DNA of 64,000 nt, taken from Octopus sinensis. Lineage: Eukaryota. The translations under genes and the position numbers were made by a program. The notes beneath the pieces were generated by a model. That model was not told the DNA's origin. It ran no database searches and was given only the letters and a program-made list of their open reading frames with translations. Positions 1-64,000 of this stretch are shown piece after piece (positions within the stretch are counted from its first letter, which is position 1; each line of letters begins with the position of its first letter). The stretch lies in contig NC_043005.1 of the NCBI RefSeq assembly GCF_006345805.1, positions 70,246,001 to 70,310,000 of the forward strand. The letters are read 5' to 3'.

Positions 1-94
1 ATTATAAAAAACACAAACGTTACGACCCTTATACGAGGACATCTTGCTAATACACCGTCAACAATAATATCATCATTATTAGCAGCTGCAGCAG

Positions 95-210
95 CAGCAT
101 TACTGGTAGTAGCAGCAGTAGCAGTAGCGGCAGCACCAACAGTAGTTGTAGTAGCAGTAGTACTAGTAGTAGTAGTGGTAGTTGTAGTAGCAGCAGCAAA
201 AATTGTAGTT

Positions 211-254
<44 letters not shown>

Positions 255-423
255 GGTAGTGGCGGTGGTGGTGGTGGTGGTGGTGGTGGTGGTAGTTGTA
301 GTAGTAGTAGTAGAAGAAGAAGAAGAAGAAGAAGAAGAAGAAGAAGAAGAAGAAGAAGAAGAAGAAGAAGAAGAAGAAGAAGAAGAAGAGAAGAAGAAGA
401 AGAAGAAGAAGAAGAAGAAGAAG
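95..423. repeat. Compound trinucleotide microsatellite (GCA/GTA/GTG then long GAA run)
   Basis: Read directly from sequence; accounts for the poly-V/E/K and poly-L/F/Y ORFs in the track. Confidence 0.97.
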
Positions 424-1155
424 CGTGGTGGCCACAGCAATAACAAGATTCAGAGGAAATTTAAGAGGAGAACACTGATGTAGAGAAAAGAGAGGCATGG
501 GCACGATTCGGTAAGAACAATAGATGGAAAGGGAGAGACAAATGAGAGAGGAAAATGAAAGTGTAATTAAAATTATATATGAATGATCGAATATGATTAG
601 AATGAAATAAGAATAAATGAACGAAAGAAGATATGAAAGAATAACAGAACAAGAAGAATGGAAGAGAAAGGGTATGAGAATAACGGATTGCGGTAGTAGG
701 AAGTAACGAAGATAAAACATGGAAAACGAAAAGGTAAAAAAAATTGGAACTGGAAAAAAAAATATATAGTATCATGAACTGGAAGAATAAAACGTGAATG
801 AGTCGAAAAAAAGTGATTTACGAAAAGAAGAGAAAGAAAATGGCGCACCAACAGAATAAGGAGAGAATAGAGAAACAGAAAATGCGGACGTCGATAAAGA
901 GGAAGACTACGTAACAATAGGTTATGATTAGGACTGAGATGCGTTCACTGTACTGTGGTGTCATATTTTCATGATAAGGGCAATATTTCTGATTGAAAGT
1001 GAGTGGAAATCTGTGTATAATATTTCAAGGAAGGATTCTGCAGAGAGGTTTGACAAGACCGAATATTTCTATGGTTGGAATGAATACTTCAAATTAGTCA
1101 CAATAGCTACTATTGCGTAGCTACTAACAAATCAATATGCATGCATTTGTGCATG

Positions 1156-1186
<31 letters not shown>

Positions 1187-2336
1187 GTGTGTGCGTGCAT
1201 ATTAATAAAAAAAACATACACATACACACACATATATGTAGATATATGTATATATGTCGATGTGTATGTGAAATACAGATCGGTTTTGTAGTATGTTTAG
1301 TTGCAGCATGACCTATTGCTTAAGAAGTCTCTAGTTTCAATTTTACAATGTGGCATATAAGCGCAAGAGTGGTTTTCTGTAGCCTTGTTTTCTGTTCATA
1401 CCTTGTAAGTGAAATTGGATGGATGAAAATATTGTAGATGACTATCAAAACCATTGTACTGTAGAACAATGGTCTAACCCTACCGCACACTGTTGCACTC
1501 TCTCCCTCTCTCTCTCCCTCTCTCTCTCTTGATTTCTCTCTCTGTCTAAGAATTATATTAAGTGCACGCTTGTCTAGGGAAAACTCAAGCAGTTACATAA
1601 TCATTTAACAAAACCTGTCGTTTGGTTGAACTAACAAAACAGTATGTCTGAGATTCATATTATACTTACTTTTATATATACATATATTCTACGATATACG
1701 CATGCACACACTTATAAAGGTGCACATAAATAATGTATATACGTATTTATATGATGTGTGGATTCAGGTATTGCTCAGTGGTTAAAAAGCTCACTTCGCA
1801 AATCTATTTCGAGTTTGATACTTATAGCGTAGAATTTTGCCCAAGTCTATATAAATGTGTCTGTGGTATCTTCGGCGGGTGCATTAACCAACGTCTCTGG
1901 TTGACACAAGCCTTGTGAGGGCGCTTGAAATGACGGGCATTATGGGCCCCTGTCTGATGGACTTTAAATGTACTCTGTATGCCCAGCATTGTCACTGTTG
2001 TATGACGACAATTGCATTGGAAATTAACATTAAGAAAATGCATGTAAGAAAATATAACCAGTTCAGGAATCTCATCACAGCTGATTGAACCTGCTACTGG
2101 TACCATGCAAGCCGGTCTTACATGTTTCATGATTAAGTGACAGGCGACTAAACCAGTCTTAAAAAATAAGTATTGGGGTCGATTTTTTCGACTAAGCCCA
2201 GTGACTCAAGCAAGCAAAAGAAAAGACTATTTCATAATTAGTAATAACTATTGATAATGGTGTCTGGACACACAGTAATACTGAAAGAGCTGTTGAAGAA
2301 CAGATGAGTTCCTTGTGCGCAAACGGCCATCCGTTT

Positions 2337-2514
2337 GGAGAAGGCAATGACAAACCACCTCAATATCTCTGCCAAGAAAACATTATGAGAAAGTCAGAAC
2401 GAAATAAAGCTATGGCTTGGTCAGATAGGAGACTCATGTTGTAGAGGGAAGGCTTTTACTGTTGTCTCACCAACGAGCTGCAAAACTGAACGATACCAGA
2501 CGACAACGACAACG
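2337..2514 (+). mobile_element. RTE-clade-type 3' tail remnant (LINE end or RTE-tailed SINE)
   Basis: GGAGAAGGCAATGACAAACCACCTCAATATCTCTGCCAAGAAAAC resembles the RTE/BovB-type 3' end as I recall it; ends in a short GACAAC repeat. Confidence 0.5.
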
Positions 2515-2947
2515 TCAAAAGGATATGAAAAGAAATGATATTTAATAAGAGAAATGAAAGAGGAAAACTAAGTGAGCAATTACTGTGGAAGTAGAACGGG
2601 ATGGCAAGTTGACAAGGACAAGAAGCATAAAGGAGAAAGGGGAAGAAAGCCGAAAGGGAAAAATAATTGTGTAAAAATTCATTGGTACGTTAAGAAGAGG
2701 AATATAGAATAAAATGGGAGGGTACTTGAAGGAGAAGGTAAAAAGAAAGTAGACTCGATCAAGAACAATCAAGAATCTAGGGCTGAAGTAGATAATTAAG
2801 GACTTAAATATAAGAAGGAGAGGAATAAGACGGTGAAGATGCGAGGAAAAAATATTGCAAAAAAAATAATAAAATAAGGATGTAGTTTAAAGTCATATTT
2901 TCATTTCTAATTGAAACTAAAAATAAATTTGTGTATGATACAATTTA

Positions 2948-3130
2948 GGCACAGGCGTCGCTGTGTGGTGAGAAGCTTGCTTCCCAATCACATTGTACCG
3001 GGTTCAGTCGCACGACATCTCACTTTGGGCAAGTGTCCTCTACTATTGCCTCGGGCCGACCAAAACCTTGTGAGTAGATTTGATAGCCGGCGGAAATTAA
3101 AAGAAATCCGTCATGTAAATATAAATATAT

Positions 3131-3177
<47 letters not shown>

Positions 3178-3646
3178 CTTTACTATCCACAAGGGGCTGA
3201 ACACAGAGGAGACAAACAAGGACAGACACACGGATTAAGTTGATAACATCGACCCCAGTGCGTAACTGGTGCTTAATTTATCGACCCCTGAAGGATGAAA
3301 GGCAAAGTCGACCTCGGCGGAACTTGAACTCGGAACGTAACGGCAGACGAAATACGGCAACGCATTTCGCCCGGCGTGCTAACGTTTCTGCCAGCTCACC
3401 GCGTGCTAACGTTTCTGCCAGCCTGCCGCCTTCATATATATATATGCGCGTGTGTCTCTGTGTTTGTACTAGTCCCCTACACCATTTGACAACCTGAGCT
3501 GGTGTTCTAACGTCACTGTAACTTAGCGGTTCGGCAAATGAACAGGTAGAATAAATACCAGACTCGATTTATTTGACCAGCAATTCTCCGAGGTGGTGCT
3601 TCAGCATGGCCACAATCTAATACCTGAAACAAATAAGATGAAAAGA
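2948..3646 (+). mobile_element. tRNA-derived SINE family A, interrupted by a nested SINE in its internal (TA)n
   Basis: tRNA-like head, CORE-like CTTTGGGCAAGTGTCCTCTACTAT, internal microsatellite, 3' half (TTAGCGGTTCGGCAAA...CAGCATGGCC...CTGAAAC) matching the other family A copies in the window. Confidence 0.85.
3173..3430 (-). mobile_element. tRNA-derived SINE family B (Tx1-like 3' tail), nested in SINE A
   Basis: Minus strand reads GGCGGCAGGCTGGCAGAAACGTTAGCACGC...GAGTTCAAGTTCCGCCGAGGTCGACTTTGCCTTTCATCC...CAGCCCCTTGTGGATAGTAAAGAAA. A 22-bp head segment is duplicated (3374-3395 / 3401-3422). Confidence 0.85.
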
Positions 3647-4029
3647 AGAAACTTAAAAGAAAGATAATATCTGAGGGAGGAACACTGTGGAATTGTATGA
3701 AGCTGGAAGCGTTTTGCAAATGGAATATAGATCTGAAATTAGATGGTAAGAAACAACTTTATACTTTTTGCTAATTTAATACATACTCTCAAACATATAT
3801 GCATACTTGTAGTACATAAAAGTAACAAAGAATCTTCGTATTTGTGAGTGAATGCGTGTATATATGTATATATTTTTTGGTATTTATTTTTTACACTTAC
3901 ATGCATGTATACATTATTATACATGTGTATGTGTGTAAATGTATGTATATCTATGCATTTATTTATCCATGTACGTATAAATATATATTTTAAAAACATT
4001 CCCGTTGAGATATTCTCATAGTGTGATTC

Positions 4030-4200
4030 GCTGTTCGTTAAGTCGGTTGCTTCGCAACCACATGTTTTGGGGCTAAGTCCCTGCGTGGCATCTTAGGATG
4101 TGGATGTTTTTGTTTTTTTTTACTATAGCCTTGGGTCGTCCAAAGCCTTGCGAGTGGATTTGCTAGTCGCAAATTGAAAGAAGCCCGTTTATACATATAC
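4030..4200 (+). mobile_element. SINE family A, 5' half, degenerate
   Basis: CAACCACATG...ACTATAGCCTTGGGTCGTCCAAAGCCTTGCGAGTGGATTTG...GAAAGAAGCCCGT matches family A. Confidence 0.75.
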
Positions 4201-6299
4201 GTCAATGTAAGTTTGTACATATGTTTGACAGCCGGAGTTATCTTTTATTATTATTATCATTATTATTATTTTTGCTTACAACCCCTTACTTTAGCTTTTT
4301 GACAAAAGTGTAGGAATGAATATGTACCAGTCTTAAAAAATAAGTATTGGGGCCGAATTTTTCGACTAAGCCTAGTGATTCAAACAAGCAAAAGAAAAGA
4401 CTATTTCATGATTAGTAATAATATTGATAAATATTTTGCATTGCTTGGTATTATTATTAATGACATAGATGCTGTCGTTTACAGCAATTTTTATTTTTCA
4501 AACAGCTGTAGAAATTTTATTCATTTAACCATTTGCTGCTCCTGTATATAGCATGTGATACATACATTTCCCTGCCTCTCGTGTATTATATAATGCTACA
4601 CATTTCCGATTTTCTTCAGCCTGTAGAGAAACTAGGAACTTATGAAGGGAAAGCTTCATATTGCACGGAACGTACCAACAAAGAGCTAACGTAAAGTATG
4701 AAAAATATGCGTGTTTAAGGAGAAACTTGGGGAAATTCTCTGGTTAGGAAATGGGTTAAAACATCTACGGTTGCTTTTAAAAAGTCAATGATATTGGCGC
4801 TTCGCAATTTCTCAGGTGTGTTTGTGTGTGTATGTGTGTGGATGTGTGTGTATGTTTGTGTGTGTGTGTATGTGTATATACATGCACTTAACTAATATCC
4901 CCGTATGACAATCACAAACCGATTCAAAACCAATGGCAACGAATAATCTATCCAAGTCAAGATAATAGAAGAAAAATTAATGTCGACGCCTTTGTCACAA
5001 TCTCTTTGTCAAGAACTAATAAAGGAGAATGAGAAGAAGGAAGCCTAGTTTTAGTACATAAAGTGACATACAGAACAAGTGAATATTAATTTTACGAACA
5101 CGAGCTAAATTAAGGGAAAACAGGAGTGAGATTAAAAATGATGCGTGCAGAAAATTTATGAATGTGTGACAAGTGTACAAAAATGATGAAGTTAAATGAA
5201 GTACATGTAAGTTATGATTTGTATGTGGGAGCGAACAGAGAATTTAATAGTACATGCGCTGTTTCTGGAGCGAATTTCTCGTGCATTAAGTGATGTGCAA
5301 TATATTTGAAGTGTGTTAACCTATGTGTATGACATCAAGATCTAAATCTGTGTGAATGAGCAAATCCGTGTGTGTGGATTTGTTTGTATGTGTTTCGTTG
5401 TGCTATTGCGTGTGTGTACAATGAAGGATGTGTGATTTTGGAGATATTTTAATTACAATATTGACGGCTCGATTATTGAATCTCTGCCTTTATATATTAC
5501 TAACGTTAAATGTCATCTCTATCTCTCGGTGATATTCAATATCCTGTCGCAAATACAGATTTATTAAATTAGGAGTTGAATCGGTTTCTTCGTATCAAAA
5601 TTGAACGGAATCTCCAGCTACAATCCATCATACAACCTCTTACACTCACACTCACACAAACACATACGCACATACAAACACACACATACATTCTAGGATA
5701 CTAGATAATAGCTACACCAGCCATCGTTTCTCTGGTGTTTACATCACAGCAAATTTTTACGTTTTGCTTTCTTTCACATGCAAGTATTCATATGTATAAA
5801 ATAACATTTTGCAATGTTATTTTATTCTCTTATTTTTACTTGTTTACAATTTTATTGCCTTCAGAGTATTCTCCATTTGAAGCAATGCCTCGGTCCAGAC
5901 GTCTCCCTTAGCAGAAAACAGAATCTCAGCCATCGTAAAAATCGACGAGCAGGGAAGAAACAATGCAAAACTAAGACGCGCCGCGTGGCAGTTCAACTGC
6001 ATCGCAGGTTGCCGGTCAGCAGATTGATAACTTAAGGTCACCTAAAGCCTGAAGCACAACGGGTCTGTTCCACAGAGAATGTATTCGGTTACTTTTGGGT
6101 ACCCTTTCGTGTATTTTAAATTATCATGCGGATTAATTGTTATAGTTTAATTCTTACCAGGCATTCATGATGTAAATATTTTTAGAGAATGTGCTTCTTA
6201 ATAATTCTCTTAAGAAAATGCTTATTAGTTTGGGAAGGATGTCCTGCTCCAGTTAATTATTGGCAAGAAACAAATGATTCTTTGGTGTTAATCGATTTA

Positions 6300-6620
6300 T
6301 CTGGTTGAGATTTCCTAAGCTTACTGGCAAATTGTCGATCCCTCGCGTGTAAAAGTCTTTAGCAAAGAACCTCTCAGAATTATTACACTTTTGTCTCTAA
6401 ATAATGTTGCAATCTTTTGAAAGAATGGTAGTCAGTTGGAGTATGGCAACAAGAGTAAGGAAGAGGAGTACGCAAAAGTTCCATACTTTATGGCATAATC
6501 TTTTCTTCACTGACTTGGGCAACATATGGTCTTGCATTATCGTTTAAAAATGCCCAATGGTGGATGCTTTTCTGCAATGTTTTATGTAATGTTTACAATT
6601 CAAAACAACGTTTCTTCGCT
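6300..6620 (-). mobile_element. Mariner transposase C-terminal remnant
   Basis: Minus-strand translation with frameshifts gives FLNDNARPYVA...PTDYHSFKRLQHYL...FYTRGIDNLP, i.e. the HDNARPH, SDYHLF and FY.RGI motifs of DD34D transposases. Confidence 0.7.
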
Positions 6621-7499
6621 TTCATTTTGGTTTCACACTTCATCATAGGCAATATCATTCATAATCCACCTACACAAGTGATAACCTAGTGTAGCCAAGG
6701 ATTTCGATGTATACGGTTATAGAGAACTCCCCTTTCCATCACTTGTAGCGATTTTATCCAAAGTAGTTTCGTTAGTAAGTCTTTTTCAATGATGAGAACA
6801 GAGAAGCACTCAGATAATGAAAGACTACCCAGCCAAGTTCAGACGCTTTCCTTAGAGCATGAAGATCAGTGATCAACCTGATAATTGAATTAAATTGTTT
6901 TGCTAATTGACTTGTAATCGACTTATGATATGAATTAAATTGTTTTTCCTCATTTACGGTTTTGAGAAATATTGTCAGGACTTAGTTGTTCCGAGAGAAA
7001 GGAATTAAACTTTTCCCGTATGAAATAGGCCAAACCAACCTTGGCTTATCCAGGAATTTTATAAATTGAATAATTTGTCGCTCCTATTGCTGAGGAGCCT
7101 CCCCTGAGGTCATACAGGGTATGAGGAATTTAATCACTATGGTACTAAACTTATCTTCAAAGAAAGTAAAAGAATAATGAAGTAGTACCCTCGAAGTAAT
7201 CATGTCAAACATGCTACAGGTCCTTCTTTCCAACATGTTAAATTTGTGGTTTGGTAATACTTTACTACATACCTTGTAATTCTAAATTGATATTCAGGAC
7301 ATAAAGAAAATTAATTCTAATTGAATTAGCTTTCTTTATATTTTATTCTATAAGTACTCGGGGATTGATAATATGTTTTCCTGTTCAGTTTGGTGCCCGG
7401 AAGAAAAAACTTCTGAGATTTACAAAAATGTGAATGACAGAAAAAGTTTGCCTCACTCAAACAAAGTTTTGAAGAAAACATTTGCTCAAAATTCAATTA

Positions 7500-7900
7500 T
7501 ACCCAAACGTTTGGTGTTCGTATAAGTATTAATTATTTTAATTGGAGACATGAGTAATTCAGGTTGACACATATAAAGTTTCAGTAATTGAATTCTATAG
7601 CTGATTGCATCAGAATCTAATGATTCAGAATTTCATTTGTTGAGTGTATTTAAGCTGTCAATCGGTACACTTTTCCTTCCTTGAAAGCAATGATATGCAC
7701 AGTGTTTCCAGCGAGGATTCATTGATTGGTATATATGGTAGTTCTAAACACCTGATAGGGGTTTACAACTACCAACTACCATATATAGCGGTTAGAGATT
7801 ATTGCACAGGCTGAAACAAGATATTTTCTCTCATACTACCATTGTGATTATTTCTGAATCATGAACAGGCATACCGAATGTATGTTCCAAACCTTGGAAC
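7500..7900 (-). mobile_element. Possible highly decayed Penelope-like RT core
   Basis: Weak fragments (WKHCAYHCF where WKRYLDDCF is expected; NEILNHLDSD) amid stops and frameshifts. Confidence 0.25.
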
Positions 7901-8334
7901 CCCACCTTTTGCCCCTCAAACGTTCCTGTTCCTATAATTTTCTAAGACAAATATTCTCTGCATAGCTTCGTGGTACGCTCCATAGATATATTAATCAATT
8001 AATTTGTCGTACTGAAACAAGATCAGACTATAAATATTGAGCAAGAGACTTAAATACACAATTGCAAATGACACTACATTATTTAATATCATATCGTCAA
8101 AATATAGTGTGCTATTGGACAGGTTAACTTTTATATTTTTTGAAATAGCTTCAGAAGATATTAAATAAAGGTTATTAAAATAAACAATATGATTTATAAA
8201 AAATACTTGATTAATATATGAGCATAAACATATATAAAATGAAACACTTATTGTATCCTATCCTTTGATGTATTTTATGCTCTCGGTTTTTGATATAATC
8301 TACAGAATTTATAACCGCACACAATGCCTATGTA

Positions 8335-8378
<44 letters not shown>

Positions 8379-8430
8379 AGTTATTTTAAATATGTATATA
8401 CACACACACACGCACACACACACAAAAACA

Positions 8431-8473
<43 letters not shown>

Positions 8474-8814
8474 ATACTTGGATGAGTGTGAGTGTGCGCG
8501 TACGTGGGTGTTTACATACTCCTGGATTCGATCTGTTGAACATGTAAATATTTTCTTTTGCTTCGAGTGGACCTGAGCCTTCCAAGTGAAATAGAGAGTA
8601 ATAAAATCATAGCAGACATCCCACCGTATTTACTCTGTCGTGGCTGTAATCAGAAGGTTAAACGTTGCACTCCATGCGAAGCTGTTTCCACTTGAAAATT
8701 ATAAAAATTGTATGCATCCCCATGGAATACAGAAATATATCCGAATCATTTCCATGAGCAATGTAGTAAACTTGTTCCAGCAATTGAATAATTGCGGCAA
8801 GGGAGAGAGTGAGA

Positions 8815-8902
8815 GTGATATATATGTATGTATATATATATATATGTATTTATATGCATGTCTCTCTCTTTCTCTCTCTATCTCTCTCTCTATCTATCTA
8901 TC

Positions 8903-8934
<32 letters not shown>

Positions 8935-8963
8935 CATACATACATATATATACATATATATAC

Positions 8964-9028
<65 letters not shown>

Positions 9029-9075
9029 TTATATATATATTTATATATATATATATATATACGTACATATATGCA
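8815..9075. repeat. Compound (TC)n/(TA)n/(TACA)n microsatellite
   Basis: Read directly; many similar tracts occur across the window. Confidence 0.95.
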
Positions 9076-9631
9076 TATATAGGTAGAGGACGTCACCCGC
9101 AGTGCAAATAACATGTAATACGTAAAAAACGACAAGAATGGAAAAAAAAGGCCAAGTTAAGACAGGGAAAGGACACTTCATCAGTTGTTGGCTGTCTATT
9201 TACATTTCGAGCATTCAACGACAATATGAGTCTTCAAAAACAGTTGCAAGCATAATTCTCAAACAAAATTTAGGATTTATAGAGGGTCATAGTTGGGAAC
9301 AAGAAAAACGACAGTGGTAAAAGTGAGCGACAAATATGGCTTGTTAGACCAGAACGTGAGGAATATAGTGAACGCTGGGAAAAATATGTTTTATAAGAGA
9401 AAAGATAGAAGTGATAGAGCAAAACACGCCCGTTAGTTTAAACGTCAATGCAGGAAAAGAAAGATGGTCACGTGAGGAAAAGAAATATGGACGACGGTCG
9501 CGTGTGAATAACGAGACAGAGAGATAAAAAAGAGAAAGAGATGGGGAGAGAGACAGATAGAAAACATTAAAGGAGGGAAAGAGATATATACATATATTTA
9601 TATATATATATATATGTGTGTATGTATGTAT

Positions 9632-9670
<39 letters not shown>

Positions 9671-9708
9671 TATTATTAAATTAATATCTAATTTTTCACC
9701 CTCATTTA

Positions 9709-9755
<47 letters not shown>

Positions 9756-10119
9756 TTCTGGGAATTTTTCGAAGTATCCCCGGCATTATTTTTACCTGCT
9801 GCTAACAAAAAACTGCGCTTGGGCGGTGGATTTGGAAAAGTTTAATATATAAGCACGGAGCACCTGCTGCATTGCCTCGTACTTGATCTAGACATATCTG
9901 TTGATGAAGACGTTGGCTTATCCAGGAATTTGATAAATTTACTAAAAAAAGGCAGAAACCATGGTCTGGGAAGTAGATGGTAAATGTTTTAATTTTTCAT
10001 TGCCTTCGAGGTGTATCCATAATAGTGGGTTGGATTTTGGCTATTACTTCTAGCCTGCCAGGAATCCTATGACGGATACCTCTTAAGTGTTTAAATGTAC
10101 ATTGTATATATATATATGC

Positions 10120-10169
<50 letters not shown>

Positions 10170-10329
10170 TGTGTGTGTGTATATTTATATATATAGGCAA
10201 ATTTGTTTGAAATGCACCTAAATTTGAAAACCGTGTAATTGTTTGAAAATATATTTATTTACATAAATACCAAACTAGTTTCGACAATATTTTTTGTTTA
10301 TCAAAGGTAAATAATTCAGAATTATGAAT

Positions 10330-10900
10330 TAGAAAAAACATCTGCAACAGTTTCAATGTTCGTGCAAAATTCAACGGTGTTAGTAGTGGTTGACAAGAAG
10401 TGAATTTCAACGAAATTTAAGTCGTACTGAGTTAAGAGGGAAAAATAGTAAAAGAAGGGATTCGGTTTACAGTTTCGGTGATTCTCTTTCCGTTCTGCGC
10501 AGGAACTTTCGCTTGTAACGGTGTTTTTTTGGGATCTGGTGTATTTATAATTTCTTCCCGCGAACGGATCTGATTTCTGATTCATCTAAGTATTGGTCAT
10601 ATCTTGTTTTTTCTGGTGGTCAAGCTTGTCGTTCTGCCCGGTTGACTTCCCTGCGGGGAACGGTCATTAGCCGTTCCAATTGGTTGATTCACTTAAAGAG
10701 TTCGGTTTTGATCGGAGGTAAAATTTCATTGGACTGGAGTTAGATGACGTCAGCAACTGGTGTTTGTGTGGTGATATTGTATGGTGATTTGGAGTTACGA
10801 TTTCGAAACCCGGGTGGACGACCGTCACTAAAGGCTTTTAAAATTGTCTTTTGTACCTTGTTGTTTTTTGCGAAGTTGAGTTTTTTCTCCTTTTACACGT
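10330..10900 (-). mobile_element. Possible decayed Penelope-like RT N-terminal region
   Basis: Minus-strand fragments LTSSNSSPMKFYLRSK and YDLNFVEIHFLSTTTNTVEFCTNIETV are loosely like the FYGLPKIHK and DFL...LCTFDIESL regions; many stops. Confidence 0.3.
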
Positions 10901-11311
10901 TAGCGTTTTTCTTTTTTCTCAAGGATATTCAGCTGTGGTTTATATTTTTAATGGGTTTGCTTTCCTTATTTAAACGCCATCAAGAGTAAAATAGAAAAAC
11001 ATATTTTCTTAGATTCCATTTCTTCTTCGCGTTTTTTTTTTGCATGCGTTTCTTAGTTCACTTTGAACTCGATAATGTTGACAAAGGAGCGCATTATACA
11101 TAAACTCACTGAACAATTATCCAGATGCCTACACCCATTTACGCATTAGAATCCAGACCATAGACAATATATACATGGTGCCCACAAATTTTAATACACA
11201 TGAACTTCAAGAACCATATTTGAATACCCTGTATTTGACGTAAGATGTTGCTATCTAAATCCATGCACGTATACATGTATGTATATATATATATCTGTAT
11301 GTGTATGCATG

Positions 11312-11353
<42 letters not shown>

Positions 11354-12191
11354 GAAATGAAGAAAATGCTGACAAAATAATTGAAGTAAAAGTAATTTAA
11401 TTAGGTGAAAGTTCTTTTTACCGGTGGTGCATTTGTTATGCTTATCAAAGTATAAAAGAGAGATTAGAGTTCCTTCCTGATAGATTTTTTCCTCTTATCT
11501 TAAATATATATATATACATACATATATATGTATGTGTACGTGTGTATGTATGCGCATGTATGTGTATATACTCATATATGTGTGTGTGTTTGCGCGTGTG
11601 TGTATATATAAACGGGTAGAAATATACATGTCTACATCTCTATCGGCCCTTGTAGATGTATGTACATATATATATATATATATATGTACACATTCATATA
11701 TACATATGCATCTGTGTATGTATATGTGCGTATGAGCATGAATGCAAAAAAATATTTCGTTTAAGTATTATCTTCCTTTCTAATTCCTTTTCTTTCCCAA
11801 CATCAGCTTTGGCTCGTTACGTCATTTTCTCTAAACCAGAATTTTCACGTACATATTTGAATTTTTCGTATTTCAACTTTTCTCTGATTTTACTCATTCA
11901 CAAATTTGACGGACTTCTATCGATGCGCATAACCGAATCTCTACTGAAACTTTTAATTATTTTTAGTTATTTATGTATCCGAAGAGACCCAGAACGTGTC
12001 GAAACATCTGAAGTACGAAATAAAATATTTTCCTTTTTTGTTCCGTCAATTTTATTAATACTGTTACCTTAACCACTACTATGAAGTTCCTGCAATCTAC
12101 AAATAATAAGTTAATCGAAACTGCTTTACTCATCATCCATATATAACATTCTGTATAAATTCTCCATGATATATATATATATATATATATA

Positions 12192-12433
12192 TCACCGTGA
12201 CCACCGTGCTACACATCGTGCTATATATCGTGCTACACATCGCTGGTCACAATAATGCGCTTCGCATTGTTTTAGTCTTGAAATGACGCCACCACGCTGG
12301 AAAAGAGTACAGCAGGGTTCGCCACCACCCCCTGCTGGAGTCTCGTGGCGCTTTAGGTGTTTTCGCTCAATAAACACTCCCAATGCCCGGTCTGGGAAGT
12401 CCGCTGCCCTAACTACTAGGTCAGTGCGCCTCC
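12192..12433 (-). mobile_element. tRNA-derived SINE family D, head internally deleted, GGTCACGGTGA-type tail
   Basis: Minus strand GGAGGCGCACTGACCTAGTAGTTAGGGCAGCGGACT...GAGCGAAAACACCTAAA shares head and body with the 23424 copy; (TA)n tracts on both sides. Confidence 0.8.
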
Positions 12434-14212
12434 ACACACACACATATATATATATATAGAGAGAGAGAAAGAAGAGAAGGAGGGAGAGAGACAGGGAGAG
12501 AGAAATCAATAAATTAAAATATCTCGAACACAGAAGATTAGAGAGTGGCTGTAAAATCTGGTTTAGTAAATCGGGTAGTAAAAACACCTCTATGCACAGA
12601 AGAAAAGTGGTCAGCAGCCACTAAAACTAATTTCACAGCTATTCTCCTGTGCTCGAGGTTTTCTTAATATCTACATGTATGACATTTAATCGACGATTTC
12701 AATGTTTGTATATAAAAATGCTTACACATTTCAAAAAGCTGCTATTTAACGTTACAAAATACGATGTATGTTCTCAGGGGTCGCTTGGTAGAGCGTTCAT
12801 CCGGAAATTGAGAGATAACTGCCTTGGTTTCGCTATAGTTGCCAGTGGCCAATGGACACACACATATCCATTTCACATATCTTTCAATTTCTCCTCTGTG
12901 CAAATAATTTTTTTATGGATACAACTCCTTACAAAAATAGGAATTAATGTATAATTTCTTTCTATATTCATAATCAAATAAATGTTTTAATGATTAGACA
13001 GTGGTCCAATACAATAGTTCTCAGCAACAGACTACGTACAAATTCTGTCTTCACAACTGCTGAAGCAGTTTTCTGACAGAAAGTGGAGAAGAAATTTTCA
13101 TACAGCTAGAGGCTTCAATCGAAACAGGGGACCCGAAATGATAAAGTTGAGAAAGGCTGTTGTAGATAATACCTAACGGAAAACGATCACACCCACATCA
13201 TCCAAACAGACCGGTGGAAACCGGGCTTAACTGCTAGTTATATATAAACTGAAGAATCTGTAATCTCGATAGTTTTGTCCATCTAGATTTAGAGTACTTT
13301 TTTCTGCTTCAAGTAATTTTCGTGCATTTTAGAAACTAATTTATCCTTTAGTGTGACTCAAATATCATCAAAATAGTTCATGACAAAACTTGTCAAATAA
13401 TTTTTGATACATGTACTATTGACTCTTGCAGAAATAGATAATACAGCAATGACAATAATCTCAGATAATGTTTTGTGACTTGAGTATTTTTATATATATT
13501 TATATATCATCTCGAATTCCTATTTTATTGTCCTCTCTGTTAAATCGTATTAGGGTTTGCTATATATTATATCAATTATCTCTTTATTAATACATATATG
13601 ATATTTAATATAATAAAGTGGGTAATTGTGACAAACGCACAGGATTATGTATGAAGATACGTAAGCTACATGTGTAATATAAAACATTTTTTATATGGAT
13701 AATAAATGCACTAGAATATAACAAAGGATATGCAGAGCTTTTTTTGTTTCCTTCCAATCAAAGTAAAATTCCAACAATAATGGAACTGTGAAATCGATAT
13801 TTCCCTTTGTCTATTCAAAAATCGATCCTGGTTTTCATATTCCAAGTATCGGAAGCTCCTTTAACATTTTTACAAGTGCTCAAATTTCATATCTGAAATA
13901 TTTATTCTATTTATATAATTTATGGATGCATTAAGAGGTAATGTTTTAGCTGACGCCTTATTTGTATAGTTGTGTGCTCTTGACTCTCAAATTTCTCTCA
14001 CTATCGTATTCAGATTTTTGGGCTTTTGTCATGAGAGCTTCTATAAACCAATGTATATAAACATGGTGTTTATGCATGTATGTATGTATGTATGTATGTA
14101 TGTATGTATGTATGTATGTATGTATGTATGTATGTATGTGCTTATGTATGTATGTATTTGTGTTCCCCGCGGTTTGCTTATATATACTCGGATATATGTT
14201 TACATGGTGACA

Positions 14213-15040
14213 TACGAAGAGGTACCCAAATGTAACCGGAAATATTCTCTGTAGGGCAAGCCTGTTCTAGTTTAAGCTTCTGACAATAGAAGCCACGTCC
14301 TCGGGGTCAGCCGTACTGCCACATGATGCGTTATTGCTTTGCAGGGCTTCTTCTATGTTCGTCGATTTTGCGATGTCTGAAACGAAGGAACAGCATGCTT
14401 CCATCAGTTTCTGTTTTCTAGGGATCGGAGGACGGCAGCTGAAAGTGTTGTCATTCTTCAAAATTTACAAGGCTACTGCCATGAGCAAAACATGTTTACG
14501 GGTGGTTTCCAGGCATTAGAAATGGTCACTTGTTGCTCGAAGACCGACTTCGTTCAGGGTGACGGTCGCTCTCACGAACGAATAAAACATAAACATTCGT
14601 GAACTTATTTAGGGGGAACCGTCACCAAACAAGTAACGTACCTGATATTACTAGTGTGTCAGGAACTCCTGCTAACAGATTTAGAACGAAGAATTGCAAA
14701 TAAAAAGAGGTGAAGCAAAATTTGCACCTCGCTTGCCCACGGAAGATCAAAAGCAGTCACGACTGAATGCTTGCTGTGAACTGAAAGAATAGTTGGAAGT
14801 TAACTGGTGCTACGGAACTTGCAGATGTGGAAGAAATGAAGAAACAAAAAACGATGAAGGCGGAAAAAGGCTTCACTTCGCCAGAGTTCCAGGGCTGCTT
14901 CGATCAGCGGAAAAGGCATCTGGACCGGTATAATGCTTCAAATAGAGAATACTTTGAAATCGATAAATGTATAAACATGTATAACTAAATGAATAAAACA
15001 ATATTGCAAAATTCTGGTTTCTTTTGGATAATCCCTCGTA
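14213..15040 (+). mobile_element. Internally deleted mariner with both TIRs and TA target duplication
   Basis: Left TACGAAGAGGTACCCAAATGTAACCGGAA versus right reverse complement TACGAGGGATTATCCAAAAGAAACCAGAA. Encodes MSETKEQHASISFCFL..., AKFAPRLPTEDQKQSRL, then jumps (~14810) to the C-terminus FADVEEMK...EYFE. Confidence 0.85.
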
Positions 15041-15524
15041 TCACTAATTTAAAGATAACACTTCAGTGTCAATTGTATGTAAGCCAATTGCTGAAAATTA
15101 GAAGTGACGCATAAAGCGCGCTGCCAACAGTTAAGTTGTTATGGAGTCGGATACATTCCTTTGCGTTTAAAGGTCTGATTCTCTGATTTTTCAGATCAAA
15201 TCAAACCGAAGACAATATTACCATTCATATTATCAAGGTCGATACGAAAGTTTTAGTCCTGTATTAAGATCCATATTTTTAATCTCCCTCTCTCTTTTTG
15301 TCAGGTTTTCTTTCGGTGTAATTTTCTGTAAGTAAATGAAAATGAATGAGATTCCCAGCACGAGGGATGATACACGCCAAGACTTCTACCTGGTCATTCC
15401 AATAAGATGTTGAGGCGGAAAAGCAAAGGAAGTTTATTACAAATTAAATACCCTTCAATGCGTTGATTCCTTCTGCCAACATTATATTATTTACCCGAAA
15501 CCAGGAGAGTAGACAAGGAATACA

Positions 15525-15591
<67 letters not shown>

Positions 15592-17103
15592 TGTGATGTG
15601 TGTGTGTGTATGTATGTATATATATGTATATCTGTATTTATGTATGTATGTGTATATATATATATATATATACTTTCATTCATATACACGCTTATTTATG
15701 TCTATATGTGCGTACATACGTATATAATGTGACATGAATGTATATATAAGTTCATATATTCATACATGTGTGTTTTAATGTGTGTGTGCGTAAGTGTGCA
15801 TGTTTTTACGTATGCAAATTTGTATATATGCCTGTGTGTAAATTTTGTATTTATGTATTCCAAAGTGCTTAATTATTTTATTTGAAGTCTCTCAACATAC
15901 TTTCCTAAATAGCTTTTAGTGAATACAGATAAAATATCAAGAAACACTACCAATAGTACATTATAGCCAAAATCCGCTCTTTAGAATCATAGCTAGCTAT
16001 TATATTTTAAGAGAATAATTTTTACTAGCACAATATTTCCACAGGCAATTTTGTTTCAATTTCTTCGAAAATATCTTGGCGCAAATATTAAGATACATGG
16101 TTATTTATTGATATTGTTACTTTTTTCCTCTTTATTCCTCATTCGTTTCTGTTTTATCTCTTGTATTTTACTTATATTCCTTTTCATATTGCTTTTATTC
16201 GTATTGTTTTTATTATCACTTACACTTTTCTTGGCGTTATTATATCATTTTTTTGTTCAAATTCTGGCTCCATAAATTTTATACGACCACCATTTTGCTC
16301 TTTTTTATACGTATAAATATATATATACATTGTAAGAAAATTTCTAAACAAAAAGCAAACAAATAACATGATTCTGATTTACAAGCATTATAACGTATTT
16401 TTTCCACATCACTATCCATTATTTTGGGGAATGTTATTTAGATTCTTCTCAAAATTTCATTTTCGTCAAATATCTTTTCCAGTTTAAAAGTGTTTCTTTT
16501 TAAAGAAAATTAAGTTTATCTTAGGATATTGTACAACGACAAGTTTTAGATACCTTTCAAACTCTAATCTTTTGAGAATTCTATTTCATATATATATATT
16601 TTTTTTTAATTTACATCTTAATTTTTTTATTTATTTTCGTTTTATTTGTTTATGCATGTATATGACTTTCATTTGAGCGAGTATGGAGAAAACTATCATG
16701 TATGTATTTATGTCTGTCTGTGTATTCTCACAACCATTCGCAGACGTACATTAGACATATATATATATATGTATAAGTGTATATACATATATACACACAT
16801 CCTGTATCTGTGTCTTTGTTTGTACATGTGAATGTGTGTGCGTACTTAAAAAAAAAAACAGACCATACCTCAGTCAACTTATAGAACATATGCTTGATAA
16901 TATAGATTTGAAACATTTTGTTCACAAAATATCACTATTAAATACGTAGAGATAAATTAATAGTACATCTTTTTGTATAACACACACACATATATACACG
17001 CAGACATATATACACACACACTCACACTCACATTTAAATGTATAAATACGCATACGTATAAGTATGTATGTGTATTTATGTTTATGAATATTTATGCTTA
17101 TGG

Positions 17104-17159
<56 letters not shown>

Positions 17160-17992
17160 TGAATACCACTTTTAGATTATCTCAGCTTATTTTCTGGTGA
17201 TATAGTAACTTACATTTGCTGGTATCTCTGTTATAAATTTAAGACGATAAAAAAAAAAAGAAATTAGGTGAGAATTATAAAGTTTGTTTATCGTTAAGAT
17301 AGCTTTTTATTTCTTCTTTGAATATATTTTCTATTATATTTTTCGTTTTATTTTGTTTTCTTCTTAATTTTAAGAAACACATTTTCTTTCTTACATCAAA
17401 ACGTTTAAACAAAAAAAAAACGAAGAAAATCTAAAATAACTGATTTCAGAGTATGGATATATTTAATTTCCTTCCATAGCTCTTTATGCTTCGTAGAATT
17501 TTCTACATACATGATACTGACAGGATAAAGTCTCTGTTGATAGTTAACTGCATGTAAGCTATTACTCATTATGTGGCCATTTATTTAGAAACATCATTCT
17601 ATTCATGTTTGGATGAAGAAAAATATGAATACATCTAATTGCAACCTCTTCACAACTCTTCTTACATTTAAAGCAAAGCGGATCCTGCTGTTTTTATATT
17701 CTGTACAAAATTTCGATTAAGAAACTTTTGAAAGCATTATCATGTACATTATTTCTCAGAATTACTTAAATCTGCACGGCAAAAATTCAATGAATTGTGG
17801 ATGTATTGAAATCATATTATTGATTGGATGATCATTATATACATATGTGTATACATGTGTGTATATATGTAGGTATGTAGGTAAGTATGTATGTATCCAC
17901 GTACACCGCTATATGAAAAAATATATACGTATATGCTTGTAAATATATGCGCATATGAGTATGCTTATATATATATATATAAAACTGAAAAT

Positions 17993-18207
17993 GTGTGTCT
18001 TTCTGTCTGTGTGAATCCCTAAAACACGAGAACTACACAACCAATTTCATTCAAATTTTATACATGCCTTACTTAGGGTCCAGGGGGTGTCATGGGCCAA
18101 AAACTTTTTTAACGTTTTGCCTAGGGCGAGCCCACAGCAATATCATATCTTCTCCACTATTCCAGTATTACGTGTTAAAAGTGAAACAAAAAACATCTCT
18201 CTATTGT
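17993..18207 (+). repeat. ~215-bp direct repeat, copy 1 (partner 18748-18956)
   Basis: CCCTAAAACA.GAGAACTACACAACCAATTT...GCCTAGGGCGAGCCCACAGCAATATCA...AACATCTCTCTATTGT is present in both copies. Confidence 0.92.
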
Positions 18208-18392
18208 CAGATACTTTCATTTTAATACTGAAACTATTAAAGTCAAACTATTATATAAGAGGGATGAACCATCAACAGTGGACATTTTGCTAGAAGATCC
18301 GCAATGGTCTTATATGCTACACCACTGGTTTTCAATTCGTATTAATCAAATCAATATTCAATTTCTCACCCTTATTATTTTAAATTTAAATA

Positions 18393-18741
18393 CAGGACCA
18401 TGTGTTTTGGAACGAAGTTTGTTACCATACCGCCACACCTGCACCTATGTATGAGTGTGTGTGTTTGTGTATGTGTGTATAGCTGTATATGTATACATTT
18501 ATTTCTATACATATATATGTATATGTATACATGTATATGTGTAGATGTAGGTATATATAGATGTACATGTAATATGTACAAATATATTCACATATATAGA
18601 TGCATACATATATACACCCATACACACATACCCATGCACACACACACACACATACATAAGTGCAAGTGTGGCTGTGTAGTAACAAACGTCATTCCAAAAC
18701 ACATGGTCCTGTGTTCAGTCCCACTGTGTGGTGACTTGGCA
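18393..18741. repeat. Inverted pair of SINE A heads (18393-18480 minus; 18620-18741 plus) around a TA/CA tract
   Basis: Both heads carry the same non-consensus TTCCAAAACACATGGTCCTG. Confidence 0.85.
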
Positions 18742-18747
18742 TGAAAC

Positions 18748-18956
18748 GTGTGTCTGTTTGTGTGAAACCCTAAAACATGAGAACTACACAACCAATTTAA
18801 TTCAAATTTTGCACATGCCTTACTTAGGGTCCATGTAGTGTCATGGGCAAAAACATGTTTAACTTCTTGCCTAGGGCGAGCCCACAGCAATATCACATCT
18901 TCTCCACTATTTCAGTATTACATATTAAAGGTGAAATAAAAACATCTCTCTATTGT
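18748..18956 (+). repeat. ~210-bp direct repeat, copy 2
   Basis: See copy 1. Confidence 0.92.
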
Positions 18957-18969
18957 AAGTATATGGATG

Positions 18970-19098
18970 TATCTAGGCGCCAAGGCTGCGACAGCACGCT
19001 CCGGACGACATTGGGGCGACTGTCCACAGCTACAGGTCCACAGTCGACGCTATGGCATTGGTGTCACTAGTACAAATGGCTTGGCTTGGCTTGGCTTG
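18970..19098 (+). mobile_element. 5'-truncated LINE 3' end (RTE-like) with terminal stem-loop and (GGCTT)4 tail
   Basis: GC-rich 110 bp; CGACTGT (19017-19023) / ACAGTCG (19040-19046) inverted repeat followed by a GGCTT tandem tail. Confidence 0.45.
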
Positions 19099-19179
19099 AA
19101 ATAGGATAACATAAAAAACGAAATTGTTTTGCCAAGAACGAAAGCATCAAATGTAAAAACAAGACATTCAACATAAAAA

Positions 19180-19735
19180 CATGTGTGTGTGTATGTATGT
19201 ATATGTATTGGATGGGTGTATGCGTATTGGTGTATGTATGTATGTGTATATATGTATGCATGTGTATATATATATGTATATATGTATTTACATGTGTATG
19301 TATGCATGTGTATGCATGCATGCGTATTATGTATGTGCATGTATGTGTACGTCTGTATGTATGTATGTGTATGTATGTGTATGTATGTACGTGTATGTCT
19401 GTATATATGTATGTGTATGTATGCATGTGTATGTGTATATGTATGTATGTGAATATATATGTATGTATGTACGCATGTGTATGTATGTGTATGTATGCAT
19501 TTGTTTGTATGTATGTGTTTGTATGTATGTGTACGTATGTATGCATGTGTATGCAGGTGTGTGTGCGTAAGTGCATGTCTGTATATATGTATGTGTATGT
19601 GCATGTATGTATGTGCAGGTATGTATATGTATGTGTATGTATGTATGTGTATGTTTGTATATGTATATGTGTGTATTTATGTGAGCGTATGTATGTGTGC
19701 GTATGTATGTGTGCGTATGTATGTGTGCGTATGTA
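19180..19735. repeat. Cryptic (TGTA/TATG/TG)n simple-sequence tract
   Basis: Read directly; source of the VCMY-type ORFs. Confidence 0.95.
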
Positions 19736-20397
19736 TAGAAATTATCCACAGCCCCTAATAGACCGTGCAATCCAACAAGCACTTACATTATGTATAGAAG
19801 ACCTGAGACAAACAAATCCAACACACAACCCACTTAACAATGAGGCCTTCAACACCATACTACAAAGTACAGCCCTACTAAAGGGGGACCCAAAGGTGAA
19901 CCGGATCCTGGAAACACACACCATCTTTAAATGTAAAGGCAACCAAAATCCTTAAAAAAGATTTTAGCCCAAGCTAAACTGCACTTAACAACAACCACAA
20001 AACCAGCAGTTAGAAAATGTGGAAAGCCCAACTGCCGAATCTGTGTCATCTTGGTAGAAGGTTCAGAATTCACATTAGAACAAGGCCATCAGTTTACTAT
20101 CAGAACAAACTTCACCTGTTCATCGGAAAACTTAATTTACGTCTTAACATGCGCAGGGTGCAATAGGCCATACAAAAAACAGCTTACGAAAAATGATGGC
20201 GGTGCATGAATCCCAAATTAGAAATCCTGAATACAGGAAAATACCAGTCAGCGGACACATAGATAGATGTGCTTCAAATAAAAATCCCAAATTCACAACT
20301 TGCCCACTTTACAAATTCAGTGACAGCGTTACTTTCACTCAACGATAAAATAAAGAACTTTATTTCATTAGAAAATTCGGGCCAAGTTTGAACACCC
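19735..20397 (+). mobile_element. Penelope-like element, C-terminal linker and GIY-YIG endonuclease remnant
   Basis: YRNYPQPLIDRAIQQAL...KCGKPNCRIC...NFTCSSENLIYVLTCAGCNRPY...KELYFIRKFGPSLN, with frameshifts and stops. Confidence 0.85.
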
Positions 20398-20702
20398 TGG
20401 GCCAGGAATATTAAAACACTACATTGGTCTTCCGAAAAGAAAAATGGAATTCTACCACTACCACCTCGATCACTACGACTGGTGCTACTATTACTACTAC
20501 TACAACCACCATGGTCACTACTATTACTACCACGATCAACAGTCCTCCACTACTGCTGTTGCTGCTACTGCCACAGCTAAGCTGCTACAACCAATGAGCT
20601 TCTTCAACCCCAACCACCACCACGGTTACTACTACTACGAATAACAGTCACTGCTGCTACTGCCATTTCAGCTACTGGTCATTCGGACACATAAGACAGC
20701 TA

Positions 20703-20880
20703 AAAACAACCACGTGGATTCTGTTGAGACCAGTAAGAAACAATTATGAACTTTTTTTATCACACTCAACTTTAAACTTACAGCTATTATGCTTACTACC
20801 GACAAAACACCACCTCGTGGATTCTGTTGAGACCAATAAGAAACAATTATGAACTTTTTTATTACACTAAACTTTTTAAA
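20703..20880 (+). repeat. Two ~75-bp direct repeats (period 104) in the Penelope 3' region, each with a decayed hammerhead-like core
   Basis: CGTGGATTCTGTTGAGACCA(G/A)TAAGAAACAATTATGAACTTTTT at 20712 and 20816. Confidence 0.85.
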
Positions 20881-23423
20881 ATATTTTTAATAAGGTTCAT
20901 TTTTTCAAGAAGAACAGAAACATAAAGTTTCTAAGAAAATTAAAATTTATCTTATATAGTGGCGTTTTCAAACTTTTTTTTATAAATATACACCCACCCG
21001 CTTACGATCTACACTTATTATGAATATGTATATATATATATATAACCCCACCATTTATTGATCTATATATATATATATAGAGACATACTTATATACAAAT
21101 AAATGTTAGTGTATGCGAATACATATTCACAGAAGTATGTATGTTCGTGTGCAAGTGTGTATTTAATCTTGTATAGATATAGAAATAGAGTCAGATGAAC
21201 ACGTTACAGATCGAGTCCTGCATTACCAGCAGACTTGCCTTTGACGGCGCTCCAAAATTGAATCCTAATTTGAGTCCGTAATTCATTCATTCTTCATTCT
21301 TTATTTTACTTTCAGCGAAGTCACATTTCCTTTTCAATGTGTTTCCGTGGAGAATATAAATAATTTGTCGTAGTGTGTCCTTTTATACTTCATGAACCAG
21401 CAGGTTAAGTGCTGTAAAGCATATTATTCTAAGGTTTTCGTTATCTTAATTCTCTTCTCTCTTTTATTCAGTGCAATATTTATAATGTTTAGTCTTAATT
21501 TGACGTTCTTTCGATTTTCTTACATACTCAATGTCCTTATCTTGGACTTTATATTCACAACGCTGCCATTATTGATGCCCTTCGCCTTCTTTGAGAATTT
21601 TCTGAATTCGATAGTCTTCTGAGAATTTTGGACCCAAACATGATACAAACTACACGTTTGATTGTTCGAATTTGGTAGTTCATGTCCAAACTATTCTCAT
21701 TTTAGGTTTTCTGAGTACGTGGTTTTCCGAGTAAAAGTGTTGTTATATGCTGGTTCTGCAAAAGTTCCAGAGTCTCTGATCCCGAGATTGTTAAACTGCT
21801 GTTCTTAATGCATTCTAGTTAAACTGCTGCTCTTAGCATTTATCTAATATTCAATAAGCTATTATCTCACGGAAAATTCAGGTGATGGATATTAGGACAT
21901 TCAAAAATAATCGTTTTTTTCGGCCTTTCGATTAATAACTATTATCTAATTCATGTTTTTCCTATTATGTTCATATCTTGACTAGGCCTATTAAGTAGGC
22001 TATTAGGGTCTAAATTGAACGATTACTCTTTCAATTAACTAATCTTCAAGAAATGTTGCTATTCCATTTTCTTCAAAACTGCAAGTGAACGCGGGGAGGC
22101 GTTGTGACTCCAGCAGTCATTGAAGGAACGCTGTTAGGAATAAATTGATGCATGATAATTCAAATTTCTCATTTAAGTATTGCAGGCAAAATACAAAAAA
22201 AAGAGTTATTTCTCAAGCGGCCAGTCAACGCGGTACACCCATGTTTCCACACCTATTTTTAGAACTCTGATTTGAACCATTAATAATTTCACATATTGTC
22301 TTTCGAGGTGCTGCAGTTACTCTGTTAGCATTATCTATCATATATCTATATAATGTGTTAACTAGTGTTATCATCTGCACGTATTTTACCGCCTAAGGTG
22401 CCAGCTTTTCATTCTGCCATACTCTGCATTTTTTCTTTGTATACAATTTTCGTTTTGTTAACAGGATGATTTCCACTTCATTTGTAAACGGCTTTATCCT
22501 TGCCTCCCTGTTATTTTTTGTACTGCTTAAGCTTTTTCTAAATTATATTGTCCCTACCGTATTTTATATTATAACATAATATAGACGGAAAATCACCAAT
22601 GTTCAAACAAAGTGTTATGCGTAATCATGCCCGCTTGGAGACTTCATCAATTATCCTTCGGTTTATCACATCTCAACAATTTGACACATGTTGTCCTCTT
22701 TCCGACATACAACTCGCAATGTGGAATATATCGATGCTGTTTATATTAACATGTTGAATTCAATTGGTACTGACTGTTGATTATGTATTAGAAAATACTA
22801 TGATGGTGACTCGGTCAACAGTGAGGAAATCACTAATGTTTCAAACGAAGCTTCGTGCGGTTTTCCCAATATCAGACTGTGTTCTCTATAAAGCCTTTCG
22901 AGTCAACTTTATAATAGTTGCTACAATAAAGCACATAGATTCTGCAACAGAATGCTTTACCCTGTGGCAGAAAATGTGCTTATAACTAGGACTGCATTGT
23001 TACTGCAGATGCATGTCGAAAAACCAGAGGAATTAAGCGGCATGAATCACGTCGAAAATGGCTTGAAAACTGTTGACTTCATCATTGTGGTCATCTTATG
23101 CTGTGTATTGTGCAGTTTCATTTACTTTCCACACTGTATTGCATTCCAGTGAGAATCAGAGTTAATTGAATTATCAAGCGTTTCTCCGTTCACCGCTTCT
23201 GCATATGTTTGCTGTCATTTTTCTTGAAACAACTCTGCTATAAATGAAGCCTCTGTTAAAAGCCGTGCGATCTTATTCGATCGACGTATTCCGCAAGCAA
23301 AGTGATATCCATTTCTTTAATCTTAGTGTGTAATGAAACAAGCAGTATGACGACGACGGTATGCAACGTACGATCAAGCAAAAGGCCACTGAAATGATTA
23401 ACGATAGCCAACTCCTTTGATAG

Positions 23424-23721
23424 TGGAGGCACATAGCCTAGTGTTTAGTGCAGCGAACTCGCGGTCGAGGAATCGCATGTTAGAATCTCAGACCGAGCGA
23501 TGTGTGTGTTTACGAGCGAAGCACCTAAACTCCACGCGGCTCCGGCAGAAGGTAATGGTGAACATCTGCTGCTTATTTCGGCACAACTTTCTCTCACTCT
23601 TTCCTCCTGCATCTTGCAGCTCACCTGCGACGGACCGGCTCCCCGTCCAGGTGAGGAACCTATACGCCAAGGAAACCGAGAAACCGGCCCTAATGAGCCA
23701 GGCATGGCTCGAGAAGGAACA
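23424..23721 (+). mobile_element. Full-length tRNA-derived SINE family D with 14-bp TSD
   Basis: Head GGAGGCACATAGCCTAGTG; AACTCCTTTGATAG at 23410-23423 and 23722-23735. Confidence 0.9.
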
Positions 23722-24275
23722 AACTCCTTTGATAGATGTAAAATTGCAGCATGGAAGGTGCTTATAAGCCATTTAAGAAACACACAAAATCCGTTAGGTT
23801 CACTTCAACATTTAAATTTAACGTGTCAAAATATGTTCGTCGCTTTCAGACCGCGACTCGTTCGCTGACAAAATTCCGTGCACCACAAGCGATGAGGTGG
23901 AGGAAAATTGACAAGAGATTGAAAAGCCTCAGTGTTATAATGTGTAAGAAACTCAGCGCCTCATTGTAAATGGACTAGTGTTGATTGTATATTGACTATT
24001 TTATTGTATGTTATTGTATGTTACTATTTGTAACGGACTATTAAGTCCAACAATTGTTAAAACTCTAGTGAGAGGTTCATTACCTCGTTTTGTTTTTCCC
24101 TGTTGTACGAAAATCAAAGAAAAAGAATGTTTTAGAGAAGCAAAAACTCGGCGGGCGTTTTTTGTTTTCTCCCATCAATATCATACTTTTTTCATTATTC
24201 ACCTCATCAATGTATGTGTCCAGGCCGCAAGCTACTCTTTGTAATGCCTTTATGGAAAATCTTAATGAAATAAAT

Positions 24276-24628
24276 TAGCTTCCTTACCAACCACATGGTT
24301 CCTGGTTCCGTCCCACTGCATGGCACCTTGGGCAAACCTTGTGAGTAGACTTGGTAGAAGGAAACTGAACGAAGCCTGTCGTATATATGTATATATATGT
24401 GTGTGTATGTGCGTGTGTGTGTTTGTGTCTCTGTGTTAGTCCCCAACATCACTTGACAACCGATGGTGGTGTGTTTGTGTCCCCGTAACTGAGAGGTTCG
24501 GCAAAAGAGGCCGATAGAATAAGTACTAGGCTCTAGGCTTACAAAGAATATGTCCTAGGGTCCATTTGCTCGACTAAAGGCTGTGCTTCTGCATGGCTGC
24601 AGTCTAATGACTGAAACAAGTAAAAGAG

Positions 24629-24630
<2 letters not shown>
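24276..24630 (+). mobile_element. SINE family A, 5'-clipped with internal deletion
   Basis: GGCACCTTGGGCAAA joined directly to CCTTGTGAG; 3' end GAAACAAGTAAAAGAGTA followed by (TA)n. Confidence 0.85.
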
Positions 24631-24675
<45 letters not shown>

Positions 24676-25454
24676 ATGTATATATATATGTTTATATACA
24701 CACAATCACAGTCACACATACATATATGTATGTATATATATACATACATCTATGCCTATATAATATGTATGCCTATAATACTTGCACATAGATACATACG
24801 CACAGGCACGCGAAAACTGCCCTCCCCCATTTGCATGTATACATAAAAACTGAAATCAAAATTCTTGCTATTTCGGTCTGGAACATCCAGTTTCCAAAGT
24901 GAGATTAAATGCAGTGTGATAGTACAAGTCTAGCAATGAAGACATTTGTGCTGATAGTAATTTCGCGTAGGCGTAAGATGAATTTTAGCTAAGTCAGAAA
25001 TTTCATTGCACATACGCATAAATTGTAGATATCGTTTCCTTTCGGCGGCAGTAAATATAGTACAGACTACCGAGGTAAATGGTAGAAGTCTTTGTTCGTA
25101 TTACGTGTTGCCTTAAAGTAATTCTTCCGGGCTATTGCGTTCAGAAAATCAAATTCTCTATACTATTACCTGCAACTTCATGAATATCGAGTGATCCTTC
25201 GGGACATTGACAAAGCTGATAATCCTGGCATGTGGAATAGACCGAAAGAGTATACTTGTCACTTTATATAACCAGGCCATTCTTTACAAAATATACACAT
25301 ATTCATCTATCTATCTATTCATCCATCCATCAATCCATCCATCCATCCATCCATACATACATACATACATACATACATACATACATTAATACATACATAG
25401 ATACATACATGCATACTTACATATATACATACATATATGCATGCATCATACATA

Positions 25455-25644
25455 CAGGAGTTGTTGTGTGGTAAATTATATGAAATAAAGTAGCTTGATT
25501 ACCAACACCACGGTTCCGGGTTTAGTCCCACAGCGTTGCACCATGGGCAAGTGTCTTCTAATATAGACTCGGGCCGGACAAAGCCTTGTGAGTGGATGTG
25601 GTAAACAGAAACTGAAAGAAGCTCGTCTTGTATATGTGCGTGTA

Positions 25645-25680
<36 letters not shown>

Positions 25681-25880
25681 TGTGTCTGTGTCTGTGTTTG
25701 TCCCACCATCCCTTGACAACTGATGTTGGTGTGTTTACGTCACCGTAATTTAGCGGTTCGGCAAAAGAGAACGATATAATAAGTACTAGGCATACAAACA
25801 ATAAGTCCTAGGGTCCATATATTCGACTATAGTCAGTGCTCCAGCATAGCCGCAGTCAAATAACTGAAACGAGTAAAAGT
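25455..25880 (+). mobile_element. SINE family A, near full length
   Basis: Matches family A head, CORE-like part, internal microsatellite and tail; a short AT-rich insertion interrupts the head. Confidence 0.88.
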
Positions 25881-25884
25881 ATAT

Positions 25885-25945
<61 letters not shown>

Positions 25946-25988
25946 GCTCACTTTAAAAATACACGTATGTATAATATGCGTGTAAATA

Positions 25989-26101
<113 letters not shown>

Positions 26102-26340
26102 GGACAGACAGACGCAAGTCAAATGGGCTCCACGTAAGTTGGTATTTTTATACGTTCAAAAGTGTATATTGACAAATATTTTGTGTTTAAAAGTTGTGCA
26201 ACAACATCCACTGCAAACCTTTGATAAATATCTACACAAAATTTTGCCCCTTGCGGGCAAAATTTAAAAGAGTAAATTCTCATAGCCTTCGTGGTTTCAT
26301 TTAGCCATTTTAACTTCAAAAATGGCCACTGGTCACCGAG

Positions 26341-28470
26341 GTGCAAGTCAAGCGTGACGCAGAGACAGAAAAACAGGATGCTCTGTTAGCATACGCTGAA
26401 CCTGACAACAACACCACCTCCACCACCATCAACATCGACAACAGCAACAAATACAAAACAAAGGTCGCAAGGCCAAGCTCCGTCAACACCATCAATGAGT
26501 CCACCACCAACACCGACAACAACACTATGGCAGAATCTGCTACTAAAACTGCTATCCCTACTAAAGACATCGCCACCAATAACAATACCAACATCACCAT
26601 CACCGCCACCAAAGACCGTGCCGTCAATGCTACTAATACCACTAACACCACCGCCGTCACCAAGAACGACAATAACAACAACAACAACAACAACAACGAC
26701 GACGACGACAACAACAATTCCCTTCAACCACTGCTCACTCCATCACCAACAAGTGAAAAAATAACGACGACAAGCAAACGAAATGCCGAAATTTGCGCTA
26801 ATGCAGGACTAAATTACGCAGGCAATTTTCCACCCCTTGCTAGTTGCATAATCAGCAACCACAAACCTACAACCAACACCCCTGCCATTAACACCAACAC
26901 CACCGGCAGTAACAACAATAACAAAACAACAACAAACTTCGCCGAGGCGATAAAAGAAAAGGTAACAAAAGTTTCGTTTACTACACAACAGATTAAAGAT
27001 TGCAGAAACCTTATTACAAATGAAAACGGAAAAATACTCTTACACATACCCCAAGACATACTGAATGAGGAGAAAAAAAAGACAATTGTATATAAAATCA
27101 CAAATAAAAAAACTAAAAGTCCAGAAAAGGCAAGCACAGACAAAGTCGAAAAGTGCTTACGCCCCATCTGGGGATACAAGGATTGTGTGACTTGGGCGAA
27201 CAAGTTCGCACACGTACAGGTGGTTTTTCAGAATGAAGAGTTGGCGAAGAAATTCTCAACGATAACCCTTCATTCTGATGAACTAACGATGACATCGAGT
27301 TACCTCGGCCAGAAGGTGACGAAGGTCATTATCAGTGGTGTCCCCCAAGTGACTACAACACTGTGGATAACATCCGCCTTAACATCCGAAATGGAGGACT
27401 TAAACATCCTAGATATCGGTGTTTCGGAAAACAAGGACTGGCTGGGAAAGAGAATAGAGTTCCTCTTCCACATAAGTCAAGAGGACATAAATAAAATCCC
27501 CACGCACGTACATCTTGAGGATGGCCGCAAGTTATACGTAGTAGTCGAGGGCAGAAGGCCACGATGCTATACATGTGGCAGTGAGGCACACCTCAAAAAG
27601 GAGTGCAAATCTGCCGCAAAATTACAACAACAACAGCCACAGGAAAAATCACAAAAGCCAGCATTATTGCCCACACCACAATATGGACAGCTAGTCAAGA
27701 AGCTGTATGCGGAAATGCAGGAAAAACAACAAAGAACAAGCCAACCCAACCAAACAACACCAACACCAGCGCCAAGAACAGAATCATCACCACCAACAAC
27801 AAATAAACCAATTCCAACACCAAGAATAACAACGAAGAAGACAAGCACCAAGGATGTAGGAGAGACAATAACCACAACAAACCCCCCAGCAACACCCTCC
27901 CCGCGCACCACAACAATATCTACAACCGCACAAACACACCCAAACGCTTTACCCTTGCCCCCTGCTGATTCGTCAGACTTTTCATATAACGATGAAAGTT
28001 CGACAGAATGGCAAATAGCCACAGGGGGTAAAAGAAAAAGATCAAGAAAAACCAAACAAGAAATCGCAACCAAAGCAGGGAGATACCTGAACCCTGAAAA
28101 CTCCATACACAACAAAACAAGCACCAACACCACAAAAACAATGCTATCAGCGATAGACACCAAAGACTCCAAACTAATGGAGTACATCACAGGATACACA
28201 AACATTTGTGAAGATGACTTTAAAAATAGCAATCATCCACGCACTACACCACCCAAACACATCAAAATACTACACATCACACAAACACAACACCACCAAC
28301 TCAAAGCCCTCTTCCCAAATGTTGTAGGGGGTTTCCAGAAATATCTGTCCCAAAACTATATAAAAAACTTCTCGAAGACACATCAAAGAACGAGGAAGCC
28401 AAAACTTTCGACACAAGTAAGTAACTCTCTGTACTTTCATTTGTGTGTTTTAAAGCACACACCCCAATAA
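26341..28470 (+). CDS. LINE ORF1p (gag-like nucleic-acid-binding protein); first in-frame ATG at 26527
   Basis: Open frame of 709 codons; zinc knuckle CYTCGSEAHLKKEC (C-X2-C-X4-H-X4-C); T/N/P-rich low-complexity flanks. Confidence 0.85.
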   Translation: MQVKRDAETEKQDALLAYAEPDNNTTSTTINIDNSNKYKTKVARPSSVNTINESTTNTDNNTMAESATKTAIPTKDIATNNNTNITITATKDRAVNATNTTNTTAVTKNDNNNNNNNNNDDDDNNNSLQPLLTPSPTSEKITTTSKRNAEICANAGLNYAGNFPPLASCIISNHKPTTNTPAINTNTTGSNNNNKTTTNFAEAIKEKVTKVSFTTQQIKDCRNLITNENGKILLHIPQDILNEEKKKTIVYKITNKKTKSPEKASTDKVEKCLRPIWGYKDCVTWANKFAHVQVVFQNEELAKKFSTITLHSDELTMTSSYLGQKVTKVIISGVPQVTTTLWITSALTSEMEDLNILDIGVSENKDWLGKRIEFLFHISQEDINKIPTHVHLEDGRKLYVVVEGRRPRCYTCGSEAHLKKECKSAAKLQQQQPQEKSQKPALLPTPQYGQLVKKLYAEMQEKQQRTSQPNQTTPTPAPRTESSPPTTNKPIPTPRITTKKTSTKDVGETITTTNPPATPSPRTTTISTTAQTHPNALPLPPADSSDFSYNDESSTEWQIATGGKRKRSRKTKQEIATKAGRYLNPENSIHNKTSTNTTKTMLSAIDTKDSKLMEYITGYTNICEDDFKNSNHPRTTPPKHIKILHITQTQHHQLKALFPNVVGGFQKYLSQNYIKNFSKTHQRTRKPKLSTQVSNSLYFHLCVLKHTPQ

Positions 28471-28474
28471 AATC

Positions 28475-29956
28475 ATGGTCAAGATTGGTTGTGTGAATGC
28501 GCGTGGCTTGGGGTCTCCTTGGAAACAAGGATACCTCCTAAATGACATCAAGTCACATGATTTGGGAATCATAGCCATAAGTGAGACCAGACTCCACGAG
28601 CCACGGGCCCTAAAATCCATGTTTGGCGGACAGTTTAACATTTATTTCGCTCCCTGTCTGCTGAGGATGGGCGGTAGTGGCACCGCGGTACTTTTTCACA
28701 AGAGCCTGGATCTCGAAGTCAAGACGATATTCGTAGACCCGGAGGGTAGACTGATCGTTCTGGATGTTGACGGCAGCAATGGGTGCGATTTTCGACTCGT
28801 ATTAGTCTACGCACCGCCCTTAACAGGTCGGGCGGATTTCTTTCGACGTCTAGAAGTATTCTTGGGAACGTCTCGTCCTTTACTCTTAGTGGGGGATTGG
28901 AATGCTACCTTGGACACGCATGTAGACTACGTGGGTAGAGACAGAAACAGAAGGGGATGCAAATGCCTCAGAGACCTGCTCAGACGATTCCAACTGTCTG
29001 ACAGGTACCGACTCGACCACCCAAATGCACCAACGTGGACATGGAGCAACCGCAGTGGGTCGTCGAGATCGTATCTAGATAGGATACTGTGTAGGACAGT
29101 AGACAGGGATAACTTAGGATGTCCACAATTCCACACAGTCAGCTACACGGATCACAAATTGGTGACGTGTATGCTAGACTTAGATAAGGCACATAGACAG
29201 GGTCCTGGGTACTGGAAACTGAACGCATCATTTCCGTCCAGACAAGTTTTCAGAGACCGGATTAGCACACTAGTAAAGAGGGGTTTGACGGGAGCCATCA
29301 TCAACAACAAATGGTGGTTTGCCCTCAAGAGAGCAGTAAAAGCAGAAGCGATTAGGTACAGCAAAGCACTAGCCATAGATAGAAATAGAGTAGAGGGTGA
29401 GCTAGTTAAGAAGCTAGAAGAGGCCATTAGAAGCGGCATCGCATCCGACGTTTTGGCGGCGAGGTTGGCCCTCGACCAACACTTCAACGCCAAACACGAA
29501 GGATGTGCTGTCAGAGCTAGGATGCGTGCTCTAAGGAACGAAGGTGTTGGAGCCGCGAGAGAGGCCCGGGTGGCAGAGGCGCAACAGGGCAACAAAGCCA
29601 CCATTCGGTCACTGGTAGATGAACAGGGGCGCGAATTGCTCGAGCCAAGTAAAATGTGTGAGGCCTTTCAGCAGCATTTTGCCCGACTGTTCGGGACGAG
29701 TGGAGGGCAAGAACGTAGGGTGGACTTCAGTGCCTACCTACATAGCCTGCCACGACTCTCGACAAGAAAGGCAGGGTGCTGCGAAGGTGCCATCACGGCG
29801 GCGGAAGTGCAGGAAGCGATAGCAGAATGCTCGAGGGACAAATCACCGGGTTTGGATGGTCTACCCTACGAGTTTTACAATTGTATACCAGACTGGTTTG
29901 GAGACGTCTTGGCAGCTGCAACTGGCAGCAAAACGGGAGCATACCCGGTTTTGTGA
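28475..29956 (+). CDS. LINE ORF2 part 1: apurinic-like endonuclease and linker (valid frame to ~29915)
   Basis: GCVNARGL, IAISET, LLVGDWN, SYLDRIL, TDHKLV, WKLNAS and KSPGLDG motifs. Confidence 0.92.
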   Translation: MVKIGCVNARGLGSPWKQGYLLNDIKSHDLGIIAISETRLHEPRALKSMFGGQFNIYFAPCLLRMGGSGTAVLFHKSLDLEVKTIFVDPEGRLIVLDVDGSNGCDFRLVLVYAPPLTGRADFFRRLEVFLGTSRPLLLVGDWNATLDTHVDYVGRDRNRRGCKCLRDLLRRFQLSDRYRLDHPNAPTWTWSNRSGSSRSYLDRILCRTVDRDNLGCPQFHTVSYTDHKLVTCMLDLDKAHRQGPGYWKLNASFPSRQVFRDRISTLVKRGLTGAIINNKWWFALKRAVKAEAIRYSKALAIDRNRVEGELVKKLEEAIRSGIASDVLAARLALDQHFNAKHEGCAVRARMRALRNEGVGAAREARVAEAQQGNKATIRSLVDEQGRELLEPSKMCEAFQQHFARLFGTSGGQERRVDFSAYLHSLPRLSTRKAGCCEGAITAAEVQEAIAECSRDKSPGLDGLPYEFYNCIPDWFGDVLAAATGSKTGAYPVL

Positions 29957-31905
29957 GTCGAGGAGCTGTAACACTGCTGAAGAAAGATCCAAACAAGGGA
30001 AACATTATAGATAACTTTAGACCAATCACGCTGCTCAATGCAGACCTGAAAATTTTGACAAAGGTGTTAGCCAAGAGGTTGGCGCTTGCCATCGAGAAAC
30101 TGGTCGACAACGCACAAACGTGCGCCGTGCCGGGCCGGAGCATCCATGACAACCTCCATCTAATGCGCTACATCATAGACAGGGTAGTTAACGAACCTGG
30201 CATGGGTGGGGCCCTGATCAACTTGGATCAATCGAAAGCCTTTGATAGGGTAGACCATCGATACTTGGAGGCAGTCCTGAGAGCGGCTGGTTTCGTGCCC
30301 GTCTTCCGCGGCTGGATAGCTGCCTTGTACAGAGGCATCCGTTCGGTAATTCGCGTAAATGGACATCTATCGAGACCTTTCGACATTGCAGGTTCGGTCC
30401 GTCAGGGATGCCCCCTCTCGGCGCTTCTATACGTATTGACTCTTGAGCCACTACTGCGGAAGCTGGCGACTCTAAGGGGCATCCTGCGAGAATTGGGATG
30501 CGGGACGAGCGTGTCTGCATACGCGGACGACGTCACCGTCATAGTGTCAAGCCACGAGCACATCGAGCGGGTCGGCGAGACACTGAAAGACTACGAAGCG
30601 GTGACAGGAGCAAAAATCAACCGGGAAAAGTCAGTGGGCTTGCGGCTCGGCACCTGGAGAAGCAAGCCTATGCCGTCCACCAGTACCTCCGTCGTGGAAC
30701 GCTGGACAGACGGCCCGGTTGAGTTGCTCGGGGTCTGGTTCGGTCCGGACCTCCAAATGGAGAAGAACTGGAACGAGATAACGAGTAGGGTGGTCACTCT
30801 CGCCCAGCAATGGGCCGAGAGGAAACTGTCCCTAAAAGGTCGGGCGGAGGTGGTGAACGCGTACATCGCGTCCATCATCTACTACCGCCTGACCGTCGTA
30901 CCTTGTCCCGACCCTACCATCACCAAACTAGAACGCATCCTCTTCCGCTTCTTGTGGAAAGGATGCGTCCCGATGGTCAGGCGATCCATTTGCTGTCAAC
31001 ATCCGTTAAAAGGAGGGCTGGGCATTCCGTGGTTGACGATGCGCAGACACGCGCTGAGACTGCGACATCTCCGGCTCTATGTAGACGACGGTGAACAGGT
31101 GTGGTCGCCGTTTGTGAGGCACGCATTCCCGCAACTCGTCTCCATGACCGAACTACAGTCGTGGATCAAACAGAGGCCGAGGAAGGGCGAATGGCACCGC
31201 GAGTGTCTCGTTGCTCTCAAGCAACTCTGCCGTCCCGGGTCGACCTTGAGTGACTTCAACACAACCAAAGCATTCTATAGGGGATTAGTGGAGGGGAGGT
31301 ACGACGACGAGCTCGAGGCAAACCTGGGCGTCGACGAGGAATACCTAACCCGCCTGTTTCAAACGACTTTCGGCCCGGGACCTATGGACAACTTCCAGAG
31401 ATCCTTGGCCTGGCGGTGCTACCGAGAAGCGCTACCCGTTCGGGATAAGCTCTATAGGCATGGCTCGAGAAACACGGAGCCGACCTGCCCGAGATGCGGG
31501 CAGAGCGACGAAACCGCTCTGCACGCAATCGTGCAGTGTCCAGCAATTTCCGACCTGTGGGCTTATGTCGAACGACTGCTGTCACGTGTTGGACGTGTCG
31601 GTTTATCAGCCGAGTCTATCGTTAATATCGTCACGCCTCCTTCCTTCAAACGGGAAGGAAGAGCTATTTTTATCATACTTGTGGCTATGGCGAAAGAATG
31701 TATCTGGTGGACGCGCCTGAAAGGATTAGAGACAAACACTTTCCTCTCTGGTCAATCTCTCATCAACTTCTTCAAGTATCACTTGAAGAGGAAAGTGAGA
31801 GTAGAGAGGCAAGTTTTGTCTAGTGAATGTTTTAAAAAAAGATGGGTGAATGTAGCAAGGATGGCAAGTATGAATGACGAAGCCACCTTGACTATGATTC
31901 TATGA
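29776..31905 (+). CDS. LINE ORF2 part 2: reverse transcriptase and C-terminal zinc finger (valid frame from ~29918; ORF2 is frameshifted)
   Basis: FRPITLLNADLKI, DQSKAFDRV, QGCPLS, YADDV, GGLG, CPRCGQSDETALHAIVQC. Confidence 0.92.
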   Translation: MLRRCHHGGGSAGSDSRMLEGQITGFGWSTLRVLQLYTRLVWRRLGSCNWQQNGSIPGFVSRGAVTLLKKDPNKGNIIDNFRPITLLNADLKILTKVLAKRLALAIEKLVDNAQTCAVPGRSIHDNLHLMRYIIDRVVNEPGMGGALINLDQSKAFDRVDHRYLEAVLRAAGFVPVFRGWIAALYRGIRSVIRVNGHLSRPFDIAGSVRQGCPLSALLYVLTLEPLLRKLATLRGILRELGCGTSVSAYADDVTVIVSSHEHIERVGETLKDYEAVTGAKINREKSVGLRLGTWRSKPMPSTSTSVVERWTDGPVELLGVWFGPDLQMEKNWNEITSRVVTLAQQWAERKLSLKGRAEVVNAYIASIIYYRLTVVPCPDPTITKLERILFRFLWKGCVPMVRRSICCQHPLKGGLGIPWLTMRRHALRLRHLRLYVDDGEQVWSPFVRHAFPQLVSMTELQSWIKQRPRKGEWHRECLVALKQLCRPGSTLSDFNTTKAFYRGLVEGRYDDELEANLGVDEEYLTRLFQTTFGPGPMDNFQRSLAWRCYREALPVRDKLYRHGSRNTEPTCPRCGQSDETALHAIVQCPAISDLWAYVERLLSRVGRVGLSAESIVNIVTPPSFKREGRAIFIILVAMAKECIWWTRLKGLETNTFLSGQSLINFFKYHLKRKVRVERQVLSSECFKKRWVNVARMASMNDEATLTMIL

Positions 31906-32379
31906 ACCATAAAAATTAATACAGAGAGTTGATTATTTGCAAAAAAAAAAAAAAAAAGAAATATAACATGTGACTTCATTGACCGAGGTTACCGTGGTCT
32001 TTTCCGTAGGCTTTTCTTTCCACGGGTAAACCTCACCTGTCCTCCCCTTTACACTTCATATTGACATTTCTGTGATAACGATCCCTATTATTCATTTTTT
32101 TCTTCCCCCCTTTTTTTGTCCTTTTTCTTTCCTTTTACGATCCCTTTTGATCGAAAACCACCACTCTCTTTTTTTTTTTTTACCCCCAAAAGAAAAGCTC
32201 TACCTTGTAATTTGTTCTATCTGTGTGCAGCCCTGTGTGGCTAATAAAGAAACATATCTATCTATATATCTATCAGCTATCAATCAATCTACCTATATCT
32301 ATCTGTCTATCTCCCCCTCTCTCTTCGCATATATATATATATGTGTGTGTGTGTGTGTATATATATATATGTGTGTGTG

Positions 32380-32438
<59 letters not shown>

Positions 32439-32919
32439 CACACATTTATCTATGTATGTGTGGTGTGTATTCATACATATGCATATGTGTATGTTCATGG
32501 ATGTATAGATACATATATATTTTTATATCTATGCTTTTCATTTCCATTCGCGTATATTGTTCGGTAAGCATGCAAGTAATTGTTTTATCATTATACGTAA
32601 TTTTATAAAATTATAAAATTGGGAAAAATAGAAAAATAGGACGTAAAATTCAGACTATATTAGAAATTCATTAACTCATATTTACCTGTACACAATTATT
32701 CGAAACATTGCGTGTATATATACATATATATATATAATATATATATATATATAATATATATATATATAATATATATATATATGTGTGTGTGTGTGGTGTG
32801 TGTGTGTGTGTGTGGTGTGTGTGTGTGTGTGTGTGTGGTGTACTGTTTCGTAATTGTAATATTAACAAAAACCGTACGCCATACGTTGAGAGATAAATAT
32901 TAATTAATAAACAGAATAT

Positions 32920-33640
32920 ATTTTTTTATGAGCTACTTAATGGTTTCATGCGATGGGAGCATCTCACACAGCAGTTTTTAACGTGTCTGGTGCTTCACAT
33001 AATCCTCAGGCTATGCCCCCCCCCCCACGCATACACACACCGTGGCATAGCAAGAGAAAACAGGATGACTAGAGGAAAGAATATCCGAGGAAAGGCGGGA
33101 AGGGAGCAGAAGTAAAAGGTCGAAGGTTGTGAAACCGGAAAGCGAAAAAGAAAACAGAAAAAGAAAAAGTTGAAAGGATAAAATTATGTCCCATAAAGTC
33201 ATAAGCCGGAAAGGATAGTTGTCTGCAATACAGTTTCTTAATCCGGGAACTTATTCGTGTGTTTACAACATCTGAAAATACCAGTTCTAGATTTCAGCAC
33301 TGCAGTGGATTTCTTTCCTTAAAAAAATATGTGTTCTTTCATCTACACATAGCTCAAAATGTTTCATCGGTTGATATATGATATGGACTTTTCAGCAATT
33401 TTCCACTTTATTGTATGTGGTGTGGCATTAGACTTCTAACCCCTTACGCTGCCACCCAACATAGTGCCTTTACTTTTGTCGTTGCTGCCGGATGGAAGAT
33501 AGGTGGTTAGTATAGCGATGTTTGAAACCGCCTTCGCATAGCCGGATGTGGCTATTCTTTTCGGTTATGTTATAATCTAGCGTCTCTGTAACTTCTGCCT
33601 CATGTATGACAGGCTTAATCGTGCATCCCTCCTGGTTCCT
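32920..33640 (-). mobile_element. Penelope-like element 3' remnant (GIY-YIG ~33255-33640 plus tail)
   Basis: GCTIKPVIHEAEVT...SHIRLCEGGFKHRYTNHLSSIR...IKWKIAEKS...CKHTNKF resembles PLE endonuclease C-termini; stops and frameshifts present. Confidence 0.75.
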
Positions 33641-34471
33641 AGTTCATATTTATATGTGCTATTCGATATATCGCTCTTATTTCGTTGAGATGTTGTTACC
33701 ATGGAACAAAGAGATGAGCACCATTTGTTATATTCTACCCGAAGGACATACAGACATAGCTACATAGAATCATAGAAACGTCTATGCACATCTATACACA
33801 AATGTACTTATACTCACACATATCATTCCATTTATGTACATGCGTGTGCATGTGCGTGTGTGTATGTATATATGTATGTATGTAAGTATGAATGTTTGTA
33901 TGTAATGGCAATGTTATAGATGTTTCTATTAGTGATGAAAATAAGTCGAAACTTAGCGATATTGTAAACATCATAGATATTGTAAACATCGTTCACAACA
34001 GACAGTTTTAATTACTAATATCATCGTATCAAAATCTCTTTGTGCATTTATTTTACATAACACCTATGTAATCACTGAAAGGCAAAATTTTGGCAAAAAA
34101 TATTTACAAAATATGCTGTTCGCTATCGAAAAAGTGACATGATCATTTGACTTTAAAATGCTTAAACTACTTAAATAGTCACATGTATGTATGAAAATGT
34201 ATATACGTATGTATGCATGTATATATATATATATATTCAAACGCACGCACACGGAGATGCGTGTATTTGTGTGTATATATGTGTTAGTCTATTTGTATAT
34301 GTATATATATACATACATACACACACATACACACACACACACGCATATATATATATATGTATATATATTGATGGAAATAGCAAGACAACAAAAGAATTAA
34401 AGAGACCTCGATATTATGTAAATAAAGGAATTTATCTGTAAACATATGCGACAATTATTCGGTAGCCAAAT

Positions 34472-34502
<31 letters not shown>

Positions 34503-34764
34503 CATACATACACACACACAGAGATATGCGTGTTTGAGTGTATGTATGTGTAAGTGTTTATATATACAACTGACGTCGAAAGACTTTATAAACTATCGGG
34601 AGAGTGTGGAGTATAGGATTTTTTTAATTATGTTGGTTCTCGAAGTGCATATAATGTTATAAACAACATCATGTAAATAGGGGGCAGACTTCGTCTTTTC
34701 TTGGCAAATGAGATTTTTCAACCCAATATCTACATTTTATTGTTTATAGTTTTATATGTATTTC

Positions 34765-35700
34765 GTGGCGTACAAACTTGAACGTACTACATCACGATTT
34801 TGCAAACGCCTGTGATAAACATGATAATAGGATAATATGAAAGAAGCTATGGAGACTCGGCTTAGTTGGAGAACTGCGTGAGTAATTACATGACTTCTTC
34901 AAAGACAGAAGTCAGGCTGTAGCAATCAATGTTGCCTTCTCCATGAACACAGTATTAAATAATGGGATCTTCAGGAAACTCACTAGGGGCCTTTGCTGTT
35001 TATGATAGCTCCCTCAGACATGATATAAGTTACTCAACCAGCTACACTTACTAGCGATGTCGACGATGAAAAGTCGTATAAGCACTCAAGAAAACTTTCA
35101 AAGTTAATCTTCTACAAAATGTCAAAGATGCCGTATAATAATAGGCTTCAGAAATCAATATTCAATACAATGCAGGAAAATTCCATGTCCGATGTATTCA
35201 GCCAGCTTATACTAACACGCCGCCACAAATATGTTTCAGACAAAAGGGATCGCTATTCCTAGTCTCACACAATGCCTGGTCTAGGGATTGATATCAGGAA
35301 GAACGCTCGGTTTCAGATACGTATCTATACATATCACCAAAATGGTGGTAATGTGCAAGTGAATGGCCAATGAATTTTGAGAACTTTCAGAACAAGTGAC
35401 CAGGCAGCTATGCTGTTTTTACGGAGAACATTTGTCCTCAGCCGCCTTCACTACTGCGTTCAATTCTGGTCAAAGTACAGTGCCAAATTAATCGCAGAAC
35501 TTGTAACCGTTCAGCGCTGTTACACCAGTAAGACTACTTAGAGACAGGACGCTGAACTACTTAGAGAGACCGAAAGAGTTACGAATTGTACTTCTGGAGC
35601 AAAGACGGGAGAGATATGCAGATCTTAGATGTTTTGGTATCAAATTTCAGCACCGAGAGTTATACCGGACCAGGTACAGCAATAGCTTTGGATTCAAATG
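34765..35700 (+). mobile_element. Decayed CR1/L2-group LINE RT fragment
   Basis: DFANACDK (cf. DFAKAFDK), LHDFFKDRSQAV, degenerate YADD region, ERPKELR...RRERY near the 3' end. Confidence 0.75.
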
Positions 35701-35974
35701 CCCACAATCATGTAATATCTTGTCAGAAAATCTAAAAAATCTACATTGAGTGGGGATAGCAGTTTCTAAGAAACAATTTGATTTCCTGTTGTCCTAGGTC
35801 CTAGATTAATTTATATTACGGCAAGAAACTCACAAGAGCGTAGTAATATCAAGATCCCTACTTCACCAAAGCCTAATCACAATAGAATATCTATAGAAAA
35901 TGTTATAATACTGGCGGCGCCCCTGTATGGCCACCACCTTTGAACCGAAACACATAAAAGTACAAAAGAATATA

Positions 35975-36026
35975 GATTTATAGATAGATAGAAAGAAAGA
36001 AAGAAAGAAAGAAAGGTAGATATAGA

Positions 36027-36121
<95 letters not shown>

Positions 36122-36145
36122 GTAGGTAGTGAGATAGATAGATAA

Positions 36146-36209
<64 letters not shown>

Positions 36210-36218
36210 GTAGATAGG

Positions 36219-36269
<51 letters not shown>

Positions 36270-36270
36270 T

Positions 36271-36358
<88 letters not shown>
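35975..36358. repeat. (GATA)n/(GACA)n/(GAAA)n microsatellite, ~385 bp
   Basis: Read directly. Confidence 0.98.
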
Positions 36359-37756
36359 CACCTACATTCATAACGTACGATTGAATTTAGGAAGATTTGA
36401 AGTGAAGGATATTAAAGAGATAGATTGTATTTATAGTAAAATATTTTATTGCTAATATATTAGAGTAATTAGGTGCTTGTGTCGGTAACTATTAATTAAA
36501 AGAACTGAAAATATAATTATATGTTTTAATATATAAAAGATAAGAAGGAACGTGAAAAATATATAACTGTAATTATCTTATAAGTAACATGGCATCATAT
36601 ATCTCAGTTGAATATCTTGCAATGGCGCCATCTAGGTTGATATTTGTACGGTAAATGAATTCTTCGAAAATTGATTCTGTGATATTAATATTAATATACG
36701 CATAATCATTATGTGTGTGTAATTGGACGTTATTTAAATATAAAAGTATATTTTAAGTTGTATGACGATATTTGTGTCTCGAAAGTCTGCGTGCCAAAAT
36801 TAATAAGATTGTGAGTTCTTCCTTTGGATTTTTGTAACAAATTGTGTGAAAAAGTATTGGCGTGTGTTATGTAGGTGAGTAACTCTGGCTACTAGATTTT
36901 ATACTGGAATTAAATGTTGTTTAACTGTTACATCCTGGAGAGAATTGGAGGCTTATAAATAAAATTGGTAGATAATGTTTACATCAGAATTTTTAAAATC
37001 ACTGTGATTGTGTAATTAATTAAAATATGATTTAAGTAAATACTGAAATCCTGATGAGGTGGAAGATCTTAATGATGGTAATTATGATGATGTCGACGAC
37101 GACGGTGATGGTGTTAATGATAATGATATAGATAAACTATTTTTAGAGGTAATAGGTTTTAATACAGATATGTGTGTATACTTTCAATTTATGATTGTAT
37201 CCAATACCAGGCAGTAGCAGGGAACTGCCAAAATGAAGTCTAAAACCAAGTGGTACTAATAATCTACATATGTGATTGCAATTTACATACAAAAACAGGG
37301 GAGATTAGAATATTTTATTTTAATGAAAAAACAAAGGGTTAAGAAATAGAATTTCTATAATTAGAATAATGTACATATGAAAGTTCAGGAGGACTGCAGT
37401 AAATCGATGGGAGATAAAGGGAATTTCTGAGTCAGGAATATATGGGTGCTAGAAAGCAGTATATTAATATTACCTGTAAACATTTATTATTATCAAGAAC
37501 AAAAAAAATATTTGCAAAATAGATATGAAAATATATGAGGGTAACATAATAAAATATATTTATTAAGGATGACTAAACAGGGTGTTCGGGGTTAAATTTT
37601 ACGATTTTTCATGTCTCCTCTTCTCTTTTCAGAAGCAGCTTGACGTATAGGGGAGCAGTAAGCGGCACTGGCAAACGTTAAGATTAATGTTATAATTGTA
37701 AAAAATAATTTTTTTTTAAATACTGGAAACTATCTGAATTTTGGAAGAAAGTTAAC

Positions 37757-38163
37757 TCTCTTTACACTTTACTCTTTTACTTGTTTCAGTCATTTGACTG
37801 CGGCCATGCTGGAGCACCGCCTTTAATCGAGCAATTCGATCCCGGGACTTATTCTTTTGTAAGCCCAGTACTTATTCTATCGGTCTCTTTTGCCGAACTG
37901 CTAAGTAACGGGGACATAAACACACCAGCATCGGTTGTCAAGCAATGCTAGGGGGACAAACACAGACACACATACACTCATATATATATATACATATATA
38001 CGACGGGCTTCTTTCAGTTTCCGTCTACCAAATCCACTCACAGGGCTTTGGTCGGCCCGAGGCTATTGTAGAAGACACTTGCCCAAGGTGTCACGCAGTG
38101 GGACTGAACCCGGAATCATGTGGTTGGTAAACAAGCTACTTACCACACAGCCACTCCTCCGCC
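37757..38163 (-). mobile_element. SINE family A, full length, low divergence
   Basis: Very similar to the 44581 and 53328 copies. Confidence 0.93.
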
Positions 38164-38349
38164 TATAACTGTATTATAATGATTTGCACCGAATATCAAA
38201 ATACCGATATCATGACTGCTGATGACTGCTACTCAATGCTGTGTGAACATTGTGAAGGCTGTATAACGTGGCATACGGAAAATAGGAAGCCATGAGTACC
38301 AAGAAGGAACACAGCAGGCATTCTGAGTGCATCCGCACACCGGAATTCA

Positions 38350-38610
38350 TCACCACATATTTGAAGAGTACAGTGTTTAAGCTCAATTCAGACGGCTACG
38401 TGAAGCTTCTGAAGACTTCGTCAAGCGCTGTCTCTAAAGGATCGCTTTGGAAAGCAATACCATTGGCAGCAGGATTTAGCTCCTTGCCATACCTCCTGAA
38501 ATAGTCAGAAGTAGTTGTCAGTGAACTTTTACGACTTCACCAGCCCCTTGTTCTGGACTCCTAATTCCCCCCAATTATAATCTCACGGTTAACTACAACT
38601 GGTCGCTTCG
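38350..38610 (+). mobile_element. Tc1/mariner DD37D(maT)-like transposase remnant
   Basis: PHIFEE...LNSDGYVKLL...WQQDLAPCHTS...SE.FYDFTSP...W.PNSP across frameshifts. Confidence 0.7.
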
Positions 38611-40699
38611 TGGCACATGTGCTAGTGATAGCATAGCGGCACATATCTAATACTCCTCACGCATGTGCGTTATGTGATATGCCAGTGACATTACTCGCTT
38701 AGGCCATGAGAGAGAATTTAACGTCCGAGGGATCGTTATGATCACGTAGATATAGTGATAACTTAGCGAAGACAGATGTATGCCACTTAATCACCTGTGG
38801 ACTGTTTTGGACCTCGATGTGGGTGGTGTTTCTGCTGCGTGAATGAGATTCAGGAATAGAGGGAGATGATATTCTTCGTAGAGACATTACGCATAATATA
38901 GCCACGTCCAGGATACTGGATTTATAGGGTACAAAGGTTTTATTTATATATCGAAAGCGCTTATCTTCTATATGAATACGAGTTATTAAATTTCAGAATA
39001 ATTCAGTTTATTGAAATATGCGCAATCTTACTTGGAGGCAGATTGAGTACTGGAAAACCCCAGGCGAGTAGGGTGATGCCCTGTCTTGTATACACCATTT
39101 AACGTTCTGTGAGCTGTTACTTATATTTTAGTTCCGAAAATTATTTATATGGCTAGAGGTGTTTAGATTTAAAACTTTCAATGTGTGAACAAGATTTGTC
39201 CTATAGAGTGTATTAGGTACTTCTCTTGCATATAAAATACATTTCATTTTACATTTATCACGAAAAAGACAACAATTTATTACATCATGTTCAGTTGTAG
39301 TAGCAGTTATATAACTTAATTTTCGGTAGATTCAATGTGAATGTTTAAAAGTATTAAATTTGTTTCAAGTTTTTCTGTGATTGAATATGTAATTTTAATA
39401 TAGTCTTGTAAATTATTTTGTAATATGGCTTCTTCTGAAAGAAAATATTTCTTTCATACACTAAAGAATATTTATCGACAGGTTTTGCTCAAACTCTGTT
39501 GGCGGATTATACTAGATAATATTTTTTGCTTCGGGCTAGTGATTATAGTTCTCTGGGTATTTCTTCATATATAATTCTTTCGCGGAATCTGTTGCGTAAA
39601 AGAAAATCATTACAATATTGTGGGTCCCTCCTTGAAGGTCTCTGAAGTTGTAGATCGATTATATAACTTCGGAAAAATATTCTTACCTGGATATTAATTA
39701 TATACTTAAGGCAATTGAATTATACGGAGATGAAGTGTACAGTTCCATTCAACTTGGCCTGTAAGAAGTGATGTGTACAGTTCTGTTCAATTTGGCCTGT
39801 AAGAAAAAGTAATTGGAAGCGTGGTTTGCATTATGATTTGTGCTCGCCTGTCATTGAAAAAGATAGGTGTTTCTTTTTTCTTTTAATCTTTGATTTTATC
39901 TATTATTCTGGTTATCAAAGGATAGAAGACGTTGTTTTTTGTAGAACTATATTGGATCTTTACCTTTTGACCCACAGATTTCAAATATAATTTTTTGTGA
40001 CTAAACACGTTCAAACTTCGTTTACTTGTAGAATAGTTGTTGACAAACAACGGAAGTAATTTTATTCAGCTGAATACAAGTCATTGATTGGTTGAAATTA
40101 TCGAAATACGACAATTTAGACAAAAACTAACTTCCAAAATACAGAATTTTCTCAACAACGCCAAGAGTAAAAGATGTGACACATTCTACCAGTATACGAA
40201 GTTTGAAAGTGTTTAGTTACAAAAAATTATTTTTTAAATCTGCCGGTCAAAAGTTAAAGATCCACTACATTTAACTTGGAAATCAATTTAGATGTAAATT
40301 TGTATAATATGCATAATCCTGCAATAGTCTGGCTTCCAACAAAATCTTTTGTTCATGCTATCGTTGAATTGTAAGATAGAATTATTTTATCTGAAATAAC
40401 CAAGTTTTGATAAAGTATGGTCTAAAATTTGTGCACTTTAATATCGATTTCAAAAATGTCAGTATTTGTTGTCACTGTGGTGATACTATGCAGATCATGT
40501 CGATATGTTTTAGAAATAGAAAAGTAACATTCCTGAATGTCAAATTGTAAGAAATTTCAAATCTGTCTGTTATGGAAAATACGAATCAATCTATGGCAGC
40601 TTGGCTGTCATTTCCTTTCCTTCTAGTGTGAACATAGACAGGCATACATGGATGTATCTGCATATAATCATGTATGTGAACGCATGTGCATGTGTGTGC

Positions 40700-40772
<73 letters not shown>

Positions 40773-40781
40773 CACACTTAT

Positions 40782-41085
40782 ATACAAAATCAATTAAACC
40801 TATTTTATATCACTGTTGCACAAAGTTTTGTGATACCACCTTTCTGTATAGCTAAGAGTTCATTAGAGATTAAAAGTGCCTTTACGTGTCACATATGTAT
40901 GTGTGTATGCCTCCATGAATATATATATATATATCAATATACGTGAATACATACGTACGTACACACATACATACAAAATCAATTAAACCGATTTTATATC
41001 GCTGTTGCACAAAGTTTTGTGTTACCACCTCGCTATATATCCAAGAGTTCATTTCAGATTAAAAGTTCATTTAGGTGTTATATAT
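40782..41085 (+). repeat. Two ~115-bp direct repeats (period 189) separated by TA/CA tracts
   Basis: ATACAAAATCAATTAAACC...CTGTTGCACAAAGTTTTGTG at 40782 and 40971. Confidence 0.9.
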
Positions 41086-41395
41086 TAAGTGCAAACGAAG
41101 CTTATGAGATGCTTTGATTAAAACGAGTTTAGTGTACAAAATTAACAGTTAATATAATTAAATTATGACAGTTGATAACGCATCTAGATACATGAAGTAA
41201 CAAACATATAACATTTTGCGTACGGAGAAAATGGATACGCAAAAGACTGTGAGCTTTGATAGAGGGAAAGAAATATAGGTAAACAGAATTCGCAGATGGG
41301 GATGGAAAAGCTGAAAATGAAATATAGAGTTTTAACTGAAATGAGTTTAAAAGATAAATGTCAGAAGACGGGAGAAAATAATTAAGTAGCTGCAG

Positions 41396-42285
41396 TTGCA
41401 GAATGGGAATAGCTGGAATGAAATGGAATGCAGAATGGGGAGTGCTACAATAATATATATTGCATAATGGGGAGAGCCACAAATGAAATAGACTGCAGAA
41501 TGGGAAGAGCTAGATTGAAATAGACTGCAGAATGGGAGAGCTACAATAATATAGACTGCAGAATGGGAAGAGCTAGAATGAAACAGACTGCAGAATGGGA
41601 AGAGCTAGAATGAAATAGGCTGCAGAATGGGAAGAGCTAGAATGAAATAGACTGCAGAATGGGAAGAGCTAGAATGAAATAGACTGCAGAATAGGGAGAG
41701 CTAGAATGAAATAGACTGCAGAATGGGGAGAGCTACAAATGAAATAGACTGCAGAATGGAGAGAGCTACAATGAAATAAACTGCAGAATAGGGAGAGCTA
41801 GAATGAAATAGACTGCAGAATGGGAAGAGCTAGAATGAAATAGACTGCAGAAAGGGAAGAGCTAGAATGAAATAGACTGCAGAATGGGAAGAGCTAGAAT
41901 GAAATAGACTGCAGAATGGGAAGAGCTACAAATGAAATAGTCTACAGAATAGGGAGAGCTAGAATGAAATAGACTGCAGAATGGGGAGAGCTACAAATGA
42001 AATAGTCTACAGAATAGGAAGAGCTAGAATGAAATAGACTGCAGAATGGGAAGAGCTAGAATGAAATAGACTGCAGAATGGGAGACCTACAATGATATAG
42101 ACTCCCCAATGGGGAGAGTTACAAATGAAATAGACTGCAGAATGGAGAGAGCTAGAATGGAATCGACTGCTGAATGGGAAGAGCTACAATAATATAGACT
42201 GCACAAAATGAAATAGACTGTAAAATAGGGAGAGCTAGAATGAAATTGACTGCAGAATGGGAAGAGCTAGAATGAAATTGTTGCA
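41396..42285 (+). repeat. 32-bp minisatellite, ~28 copies (consensus GAATGAAATAGACTGCAGAATGGGAAGAGCTA)
   Basis: Period measured at 41641/41673; degenerate copies at both edges. Confidence 0.95.
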
Positions 42286-42466
42286 GTTGAGGAACAGGGA
42301 GATTTAATATGAAATAAACTATACGATCGAATTGTTGTTTGCATTAGATATGTTTGGATACTTAACGTCGTAACACAGCAGTGCATAACGAAATGCGGTT
42401 TCCCTACAAGTCATTCATATGCATGTACAGCTGTTAGCAATGTATCTAATATCTAAATTTGGTATC

Positions 42467-42652
42467 AAGGTGGCGCGATGGCAGAATCGTTGGCATGCTG
42501 AACAAGATGCTTAGCGGTTTTTTCGTCCTGCTTTATGATCTGAGTTCAACTAACACCGGTCTCAATAAAGTAAGTACCAGTTGAGTACTGGGATCGATGG
42601 AATCGACTTCCACCTGCCCGAAATGTTCTGGCCTTGTCCAAAATTTGTAATC
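42467..42652 (+). mobile_element. SINE family B variant with a different 3' tail and internal deletion
   Basis: GGCAGAATCGTTGGCATGC...CTGAGTTCAA...AAGTACCAGTTGAGTACTGGGATCGATG, then CTGGCCTTGTCCAAAATTTG. Confidence 0.7.
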
Positions 42653-43845
42653 GATGTGCAAAATTGGTATCTCCAGTAATGTTACACTGCTATATTTGAT
42701 AGGTATTTAAGGGATGAGTTCGTGGATTGCTAATGGGTTGGACGTGGTGGGAATGAAGGAGCAAATACTTCTAAAATGTGGCATATTAAATATTTTACCA
42801 TCTTCGATCTTATTGTTGTTTACATTAAACATAGTCGCATACGAAACGTCTTAATTAATCAGTGATGGCTATAATTTCTATAGCACATCTGTAGAGGTAT
42901 CTTTAACACGTGATATGAGAGAAGAGTTAATATTTGAATCAATGCATACAAGAACGTCTGTAATTGATTGGATGTCGAGTGAAAGAAGCACAGAAGCTAA
43001 GGAAAGGAAATCAGGATTTTATCAAAATTTACTAAAAGAAAAGTTTCGGATAGTGAAGTAAAAGAGAAATTCACGTTATTATAAAAACAAGAAGAGAAAC
43101 AAAAGAAAAATGCAGTGTATCAATAGTACAGAGTGACCGGCTTATCGGATTTTGAATAAAACACAGCAAAATAACGGATAATATTTAATAGACAAAGATA
43201 AATCCGATTTCTTTACATAATTTTCAGAAAAAGAGAAGTCAAATACCAATAGTTTTTCAAGAGTTGATCCAGCCTAATAATAGCCTTCCACACAAAAAGA
43301 TGAGTTAGACAAATAAAATCTAAAGATTGTTTGGACAAGATATTTATAGTGTTTGAAGAGACTTCAAAAACAATTGAAGAAGCTTTTTTAAAAATATTGC
43401 ATCTGAGGAATCACGATGTGTTCAGTCAATTGGTAGAATGAAATACAGAGTGAGCCAAGAGTCACAAACAAAAAGTTCAATACGCTTCGGAATTGTAAAA
43501 GATATGCTTCAACTTTTCTAAAATTGAATGAGATTAATAAACAAATGATGAATGCACAATCAATTGTACGTGATGAACAAAATAAATAATAACAATCATA
43601 ATAATGTAATATGAAAATAATAATAAAAGTCTTGGTGCGTGACTTTTGGCTCAAATTGTATATTAGAGTAGATAAGTTAAGATTGAAGGTCTCAAAAGAC
43701 AAAACTTTTCATTGGTAAACAAGCAGCAAGATAGTTTTCCTCCAATGTATAGCTTTGAATGTTCGACAACAGACCAAAAATATGTACATTGATATGAGAG
43801 ACACCTATTCATTCCCGAAATTGACTGCCAGTTGTCTCGATGAAT

Positions 43846-44095
43846 TGGCCTAGTGGTTAAGGTGTTGCACTCACGATTACGACATCATCTTGGTTTCGAT
43901 TCACAAACAAGATATGTGTTGTGTTCTTGAGCAAAACACTTCATTTCACATTGCTCTAGTCCACTCAGCTGTAGATTGGTGACATTCAAACCGATTAGCG
44001 TACAAGAGTGGGATGGCAACTCAGAAAAAGAATCACTCGAATTGAAGGCTCGCGAGCCACGTTCTGTATTCAGAGATCGAAAGGATGAATAATAC
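43846..44095 (+). mobile_element. tRNA-derived SINE family C, copy 1
   Basis: A-box TGGCCTAGTGG, B-box-like GGTTTCGATTC, CORE-like GTGTTCTTGAGCAAAACACTT. Confidence 0.75.
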
Positions 44096-44117
44096 AACTC
44101 GTACTCTGAATTCTATA

Positions 44118-44390
44118 TGGTTCAGTGGTTAGAGCGTCGAGCTCACAATCATAAGGTAGTGAATTCGATTCCCGGACCGAGCTATGTGTTGTGTTCTTGA
44201 GCAAGATACTATAATTCAACTTGCTCCAGTTCACTCAGTTGTCTTATAGAAATCAGTCGCAACGTCACTGGTTGTATCGGCTTTCTCTTTCCCTTGGGCA
44301 ACATCGGTGGCATAGAGAGGGAAAGCTGGTATGCATGGGTGACTGCTGCTCTTCCATAAGCAACCTTGCCCGGGCTTGTAGCTTGGAGGA
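44118..44390 (+). mobile_element. tRNA-derived SINE family C, copy 2 (different 3' part)
   Basis: TGGTTCAGTGGTTAGAGCG...TTCGATTCCCGG...GTGTTCTTGAGCAAGATACT. Confidence 0.78.
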
Positions 44391-44580
44391 GAACAATGCA
44401 CCACCACCACCACACCACACATACGTATACACACATGCATATGTATGCATGTATGTCTGTATGTATATGTATGTGTGTGTGTGTTTGTAGAGAGACAGTA
44501 AGCGAAAGCAGGGTCTAAGGAAATTAATCGCCTCGTGAGAAAATTCTGTCTGCTAAAACATCAATGATGGAAAATCAGAA

Positions 44581-45028
44581 TACTCTTTTACTCGTTTCAG
44601 TCATTTGACTGTGGCCATGCTGAAGCACCACCTTTAGTCGAGCAAATCGCCCCCAGGACTTATTCGACCCTAGTACTTATTCTATCGGTCTCTTTTGCCG
44701 AACCGCTAGGTTACGGGGACGCAAACGCACTACTATCAGTTGTCAAGCGATGTTGGGGAGACAAACACAGACACACAAACATACACACACACAAACACAC
44801 ACAAACACACACACACAAACACACACACACAAACACACATATTTATATATATATATATATATATACGACGGGCTTCTTTCCGTTTCCGTCTAACAAATCC
44901 ACTCACAAGACTTTGGTCAGCCCGAGGCTATAGTAGAAGACACTTGCTCAAGGTACCACGCAGTGGGAATGAACACGGAACCATGTGGTTGGTAAGCAAG
45001 CTACTTATCGCACAGCTACTCCTGCGCC
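44581..45028 (-). mobile_element. SINE family A, full length
   Basis: Matches family A; internal (CA)n/(TA)n. Confidence 0.92.
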
Positions 45029-46275
45029 TGCATAAAAAACTTCCAAAATCCGAAGAAATTCATGAGTTCATAATATGAAACTGTTTCAGAAATAAAGTAA
45101 AAGCGAAAAGAATGAAAACGGTGCTACAATTGTTTCAGTAGCTCCTGGAGACTTTCAACAATTAGCACATTTGCTGGTGCATATAAATATGGGTTTATGT
45201 AAATCTATACTGTAAACCTAGCTCTTTTTCTATCTTATATGACTATACCTTTCCTTTATTTTCTGCCCTAAAACGCCTGATCCTAAGTTCTGTCTTCTGA
45301 AACCTACACTAAGCTTGAAACGTCAAGGTCACTCCAGAAACACTAAACTAATAATCTCACACAGTTACTTTTTGTTTCTGTTTTGAATTTTTTTTTTTCT
45401 ATTTGTTCTTCATTTCAGGATTAATATTAGAAATGTAGACACACACATAAACACAACCACACATGTAACTACACTCACATACACGGATATGTATGTATAT
45501 ATGTACCTATGTATATATTTATGTATGTATACCATTTATTAAACAAGATACATTTCACTAGCTTCATTGCCAGTATTTCTTCCGAATTCTAACGATTTTT
45601 TAACTATTTATAACAATTTTCTTTAAGTATATCGTAAATTCTAATAACATCACAATGAAGTGCCTATATACAATACCTCTTCATCAATATCGTTCGCCTT
45701 TTTCCAAAAGTTATTTACTTATATTTTCTCTAGGTAATTTTAATACACTGTAAACCACATTTTCAATATTTCTGAGACAGTCGCTAATAAAGCAATATGC
45801 TCAGCTAAATCATATATTACGTGTCATCGCTAATTCCACTACCAACTCTGTATATTTCCATTATCTTTGCATTATCGTGTTAGTACGCTTCCTTTTCACT
45901 AAGCACCAAGACTTAAAGAACAATCTAATTTTTAGCCTAACATCGCAATATCCTGTTTCATATATTTAAATACACGTGTCTGTGTCTTCTGTCACTTCGT
46001 TCTATTTCTCCATTAATATTATCCTGAGATCAAATTTCGAACATTGTTTAAGAGTTTTACTATTTAATCAACAAGTAATGTGTTTTAATAGGCCTTATAC
46101 ACAGGTAATAAAAACCAAGCAAGGATTTATTCGTTTCTCAGTAAGGTTATTTACCGTTTAAACTACAATATGCTATAAAAAAAAATTATTAGCAAAACCT
46201 TTTTAGAAAGCAAAATTTGAATAATATTCAATTACAGTAAATAATACTTTTTTTTAAATATTGGTACAGGCTAAT

Positions 46276-46926
46276 AAGATGTGCTCTGAGAAAGGAGAGA
46301 GTATAAGCTATAAGCTCGCACTACGCGAATACAAAAGGAGACACGACAATGTGGCCAGAATTGTGCACTTGCTGTTATGCGGTAAAGGAAACCTTGAGAG
46401 AACCGAACAATGGTATGATCACAAGCCAAAGGGAGTAATGGAAAACGAACATTACAAAATATTCTGGTGTTTTAACATACAGTGCGACTAAGTCATGAAG
46501 GTGAGACACCCAGTTATCGTGCTTATCCTAAAGATGAAAAGGAAGTGAAGATAATAGATGTTGCAACTGCAGGTGATTCGAAGGTGAAATGTAAGGAAAC
46601 AGAAAAGATTGGGAAATACCATCCACAGCAGGAAGAAATAGGAAAGTTATGGGGCACGAGGAAAGCAGTGGTGATACTTGTGGTGAATGGAGCATTAGGA
46701 GTAGATTCCATGGGCTTTGAAAAACATATTAAGAATTTTGAAGCTGCTGTCAGACTCGAAGTGATCCAGAAGGCACCATTGTTGGGTGCTGCTCGCATTC
46801 TAAGGAATGCTGCTTTTTATTGTTTTGTTTTTTAGTCACAGAAGGCACTACTTGAAACCTTTGGAGATTCGTTATTGACTGCTTTCAAGTAAAGAATACT
46901 CGGTAATTATGAACTATCCGAGTCTT
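46276..46926 (+). mobile_element. 5'-truncated R4/Dong-clade non-LTR retrotransposon (restriction-like endonuclease end and 3' UTR)
   Basis: YKRRHDNVARIVH, WYDHKP, IIDVA, EKIGKY, GALG, IQKAPLLGAARILR; followed by (TAA/TGA)n. Confidence 0.85.
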
Positions 46927-47016
46927 TAATGATAATAATAATGATAATAATAATGATGATAATAATAATAATAATATTAATAATAATAATAACAACAACA
47001 ACAACAACAACAACAA

Positions 47017-47074
<58 letters not shown>

Positions 47075-47128
47075 AACAACAACAACAACAATAATAATAA
47101 GAAGAAGAAGAAGGAGAAGAAGAACAAG

Positions 47129-47164
<36 letters not shown>

Positions 47165-47190
47165 AATAATAATAATAATAATAATAATAC
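46927..47190. repeat. Compound (ATA)(ACA)(GCA)(AGA)n microsatellite
   Basis: Read directly. Confidence 0.97.
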
Positions 47191-47267
47191 AGTTAATATT
47201 CTGCTTAATACCACAGATTTGTTTGTCAGTTGTTTGACATTAACCAGTTCAGCATGTCCCGTTATAC

Positions 47268-47372
47268 TGAGTATAAAGTCGACCGCAGGGGAATTTTAAC
47301 TCTGAACGTAAAGACGGACGAAATGCTGCAACTTATTTCACCCAATACTAATGATTTTGCCAGCTCACTCCC
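47268..47372 (-). mobile_element. SINE family B 5' fragment
   Basis: AAAGTCGACC...AACTCTGAACGTAAAGACGGACGAAAT...TTTTGCCAGCTCAC matches 3320-3400. Confidence 0.7.
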
Positions 47373-47414
47373 TTTGATGATAATGATAACAATTATGATA
47401 ATTATGATGATAAT

Positions 47415-47985
47415 AAACATGTACATTGTTTTGTCTTGAAGCAATATCAGGCAGTGGCTTTCATGGCTTCTCATTTTAACTGATCGGGAGTGTTATCATG
47501 TACGTTGTTTTGTCTTGGTGTAAAAGATAGGCCACAGCATTCTACTGTATACCACAGATTTTCCTGTCAGTTGTTTCACCATCACCAGTTGAGCATGTCT
47601 CTTTCTGGTTGATGATATTTGTGTCTCTGTTCACGCGAAGTAGTGGGGGAGCATCGTATCCATGTGCTGAGAGGAATTCTTTGAAGTTTGAATAATTTAC
47701 CTCTGGAAGCATGGGTGTTTTGTTCAACATCATTAAGCAACTCTTATTTAAGAACCTTTTAAGCGGGATGAGCTACTCGATCTGAAGAAAATTATAACTA
47801 GGCTCCACCTGCAAGGTCTTGTGCTGTTTATCTTGATATGAGATCACCATGTCGCTCACATATGGTTGTGATGCCTGTGCCTAGTGTACTCTTATCAGAC
47901 GGGTAGTCATGATGGGTATACTGAGCTTTGTATATTTTACTCCAGTGTCACTTAGATGGCATGCACTGCTCTCTCACTCAATAAT
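47415..47985 (+). mobile_element. Unclassified ~570-bp interspersed repeat in (ATA)n context; partial copies at ~47205-47260 (+) and 48085-48255 (-)
   Basis: 47653-47680 matches the reverse complement of 48098-48125 at 24/28; ACCACAGATTT...GTCAGTTGTTT occurs twice. Confidence 0.7.
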
Positions 47986-48471
47986 AGCAACTCGGCCAGC
48001 AACTGCTATTTTCTATGTGATTACCCTTAGAAAGTATGAAGATGGCTAATATTCACCTCAGACATTGTTCTTTTTTTTACATTCATTCAAACAGCAGAGA
48101 ATCCCTCTCAACACATGGCTATGATACTCTCCTACTACTCCTACTCATGATCAGATGAGTACATATTGTCAGCCACAACTGGAAATGCCCAGGTGGTTAT
48201 GGTCAAACCCCGGAGAAGCAAATATTTGATACTGAGCCGAATATGTGCTATAATGATGTTTCTGCCTCAGCAAACAAGTGCTGAATCTGCTTGAAATGTA
48301 ATGTCAGTTCCAAAACATTGATGTCCAGATTACGAAAGCAAGGTGTAAAGGGAATAATAGTCACTTCTTTTGATTTTACGATGCAAACAAATACGAAATG
48401 ACACTTATTGACCGATGAACGAAAGAAATTAAAATTTTGTTACACAGTGTAATTTCATCATTCTTTATTTC

Positions 48472-48535
<64 letters not shown>

Positions 48536-50552
48536 TGTTCAAGCAAACCTCCACTATGCAGCTCCTGTAGGATTGATTCACTGCACATGTATCAAAAGGA
48601 CATTTCTACATGAAGTCATATAAATGGTCGTATTAATCACACTCACCAATGCACACATCGTTTCTCTTCATATTTAATTTTCATCATCTTCTCCTCAAAC
48701 ATCACTACTATTAAAAAAAATTTACTTCATCAAAATAATCACTATTACCACCTGTAACTCACCTGTATTACTTTTTATCATCAATAGCGTTATGCGTGTT
48801 TAAAAGTGTGTGCATCTATGTATTATTCAAGATTACGTTTCTCAGTCTTATTTATGGACTCTGTTAGCTGTGCTATCTCTGAACGCTTTTCCGCTTGGGT
48901 GCTCCATATTCATTTTGTAAGATTTTCTATTCCTTCTATTGATATCTATTCCTCAGATATTCTAGCACTACAGATATTCTTGCCTCACATCATCATCATT
49001 ACTATAAACATCACTACCAAATACTTTATTCGTTTAGTTATTAATTATTTATTTATATAGTATCAAGTTTAATACATTTCCCTCTTAAACAGATCTGTAA
49101 ATTCACATTTTCATTCTCGAATGTTCTATCATCATAATTCCATCAAATCCACTAATGCTACAGCTATTTTCAATACATCCTACCATATTTGTAGCTATAA
49201 ACTTCCATTTATATTTGACTTTTGGTCTTATTTTATTTTCATTATCAACTTCATCACTCTCTACATATTTATTTGTTGTTTATTTGTATGATTTCATTTA
49301 TTTTTCAATAAAAGTATCAGTAATATATTTTACCTTGTTAATAGGTTTAAATTCAAGATCACAAATACCGTTCACTAATCCTCTACATGTTCAAAGAACA
49401 AAATAAAAAGGTTTTCTTTGAACTTACAGTTTTAATAAAGCATGTTCACATTTAATATATATAATATGAGGGATTTTTTCCTGACGGGTTCCATGATGTT
49501 TCTCTAAACATACAAACTTCGGATCAATATATATATAGAGAGAGAGTCAACAGGTGACATCCAGAGATGCTCAATATAGAAAACACTTATTAGTGCTCAA
49601 ATGATTTTCTCTTACACCCCGAATTATTTATCGAGAACTAAATCCATGGGGGTAAAGAATGGCTCTAAGAGAATCCAGAGGAGCTGAGGTGGAGTTAATG
49701 ATGGAAAAACACGTTTGGTCTTGATACATACAATATAAATACAAATATTCACGCAACTTGTATATGGAAAGTGAGAGACAACTGAAGCTGTTCAGATTAA
49801 TATTCGTGTATAAGCACAGACATTTATATATTTACGGAACGGCATTACATAGTAGTATGAATGATGCAAAACCTAAGGGATGAGGATATGGGATTTCAAG
49901 TTCGAGGGAAGTAGAATAGACGTGAAGAGTATAGAAATGAGAAGGAAAAGGTGGAAAGGAGTAGAATGGTTAGTATTATGAAGAAGGGTGGAATCGTTGT
50001 TGGGTATGTTGAAAACTGATGTTATTAATCAAGAATGGTCGAGGCTACAGAACTGAAAAAGGGAGGTAGGTACGATATGAGAAGTTAGGGACGGCTATTG
50101 AAATGACGGGAAGGGATCTACTCATAGATGCCGGCATGTAGGCGGCAGGGAACTTCGACGAATTCTCTCAATCTCTGTTCTGCCATGCCTATCTCGTTTT
50201 GCCCTACCTCTGTTTCAACATTCCCTCCTCCCTTCTGAACTGCCTACAACCTCCTTCCACTTAACTCATTCTACAGGTAAATACCCTGCATTATGATTTG
50301 AATTGCTAGATGCCGATCTCATCCCCCTGAACGAAGACCTGCTTTATGTTAATATTTATATTCATTCTCTACTCTGCCAACATTACAAAGATTTCGCAGT
50401 TCTGAGAATCCAGAAACAGCTGTAAGATCTGAGGTGCCCTCTGCCCTTAGCTTTCTATATTTTTGTACTCCATGCAAATCTGTTCTGTAAATATATGAAA
50501 ATCTATGTTGCTACATGAATGCTCATATTCAGAATATTTTCAATTTTTGTTG

Positions 50553-50600
<48 letters not shown>

Positions 50601-50721
50601 ACATATATTTACATGTATATATATGTATGTATATTTCATACACAAACCCCAAGCATATCTATTTGCAACATCATATCTCTCTCTCTCTCATTCTCTTCCT
50701 CTTTTACTACATCTATCTATC

Positions 50722-50800
<79 letters not shown>

Positions 50801-50822
50801 TAATGTATATACATATATATAC

Positions 50823-50881
<59 letters not shown>

Positions 50882-50975
50882 AATACATACACGTTTGTAT
50901 CTACGTATGTACACATACATGCATGCCTGCATACTTTCGCATATGTATATGCGTTTGTATCTGTGTGTACATGTA

Positions 50976-51006
<31 letters not shown>

Positions 51007-51592
51007 TTGCAAGCATTTGTCTGTATTCGTATCTATATGATATGTACGTACTTGTTGTACGTATATTTCATGTTAAAAAATGGAAAAATACCGTTTAAAA
51101 TCGATGCTTGGAGGAAATGCTTCAAGGAACTTCAATAAGATCATGACATAATATCAAAATCATTTACTGTCTGTTCAATTAGATACAACTACTTAAAGAG
51201 TCAGATGATAGAGGAAAAGTGACATTTGGAAAACATACCATTTCCTGCGGGGTATAGAATATAACAAATGATTCTCTACTTGTCCAGTATGATGCCTATC
51301 GTAGGATTCCATATATAGCTCTTAATCATAGCTACAAGGTGGAGAAATTGAGTTTACAGTCGTCAATGCTTACAAAAGCTTTACAGTACTTTGAAGCAAT
51401 TTGAAAATGCAAAAGATACAGTACGCGTAGGAGAGTCGAATCTCACGTAAATCGGTCACTGTGTCTGTTGTAGAGATCCTGTATATTTTAGCACTGTGCT
51501 TGCAGGAAGTATTTTCTGTTACCTATTTGTGATTCCGAATTTACAAAATTCTTGTCAGTATGTGGGTTAGGAGGATGAAGGTTTTTGTAATG

Positions 51593-52770
51593 TATCAGAT
51601 CATCCCATATGTTCTGTCCGATTTTACCTTTTTTTAAATAAAATGAAATTTAATGGTATTTTAGAATGTTTAATAGAATTAAAAATTAGTTTTATGCATT
51701 TGTGTACATTTAAACTGATTAACTATTATTTTACAGAATAATAGAATTAAAATGTCTTTGATTAAAACCCTTTCTAACATAAAAGTGTCCAAAGAGCATT
51801 TAAGGCACATATTGCTTAATGAGTACAAAAAAGAAAATCTGCAGCCGAAGCGACTCGAAACATACACTCAGTTTATGGGAAAGAATGCTTGAATGAAAGA
51901 ACTTCCTGAAGATGTTTGCAAACACAGAAGTGGAGATTTCAGCTTAGTTCACACCATACAACTGTTCATCGGCATCTTCAACATCTTGGAAAGGTTCCTA
52001 AACTTGGAAAATGGGTGCCTCATGAATTGTCCGAAATCAACCGCAAATCCCGAGTTGACATCTTCTATCCTCTCCATTCTCGCGAACTCATTTCACCCTT
52101 TTCGGATAGACTTGTGACTGGTGAGGAGAAATGGATCTTCTGTCGAAATGTTAAACGTCGTAAACAGTGTCTTGGTAAAAGGGAAAAAGCTCGACGACAA
52201 CTTCGAAGGGAATTTCATGGAGAAAAGGTTCTTCTCTCTATCTGTTGGAATTTCAAGGGAGTAATTCACTTTTAATTGTTACCACCTAATGCAACAATCA
52301 ATGCTCAGTCTACTGTCAGGAAGTAGAGCGTTTGAACCATGCTTTTAAGAAAAAAAGACCCGCTTTAGTGAATCGAAAAGGAGTGATGTTTTATCAGGAC
52401 AATGTGCGACCCCACACTGCAAAGATCACATTACAGAAGATGGAAGAGCTTCGTTGGGAAAAAATCCTCATCCACCTTATTCTCCTGACCTTGCTCCTTC
52501 AGACTACCATTTGTTTCGTAGTTTACAGTATAATTTGGGATACATAACTTTCGCAAGCAATGAGGTGGTCGAAACTGACATTTCAGAGTTCTTCAATTTG
52601 AAATCAAAATAGTTTTACATTGATGAGATTTAAAAGCTTGTAAAGAGATGGAAGGAAGTCATAGATAATCAGGGATAGTACATTGATCATTAAATCCCAA
52701 TTATACATAACATTTGATCACTTGTTTTTTTAATTCAAAATTTTGACTGAACTTATGGGATAACTTAATA
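51593..52770 (+). mobile_element. Decayed mariner with both TIRs and TA duplication
   Basis: Left TATCAGATCATCCCATATGTTCTGTC versus right reverse complement TATTAAGTTATCCCATAAGTTCAGTC; WVPHEL, LVTGEEKWI, YQDNVRPHT and PPYSPDLAPSDYHLF motifs with frameshifts. Confidence 0.92.
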
Positions 52771-53327
52771 GTTGTTTTATGTTTAAAATTGACTTGTTAG
52801 CTCTGAGCAAATCTCATTGCTAGCAGGAAGATTTCATGGCGAATATTCTGCTGTAGCCTTTATATTTTATTCGAAGTTAACCTATTTGGTGCAAGTATAT
52901 ACACTTCCAAGTGTGCGAGTGTATGTAGAAATGTGTATTTCTATATCGATATATGTGTATGTATGTACGTATTTAAATTTCCTCTCTTAAACATACTTAG
53001 TTGTAATACGAGTTCAATGTATTATAGCATTATATTTCTTGAAACAACATTTTTTTCTGTGTGTGTGCAAATTTTTTCTTCTCCAAGTAACAGCTTCTCG
53101 GTATTTCCCATAATTACCATAATCACTTTACAGGTTCGAGTTACATCATAAATTTAGCTTCTAGAAAAAACATTTTTGCAACCAAAAATAGAACGGTGTG
53201 GAATCAGAAACAGCTATTATTTAGTTAGTTGCTAATCTCTCAAAAATTTCGGAATACTCTTCGTTTCACTGATCGCTGTTTTTTCACAATATATAATCAT
53301 TCTTAAATAGCTATTTGTGTAGTTGTG

Positions 53328-53742
53328 CTCTTTCTCTTTTTTCTTTCTCTTTTTACTTGTTTCAGTCATTTGACTGTGGCCATGCTGGCGCACCGCCTTT
53401 AATCGAGCAACTCGACCCCGGGACTTTGTAAGCCCAGTACTTATTCTATCGGTCTCTTTTGCTGAACCGCTAAGTGGCGGAGACATAAACACACCAGCAT
53501 CGGTTGTCAAGTAATGCTAGGGGGACAAACACAGACACACAAACATACACGCACACACACATATATATATACATATATACGACAGGCTTCTTTCAGTTTC
53601 CGTCTACCAAATCCACTCACAAGGATTTGGTCGGCCCGAGGCTATAGTAGAAGACACTTGCCCAAGGTGCCACGCAGTGAGACTGAAGCCAGAACCATGT
53701 AGTTCGTAAGCAAGCTACTTACCACACAGCCACTCCTGCGCC
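53328..53742 (-). mobile_element. SINE family A, full length
   Basis: Matches family A; head GGCGCAGGAGTGGCTGTGTGGTAAG on the minus strand. Confidence 0.93.
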
Positions 53743-55905
53743 AGTGCGTGAATTTATTTTACATGAATTTATGGGTGGACAGATTAATAGAGAGATAGCT
53801 CACTAGATAGATTACTGCTTCTGTATGGAAGGACCACGAACATTTCTAAGAAAGATTACTTGTGCACTATCCTAGACTCACAGTCCTTCTTCTTAAAATT
53901 TGGCGTCTATATCCACTCTCGCAGATACTGAATGCGACTGGACGTCGTTACCGGCAAATTAAGCTAAAGGCTGCGGGAGAATTTTCGCCTTGTTATAGTA
54001 CATCTGCTTGTTCATAGTTCTACACACTATGCATTAGTAATTATAGCTATTACTAGAAGAAAAAGAAAGAGCATCCAATGAAACTGAAAAGCTTCTCCAA
54101 TGCACAGTAGATGTGTCAGCATACATGATATTTTGCTGTAGAGTACACGCTTCAATTTAATTTAGATAGTTTGTTGCATTATTATATGGCAAATCATTTT
54201 GTATGAAGTCATCGAAAAGATAAACTGGGGGAAAGTAATTTTTTTTTAATAACTTGTATTTGCCAGCCTTTTCTTTATCTTACTGTGAATCAAACTTGTG
54301 GCAAATGTCTATCATGCGTATGAATGCAGTAAACAAATCAATATTCATTTGCAACGAGAAAATTTGTCAAAGTGTATATCTCCTAAAGAAAACAAATAAT
54401 CAGAGTGTCTGTGAGACATACAATCAAGAAACAGGCCAATGAACATATTCAAGTATGCCATCCGATTTAAGAGAACAAAACAGCGACCCAAAGTACCTCA
54501 GAATTGACTTAATAATGCAGTGTTAGAAGTCGGCTAAAAATAATGTGAACACTTTCAATAATTTTCGTTGTACGAGCATTTCTGTTTTGGTTTGAATGTT
54601 CTAAGTGCTCTAACGTCAATTTCAACCGAAATTCTTATATTATGACGAGCATTTACCATTTGAATCTTAAAAGTGGTCGGTTTCTCAACATTAAGGATCT
54701 GAAGTTCAGAGCAAAAGCATTTCAGCTGAACTTTGGCTTGGAGTCAGTGTGTCAGAATGCGAAACGTTTCATCGAGCAGATTTTGAAGGTCCTGCCCCAA
54801 TTACTTTAGAATGGGAATCCCTACATTAATATCTTCTTTAAATTGTTAAACTTGTTTCATATTACAGTAACATTATTTGTAAGCAACTCGGGCAGTCAAA
54901 GCGGTTTATCCAATGTGCAGAAATGCTCAAGATTCTTCTGTGGATTTACATAATGGAGAATAGACTGTATACATAGATGTATTGGTATTATCTATAGCCT
55001 TCATAATACAGTTTTTTTTTTAATTACCTCTACATCTTAGCCACATTTCTTCAAAAAAGCAACTGCACATACAGTAATCAGTCTTGATATTACGCCTTCA
55101 TTTTATTGAACTTTTTTCAAGCATTTCTACCCACAAGCATTAGTTTTACGTGGTATTTTCCTTAAAATAGGAATGTTTTTCTTTTTTTTTTTCAATTTCC
55201 GGGAGATGAAGCTGTGGGATGGCATTCTTTAAAAAAACGTTATCGTAACTAGATTTAGTGCAATTTGAGAAGAGGGATTTCTCCACTTGCTTATACTGAA
55301 AACAATCTTGGAAAATACCTCGGCTGCTCAGGCTGTCTGAATTTGAAGCTTCATCAGGCGTGCAGATGCTGTATGAATGGCGCCCCCGATTGAATACACC
55401 TACCTAAAGCTTCGTAGCCATGAACGAATCCGAATTGTCTTCTTCTTCATCGAGTTGTTTGTTATAACCCTTGCCTTACCCATTACAGTTTGCCTTTATG
55501 CACCCGCTGTGTGGCCTTTCGTCGTATATACATACAGGAAGGATATCAGATTACCATAGTAGAGGCTGTTATTTTGTCTCCCGATTTTCATGGTGGTTGT
55601 AGACATCGATGTGATCAGGATTAAAGACGTACCCATATATCCCTGATATTCGCCTGATTCCAATTAGTGAAACCTTCTGAATTTACATTTTACATTTGAC
55701 GACCTAACCTTGGAACATGTGCACTCACAATGATTTATTGTAGTCGGATGTGTGCTGCTTTAGGGGCGAGACATATCTAGCCTATTCTTAGATATCTCAA
55801 TATTAGCTCAAATATTGACTTTATTCTGAATGGGAAGGTCTGCTTTATTTACGTTTCCATCCTATTTTTTAAGGAAAGCAATATACAAATGTATTCATTG
55901 ATTAG

Positions 55906-56606
55906 TAGTACAAACATCACGGTGGAAGCTGTACATCACTGATGAGGTCAAAACAGGAACAAAATATACCGAAATATATATTCCGTTCTTTCCGAAGGTG
56001 TGAAAATAATATTTATTGATTAATAATGTTTGTGTGTTCATCATAATAATTTCAAGTATTTTTTGGGTTTTCTTTTTGTTTATGCTCTCTGCATTATATA
56101 TGTTAACAATAACCTAACTATCCATTTCACCTCTAAGTATAAAAAATAGACTGCTCTTAAATTTTGTTGGCATAGATGAAATTCAACTCATAATTGACCC
56201 TGTTTCATTCCACTGCATGTCGCAGTATTTCTCGCTTTCTCATTCTATCACTGTCTCGAATAAAATATTTCTCTCTCTAATATCATTCGTCCTTTATTGT
56301 GCATTTCGTGCATCATTAATCGCCTTAGTTACTAATATCCAGATATTAATGCTAGTTATTAACGTCCATATGATGATTTTATGGATATATCAGTGAGTAT
56401 TTGAAGGATTAAGTTCAATATTGAAAACCACAAATTACATTTTTTTTTAAATTTGTAATTTATGTATTATGCTTCAATAGTAATTAAATCGTTAAGTTGC
56501 GTTAAACAGAATTTCAGAAATAAATAAATGCAAGCCTACAGAGAGGTAAGAATTATCTGGTTTTATTAAAAATTACAACTGTATATAAAAGTGATATAAA
56601 CATATG

Positions 56607-56687
<81 letters not shown>

Positions 56688-57181
56688 CTGTGTGAGTGTT
56701 TACACAAGCAATGAGTGTGTAGATACCAAAGAGAAGAAATAATGAGCATATTCAATAATGAGATTAGAGACATATATTTCAACGACAAAACCTTATATTT
56801 TTAAGTCTTTTGCTACTGTCGAATTTTGGGTGACGAATCGACACACAAGAATTATAATACACATTTACTTTATACAGGAAATGCTTGGGTATCCTAACAA
56901 GAGCTCGCCAGGTTAAACAAAGAAAAAATGATTTTATTGGTACGTAATATTACCGTTATTGAACAAAATACAGATAAAACGCCTTTATAAAAATCCATGT
57001 ATGTAAATGAAATTATCGGGTTTTTAATTTTACGTCAAATCCATATTTGCCACAAATTATTGAGCTTTTCGTTTCGTCGCAGAGATATTAAAAGTGTAAT
57101 CATCCATATAGGGGTATGTAATTGAAATGTACCTGGACTATACTCGGGGTAGGAAAAATGCACTTTGCAATCATCAATAAA
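55906..57181 (+). other. Cluster of small candidate plus-strand exons (55906-55997, 56343-56392, 56518-56545, 56878-56939, 57083-stop 57099; AATAAA 57176)
   Basis: Strong donors GTGAGT (56393), GTAAGA (56546), GTACGT (56940) and pyrimidine-rich acceptors. The last three join in frame as INKCKPTERKCLGILTRARQVKQRKNDFIEILKV*. No homology recognised. Confidence 0.3.
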
Positions 57182-57230
57182 TGGACAAGGTTCAGTGAAT
57201 GTTGCTTGGAATGCCTCACCAATATGATCA
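57133..57230 (-). other. Competing candidate minus-strand 98-nt exon
   Basis: Acceptor TCTCTCTGTTTGTGTCTGTGTATCTTTATGTTAG and donor CCAG|GTACAT; open frame DHIGEAFQATFTEPCPFIDDCKVHFSYPEYSP. No homology recognised. Confidence 0.3.
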
Positions 57231-57673
57231 CTAACATAAAGATACACAGACACAAACAGAGAGAGAGAGGAGATTGTTTAGGGGGTCGTAAATAAACAAA
57301 TACCGGTTGTGAAGCAATGGTGGAGACAAACGGAAACACAAATATGCATAGGTGTATACATATGCATGGAAAATATACATACATACATACATACACACAT
57401 AAATATGCATCTATATATATATATATTCGCCTTGAATGTAATGATATATGTATAATATATGGCGTGTACTGGTACACCGGCGATTATAATTAATTTTATT
57501 GTATCGCATTTATCTTTGTTTACATATTCTCTCGATAAATTTCTGACCGTTAGACGATATACCACAATCCCCTATTTTGTCGGGTTTGTTCGGAGTCTGC
57601 GCAGTGTTTTGAATAGTTTAGAAAGAGCATTTCGATAGACGCACATGGATCTATTGGTATGGTCTTTCCATCG

Positions 57674-57764
57674 TTAACAGGAATCTTACTGAAGAGCCAG
57701 CCTGAGTAAATGAATACTATTTTTATTACTGAATTTGGCGAAACTGCAGTATAAGAAAAGTTAA
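57674..57764 (+). ncRNA. Type I hammerhead ribozyme, copy 1 (predicted cleavage after GUA, 57751|57752)
   Basis: Stem I TTAAC 57674-78 and TCTTA 57684-88 pair with TAAGA 57752-56 and GTTAA 57760-64; core CTGAAGA 57689-95; stem II GCCA(G) 57696-57700 / (T)TGGC 57735-39; GAAA 57740-43; palindromic stem III ACTGCAGT 57743-50; H17 = A. Confidence 0.9.
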
Positions 57765-58077
57765 GTTTGTAAAAGTTTTTAATTCTCATCTCACTAAATT
57801 TATCCAGCTATTGTGTATCTAGTACACTCTTCGCCTTGAATGTAATGATATATGTATAATATATGGCGTGTACTGGTACACCGGCGATTATAATTAATTT
57901 TATTGTATCGCATTTATCTTTGTTTACATATTCTCTCGATAAATTTCTGACCGTTAGACGATATACCACAATCCCCTATTTTGTCGGGTTTGTTCGGAGT
58001 CTGCGCAGTGTTTTGAATAGTTTAGAAAGAGCATTTCGATAGACGCACATGGATCTATTGGTATGGTCTTTCCATCG

Positions 58078-61000
58078 TTAACAGGAATCTTACTGAAGAG
58101 CCAGCCTGAGTAAATGAATACTATTTTTATTACTGAATTGGCGAAACTGCAGTATAAGAAAAGTTAAGTTTGTAAAAGTTTTTAATTCTCATCTCACTAA
58201 ATTTATCCAGCTATTGTGTATCTAGTACACTCTTCGCCTTGAATGTAATGATATATGTATAATATATGGCGTGTACTGGTACACCGGCGATTATAATTAA
58301 TTTTATTGTATCGCATTTATCTTTGTTTACATATTCTCTCGATAAATTTCTGACCGTTAGACGATATACCACAATCCCCTATTTTGTCGGGTTTGTTCGG
58401 AGTCTGCGCAGTGTTTTGAATAGTTTAGAAAGAGCATTTCGATAGACGCACATGGATCTATTGGTATGGTCTTTCCATCGTTAACAGGAATCTTACTGAA
58501 GAGCCAGGCTGAGTAAATGAATACTATTTTTATTACTGAATTTGGCGAAACTGCAGTATAAGAAAAGTTAAGTTTGTGAAAGTTTTTAATTCTCATCTCA
58601 CTAAATTTATCCAGCTATTGTGTATCTAGTACACTCTTCGCCTTGAATGTAATGATATATGTATAATATATGGCGTGTACTGGTACACGGCGATTATAAT
58701 TAATTTTATTGTATCGCATTTATCTTTGTTTACATATTCTCTCGATAAATTTCTGACCGTTAGACGATATACCACAATCCCCTATTTTGTCGGGTTTGTT
58801 CGGAGTCTGCGCAGTGTTTTGAATAGTTTAGAAAGAGCATTTCGATAGACGCACATGGATCTATTGGTATGGTCTTTCCATCGTTAACAGGAATCTTACT
58901 GAAGAGCCAGCCTGAGTAAATGAATACTATTTTTATTACTGAATTTGGCGAAACTGCAGTATAAGAAAAGTTAAGTTTGTAAAAGTTTTTAATTCTCATC
59001 TCACTAAATTTATCCAGCTATTGTGTATCTAGTACACTCTTCGCCTTGAATGTAATGATATATGTATAATATATGGCGTGTACTGGTACACCGGCGATTA
59101 TAATTAATTTTATTGTATCGCATTTATCTTTGTTTACATATTCTCTCGATAAATTTCTGACCGTTAGACGATATACCACAATCCCCTATTTTGTCGGGTT
59201 TGTTCGGAGTCTGCGCAGTGTTTTGAATAGTTTAGAAAGAGCATTTCGATAGACGCACATGGATCTATTGGTATGGTCTTTCCATCGTTAACAGGAATCT
59301 TACTGAAGAGCCAGCCTGAGTAAATGAATACTATTTTTATTACTGAATTTGGCGAAACTGCAGTATAAGAAAAGTTAAGTTTGTAAAAGTTTTTAATTCT
59401 CATCTCACTAAATTTATCCAGCTATTGTGTATCTAGTACACTCTTCGCCTTGAATGTAATGATATATGTATAATATATGGCGTGTACTGGTACACCGGCG
59501 ATTATAATTAATTTTATTGTATCGCATTTATCTTTGTTTACATATTCTCTCGATAAATTTCTGACCGTTAGACGATATACCACAATCCCCTATTTTGTCG
59601 GGTTTGTTCGGAGTCTGCGCAGTGTTTTGAATAGTTTAGAAAGAGCATTTCGATAGACGCACATGGATCTATTGGTATGGTCTTTCCATCGTTAACAGGA
59701 ATCTTACTGAAGAGCCAGCCTGAGTAAATGAATACTATTTTTATTACTGAATTTGGCGAAACTGCAGTATAAGAAAAGTTAAGTTTGTAAAAGTTTTTAA
59801 TTCTCATCTCACTAAATTTATCCAGCTATTGTGTATCTAGTACACTCTTCGCCTTGAATGTAATGATATATGTATAATATATGGCGTGTACTGGTACACC
59901 GGCGATTATAATTAATTTTATTGTATCGCATTTATCTTTGTTTACATATTCTCTCGATAAATTTCTGACCGTTAGACGATATACCACAATCCCCTATTTT
60001 GTCGGGTTTGTTCGGAGTCTGCGCAGTGTTTTGAATAGTTTAGAAAGAGCATTTCGATAGACGCACATGGATCTATTGGTATGGTCTTTCCATCGTTAAC
60101 AGGAATCTTACTGAAGAGCCAGCCTGAGTAAATGAATACTATTTTTATTACTGAATTTGGCGAAACTGCAGTATAAGAAAAGTTAAGTTTGTAAAAGTTT
60201 TTAATTCTCATCTCACTAAATTTATCCAGCTATTGTGTATCTAGTACACTCTTCGCCTTGAATGTAATGATATATGTATAATATGGCGTGTACTGGTACA
60301 CCGGCGATTATAATTAATTTTATTGTATCGCATTTATCTTTGTTTACATATTCTCTCGATAAATTTCTGACCGTTAGACGATATACCACAATCCCCTATT
60401 TTGTCGGGTTTGTTCGGAGTCTGCGCAGTGTTTTGAATAGTTTAGAAAGAGCATTTCGATAGACGCACATGGATCTATTGGTATGGTCTTTCCATCGTTA
60501 ACAGGAATCTTACTGAAGAGCCAGCCTGAGTAAATGAATACTATTTTTATTACTGAATTTGGCGAAACTGCAGTATAAGAAAAGTTAAGTTTGTAAAAGT
60601 TTTTAATTCTCATCTCACTAAATTTATCCAGCTATTGTGTATCTAGTACACTCTTCGCCTTGAATGTAATGATATATGTATAATATATGGCGTGTACTGG
60701 TACACCGGCGATTATAATTAATTTTATTGTATCGCATTTATCTTTGTTTACATATTCTCTCGATAAATTTCTGACCGTTAGACGATATACCACAATCCCC
60801 TATTTTGTCGGGTTTGTTCGGAGTCTGCGCAGTGTTTTGAATAGTTTAGAAAGAGCATTTCGATAGACGCACATGGATCTATTGGTATGGTCTTTCCATC
60901 GTTAACAGGAATCTTACTGAAGAGCCAGCCTGAGTAAATGAATACTATTTTTATTACTGAATTTGGCGAAACTGCAGTATAAGAAAAGTTAAGTTTGTAA

Positions 61001-61799
61001 AAGTTTTTAATTCTCATCTCACTAAATTTATCCAGCTATTGTGTATCTAGTACACTCTTCGCCTTGAATGTAATGATATATGTATAATATATGGCGTGTA
61101 CTGGTACACCGGCGATTATAATTAATTTTATTGTATCGCATTTATCTTTGTTTACATATTCTCTCGATAAATTTCTGACCGTTAGACGATATACCACAAT
61201 CCCCTATTTTGTCGGGTTTGTTCGGAGTCTGCGCAGTGTTTTGAATAGTTTAGAAAGAGCATTTCGATAGACGCACATGGATCTATGGTATGGTTTTTCC
61301 ATCGTTAACAGGAATCTTACTGAAGAGCCAGCCTGAGTAAATGAATACTATTTTTATTACTGAATTTGGCGAAACTGCAGTATAAGAAAAGTTAAGTTTG
61401 TAAAAGTTTTTAATTCTCATCTCACTAAATTTATCCAGCTATTGTGTATCTAGTACACTCTTCGCCTTGAATGTAATGATATATGTATAATATATGGCGT
61501 GTACTGGTACACCGGCGATTATAATTAATTTTATTGTATCGCATTTATCTTTGTTTACATATTCTCTCGATAAATTTCTGACCGTTAGACGATATACCAC
61601 AATCCCCTATTTTGTCGGGTTTGTTCGGAGTCTGCGCAGTGTTTTGAATAGTTTAGAAAGAGCATTTCGATAGACGCACATGGATCTATTGGTATGGTCT
61701 TTCCATCGTTAACAGGAATCTTACTGAAGAGCCAGCCTGAGTAAATGAATACTATTTTTATTACTGAATTTGGCGAAACTGCAGTATAAGAAAAGTTAA
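58078..61799 (+). ncRNA. Type I hammerhead ribozymes, copies 2-11 (one per unit)
   Basis: 58078-58167, 58481-58571, 58884-58974, 59288-59378, 59692-59782, 60096-60186, 60498-60588, 60902-60992, 61305-61395, 61709-61799; catalytic nucleotides intact in all. Confidence 0.9.
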
Positions 61800-61956
61800 G
61801 TTTGTAAAAGTTTTTAATTCTCATCTCACTAAATTTATCCAGCTATTGTGTATCTAGTACACTCTTCGCCTTGAATGTAATGATATATGTATAATATATG
61901 GCGTGTACTGGTACACCGGCGATTATAATTAATTTTATTGTATCGCATTTATCTTT

Positions 61957-61996
<40 letters not shown>

Positions 61997-62119
61997 TACG
62001 AAGAAAAGTGGGTCGCAAATTATATATGTACACACATACACACACACATACACACACATATGCACACCCTATTCTTGCCTTCACTCCTCCATTTCTCTCT
62101 TGCTCTCTTGCTTCTATTT

Positions 62120-62680
62120 CTAGCTTGTCTGCAATGTCCGGGGAATATGGTGGGCGGGGTATCGTTTCCCATTCAATTTGCTCCAGGCTTTGAAATGTCA
62201 TCCTCGCTGTATGTGGCCGGGCATTGTCTTGATGGAAGAACATTTTTCTCTTGAAACCAAAGGTGGTCGTTTTTCTTCTAGCGCAGGTGTCGATGAATGG
62301 CTGAATGACCAAATCCAAGCTTCACTGCTACTTCCTCAACAGTTACGATGGGATTTTATTCCACCAGGACTTGCAAGACCTCGTCGAGCTCTACAGATCT
62401 TCCAAGGTGAAGTTCGTCTTCTAAGGCTGTAGTTTCCGGTTCGGAAATTCTGGAACCACCGTTGACAGTGGTTTACGCTTATTGTACAATCTTCATATAC
62501 TGCATTAATATTCCTCGCATTTTCCGTTACGCTGTTGCTTTTATTGAACACATAAAGCAAAATATGCTGAATGTGCTCCATTGTCACTTCCAGTATAGGT
62601 TTGAAAAGATAACAGTTAAAATCGAACTGCATACCTCAATACGTGCACCAAGAATAAGTACATGATAAAATTACTAAGGA
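62120..62680 (-). mobile_element. Internally deleted, 3'-truncated mariner remnant
   Basis: MEHIQHILLYVFNK...CQRWFQNFRTGNYSL (HTH) joined at ~62285 to FFHQDNARPHTA...WETIPRPPYSPDIA. Confidence 0.85.
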
Positions 62681-63275
62681 CGAATTAAATTAAGCTGGCG
62701 TGTGTGGAAATAAACCCTTACGGCAGGGATACAAGTTTTCACATACATACATACATACATACATTCATACATGTATGTATGTATATATACAGCCATGCTC
62801 ACAGACACGCACACACATACACACATACACGCAAACACACACGCGCAACTCACATACACGCACGCAGACACACACTCACACATTTAGCACATAGTTGCTC
62901 ATTTATTTTACTGCAATTCATTTTTGACAGGATAATTTATCTGAAAATTGTTCTTCTACATGGATATACATAATATCAGAATCGGTCAATAACCCATAAA
63001 ATTACAACGCCATCAATGTTAGGATCAAAATCAAATTAGAAATTATTTACTGAAAAATCATAATTGATAATCAAATGATAATATATTATTTCTTTCCCCG
63101 ATATTCAACTGTTCATGCATATCTAGGCTACATCATGTATATATAGTCAGAATATGTCGCTAATATTCTTACCAGGGTGGTGGATGAGGAAGTCTTTAGA
63201 GGGGTATTTAGTTTTGTCCTCTCACGTTTTGATTTCGTAGTGTGTTAAGGTCAAATTTTTAGACTCATCATTTTT

Positions 63276-63847
63276 CTTTATCTTTTACTTGTTTCCATCA
63301 TAAAAATGCGGTCATCCTGGGGCACAGCATGGAAGGATTTTAGTCGAACAAATCGATTTCAGTTGATCTTTTCTTTAAAGCTTTGCACTAAATTACGGGC
63401 ACTTAAACACACCACCACCGGTTGTCAAGTAGAGTGGGGAGACAAACACAATCAGACTCACACACACACACACAGATATATATATATATATATATATCTA
63501 AAATGAGGGTGAGAAAGTAGATATTAATTTAATTAACATCGATTACACATCAGTGGTCTAGCATAAAAAAACTGAAGGTTCAGTAAAATTATATTATATA
63601 TATATATATATATATATTAGAGGGAAGCCATATGCTATTTCTAGCATATGGGTGATCACATAGTGGTTTCCTTCTAATATATATATATATATATACAAAT
63701 ATCCGATCTACCATCTACCAAATCCGTTCAAAAGGATTTGGTCGGCCCGAGGCTATAGTAGAACACACCTGCCCAAGGTGTCACGCAATGGGACTGAACG
63801 CAGAAACATATGGTTGGGAAGGAAACTTCTTACCACACAGCCACGCC
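63276..63847 (-). mobile_element. SINE family A split by ~200 bp inserted into its internal microsatellite
   Basis: 3' half ~63276-63497 and 5' half ~63695-63847. Confidence 0.8.
63615..63679. mobile_element. Tiny MITE-like element (61 bp plus flanking TA) in (TA)n
   Basis: TATTAGAGGGAAGCCA versus reverse complement of the right end TATTAGAAGGAAACCA (14/16); internal perfect hairpin CCATATGCTA-TTTC-TAGCATATGG. Confidence 0.7.
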
Positions 63848-64000
63848 ATTGTCAATTAACTGAATCCCAGCTAATAAATACAGTTGATTTTCATAATCTA
63901 TATTTTCCTCGCAGATCTGATGCCCTATGACTATATTACAATTGTATTCATTTCCTAGTCATTATTGTCGACGCATAGTTTAGACCTGAACCGATTGGTT

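What the first reader, a model, noticed from the sequence alone, without database searches (positions are those of the whole stretch)
57426..61960. 404-bp satellite is a tandem array of 11 intact type I hammerhead ribozymes: candidate cephalopod retrozyme
Seen: every full unit contains TTAAC-aggaa-TCTTA CTGAAGA GCCAG...TTGGC GAA ACTGCAGT A|TAAGA-aaa-GTTAA. All conserved hammerhead core nucleotides (C3 U4 G5 A6 G8 A9, G10.1-C11.1, G12 A13 A14, A15.1-U16.1, H17) and all three helices are satisfied. Predicted cuts follow 57751, 58154, 58558, 58961, 59365, 59769, 60173, 60575, 60979, 61382 and 61786, so a + strand transcript would be chopped into ~404-nt monomers. Established: tandem type I hammerhead repeats of 150-450 bp (newt satellite 2, schistosome Sm-alpha, Dolichopoda pDo500, and the non-LTR retrozymes of cnidarians and bivalves) produce linear and circular RNAs. 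Inference: this is such a family in an octopus-like genome. I do not know of a described cephalopod example but cannot confirm novelty.
Basis: partly seen in the sequence, partly recalled or inferred. Interest (0 to 1): 0.96.

Follow-up and report, generated by a model that had tools for sequence, protein, structure and literature searches.

The report
Hammerhead-ribozyme tandem repeat, octopod-like genome
An 11-copy, 404-bp tandem repeat in an octopus-like genome carries a complete self-cutting hammerhead RNA motif in every copy; this mobile repeat type (a "non-LTR retrozyme") is already known in mussels, corals and salamanders, so it is a new example, not a new kind.

Summary
The array runs 57426-61966, period 404, 11.3 copies, about 99% identical. 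Each of 11 units carries the same 90-91-nt type I hammerhead (HHR) motif on the + strand, with cut sites at exactly the listed coordinates.

A generic HHR descriptor finds these 11 sites and nothing else in 64 kb on either strand. Simulated background gives 4e-5 to 2.4e-4 such motifs per 404-bp unit.

Rfam Hammerhead_1 aligns full length with every core base matched. It scores only 21.2 bits against a gathering score of 34, because helix II carries a 38-nt insertion.

Helix III is a 2-bp stem with a palindromic UGCA loop. Folding predicts that two neighbouring motifs pair through ACUGCAGU, a "double hammerhead" as in newt satellite 2.

Unit size, 34% GC, lack of coding capacity and the array layout fit the published non-LTR retrozyme definition. 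The array sits inside a (TA)n microsatellite, a target reported for some Penelope-like elements.

A LINE reverse transcriptase in the window is closest to Argonauta hians, which supports an octopod source.

No related copies, transcripts or cleavage data could be obtained, and the units are too alike to show covariation. I found no paper describing a cephalopod example. Verdict: credible new member of a known kind, moderate interest.

The parts
57426..61966 (+). Tandem array of 11.2-11.3 units of a 404-bp repeat (34% GC). The first unit is partial, starting at unit position 79 counted from the cut site. The last is partial, ending near unit position 175-180. The true right end lies at 61959-61966 and is ambiguous with the (TA)n run.
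   Evidence: TRF. Unit alignment shows 9 variant positions, each private to one unit. GC.
57674..57764 (+). Type I hammerhead motif, copy 1 (cut after 57751). Parts: outer helix I stem TTAAC/GTTAA, internal loop AGGAA/AAA, helix I TCTTA/TAAGA, core CTGAAGA, helix II GCCAG/TTGGC with an AU-rich extension of about 34 nt, GAA, helix III AC-TGCA-GT, and A17.
   Evidence: Rfam RF00163 alignment 57683-57757, 21.2 bits, E = 0.0038, model positions 1-45 of 45.
58078..58167 (+). Hammerhead copy 2 (cut after 58154). It has a 1-nt deletion in the T-run of the helix II 3' strand; 5 bp of helix II remain.
58481..58571 (+). Hammerhead copy 3 (cut after 58558). It has a C>G change just beyond helix II.
58884..58974 (+). 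Hammerhead copy 4 (cut after 58961).
59288..59378 (+). Hammerhead copy 5 (cut after 59365).
59692..59782 (+). Hammerhead copy 6 (cut after 59769).
60096..60186 (+). Hammerhead copy 7 (cut after 60173).
60498..60588 (+). Hammerhead copy 8 (cut after 60575).
60902..60992 (+). Hammerhead copy 9 (cut after 60979).
61305..61395 (+). Hammerhead copy 10 (cut after 61382).
61709..61799 (+). Hammerhead copy 11 (cut after 61786).
57412..57426 (.). Left (TA)n run abutting the array. Read as half of the presumed microsatellite target.
61960..61993 (.). Right (TA)17 run abutting the array. Read as the other half of the presumed microsatellite target. Any target-site duplication would be hidden in it.

Best explanation
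The array is a non-LTR retrozyme-type repeat. It is non-coding and AT-rich, with a 404-bp unit, and every unit encodes a type I hammerhead ribozyme on the + strand.

Proposed mechanism:
1. A multimeric + strand transcript forms. (Inferred.)
2. Helix III of a single motif is only 2 bp, and the model favours a competing UACUG/CAGUA pairing. The palindrome ACUGCAGU of two neighbouring motifs instead pairs into an 8-bp shared helix III, a double hammerhead. (Predicted by folding.)
3. Each ribozyme then cuts after GUA. This releases 402-404-nt monomers with 5'-OH and 2',3'-cyclic phosphate ends. (Inferred from hammerhead chemistry.)
4. A host RtcB-type tRNA ligase circularises the monomers. (Inferred from the coral, mussel and axolotl work in PMC7229834.)
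5. The linear or circular RNA is copied by a reverse transcriptase supplied in trans, most likely from a Penelope-like element, and is inserted. (Inferred.) Here the insertion went into a (TA)n microsatellite. It may have entered as a multimer in one event, because the units are about 99.8% identical and every variant is private to one unit.

Shown: the array, the motif in all units, its rarity by chance, the dimer-favouring thermodynamics, and the (TA)n context.
For: - Array and motif at the stated coordinates.
- All core nucleotides present, with a full-length alignment to Rfam Hammerhead_1.
- The descriptor hits only these sites in 64 kb. The chance expectation is 4e-5 to 2.4e-4 per unit.
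- Helix III of 2 bp plus a palindromic 4-nt loop is the stated norm for metazoan type I HHRs in tandem repeats, which act as dimers (PMC4209133; PMC7229834).
- Two HHR domains co-fold at -39.3 kcal/mol against 2 x -16.3, through the ACUGCAGU duplex (-11.1 kcal/mol alone).
- In a 495-nt transcript spanning two motifs, that helix has pair probabilities of 0.92-0.99 and the competing pairing drops to 0.004 or less.
- Unit of 404 bp and GC of 34% fit the published ranges of 150-450 bp and below 45-50% (PMC7229834). Mussel units are 350-390 bp.
- No ORF above 79 aa, and no real protein relatives.
- It meets the operational 'active retrozyme' test of the 2026 preprint: TRF plus HHR descriptor plus MFE below -5 kcal/mol in at least two consecutive units.
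- The array lies between two (TA)n runs, although such runs cover only 2.1% of the window. (TA)n is a reported preferred target of Naiad Penelope-like elements, and Naiad families occur in Octopus spp. (PMC8557442).
Against: - The Rfam score is below the curated gathering score (21.2 against 34 bits). The hit was not reported at all in the 64-kb and 4.8-kb scans.
- As a monomer, the hammerhead-compatible fold is 6.6 kcal/mol worse than the MFE, an ensemble fraction of about 1.6e-6.
- Helix I (UCUUA/UAAGA) is weak and is not predicted in any fold.
- Helix II carries an insertion of about 34-38 nt where canonical metazoan motifs have a short loop 2. The usual loop 1-loop 2 contacts therefore cannot be recognised.
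- The 404-nt RNA folds no better than shuffled sequence, whether linear or circular (z = -0.24 and -0.19). Published retrozyme circRNAs are described as highly self-paired.
- The units are too alike for any covariation or selection signal: variant density is 0.2% both inside and outside the motif.
- No second locus, no relative in another genome, no Penelope-like element in the window, and no transcript data.
Confidence: 0.72

Rival explanations
1. Relic or silent ribozyme. The motif is a true hammerhead by descent, but this family or this locus no longer cleaves efficiently or is not transcribed. The array would then behave as an ordinary minisatellite that grew by unequal exchange.
For: - Weak helix I, a 2-bp helix III and a long helix II insertion.
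- The thermodynamic model disfavours the monomeric active fold.
- Sub-threshold Rfam score.
- Penelope-like-element HHRs with similar dimer architecture show low in vitro activity (PMC4209133).
- No recognisable promoter and no transcript evidence.
Against: All 11 cores are intact, and the units are about 99.8% identical. The array is therefore very young or recently homogenised, and it had little time to decay. The dimer fold is strongly predicted. Weak monomer activity with good dimer activity is the documented behaviour of amphibian retrozymes (PMC7229834).
Confidence: 0.15
2. Chance look-alike. An AT-rich satellite unit happens to satisfy the hammerhead consensus, and amplification copied it 11 times.
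For: - The 11 copies are a single independent observation.
- The simulated rate of 5e-8 to 3e-7 per base-strand, extrapolated to a genome of a few gigabases (an assumed size), implies hundreds to about a thousand chance matches.
- The same loose DNA pattern gave 2 and 1 chance hits in coding DNA of metagenome and prokaryote collections.
- The first-stage reader selected this from many windows.
Against: The chance of a match falling in one given 404-bp unit is 4e-5 to 2.4e-4. The details go beyond the descriptor and match the known family habit: an outer helix I stem beyond an internal loop, a palindromic loop 3, G10.1-C11.1, and unit size and GC in the published range (PMC4209133).
Confidence: 0.06
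3. Part of an autonomous element. The unit is a tandemly reiterated pseudo-LTR of a Penelope-like element whose ORF lies elsewhere or was lost. It would then not be an independent non-autonomous family.
For: - Penelope-like elements carry type I HHRs in their pseudo-LTRs, form tandem structures and prefer microsatellite targets (PMC4209133, PMC8557442).
- The 2026 preprint derives non-LTR retrozymes from pseudo-LTRs (10.64898/2026.07.22.740005).
- The (TA)n context of this array.
Against: No RT or GIY-YIG ORF lies next to the array or anywhere in the window. The only RT belongs to an APE-type LINE 25 kb away. Eleven uninterrupted units without an ORF is the retrozyme layout. Metazoan Penelope-like-element HHRs are usually minimal, lacking helix III, whereas this one has a canonical-type helix III.
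Confidence: 0.07

Closest known systems
Non-LTR retrozymes of invertebrates, especially Mytilus galloprovincialis (Cervera & de la Peña 2020, PMC7229834)
   Same: Head-to-tail repeats of a few hundred bp (mussel 350-390 bp; here 404). Low GC, non-coding, one type I HHR per unit on one strand, array sizes from dimers to tens of units. Mollusc host. The loop 1/loop 2 tertiary-contact nucleotides are not recognisable in the mussel motifs either.
   Different: No detectable sequence relationship was tested or found. Helix II here carries an extension of about 34 nt. The predicted RNA is not unusually self-paired. Expression and circularisation are shown for the mussel and untested here.
Newt satellite 2 and axolotl retrozyme HHRs (Epstein & Gall 1987; Forster 1988 double hammerhead; PMC7229834)
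   Same: Tandem ~330-350-bp units. Type I HHR with a very short helix III capped by a palindromic tetraloop. Efficient cleavage needs two motifs pairing through an extended helix III. The same is predicted here.
   Different: Vertebrate host, up to about 1e5 copies, conserved loop 1-loop 2 contacts and a short helix II. Here only one 11-unit locus is seen, and genomic abundance is unknown.
Minimal and atypical HHRs in the pseudo-LTRs of Penelope-like elements (Cervera & de la Peña 2014, PMC4209133)
   Same: Type I topology, dimer-dependent design, longer helix II and shorter helix I (4-5 bp) than canonical motifs. Microsatellite insertion bias of the carrier elements (PMC8557442).
   Different: Those motifs sit in repeats flanking an RT/GIY-YIG ORF and mostly lack helix III altogether. 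Here there is no ORF, and there is a canonical 2-bp helix III with a tetraloop.
Rfam RF00163 Hammerhead_1
   Same: Full-length alignment to model positions 1-45, with all conserved positions identical.
   Different: Scores 21.2 bits, under the 34-bit gathering score, because 38 nt sit where the model expects about 8.
Schistosome Sm-alpha and Dolichopoda pDo500 satellite
   Same: Repeated DNA families of invertebrates that encode type I HHRs (PMC2837043 for pDo500).
   Different: From established knowledge, Sm-alpha is SINE-like with a Pol III promoter. No tRNA-like part was found here. pDo500 is a ~500-bp satellite conserved across a genus, whereas conservation could not be tested here.

Membership tests
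Hammerhead ribozyme (catalytic core, Hertel numbering) | Conserved core: C3 U4 G5 A6 N7 G8 A9, G12 A13 A14, A15.1-U16.1, H17 (not G) | tested here: met
   CUGAAGA ... GAA A...U A in all 11 copies. Identical to the Rfam consensus at these columns.
Hammerhead ribozyme (catalytic core, Hertel numbering) | Three helices around the core; type I means helix I is open and helices II and III are closed | tested here: met
   Helix I has 5 bp plus a 5-bp outer stem. Helix II has 5 bp (G10.1-C11.1) plus an extension. Helix III is only 2 bp plus a UGCA loop as a monomer, or 8 bp as a dimer.
Hammerhead ribozyme (catalytic core, Hertel numbering) | Mg2+-dependent site-specific self-cleavage 3' of position 17 | not testable with these tools
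   Needs in vitro transcription.
Rfam RF00163 Hammerhead_1 | Covariance-model score at or above the 34-bit gathering score | tested here: not met
   21.2 bits, E = 0.0038 in a 131-nt scan. No hit in the 64-kb gathering scan or the 4.8-kb E<=10 scan. The shortfall coincides with a 38-nt insertion in loop 2.
Canonical metazoan type I HHR (PMC4209133) | Helix III of 1-2 bp capped by a small palindromic loop, allowing a double hammerhead | tested here: met
   A-C/UGCA/G-U. The intermolecular duplex is -11.1 kcal/mol, and its pair probabilities are 0.92-0.99 in a two-motif transcript.
Canonical metazoan type I HHR (PMC4209133) | Helix I about 6 bp and helix II about 4 bp, ending in loops with conserved tertiary-contact nucleotides | tested here: inconclusive
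   Helix I has 5 bp before the internal loop AGGAA/AAA. Helix II has 5 bp before an internal loop, then an AU-rich hairpin in place of a closing loop. The contact nucleotides could not be assessed.
Non-LTR retrozyme (PMC7229834; 10.64898/2026.07.22.740005) | Tandem repeat with a unit of about 150-450 bp, from dimers to large multimers | tested here: met
   Period 404, 11.3 copies.
Non-LTR retrozyme (PMC7229834; 10.64898/2026.07.22.740005) | [quoted passage not shown] | tested here: met
   11 of 11 full units. MFE of -16.3 kcal/mol.
Non-LTR retrozyme (PMC7229834; 10.64898/2026.07.22.740005) | Low GC (below 45-50%); no LTR, PBS, PPT or coding capacity | tested here: met
   GC of 34.4%. The longest ORFs are 79, 59 and 53 aa, with no real homologues. 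The flanks are microsatellite, not LTRs.
Non-LTR retrozyme (PMC7229834; 10.64898/2026.07.22.740005) | Transcribed and processed into linear and circular monomer RNAs | not testable with these tools
Non-LTR retrozyme (PMC7229834; 10.64898/2026.07.22.740005) | Monomer circRNA highly self-paired | tested here: not met
   Circular MFE of -79.6 kcal/mol against shuffles at -78.6 +/- 5.1 (z = -0.19), with 61% of bases paired. The linear form gives z = -0.24. This is a descriptive feature, not a strict criterion.
Non-LTR retrozyme (PMC7229834; 10.64898/2026.07.22.740005) | Dispersed multi-locus family that co-occurs with autonomous Penelope-like elements in the genome | not testable with these tools
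   Only one locus in the window. No Penelope-like-element ORF in the window. The literature reports such elements in Octopus spp. (PMC8557442).
Non-LTR retrozyme (PMC7229834; 10.64898/2026.07.22.740005) | Target-site duplication longer than 4 bp, when present | tested here: inconclusive
   Both junctions lie in (TA)n, which hides any duplication.

The most novel reading that the evidence does not exclude
This locus may be a fresh genomic footprint of one-step, rolling-circle reverse transcription of a hammerhead circRNA into a (TA)n target by Penelope-like-element machinery in a cephalopod.

What fits this reading:
- Eleven near-identical units.
- Only private variants.
- Array ends at arbitrary phases relative to the cut site.
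- A UACAUAU microhomology at the 3' junction.

If true, it would imply a currently active retrozyme-and-partner system in octopods. It would also add an HHR variant with a long helix II arm that curated models miss.
Probability: 0.25. Interest if true: 0.55.

Novelty: new member of a known kind. Interest (0 to 1): 0.35.

Why it matters
It would add cephalopods to the animals known to carry hammerhead-bearing tandem retroelements, and so to the animals likely to make abundant small circular RNAs. It is also a concrete case that the curated Rfam threshold misses because of a long helix II arm, so surveys based on that model probably undercount such elements. The clean insertion into (TA)n, with almost identical units, makes this a convenient locus for testing two open questions: whether whole arrays are laid down in one retrotransposition event, and whether Penelope-like elements supply the machinery. 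None of this changes the current picture of the class. It extends it.

Tried and rejected
1. Rfam at gathering threshold on the whole window, and at E<=10 on 4.8 kb: no hammerhead was reported. The only hits were microsatellite-driven mir-297/mir-466-type matches at the array borders. The hit appears only in a 131-nt scan with laxer filters.

2. Related copies through pseudo-proteins, all without a real relative:
- Exact look-up of the 79-aa (- strand, spans the HHR) and 59-aa (+ strand) ORFs.
- Word-indexed homology search of the 79-aa ORF.
- Full phmmer search against 1.84 billion representatives. Its five hits are unrelated repetitive proteins.

3. DNA pattern CTGANGAGYY-N(20-50)-RRCGAAACTGCAGTA:
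- JGI metagenomes: 2 hits.
- GTDB genomes: 1 hit.
- IMG/VR: 0 hits.
The two metagenome hits lie in one non-repetitive coding sequence and are chance matches. The GTDB hit, on an archaeal MAG contig, was not inspected; one hit is about the number expected by chance. These collections hold no cephalopod genomes.

4. Other copies of the unit in the window: only low-complexity matches.

5. A second ribozyme on the - strand: there is no CUGANGA box and no Rfam hit.

6. A tRNA-derived SINE origin: no tRNA-like sequence. The A-box and B-box resemblances I saw by eye were weak and too far apart, so I dropped them.

7. A Penelope-like element next to the array: Pfam scans of flanking ORFs found only a Mos1-type HTH and a Transposase_1 fragment.

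8. Selection signal: variant density is the same inside and outside the motif, and there are too few variants to use.

9. Literature: no paper in the library links hammerhead ribozymes or retrozymes to a cephalopod repeat.


Full report
**Observation**

Tandem Repeats Finder reports a single array at 57426-61966 with period 404, 11.3 copies, 99% matches and no indel percentage of note. They share the architecture TTAAC-AGGAA-TCTTA-CTGAAGA-GCCAG...TTGGC-GAA-ACTGCAGT-A|TAAGA-AAA-GTTAA.

Cut-to-cut monomers are 402-404 nt. An alignment of the units shows only nine variant positions, each private to one unit, and five of them are 1-2-nt deletions in short runs. Two variants fall in the hammerhead, both in or next to helix II. 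None falls in the core.

**Is it a hammerhead, and is it more than chance?**

In Hertel numbering the motif has C3 U4 G5 A6 A7 G8 A9, G10.1-C11.1, G12 A13 A14, A15.1-U16.1 and A17. Helix I is UCUUA/UAAGA, continued beyond an internal loop by UUAAC/GUUAA.

The eight bases ACUGCAGU are a perfect palindrome and cannot form a four-pair hairpin. In a single motif, helix III is two pairs closed by UGCA.

A generic type I descriptor was run on the window. It requires helix I of at least 4 bp, helix II of at least 3 bp, helix III of at least 2 bp, a loop 2 of up to about 70 nt, and the conserved core. It finds these 11 sites and no other on either strand. On 20 Mb of first-order Markov sequence with the window's composition it hits 6 times, and once with helices as good as observed. 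That gives 2.4e-4 and 4e-5 expected per 404-bp unit, both strands.

Extrapolated to a genome of a few gigabases (an assumed size), these rates imply hundreds to about a thousand chance matches. The weight of the evidence therefore lies in the motif sitting inside a tandem unit of the right size. The eleven copies count as one observation.

Rfam gives nothing at gathering threshold on the window, and no ribozyme in a 4.8-kb scan at E<=10. A 131-nt scan with laxer filters aligns RF00163 Hammerhead_1 over its full length, positions 1-45. Every conserved column is identical, the score is 21.2 bits and E = 0.0038. The gathering score is 34 bits. The alignment places 38 nt where the model expects about 8, in loop 2, which is the obvious cause of the shortfall. 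I could not re-score a trimmed sequence to prove this.

**How it probably works**

For one 91-nt motif, the nearest-neighbour model prefers a fold in which UACUG (including C3-G5) pairs with CAGUA (loop 3 to A17). That fold is -16.3 kcal/mol. The best hammerhead-compatible fold is -9.7 kcal/mol.

Two motifs together fold at -39.3 kcal/mol through an 8-bp ACUGCAGU/ACUGCAGU duplex, which is worth -11.1 kcal/mol on its own. In a 495-nt transcript that spans two neighbouring motifs, this shared helix has pair probabilities of 0.92-0.99, and the competing pairing drops to 0.004 or less.

This is the double-hammerhead arrangement. Cervera and de la Peña describe it as the norm for metazoan type I motifs in tandem repeats: a short helix III of 1-2 bp with a small palindromic loop, poor cleavage as a monomer and efficient cleavage as a dimer (PMC4209133; PMC7229834, for axolotl).

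I therefore expect multimeric + strand transcripts to be cut into ~404-nt monomers with 5'-OH and cyclic-phosphate ends. By analogy with coral, mussel and axolotl, these would be circularised by a tRNA ligase (PMC7229834). Those last steps are inference.

Points against an efficient ribozyme:
- Helix I is AU-rich and is never predicted by the energy model.
- The distal helix II arm replaces the usual loop 2.
- The whole 404-nt RNA folds no better than shuffles, linear or circular (z = -0.24 and -0.19).

**Context**

The unit has 34.4% GC. It has no ORF longer than 79 aa, no tRNA-like part and no second copy elsewhere in the window. There is no CUGANGA box on the - strand.

The array begins at unit position 79 and ends near position 175-180 relative to the cut site, so its ends are unrelated to the ribozyme site. 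It is bounded on the left by a (TA)n run at 57412-57426 and on the right by (TA)17 at 61960-61993. (TA) runs of six or more repeats cover 2.1% of the window, so a random insertion would land in one about one time in fifty.

Craig et al. report (TA)n as a preferred target of Naiad Penelope-like elements. They note that this bias hides target-site duplications, and they list Octopus spp. among the hosts (PMC8557442). A 2026 preprint argues that non-LTR retrozymes derive from the pseudo-LTRs of Penelope-like elements (10.64898/2026.07.22.740005). The (TA)n setting fits mobilisation by such machinery, but it is suggestive only.

No Penelope-like-element ORF is in the window. The only reverse transcriptase belongs to an APE-type LINE at 26341-31905. 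The array's right neighbour is a Mos1-type mariner remnant.

**Source organism**

The LINE RT ORF finds its best named relative in Argonauta hians (64% identity), with a cuttlefish protein at 37%. An unnamed 71% hit lies on a 3-kb contig of NCBI assembly GCA_024449705.1. This supports an octopod-like cephalopod genome but does not name the species.

**Comparative evidence**

None could be obtained.
- Exact and homology searches with the unit's pseudo-ORFs failed.
- A degenerate HHR pattern found three hits across the metagenome and prokaryote collections and none in the viral one. The two metagenome hits lie in one non-repetitive coding sequence and are chance matches. The prokaryote hit, on an archaeal MAG contig, was not inspected; one hit is about the number expected by chance.
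- No animal genome or RNA-seq collection is available here.
- Within the array, variant density is 0.2% both inside and outside the motif, so there is no selection or covariation signal.

**Comparison with what is known**

The published definition of non-LTR retrozymes is: tandem units of 150-450 bp, low GC, a type I HHR in each unit, and no LTR, PBS, PPT or ORF. They are described as widely but patchily distributed among metazoan phyla, with species-specific sequences. This element meets every sequence criterion (PMC7229834). It also passes the operational pipeline of the 2026 preprint.

The nearest described relative in kind is the mussel retrozyme (350-390-bp units). The nearest in ribozyme behaviour is the newt and axolotl dimer-dependent motif.

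The differences are the long helix II arm, the unremarkable folding of the full RNA, and the host group. Full-text searches found no paper describing a hammerhead repeat or retrozyme in a cephalopod. That library omits much subscription literature, so this is absence of evidence only.

**Verdict**

It is a new member of a known kind. The interest is moderate (0.35) and rests on three points:
- It is a first cephalopod example, as far as I can tell.
- It is a variant that Rfam's threshold misses.
- It is a very young array cleanly inserted in (TA)n, which could serve to test one-step multimer insertion and dependence on Penelope-like elements.

Noticed in passing
window 26341-31905 (+): A LINE-type retrotransposon with three ORFs: ORF1 of 709 aa with a weak zf-CCHC match, an APE endonuclease ORF at 28475-29956, and an RT plus zf-RVT ORF at 29776-31905. 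The RT ORF is in a different frame and overlaps the APE ORF by 181 nt, so ORF2 appears frameshifted. GC in the 28001-32000 bin is about 50% against about 35% around it. The best named relative is an Argonauta hians protein at 64% identity.
   Followed up: partly
window 62100-62632 (-): A mariner/Mos1-type transposon remnant immediately right of the array. The HTH_48 domain scores E = 1.4e-16 at 62336-62632. A C-terminal DDE-like piece is readable by eye around 62100-62290, and the element is internally deleted.
   Followed up: partly
window 51916-52275 (+): An ORF fragment with a Transposase_1 (partial DDE) match, E = 1.7e-6. This is another DNA-transposon remnant.
   Followed up: no
window 41397-42278 and 40730-41085: Two other tandem repeats: a 32-bp unit organised in a 193-bp higher-order period (about 25 and 4.6 copies, 86% matches), and a 189-bp repeat at 1.9 copies. 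Neither carries a hammerhead by the descriptor.
   Followed up: partly
window 57334-57453 and 61938-62070: Sub-threshold Rfam hits to mir-297, mir-466, mir-1277 and similar families flank the array. They lie on (TA)n and (ACAT)n microsatellites and are low-complexity artefacts.
   Followed up: yes
window 57426-61966: All nine differences between units are private to one unit, and five are 1-2-nt deletions in short runs. This pattern could partly reflect long-read consensus errors, so the true divergence may be even lower and the copy number may not be exact.
   Followed up: partly
window 58962-59365 (one unit) against the rest of the window: CpG observed/expected is 1.26 in the unit against 0.82 in the rest of the window. 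The sample is small, but it is consistent with a young or unmethylated repeat.
   Followed up: no
window 35972-36358, 19181-19736, 312-423: Long microsatellites: (ATAG)97, a roughly 550-bp (TGTA/TGTG)n tract, and (AGA)38. They generate most of the window's long spurious ORFs.
   Followed up: no
L001 11978-12045 and L002 891-958: Two marine metagenome contigs share a homologous protein-coding stretch that satisfies the loose CTGANGAG...CGAAACTGCAGTA pattern. There is no tandem repeat, and both are judged chance matches.
   Followed up: partly
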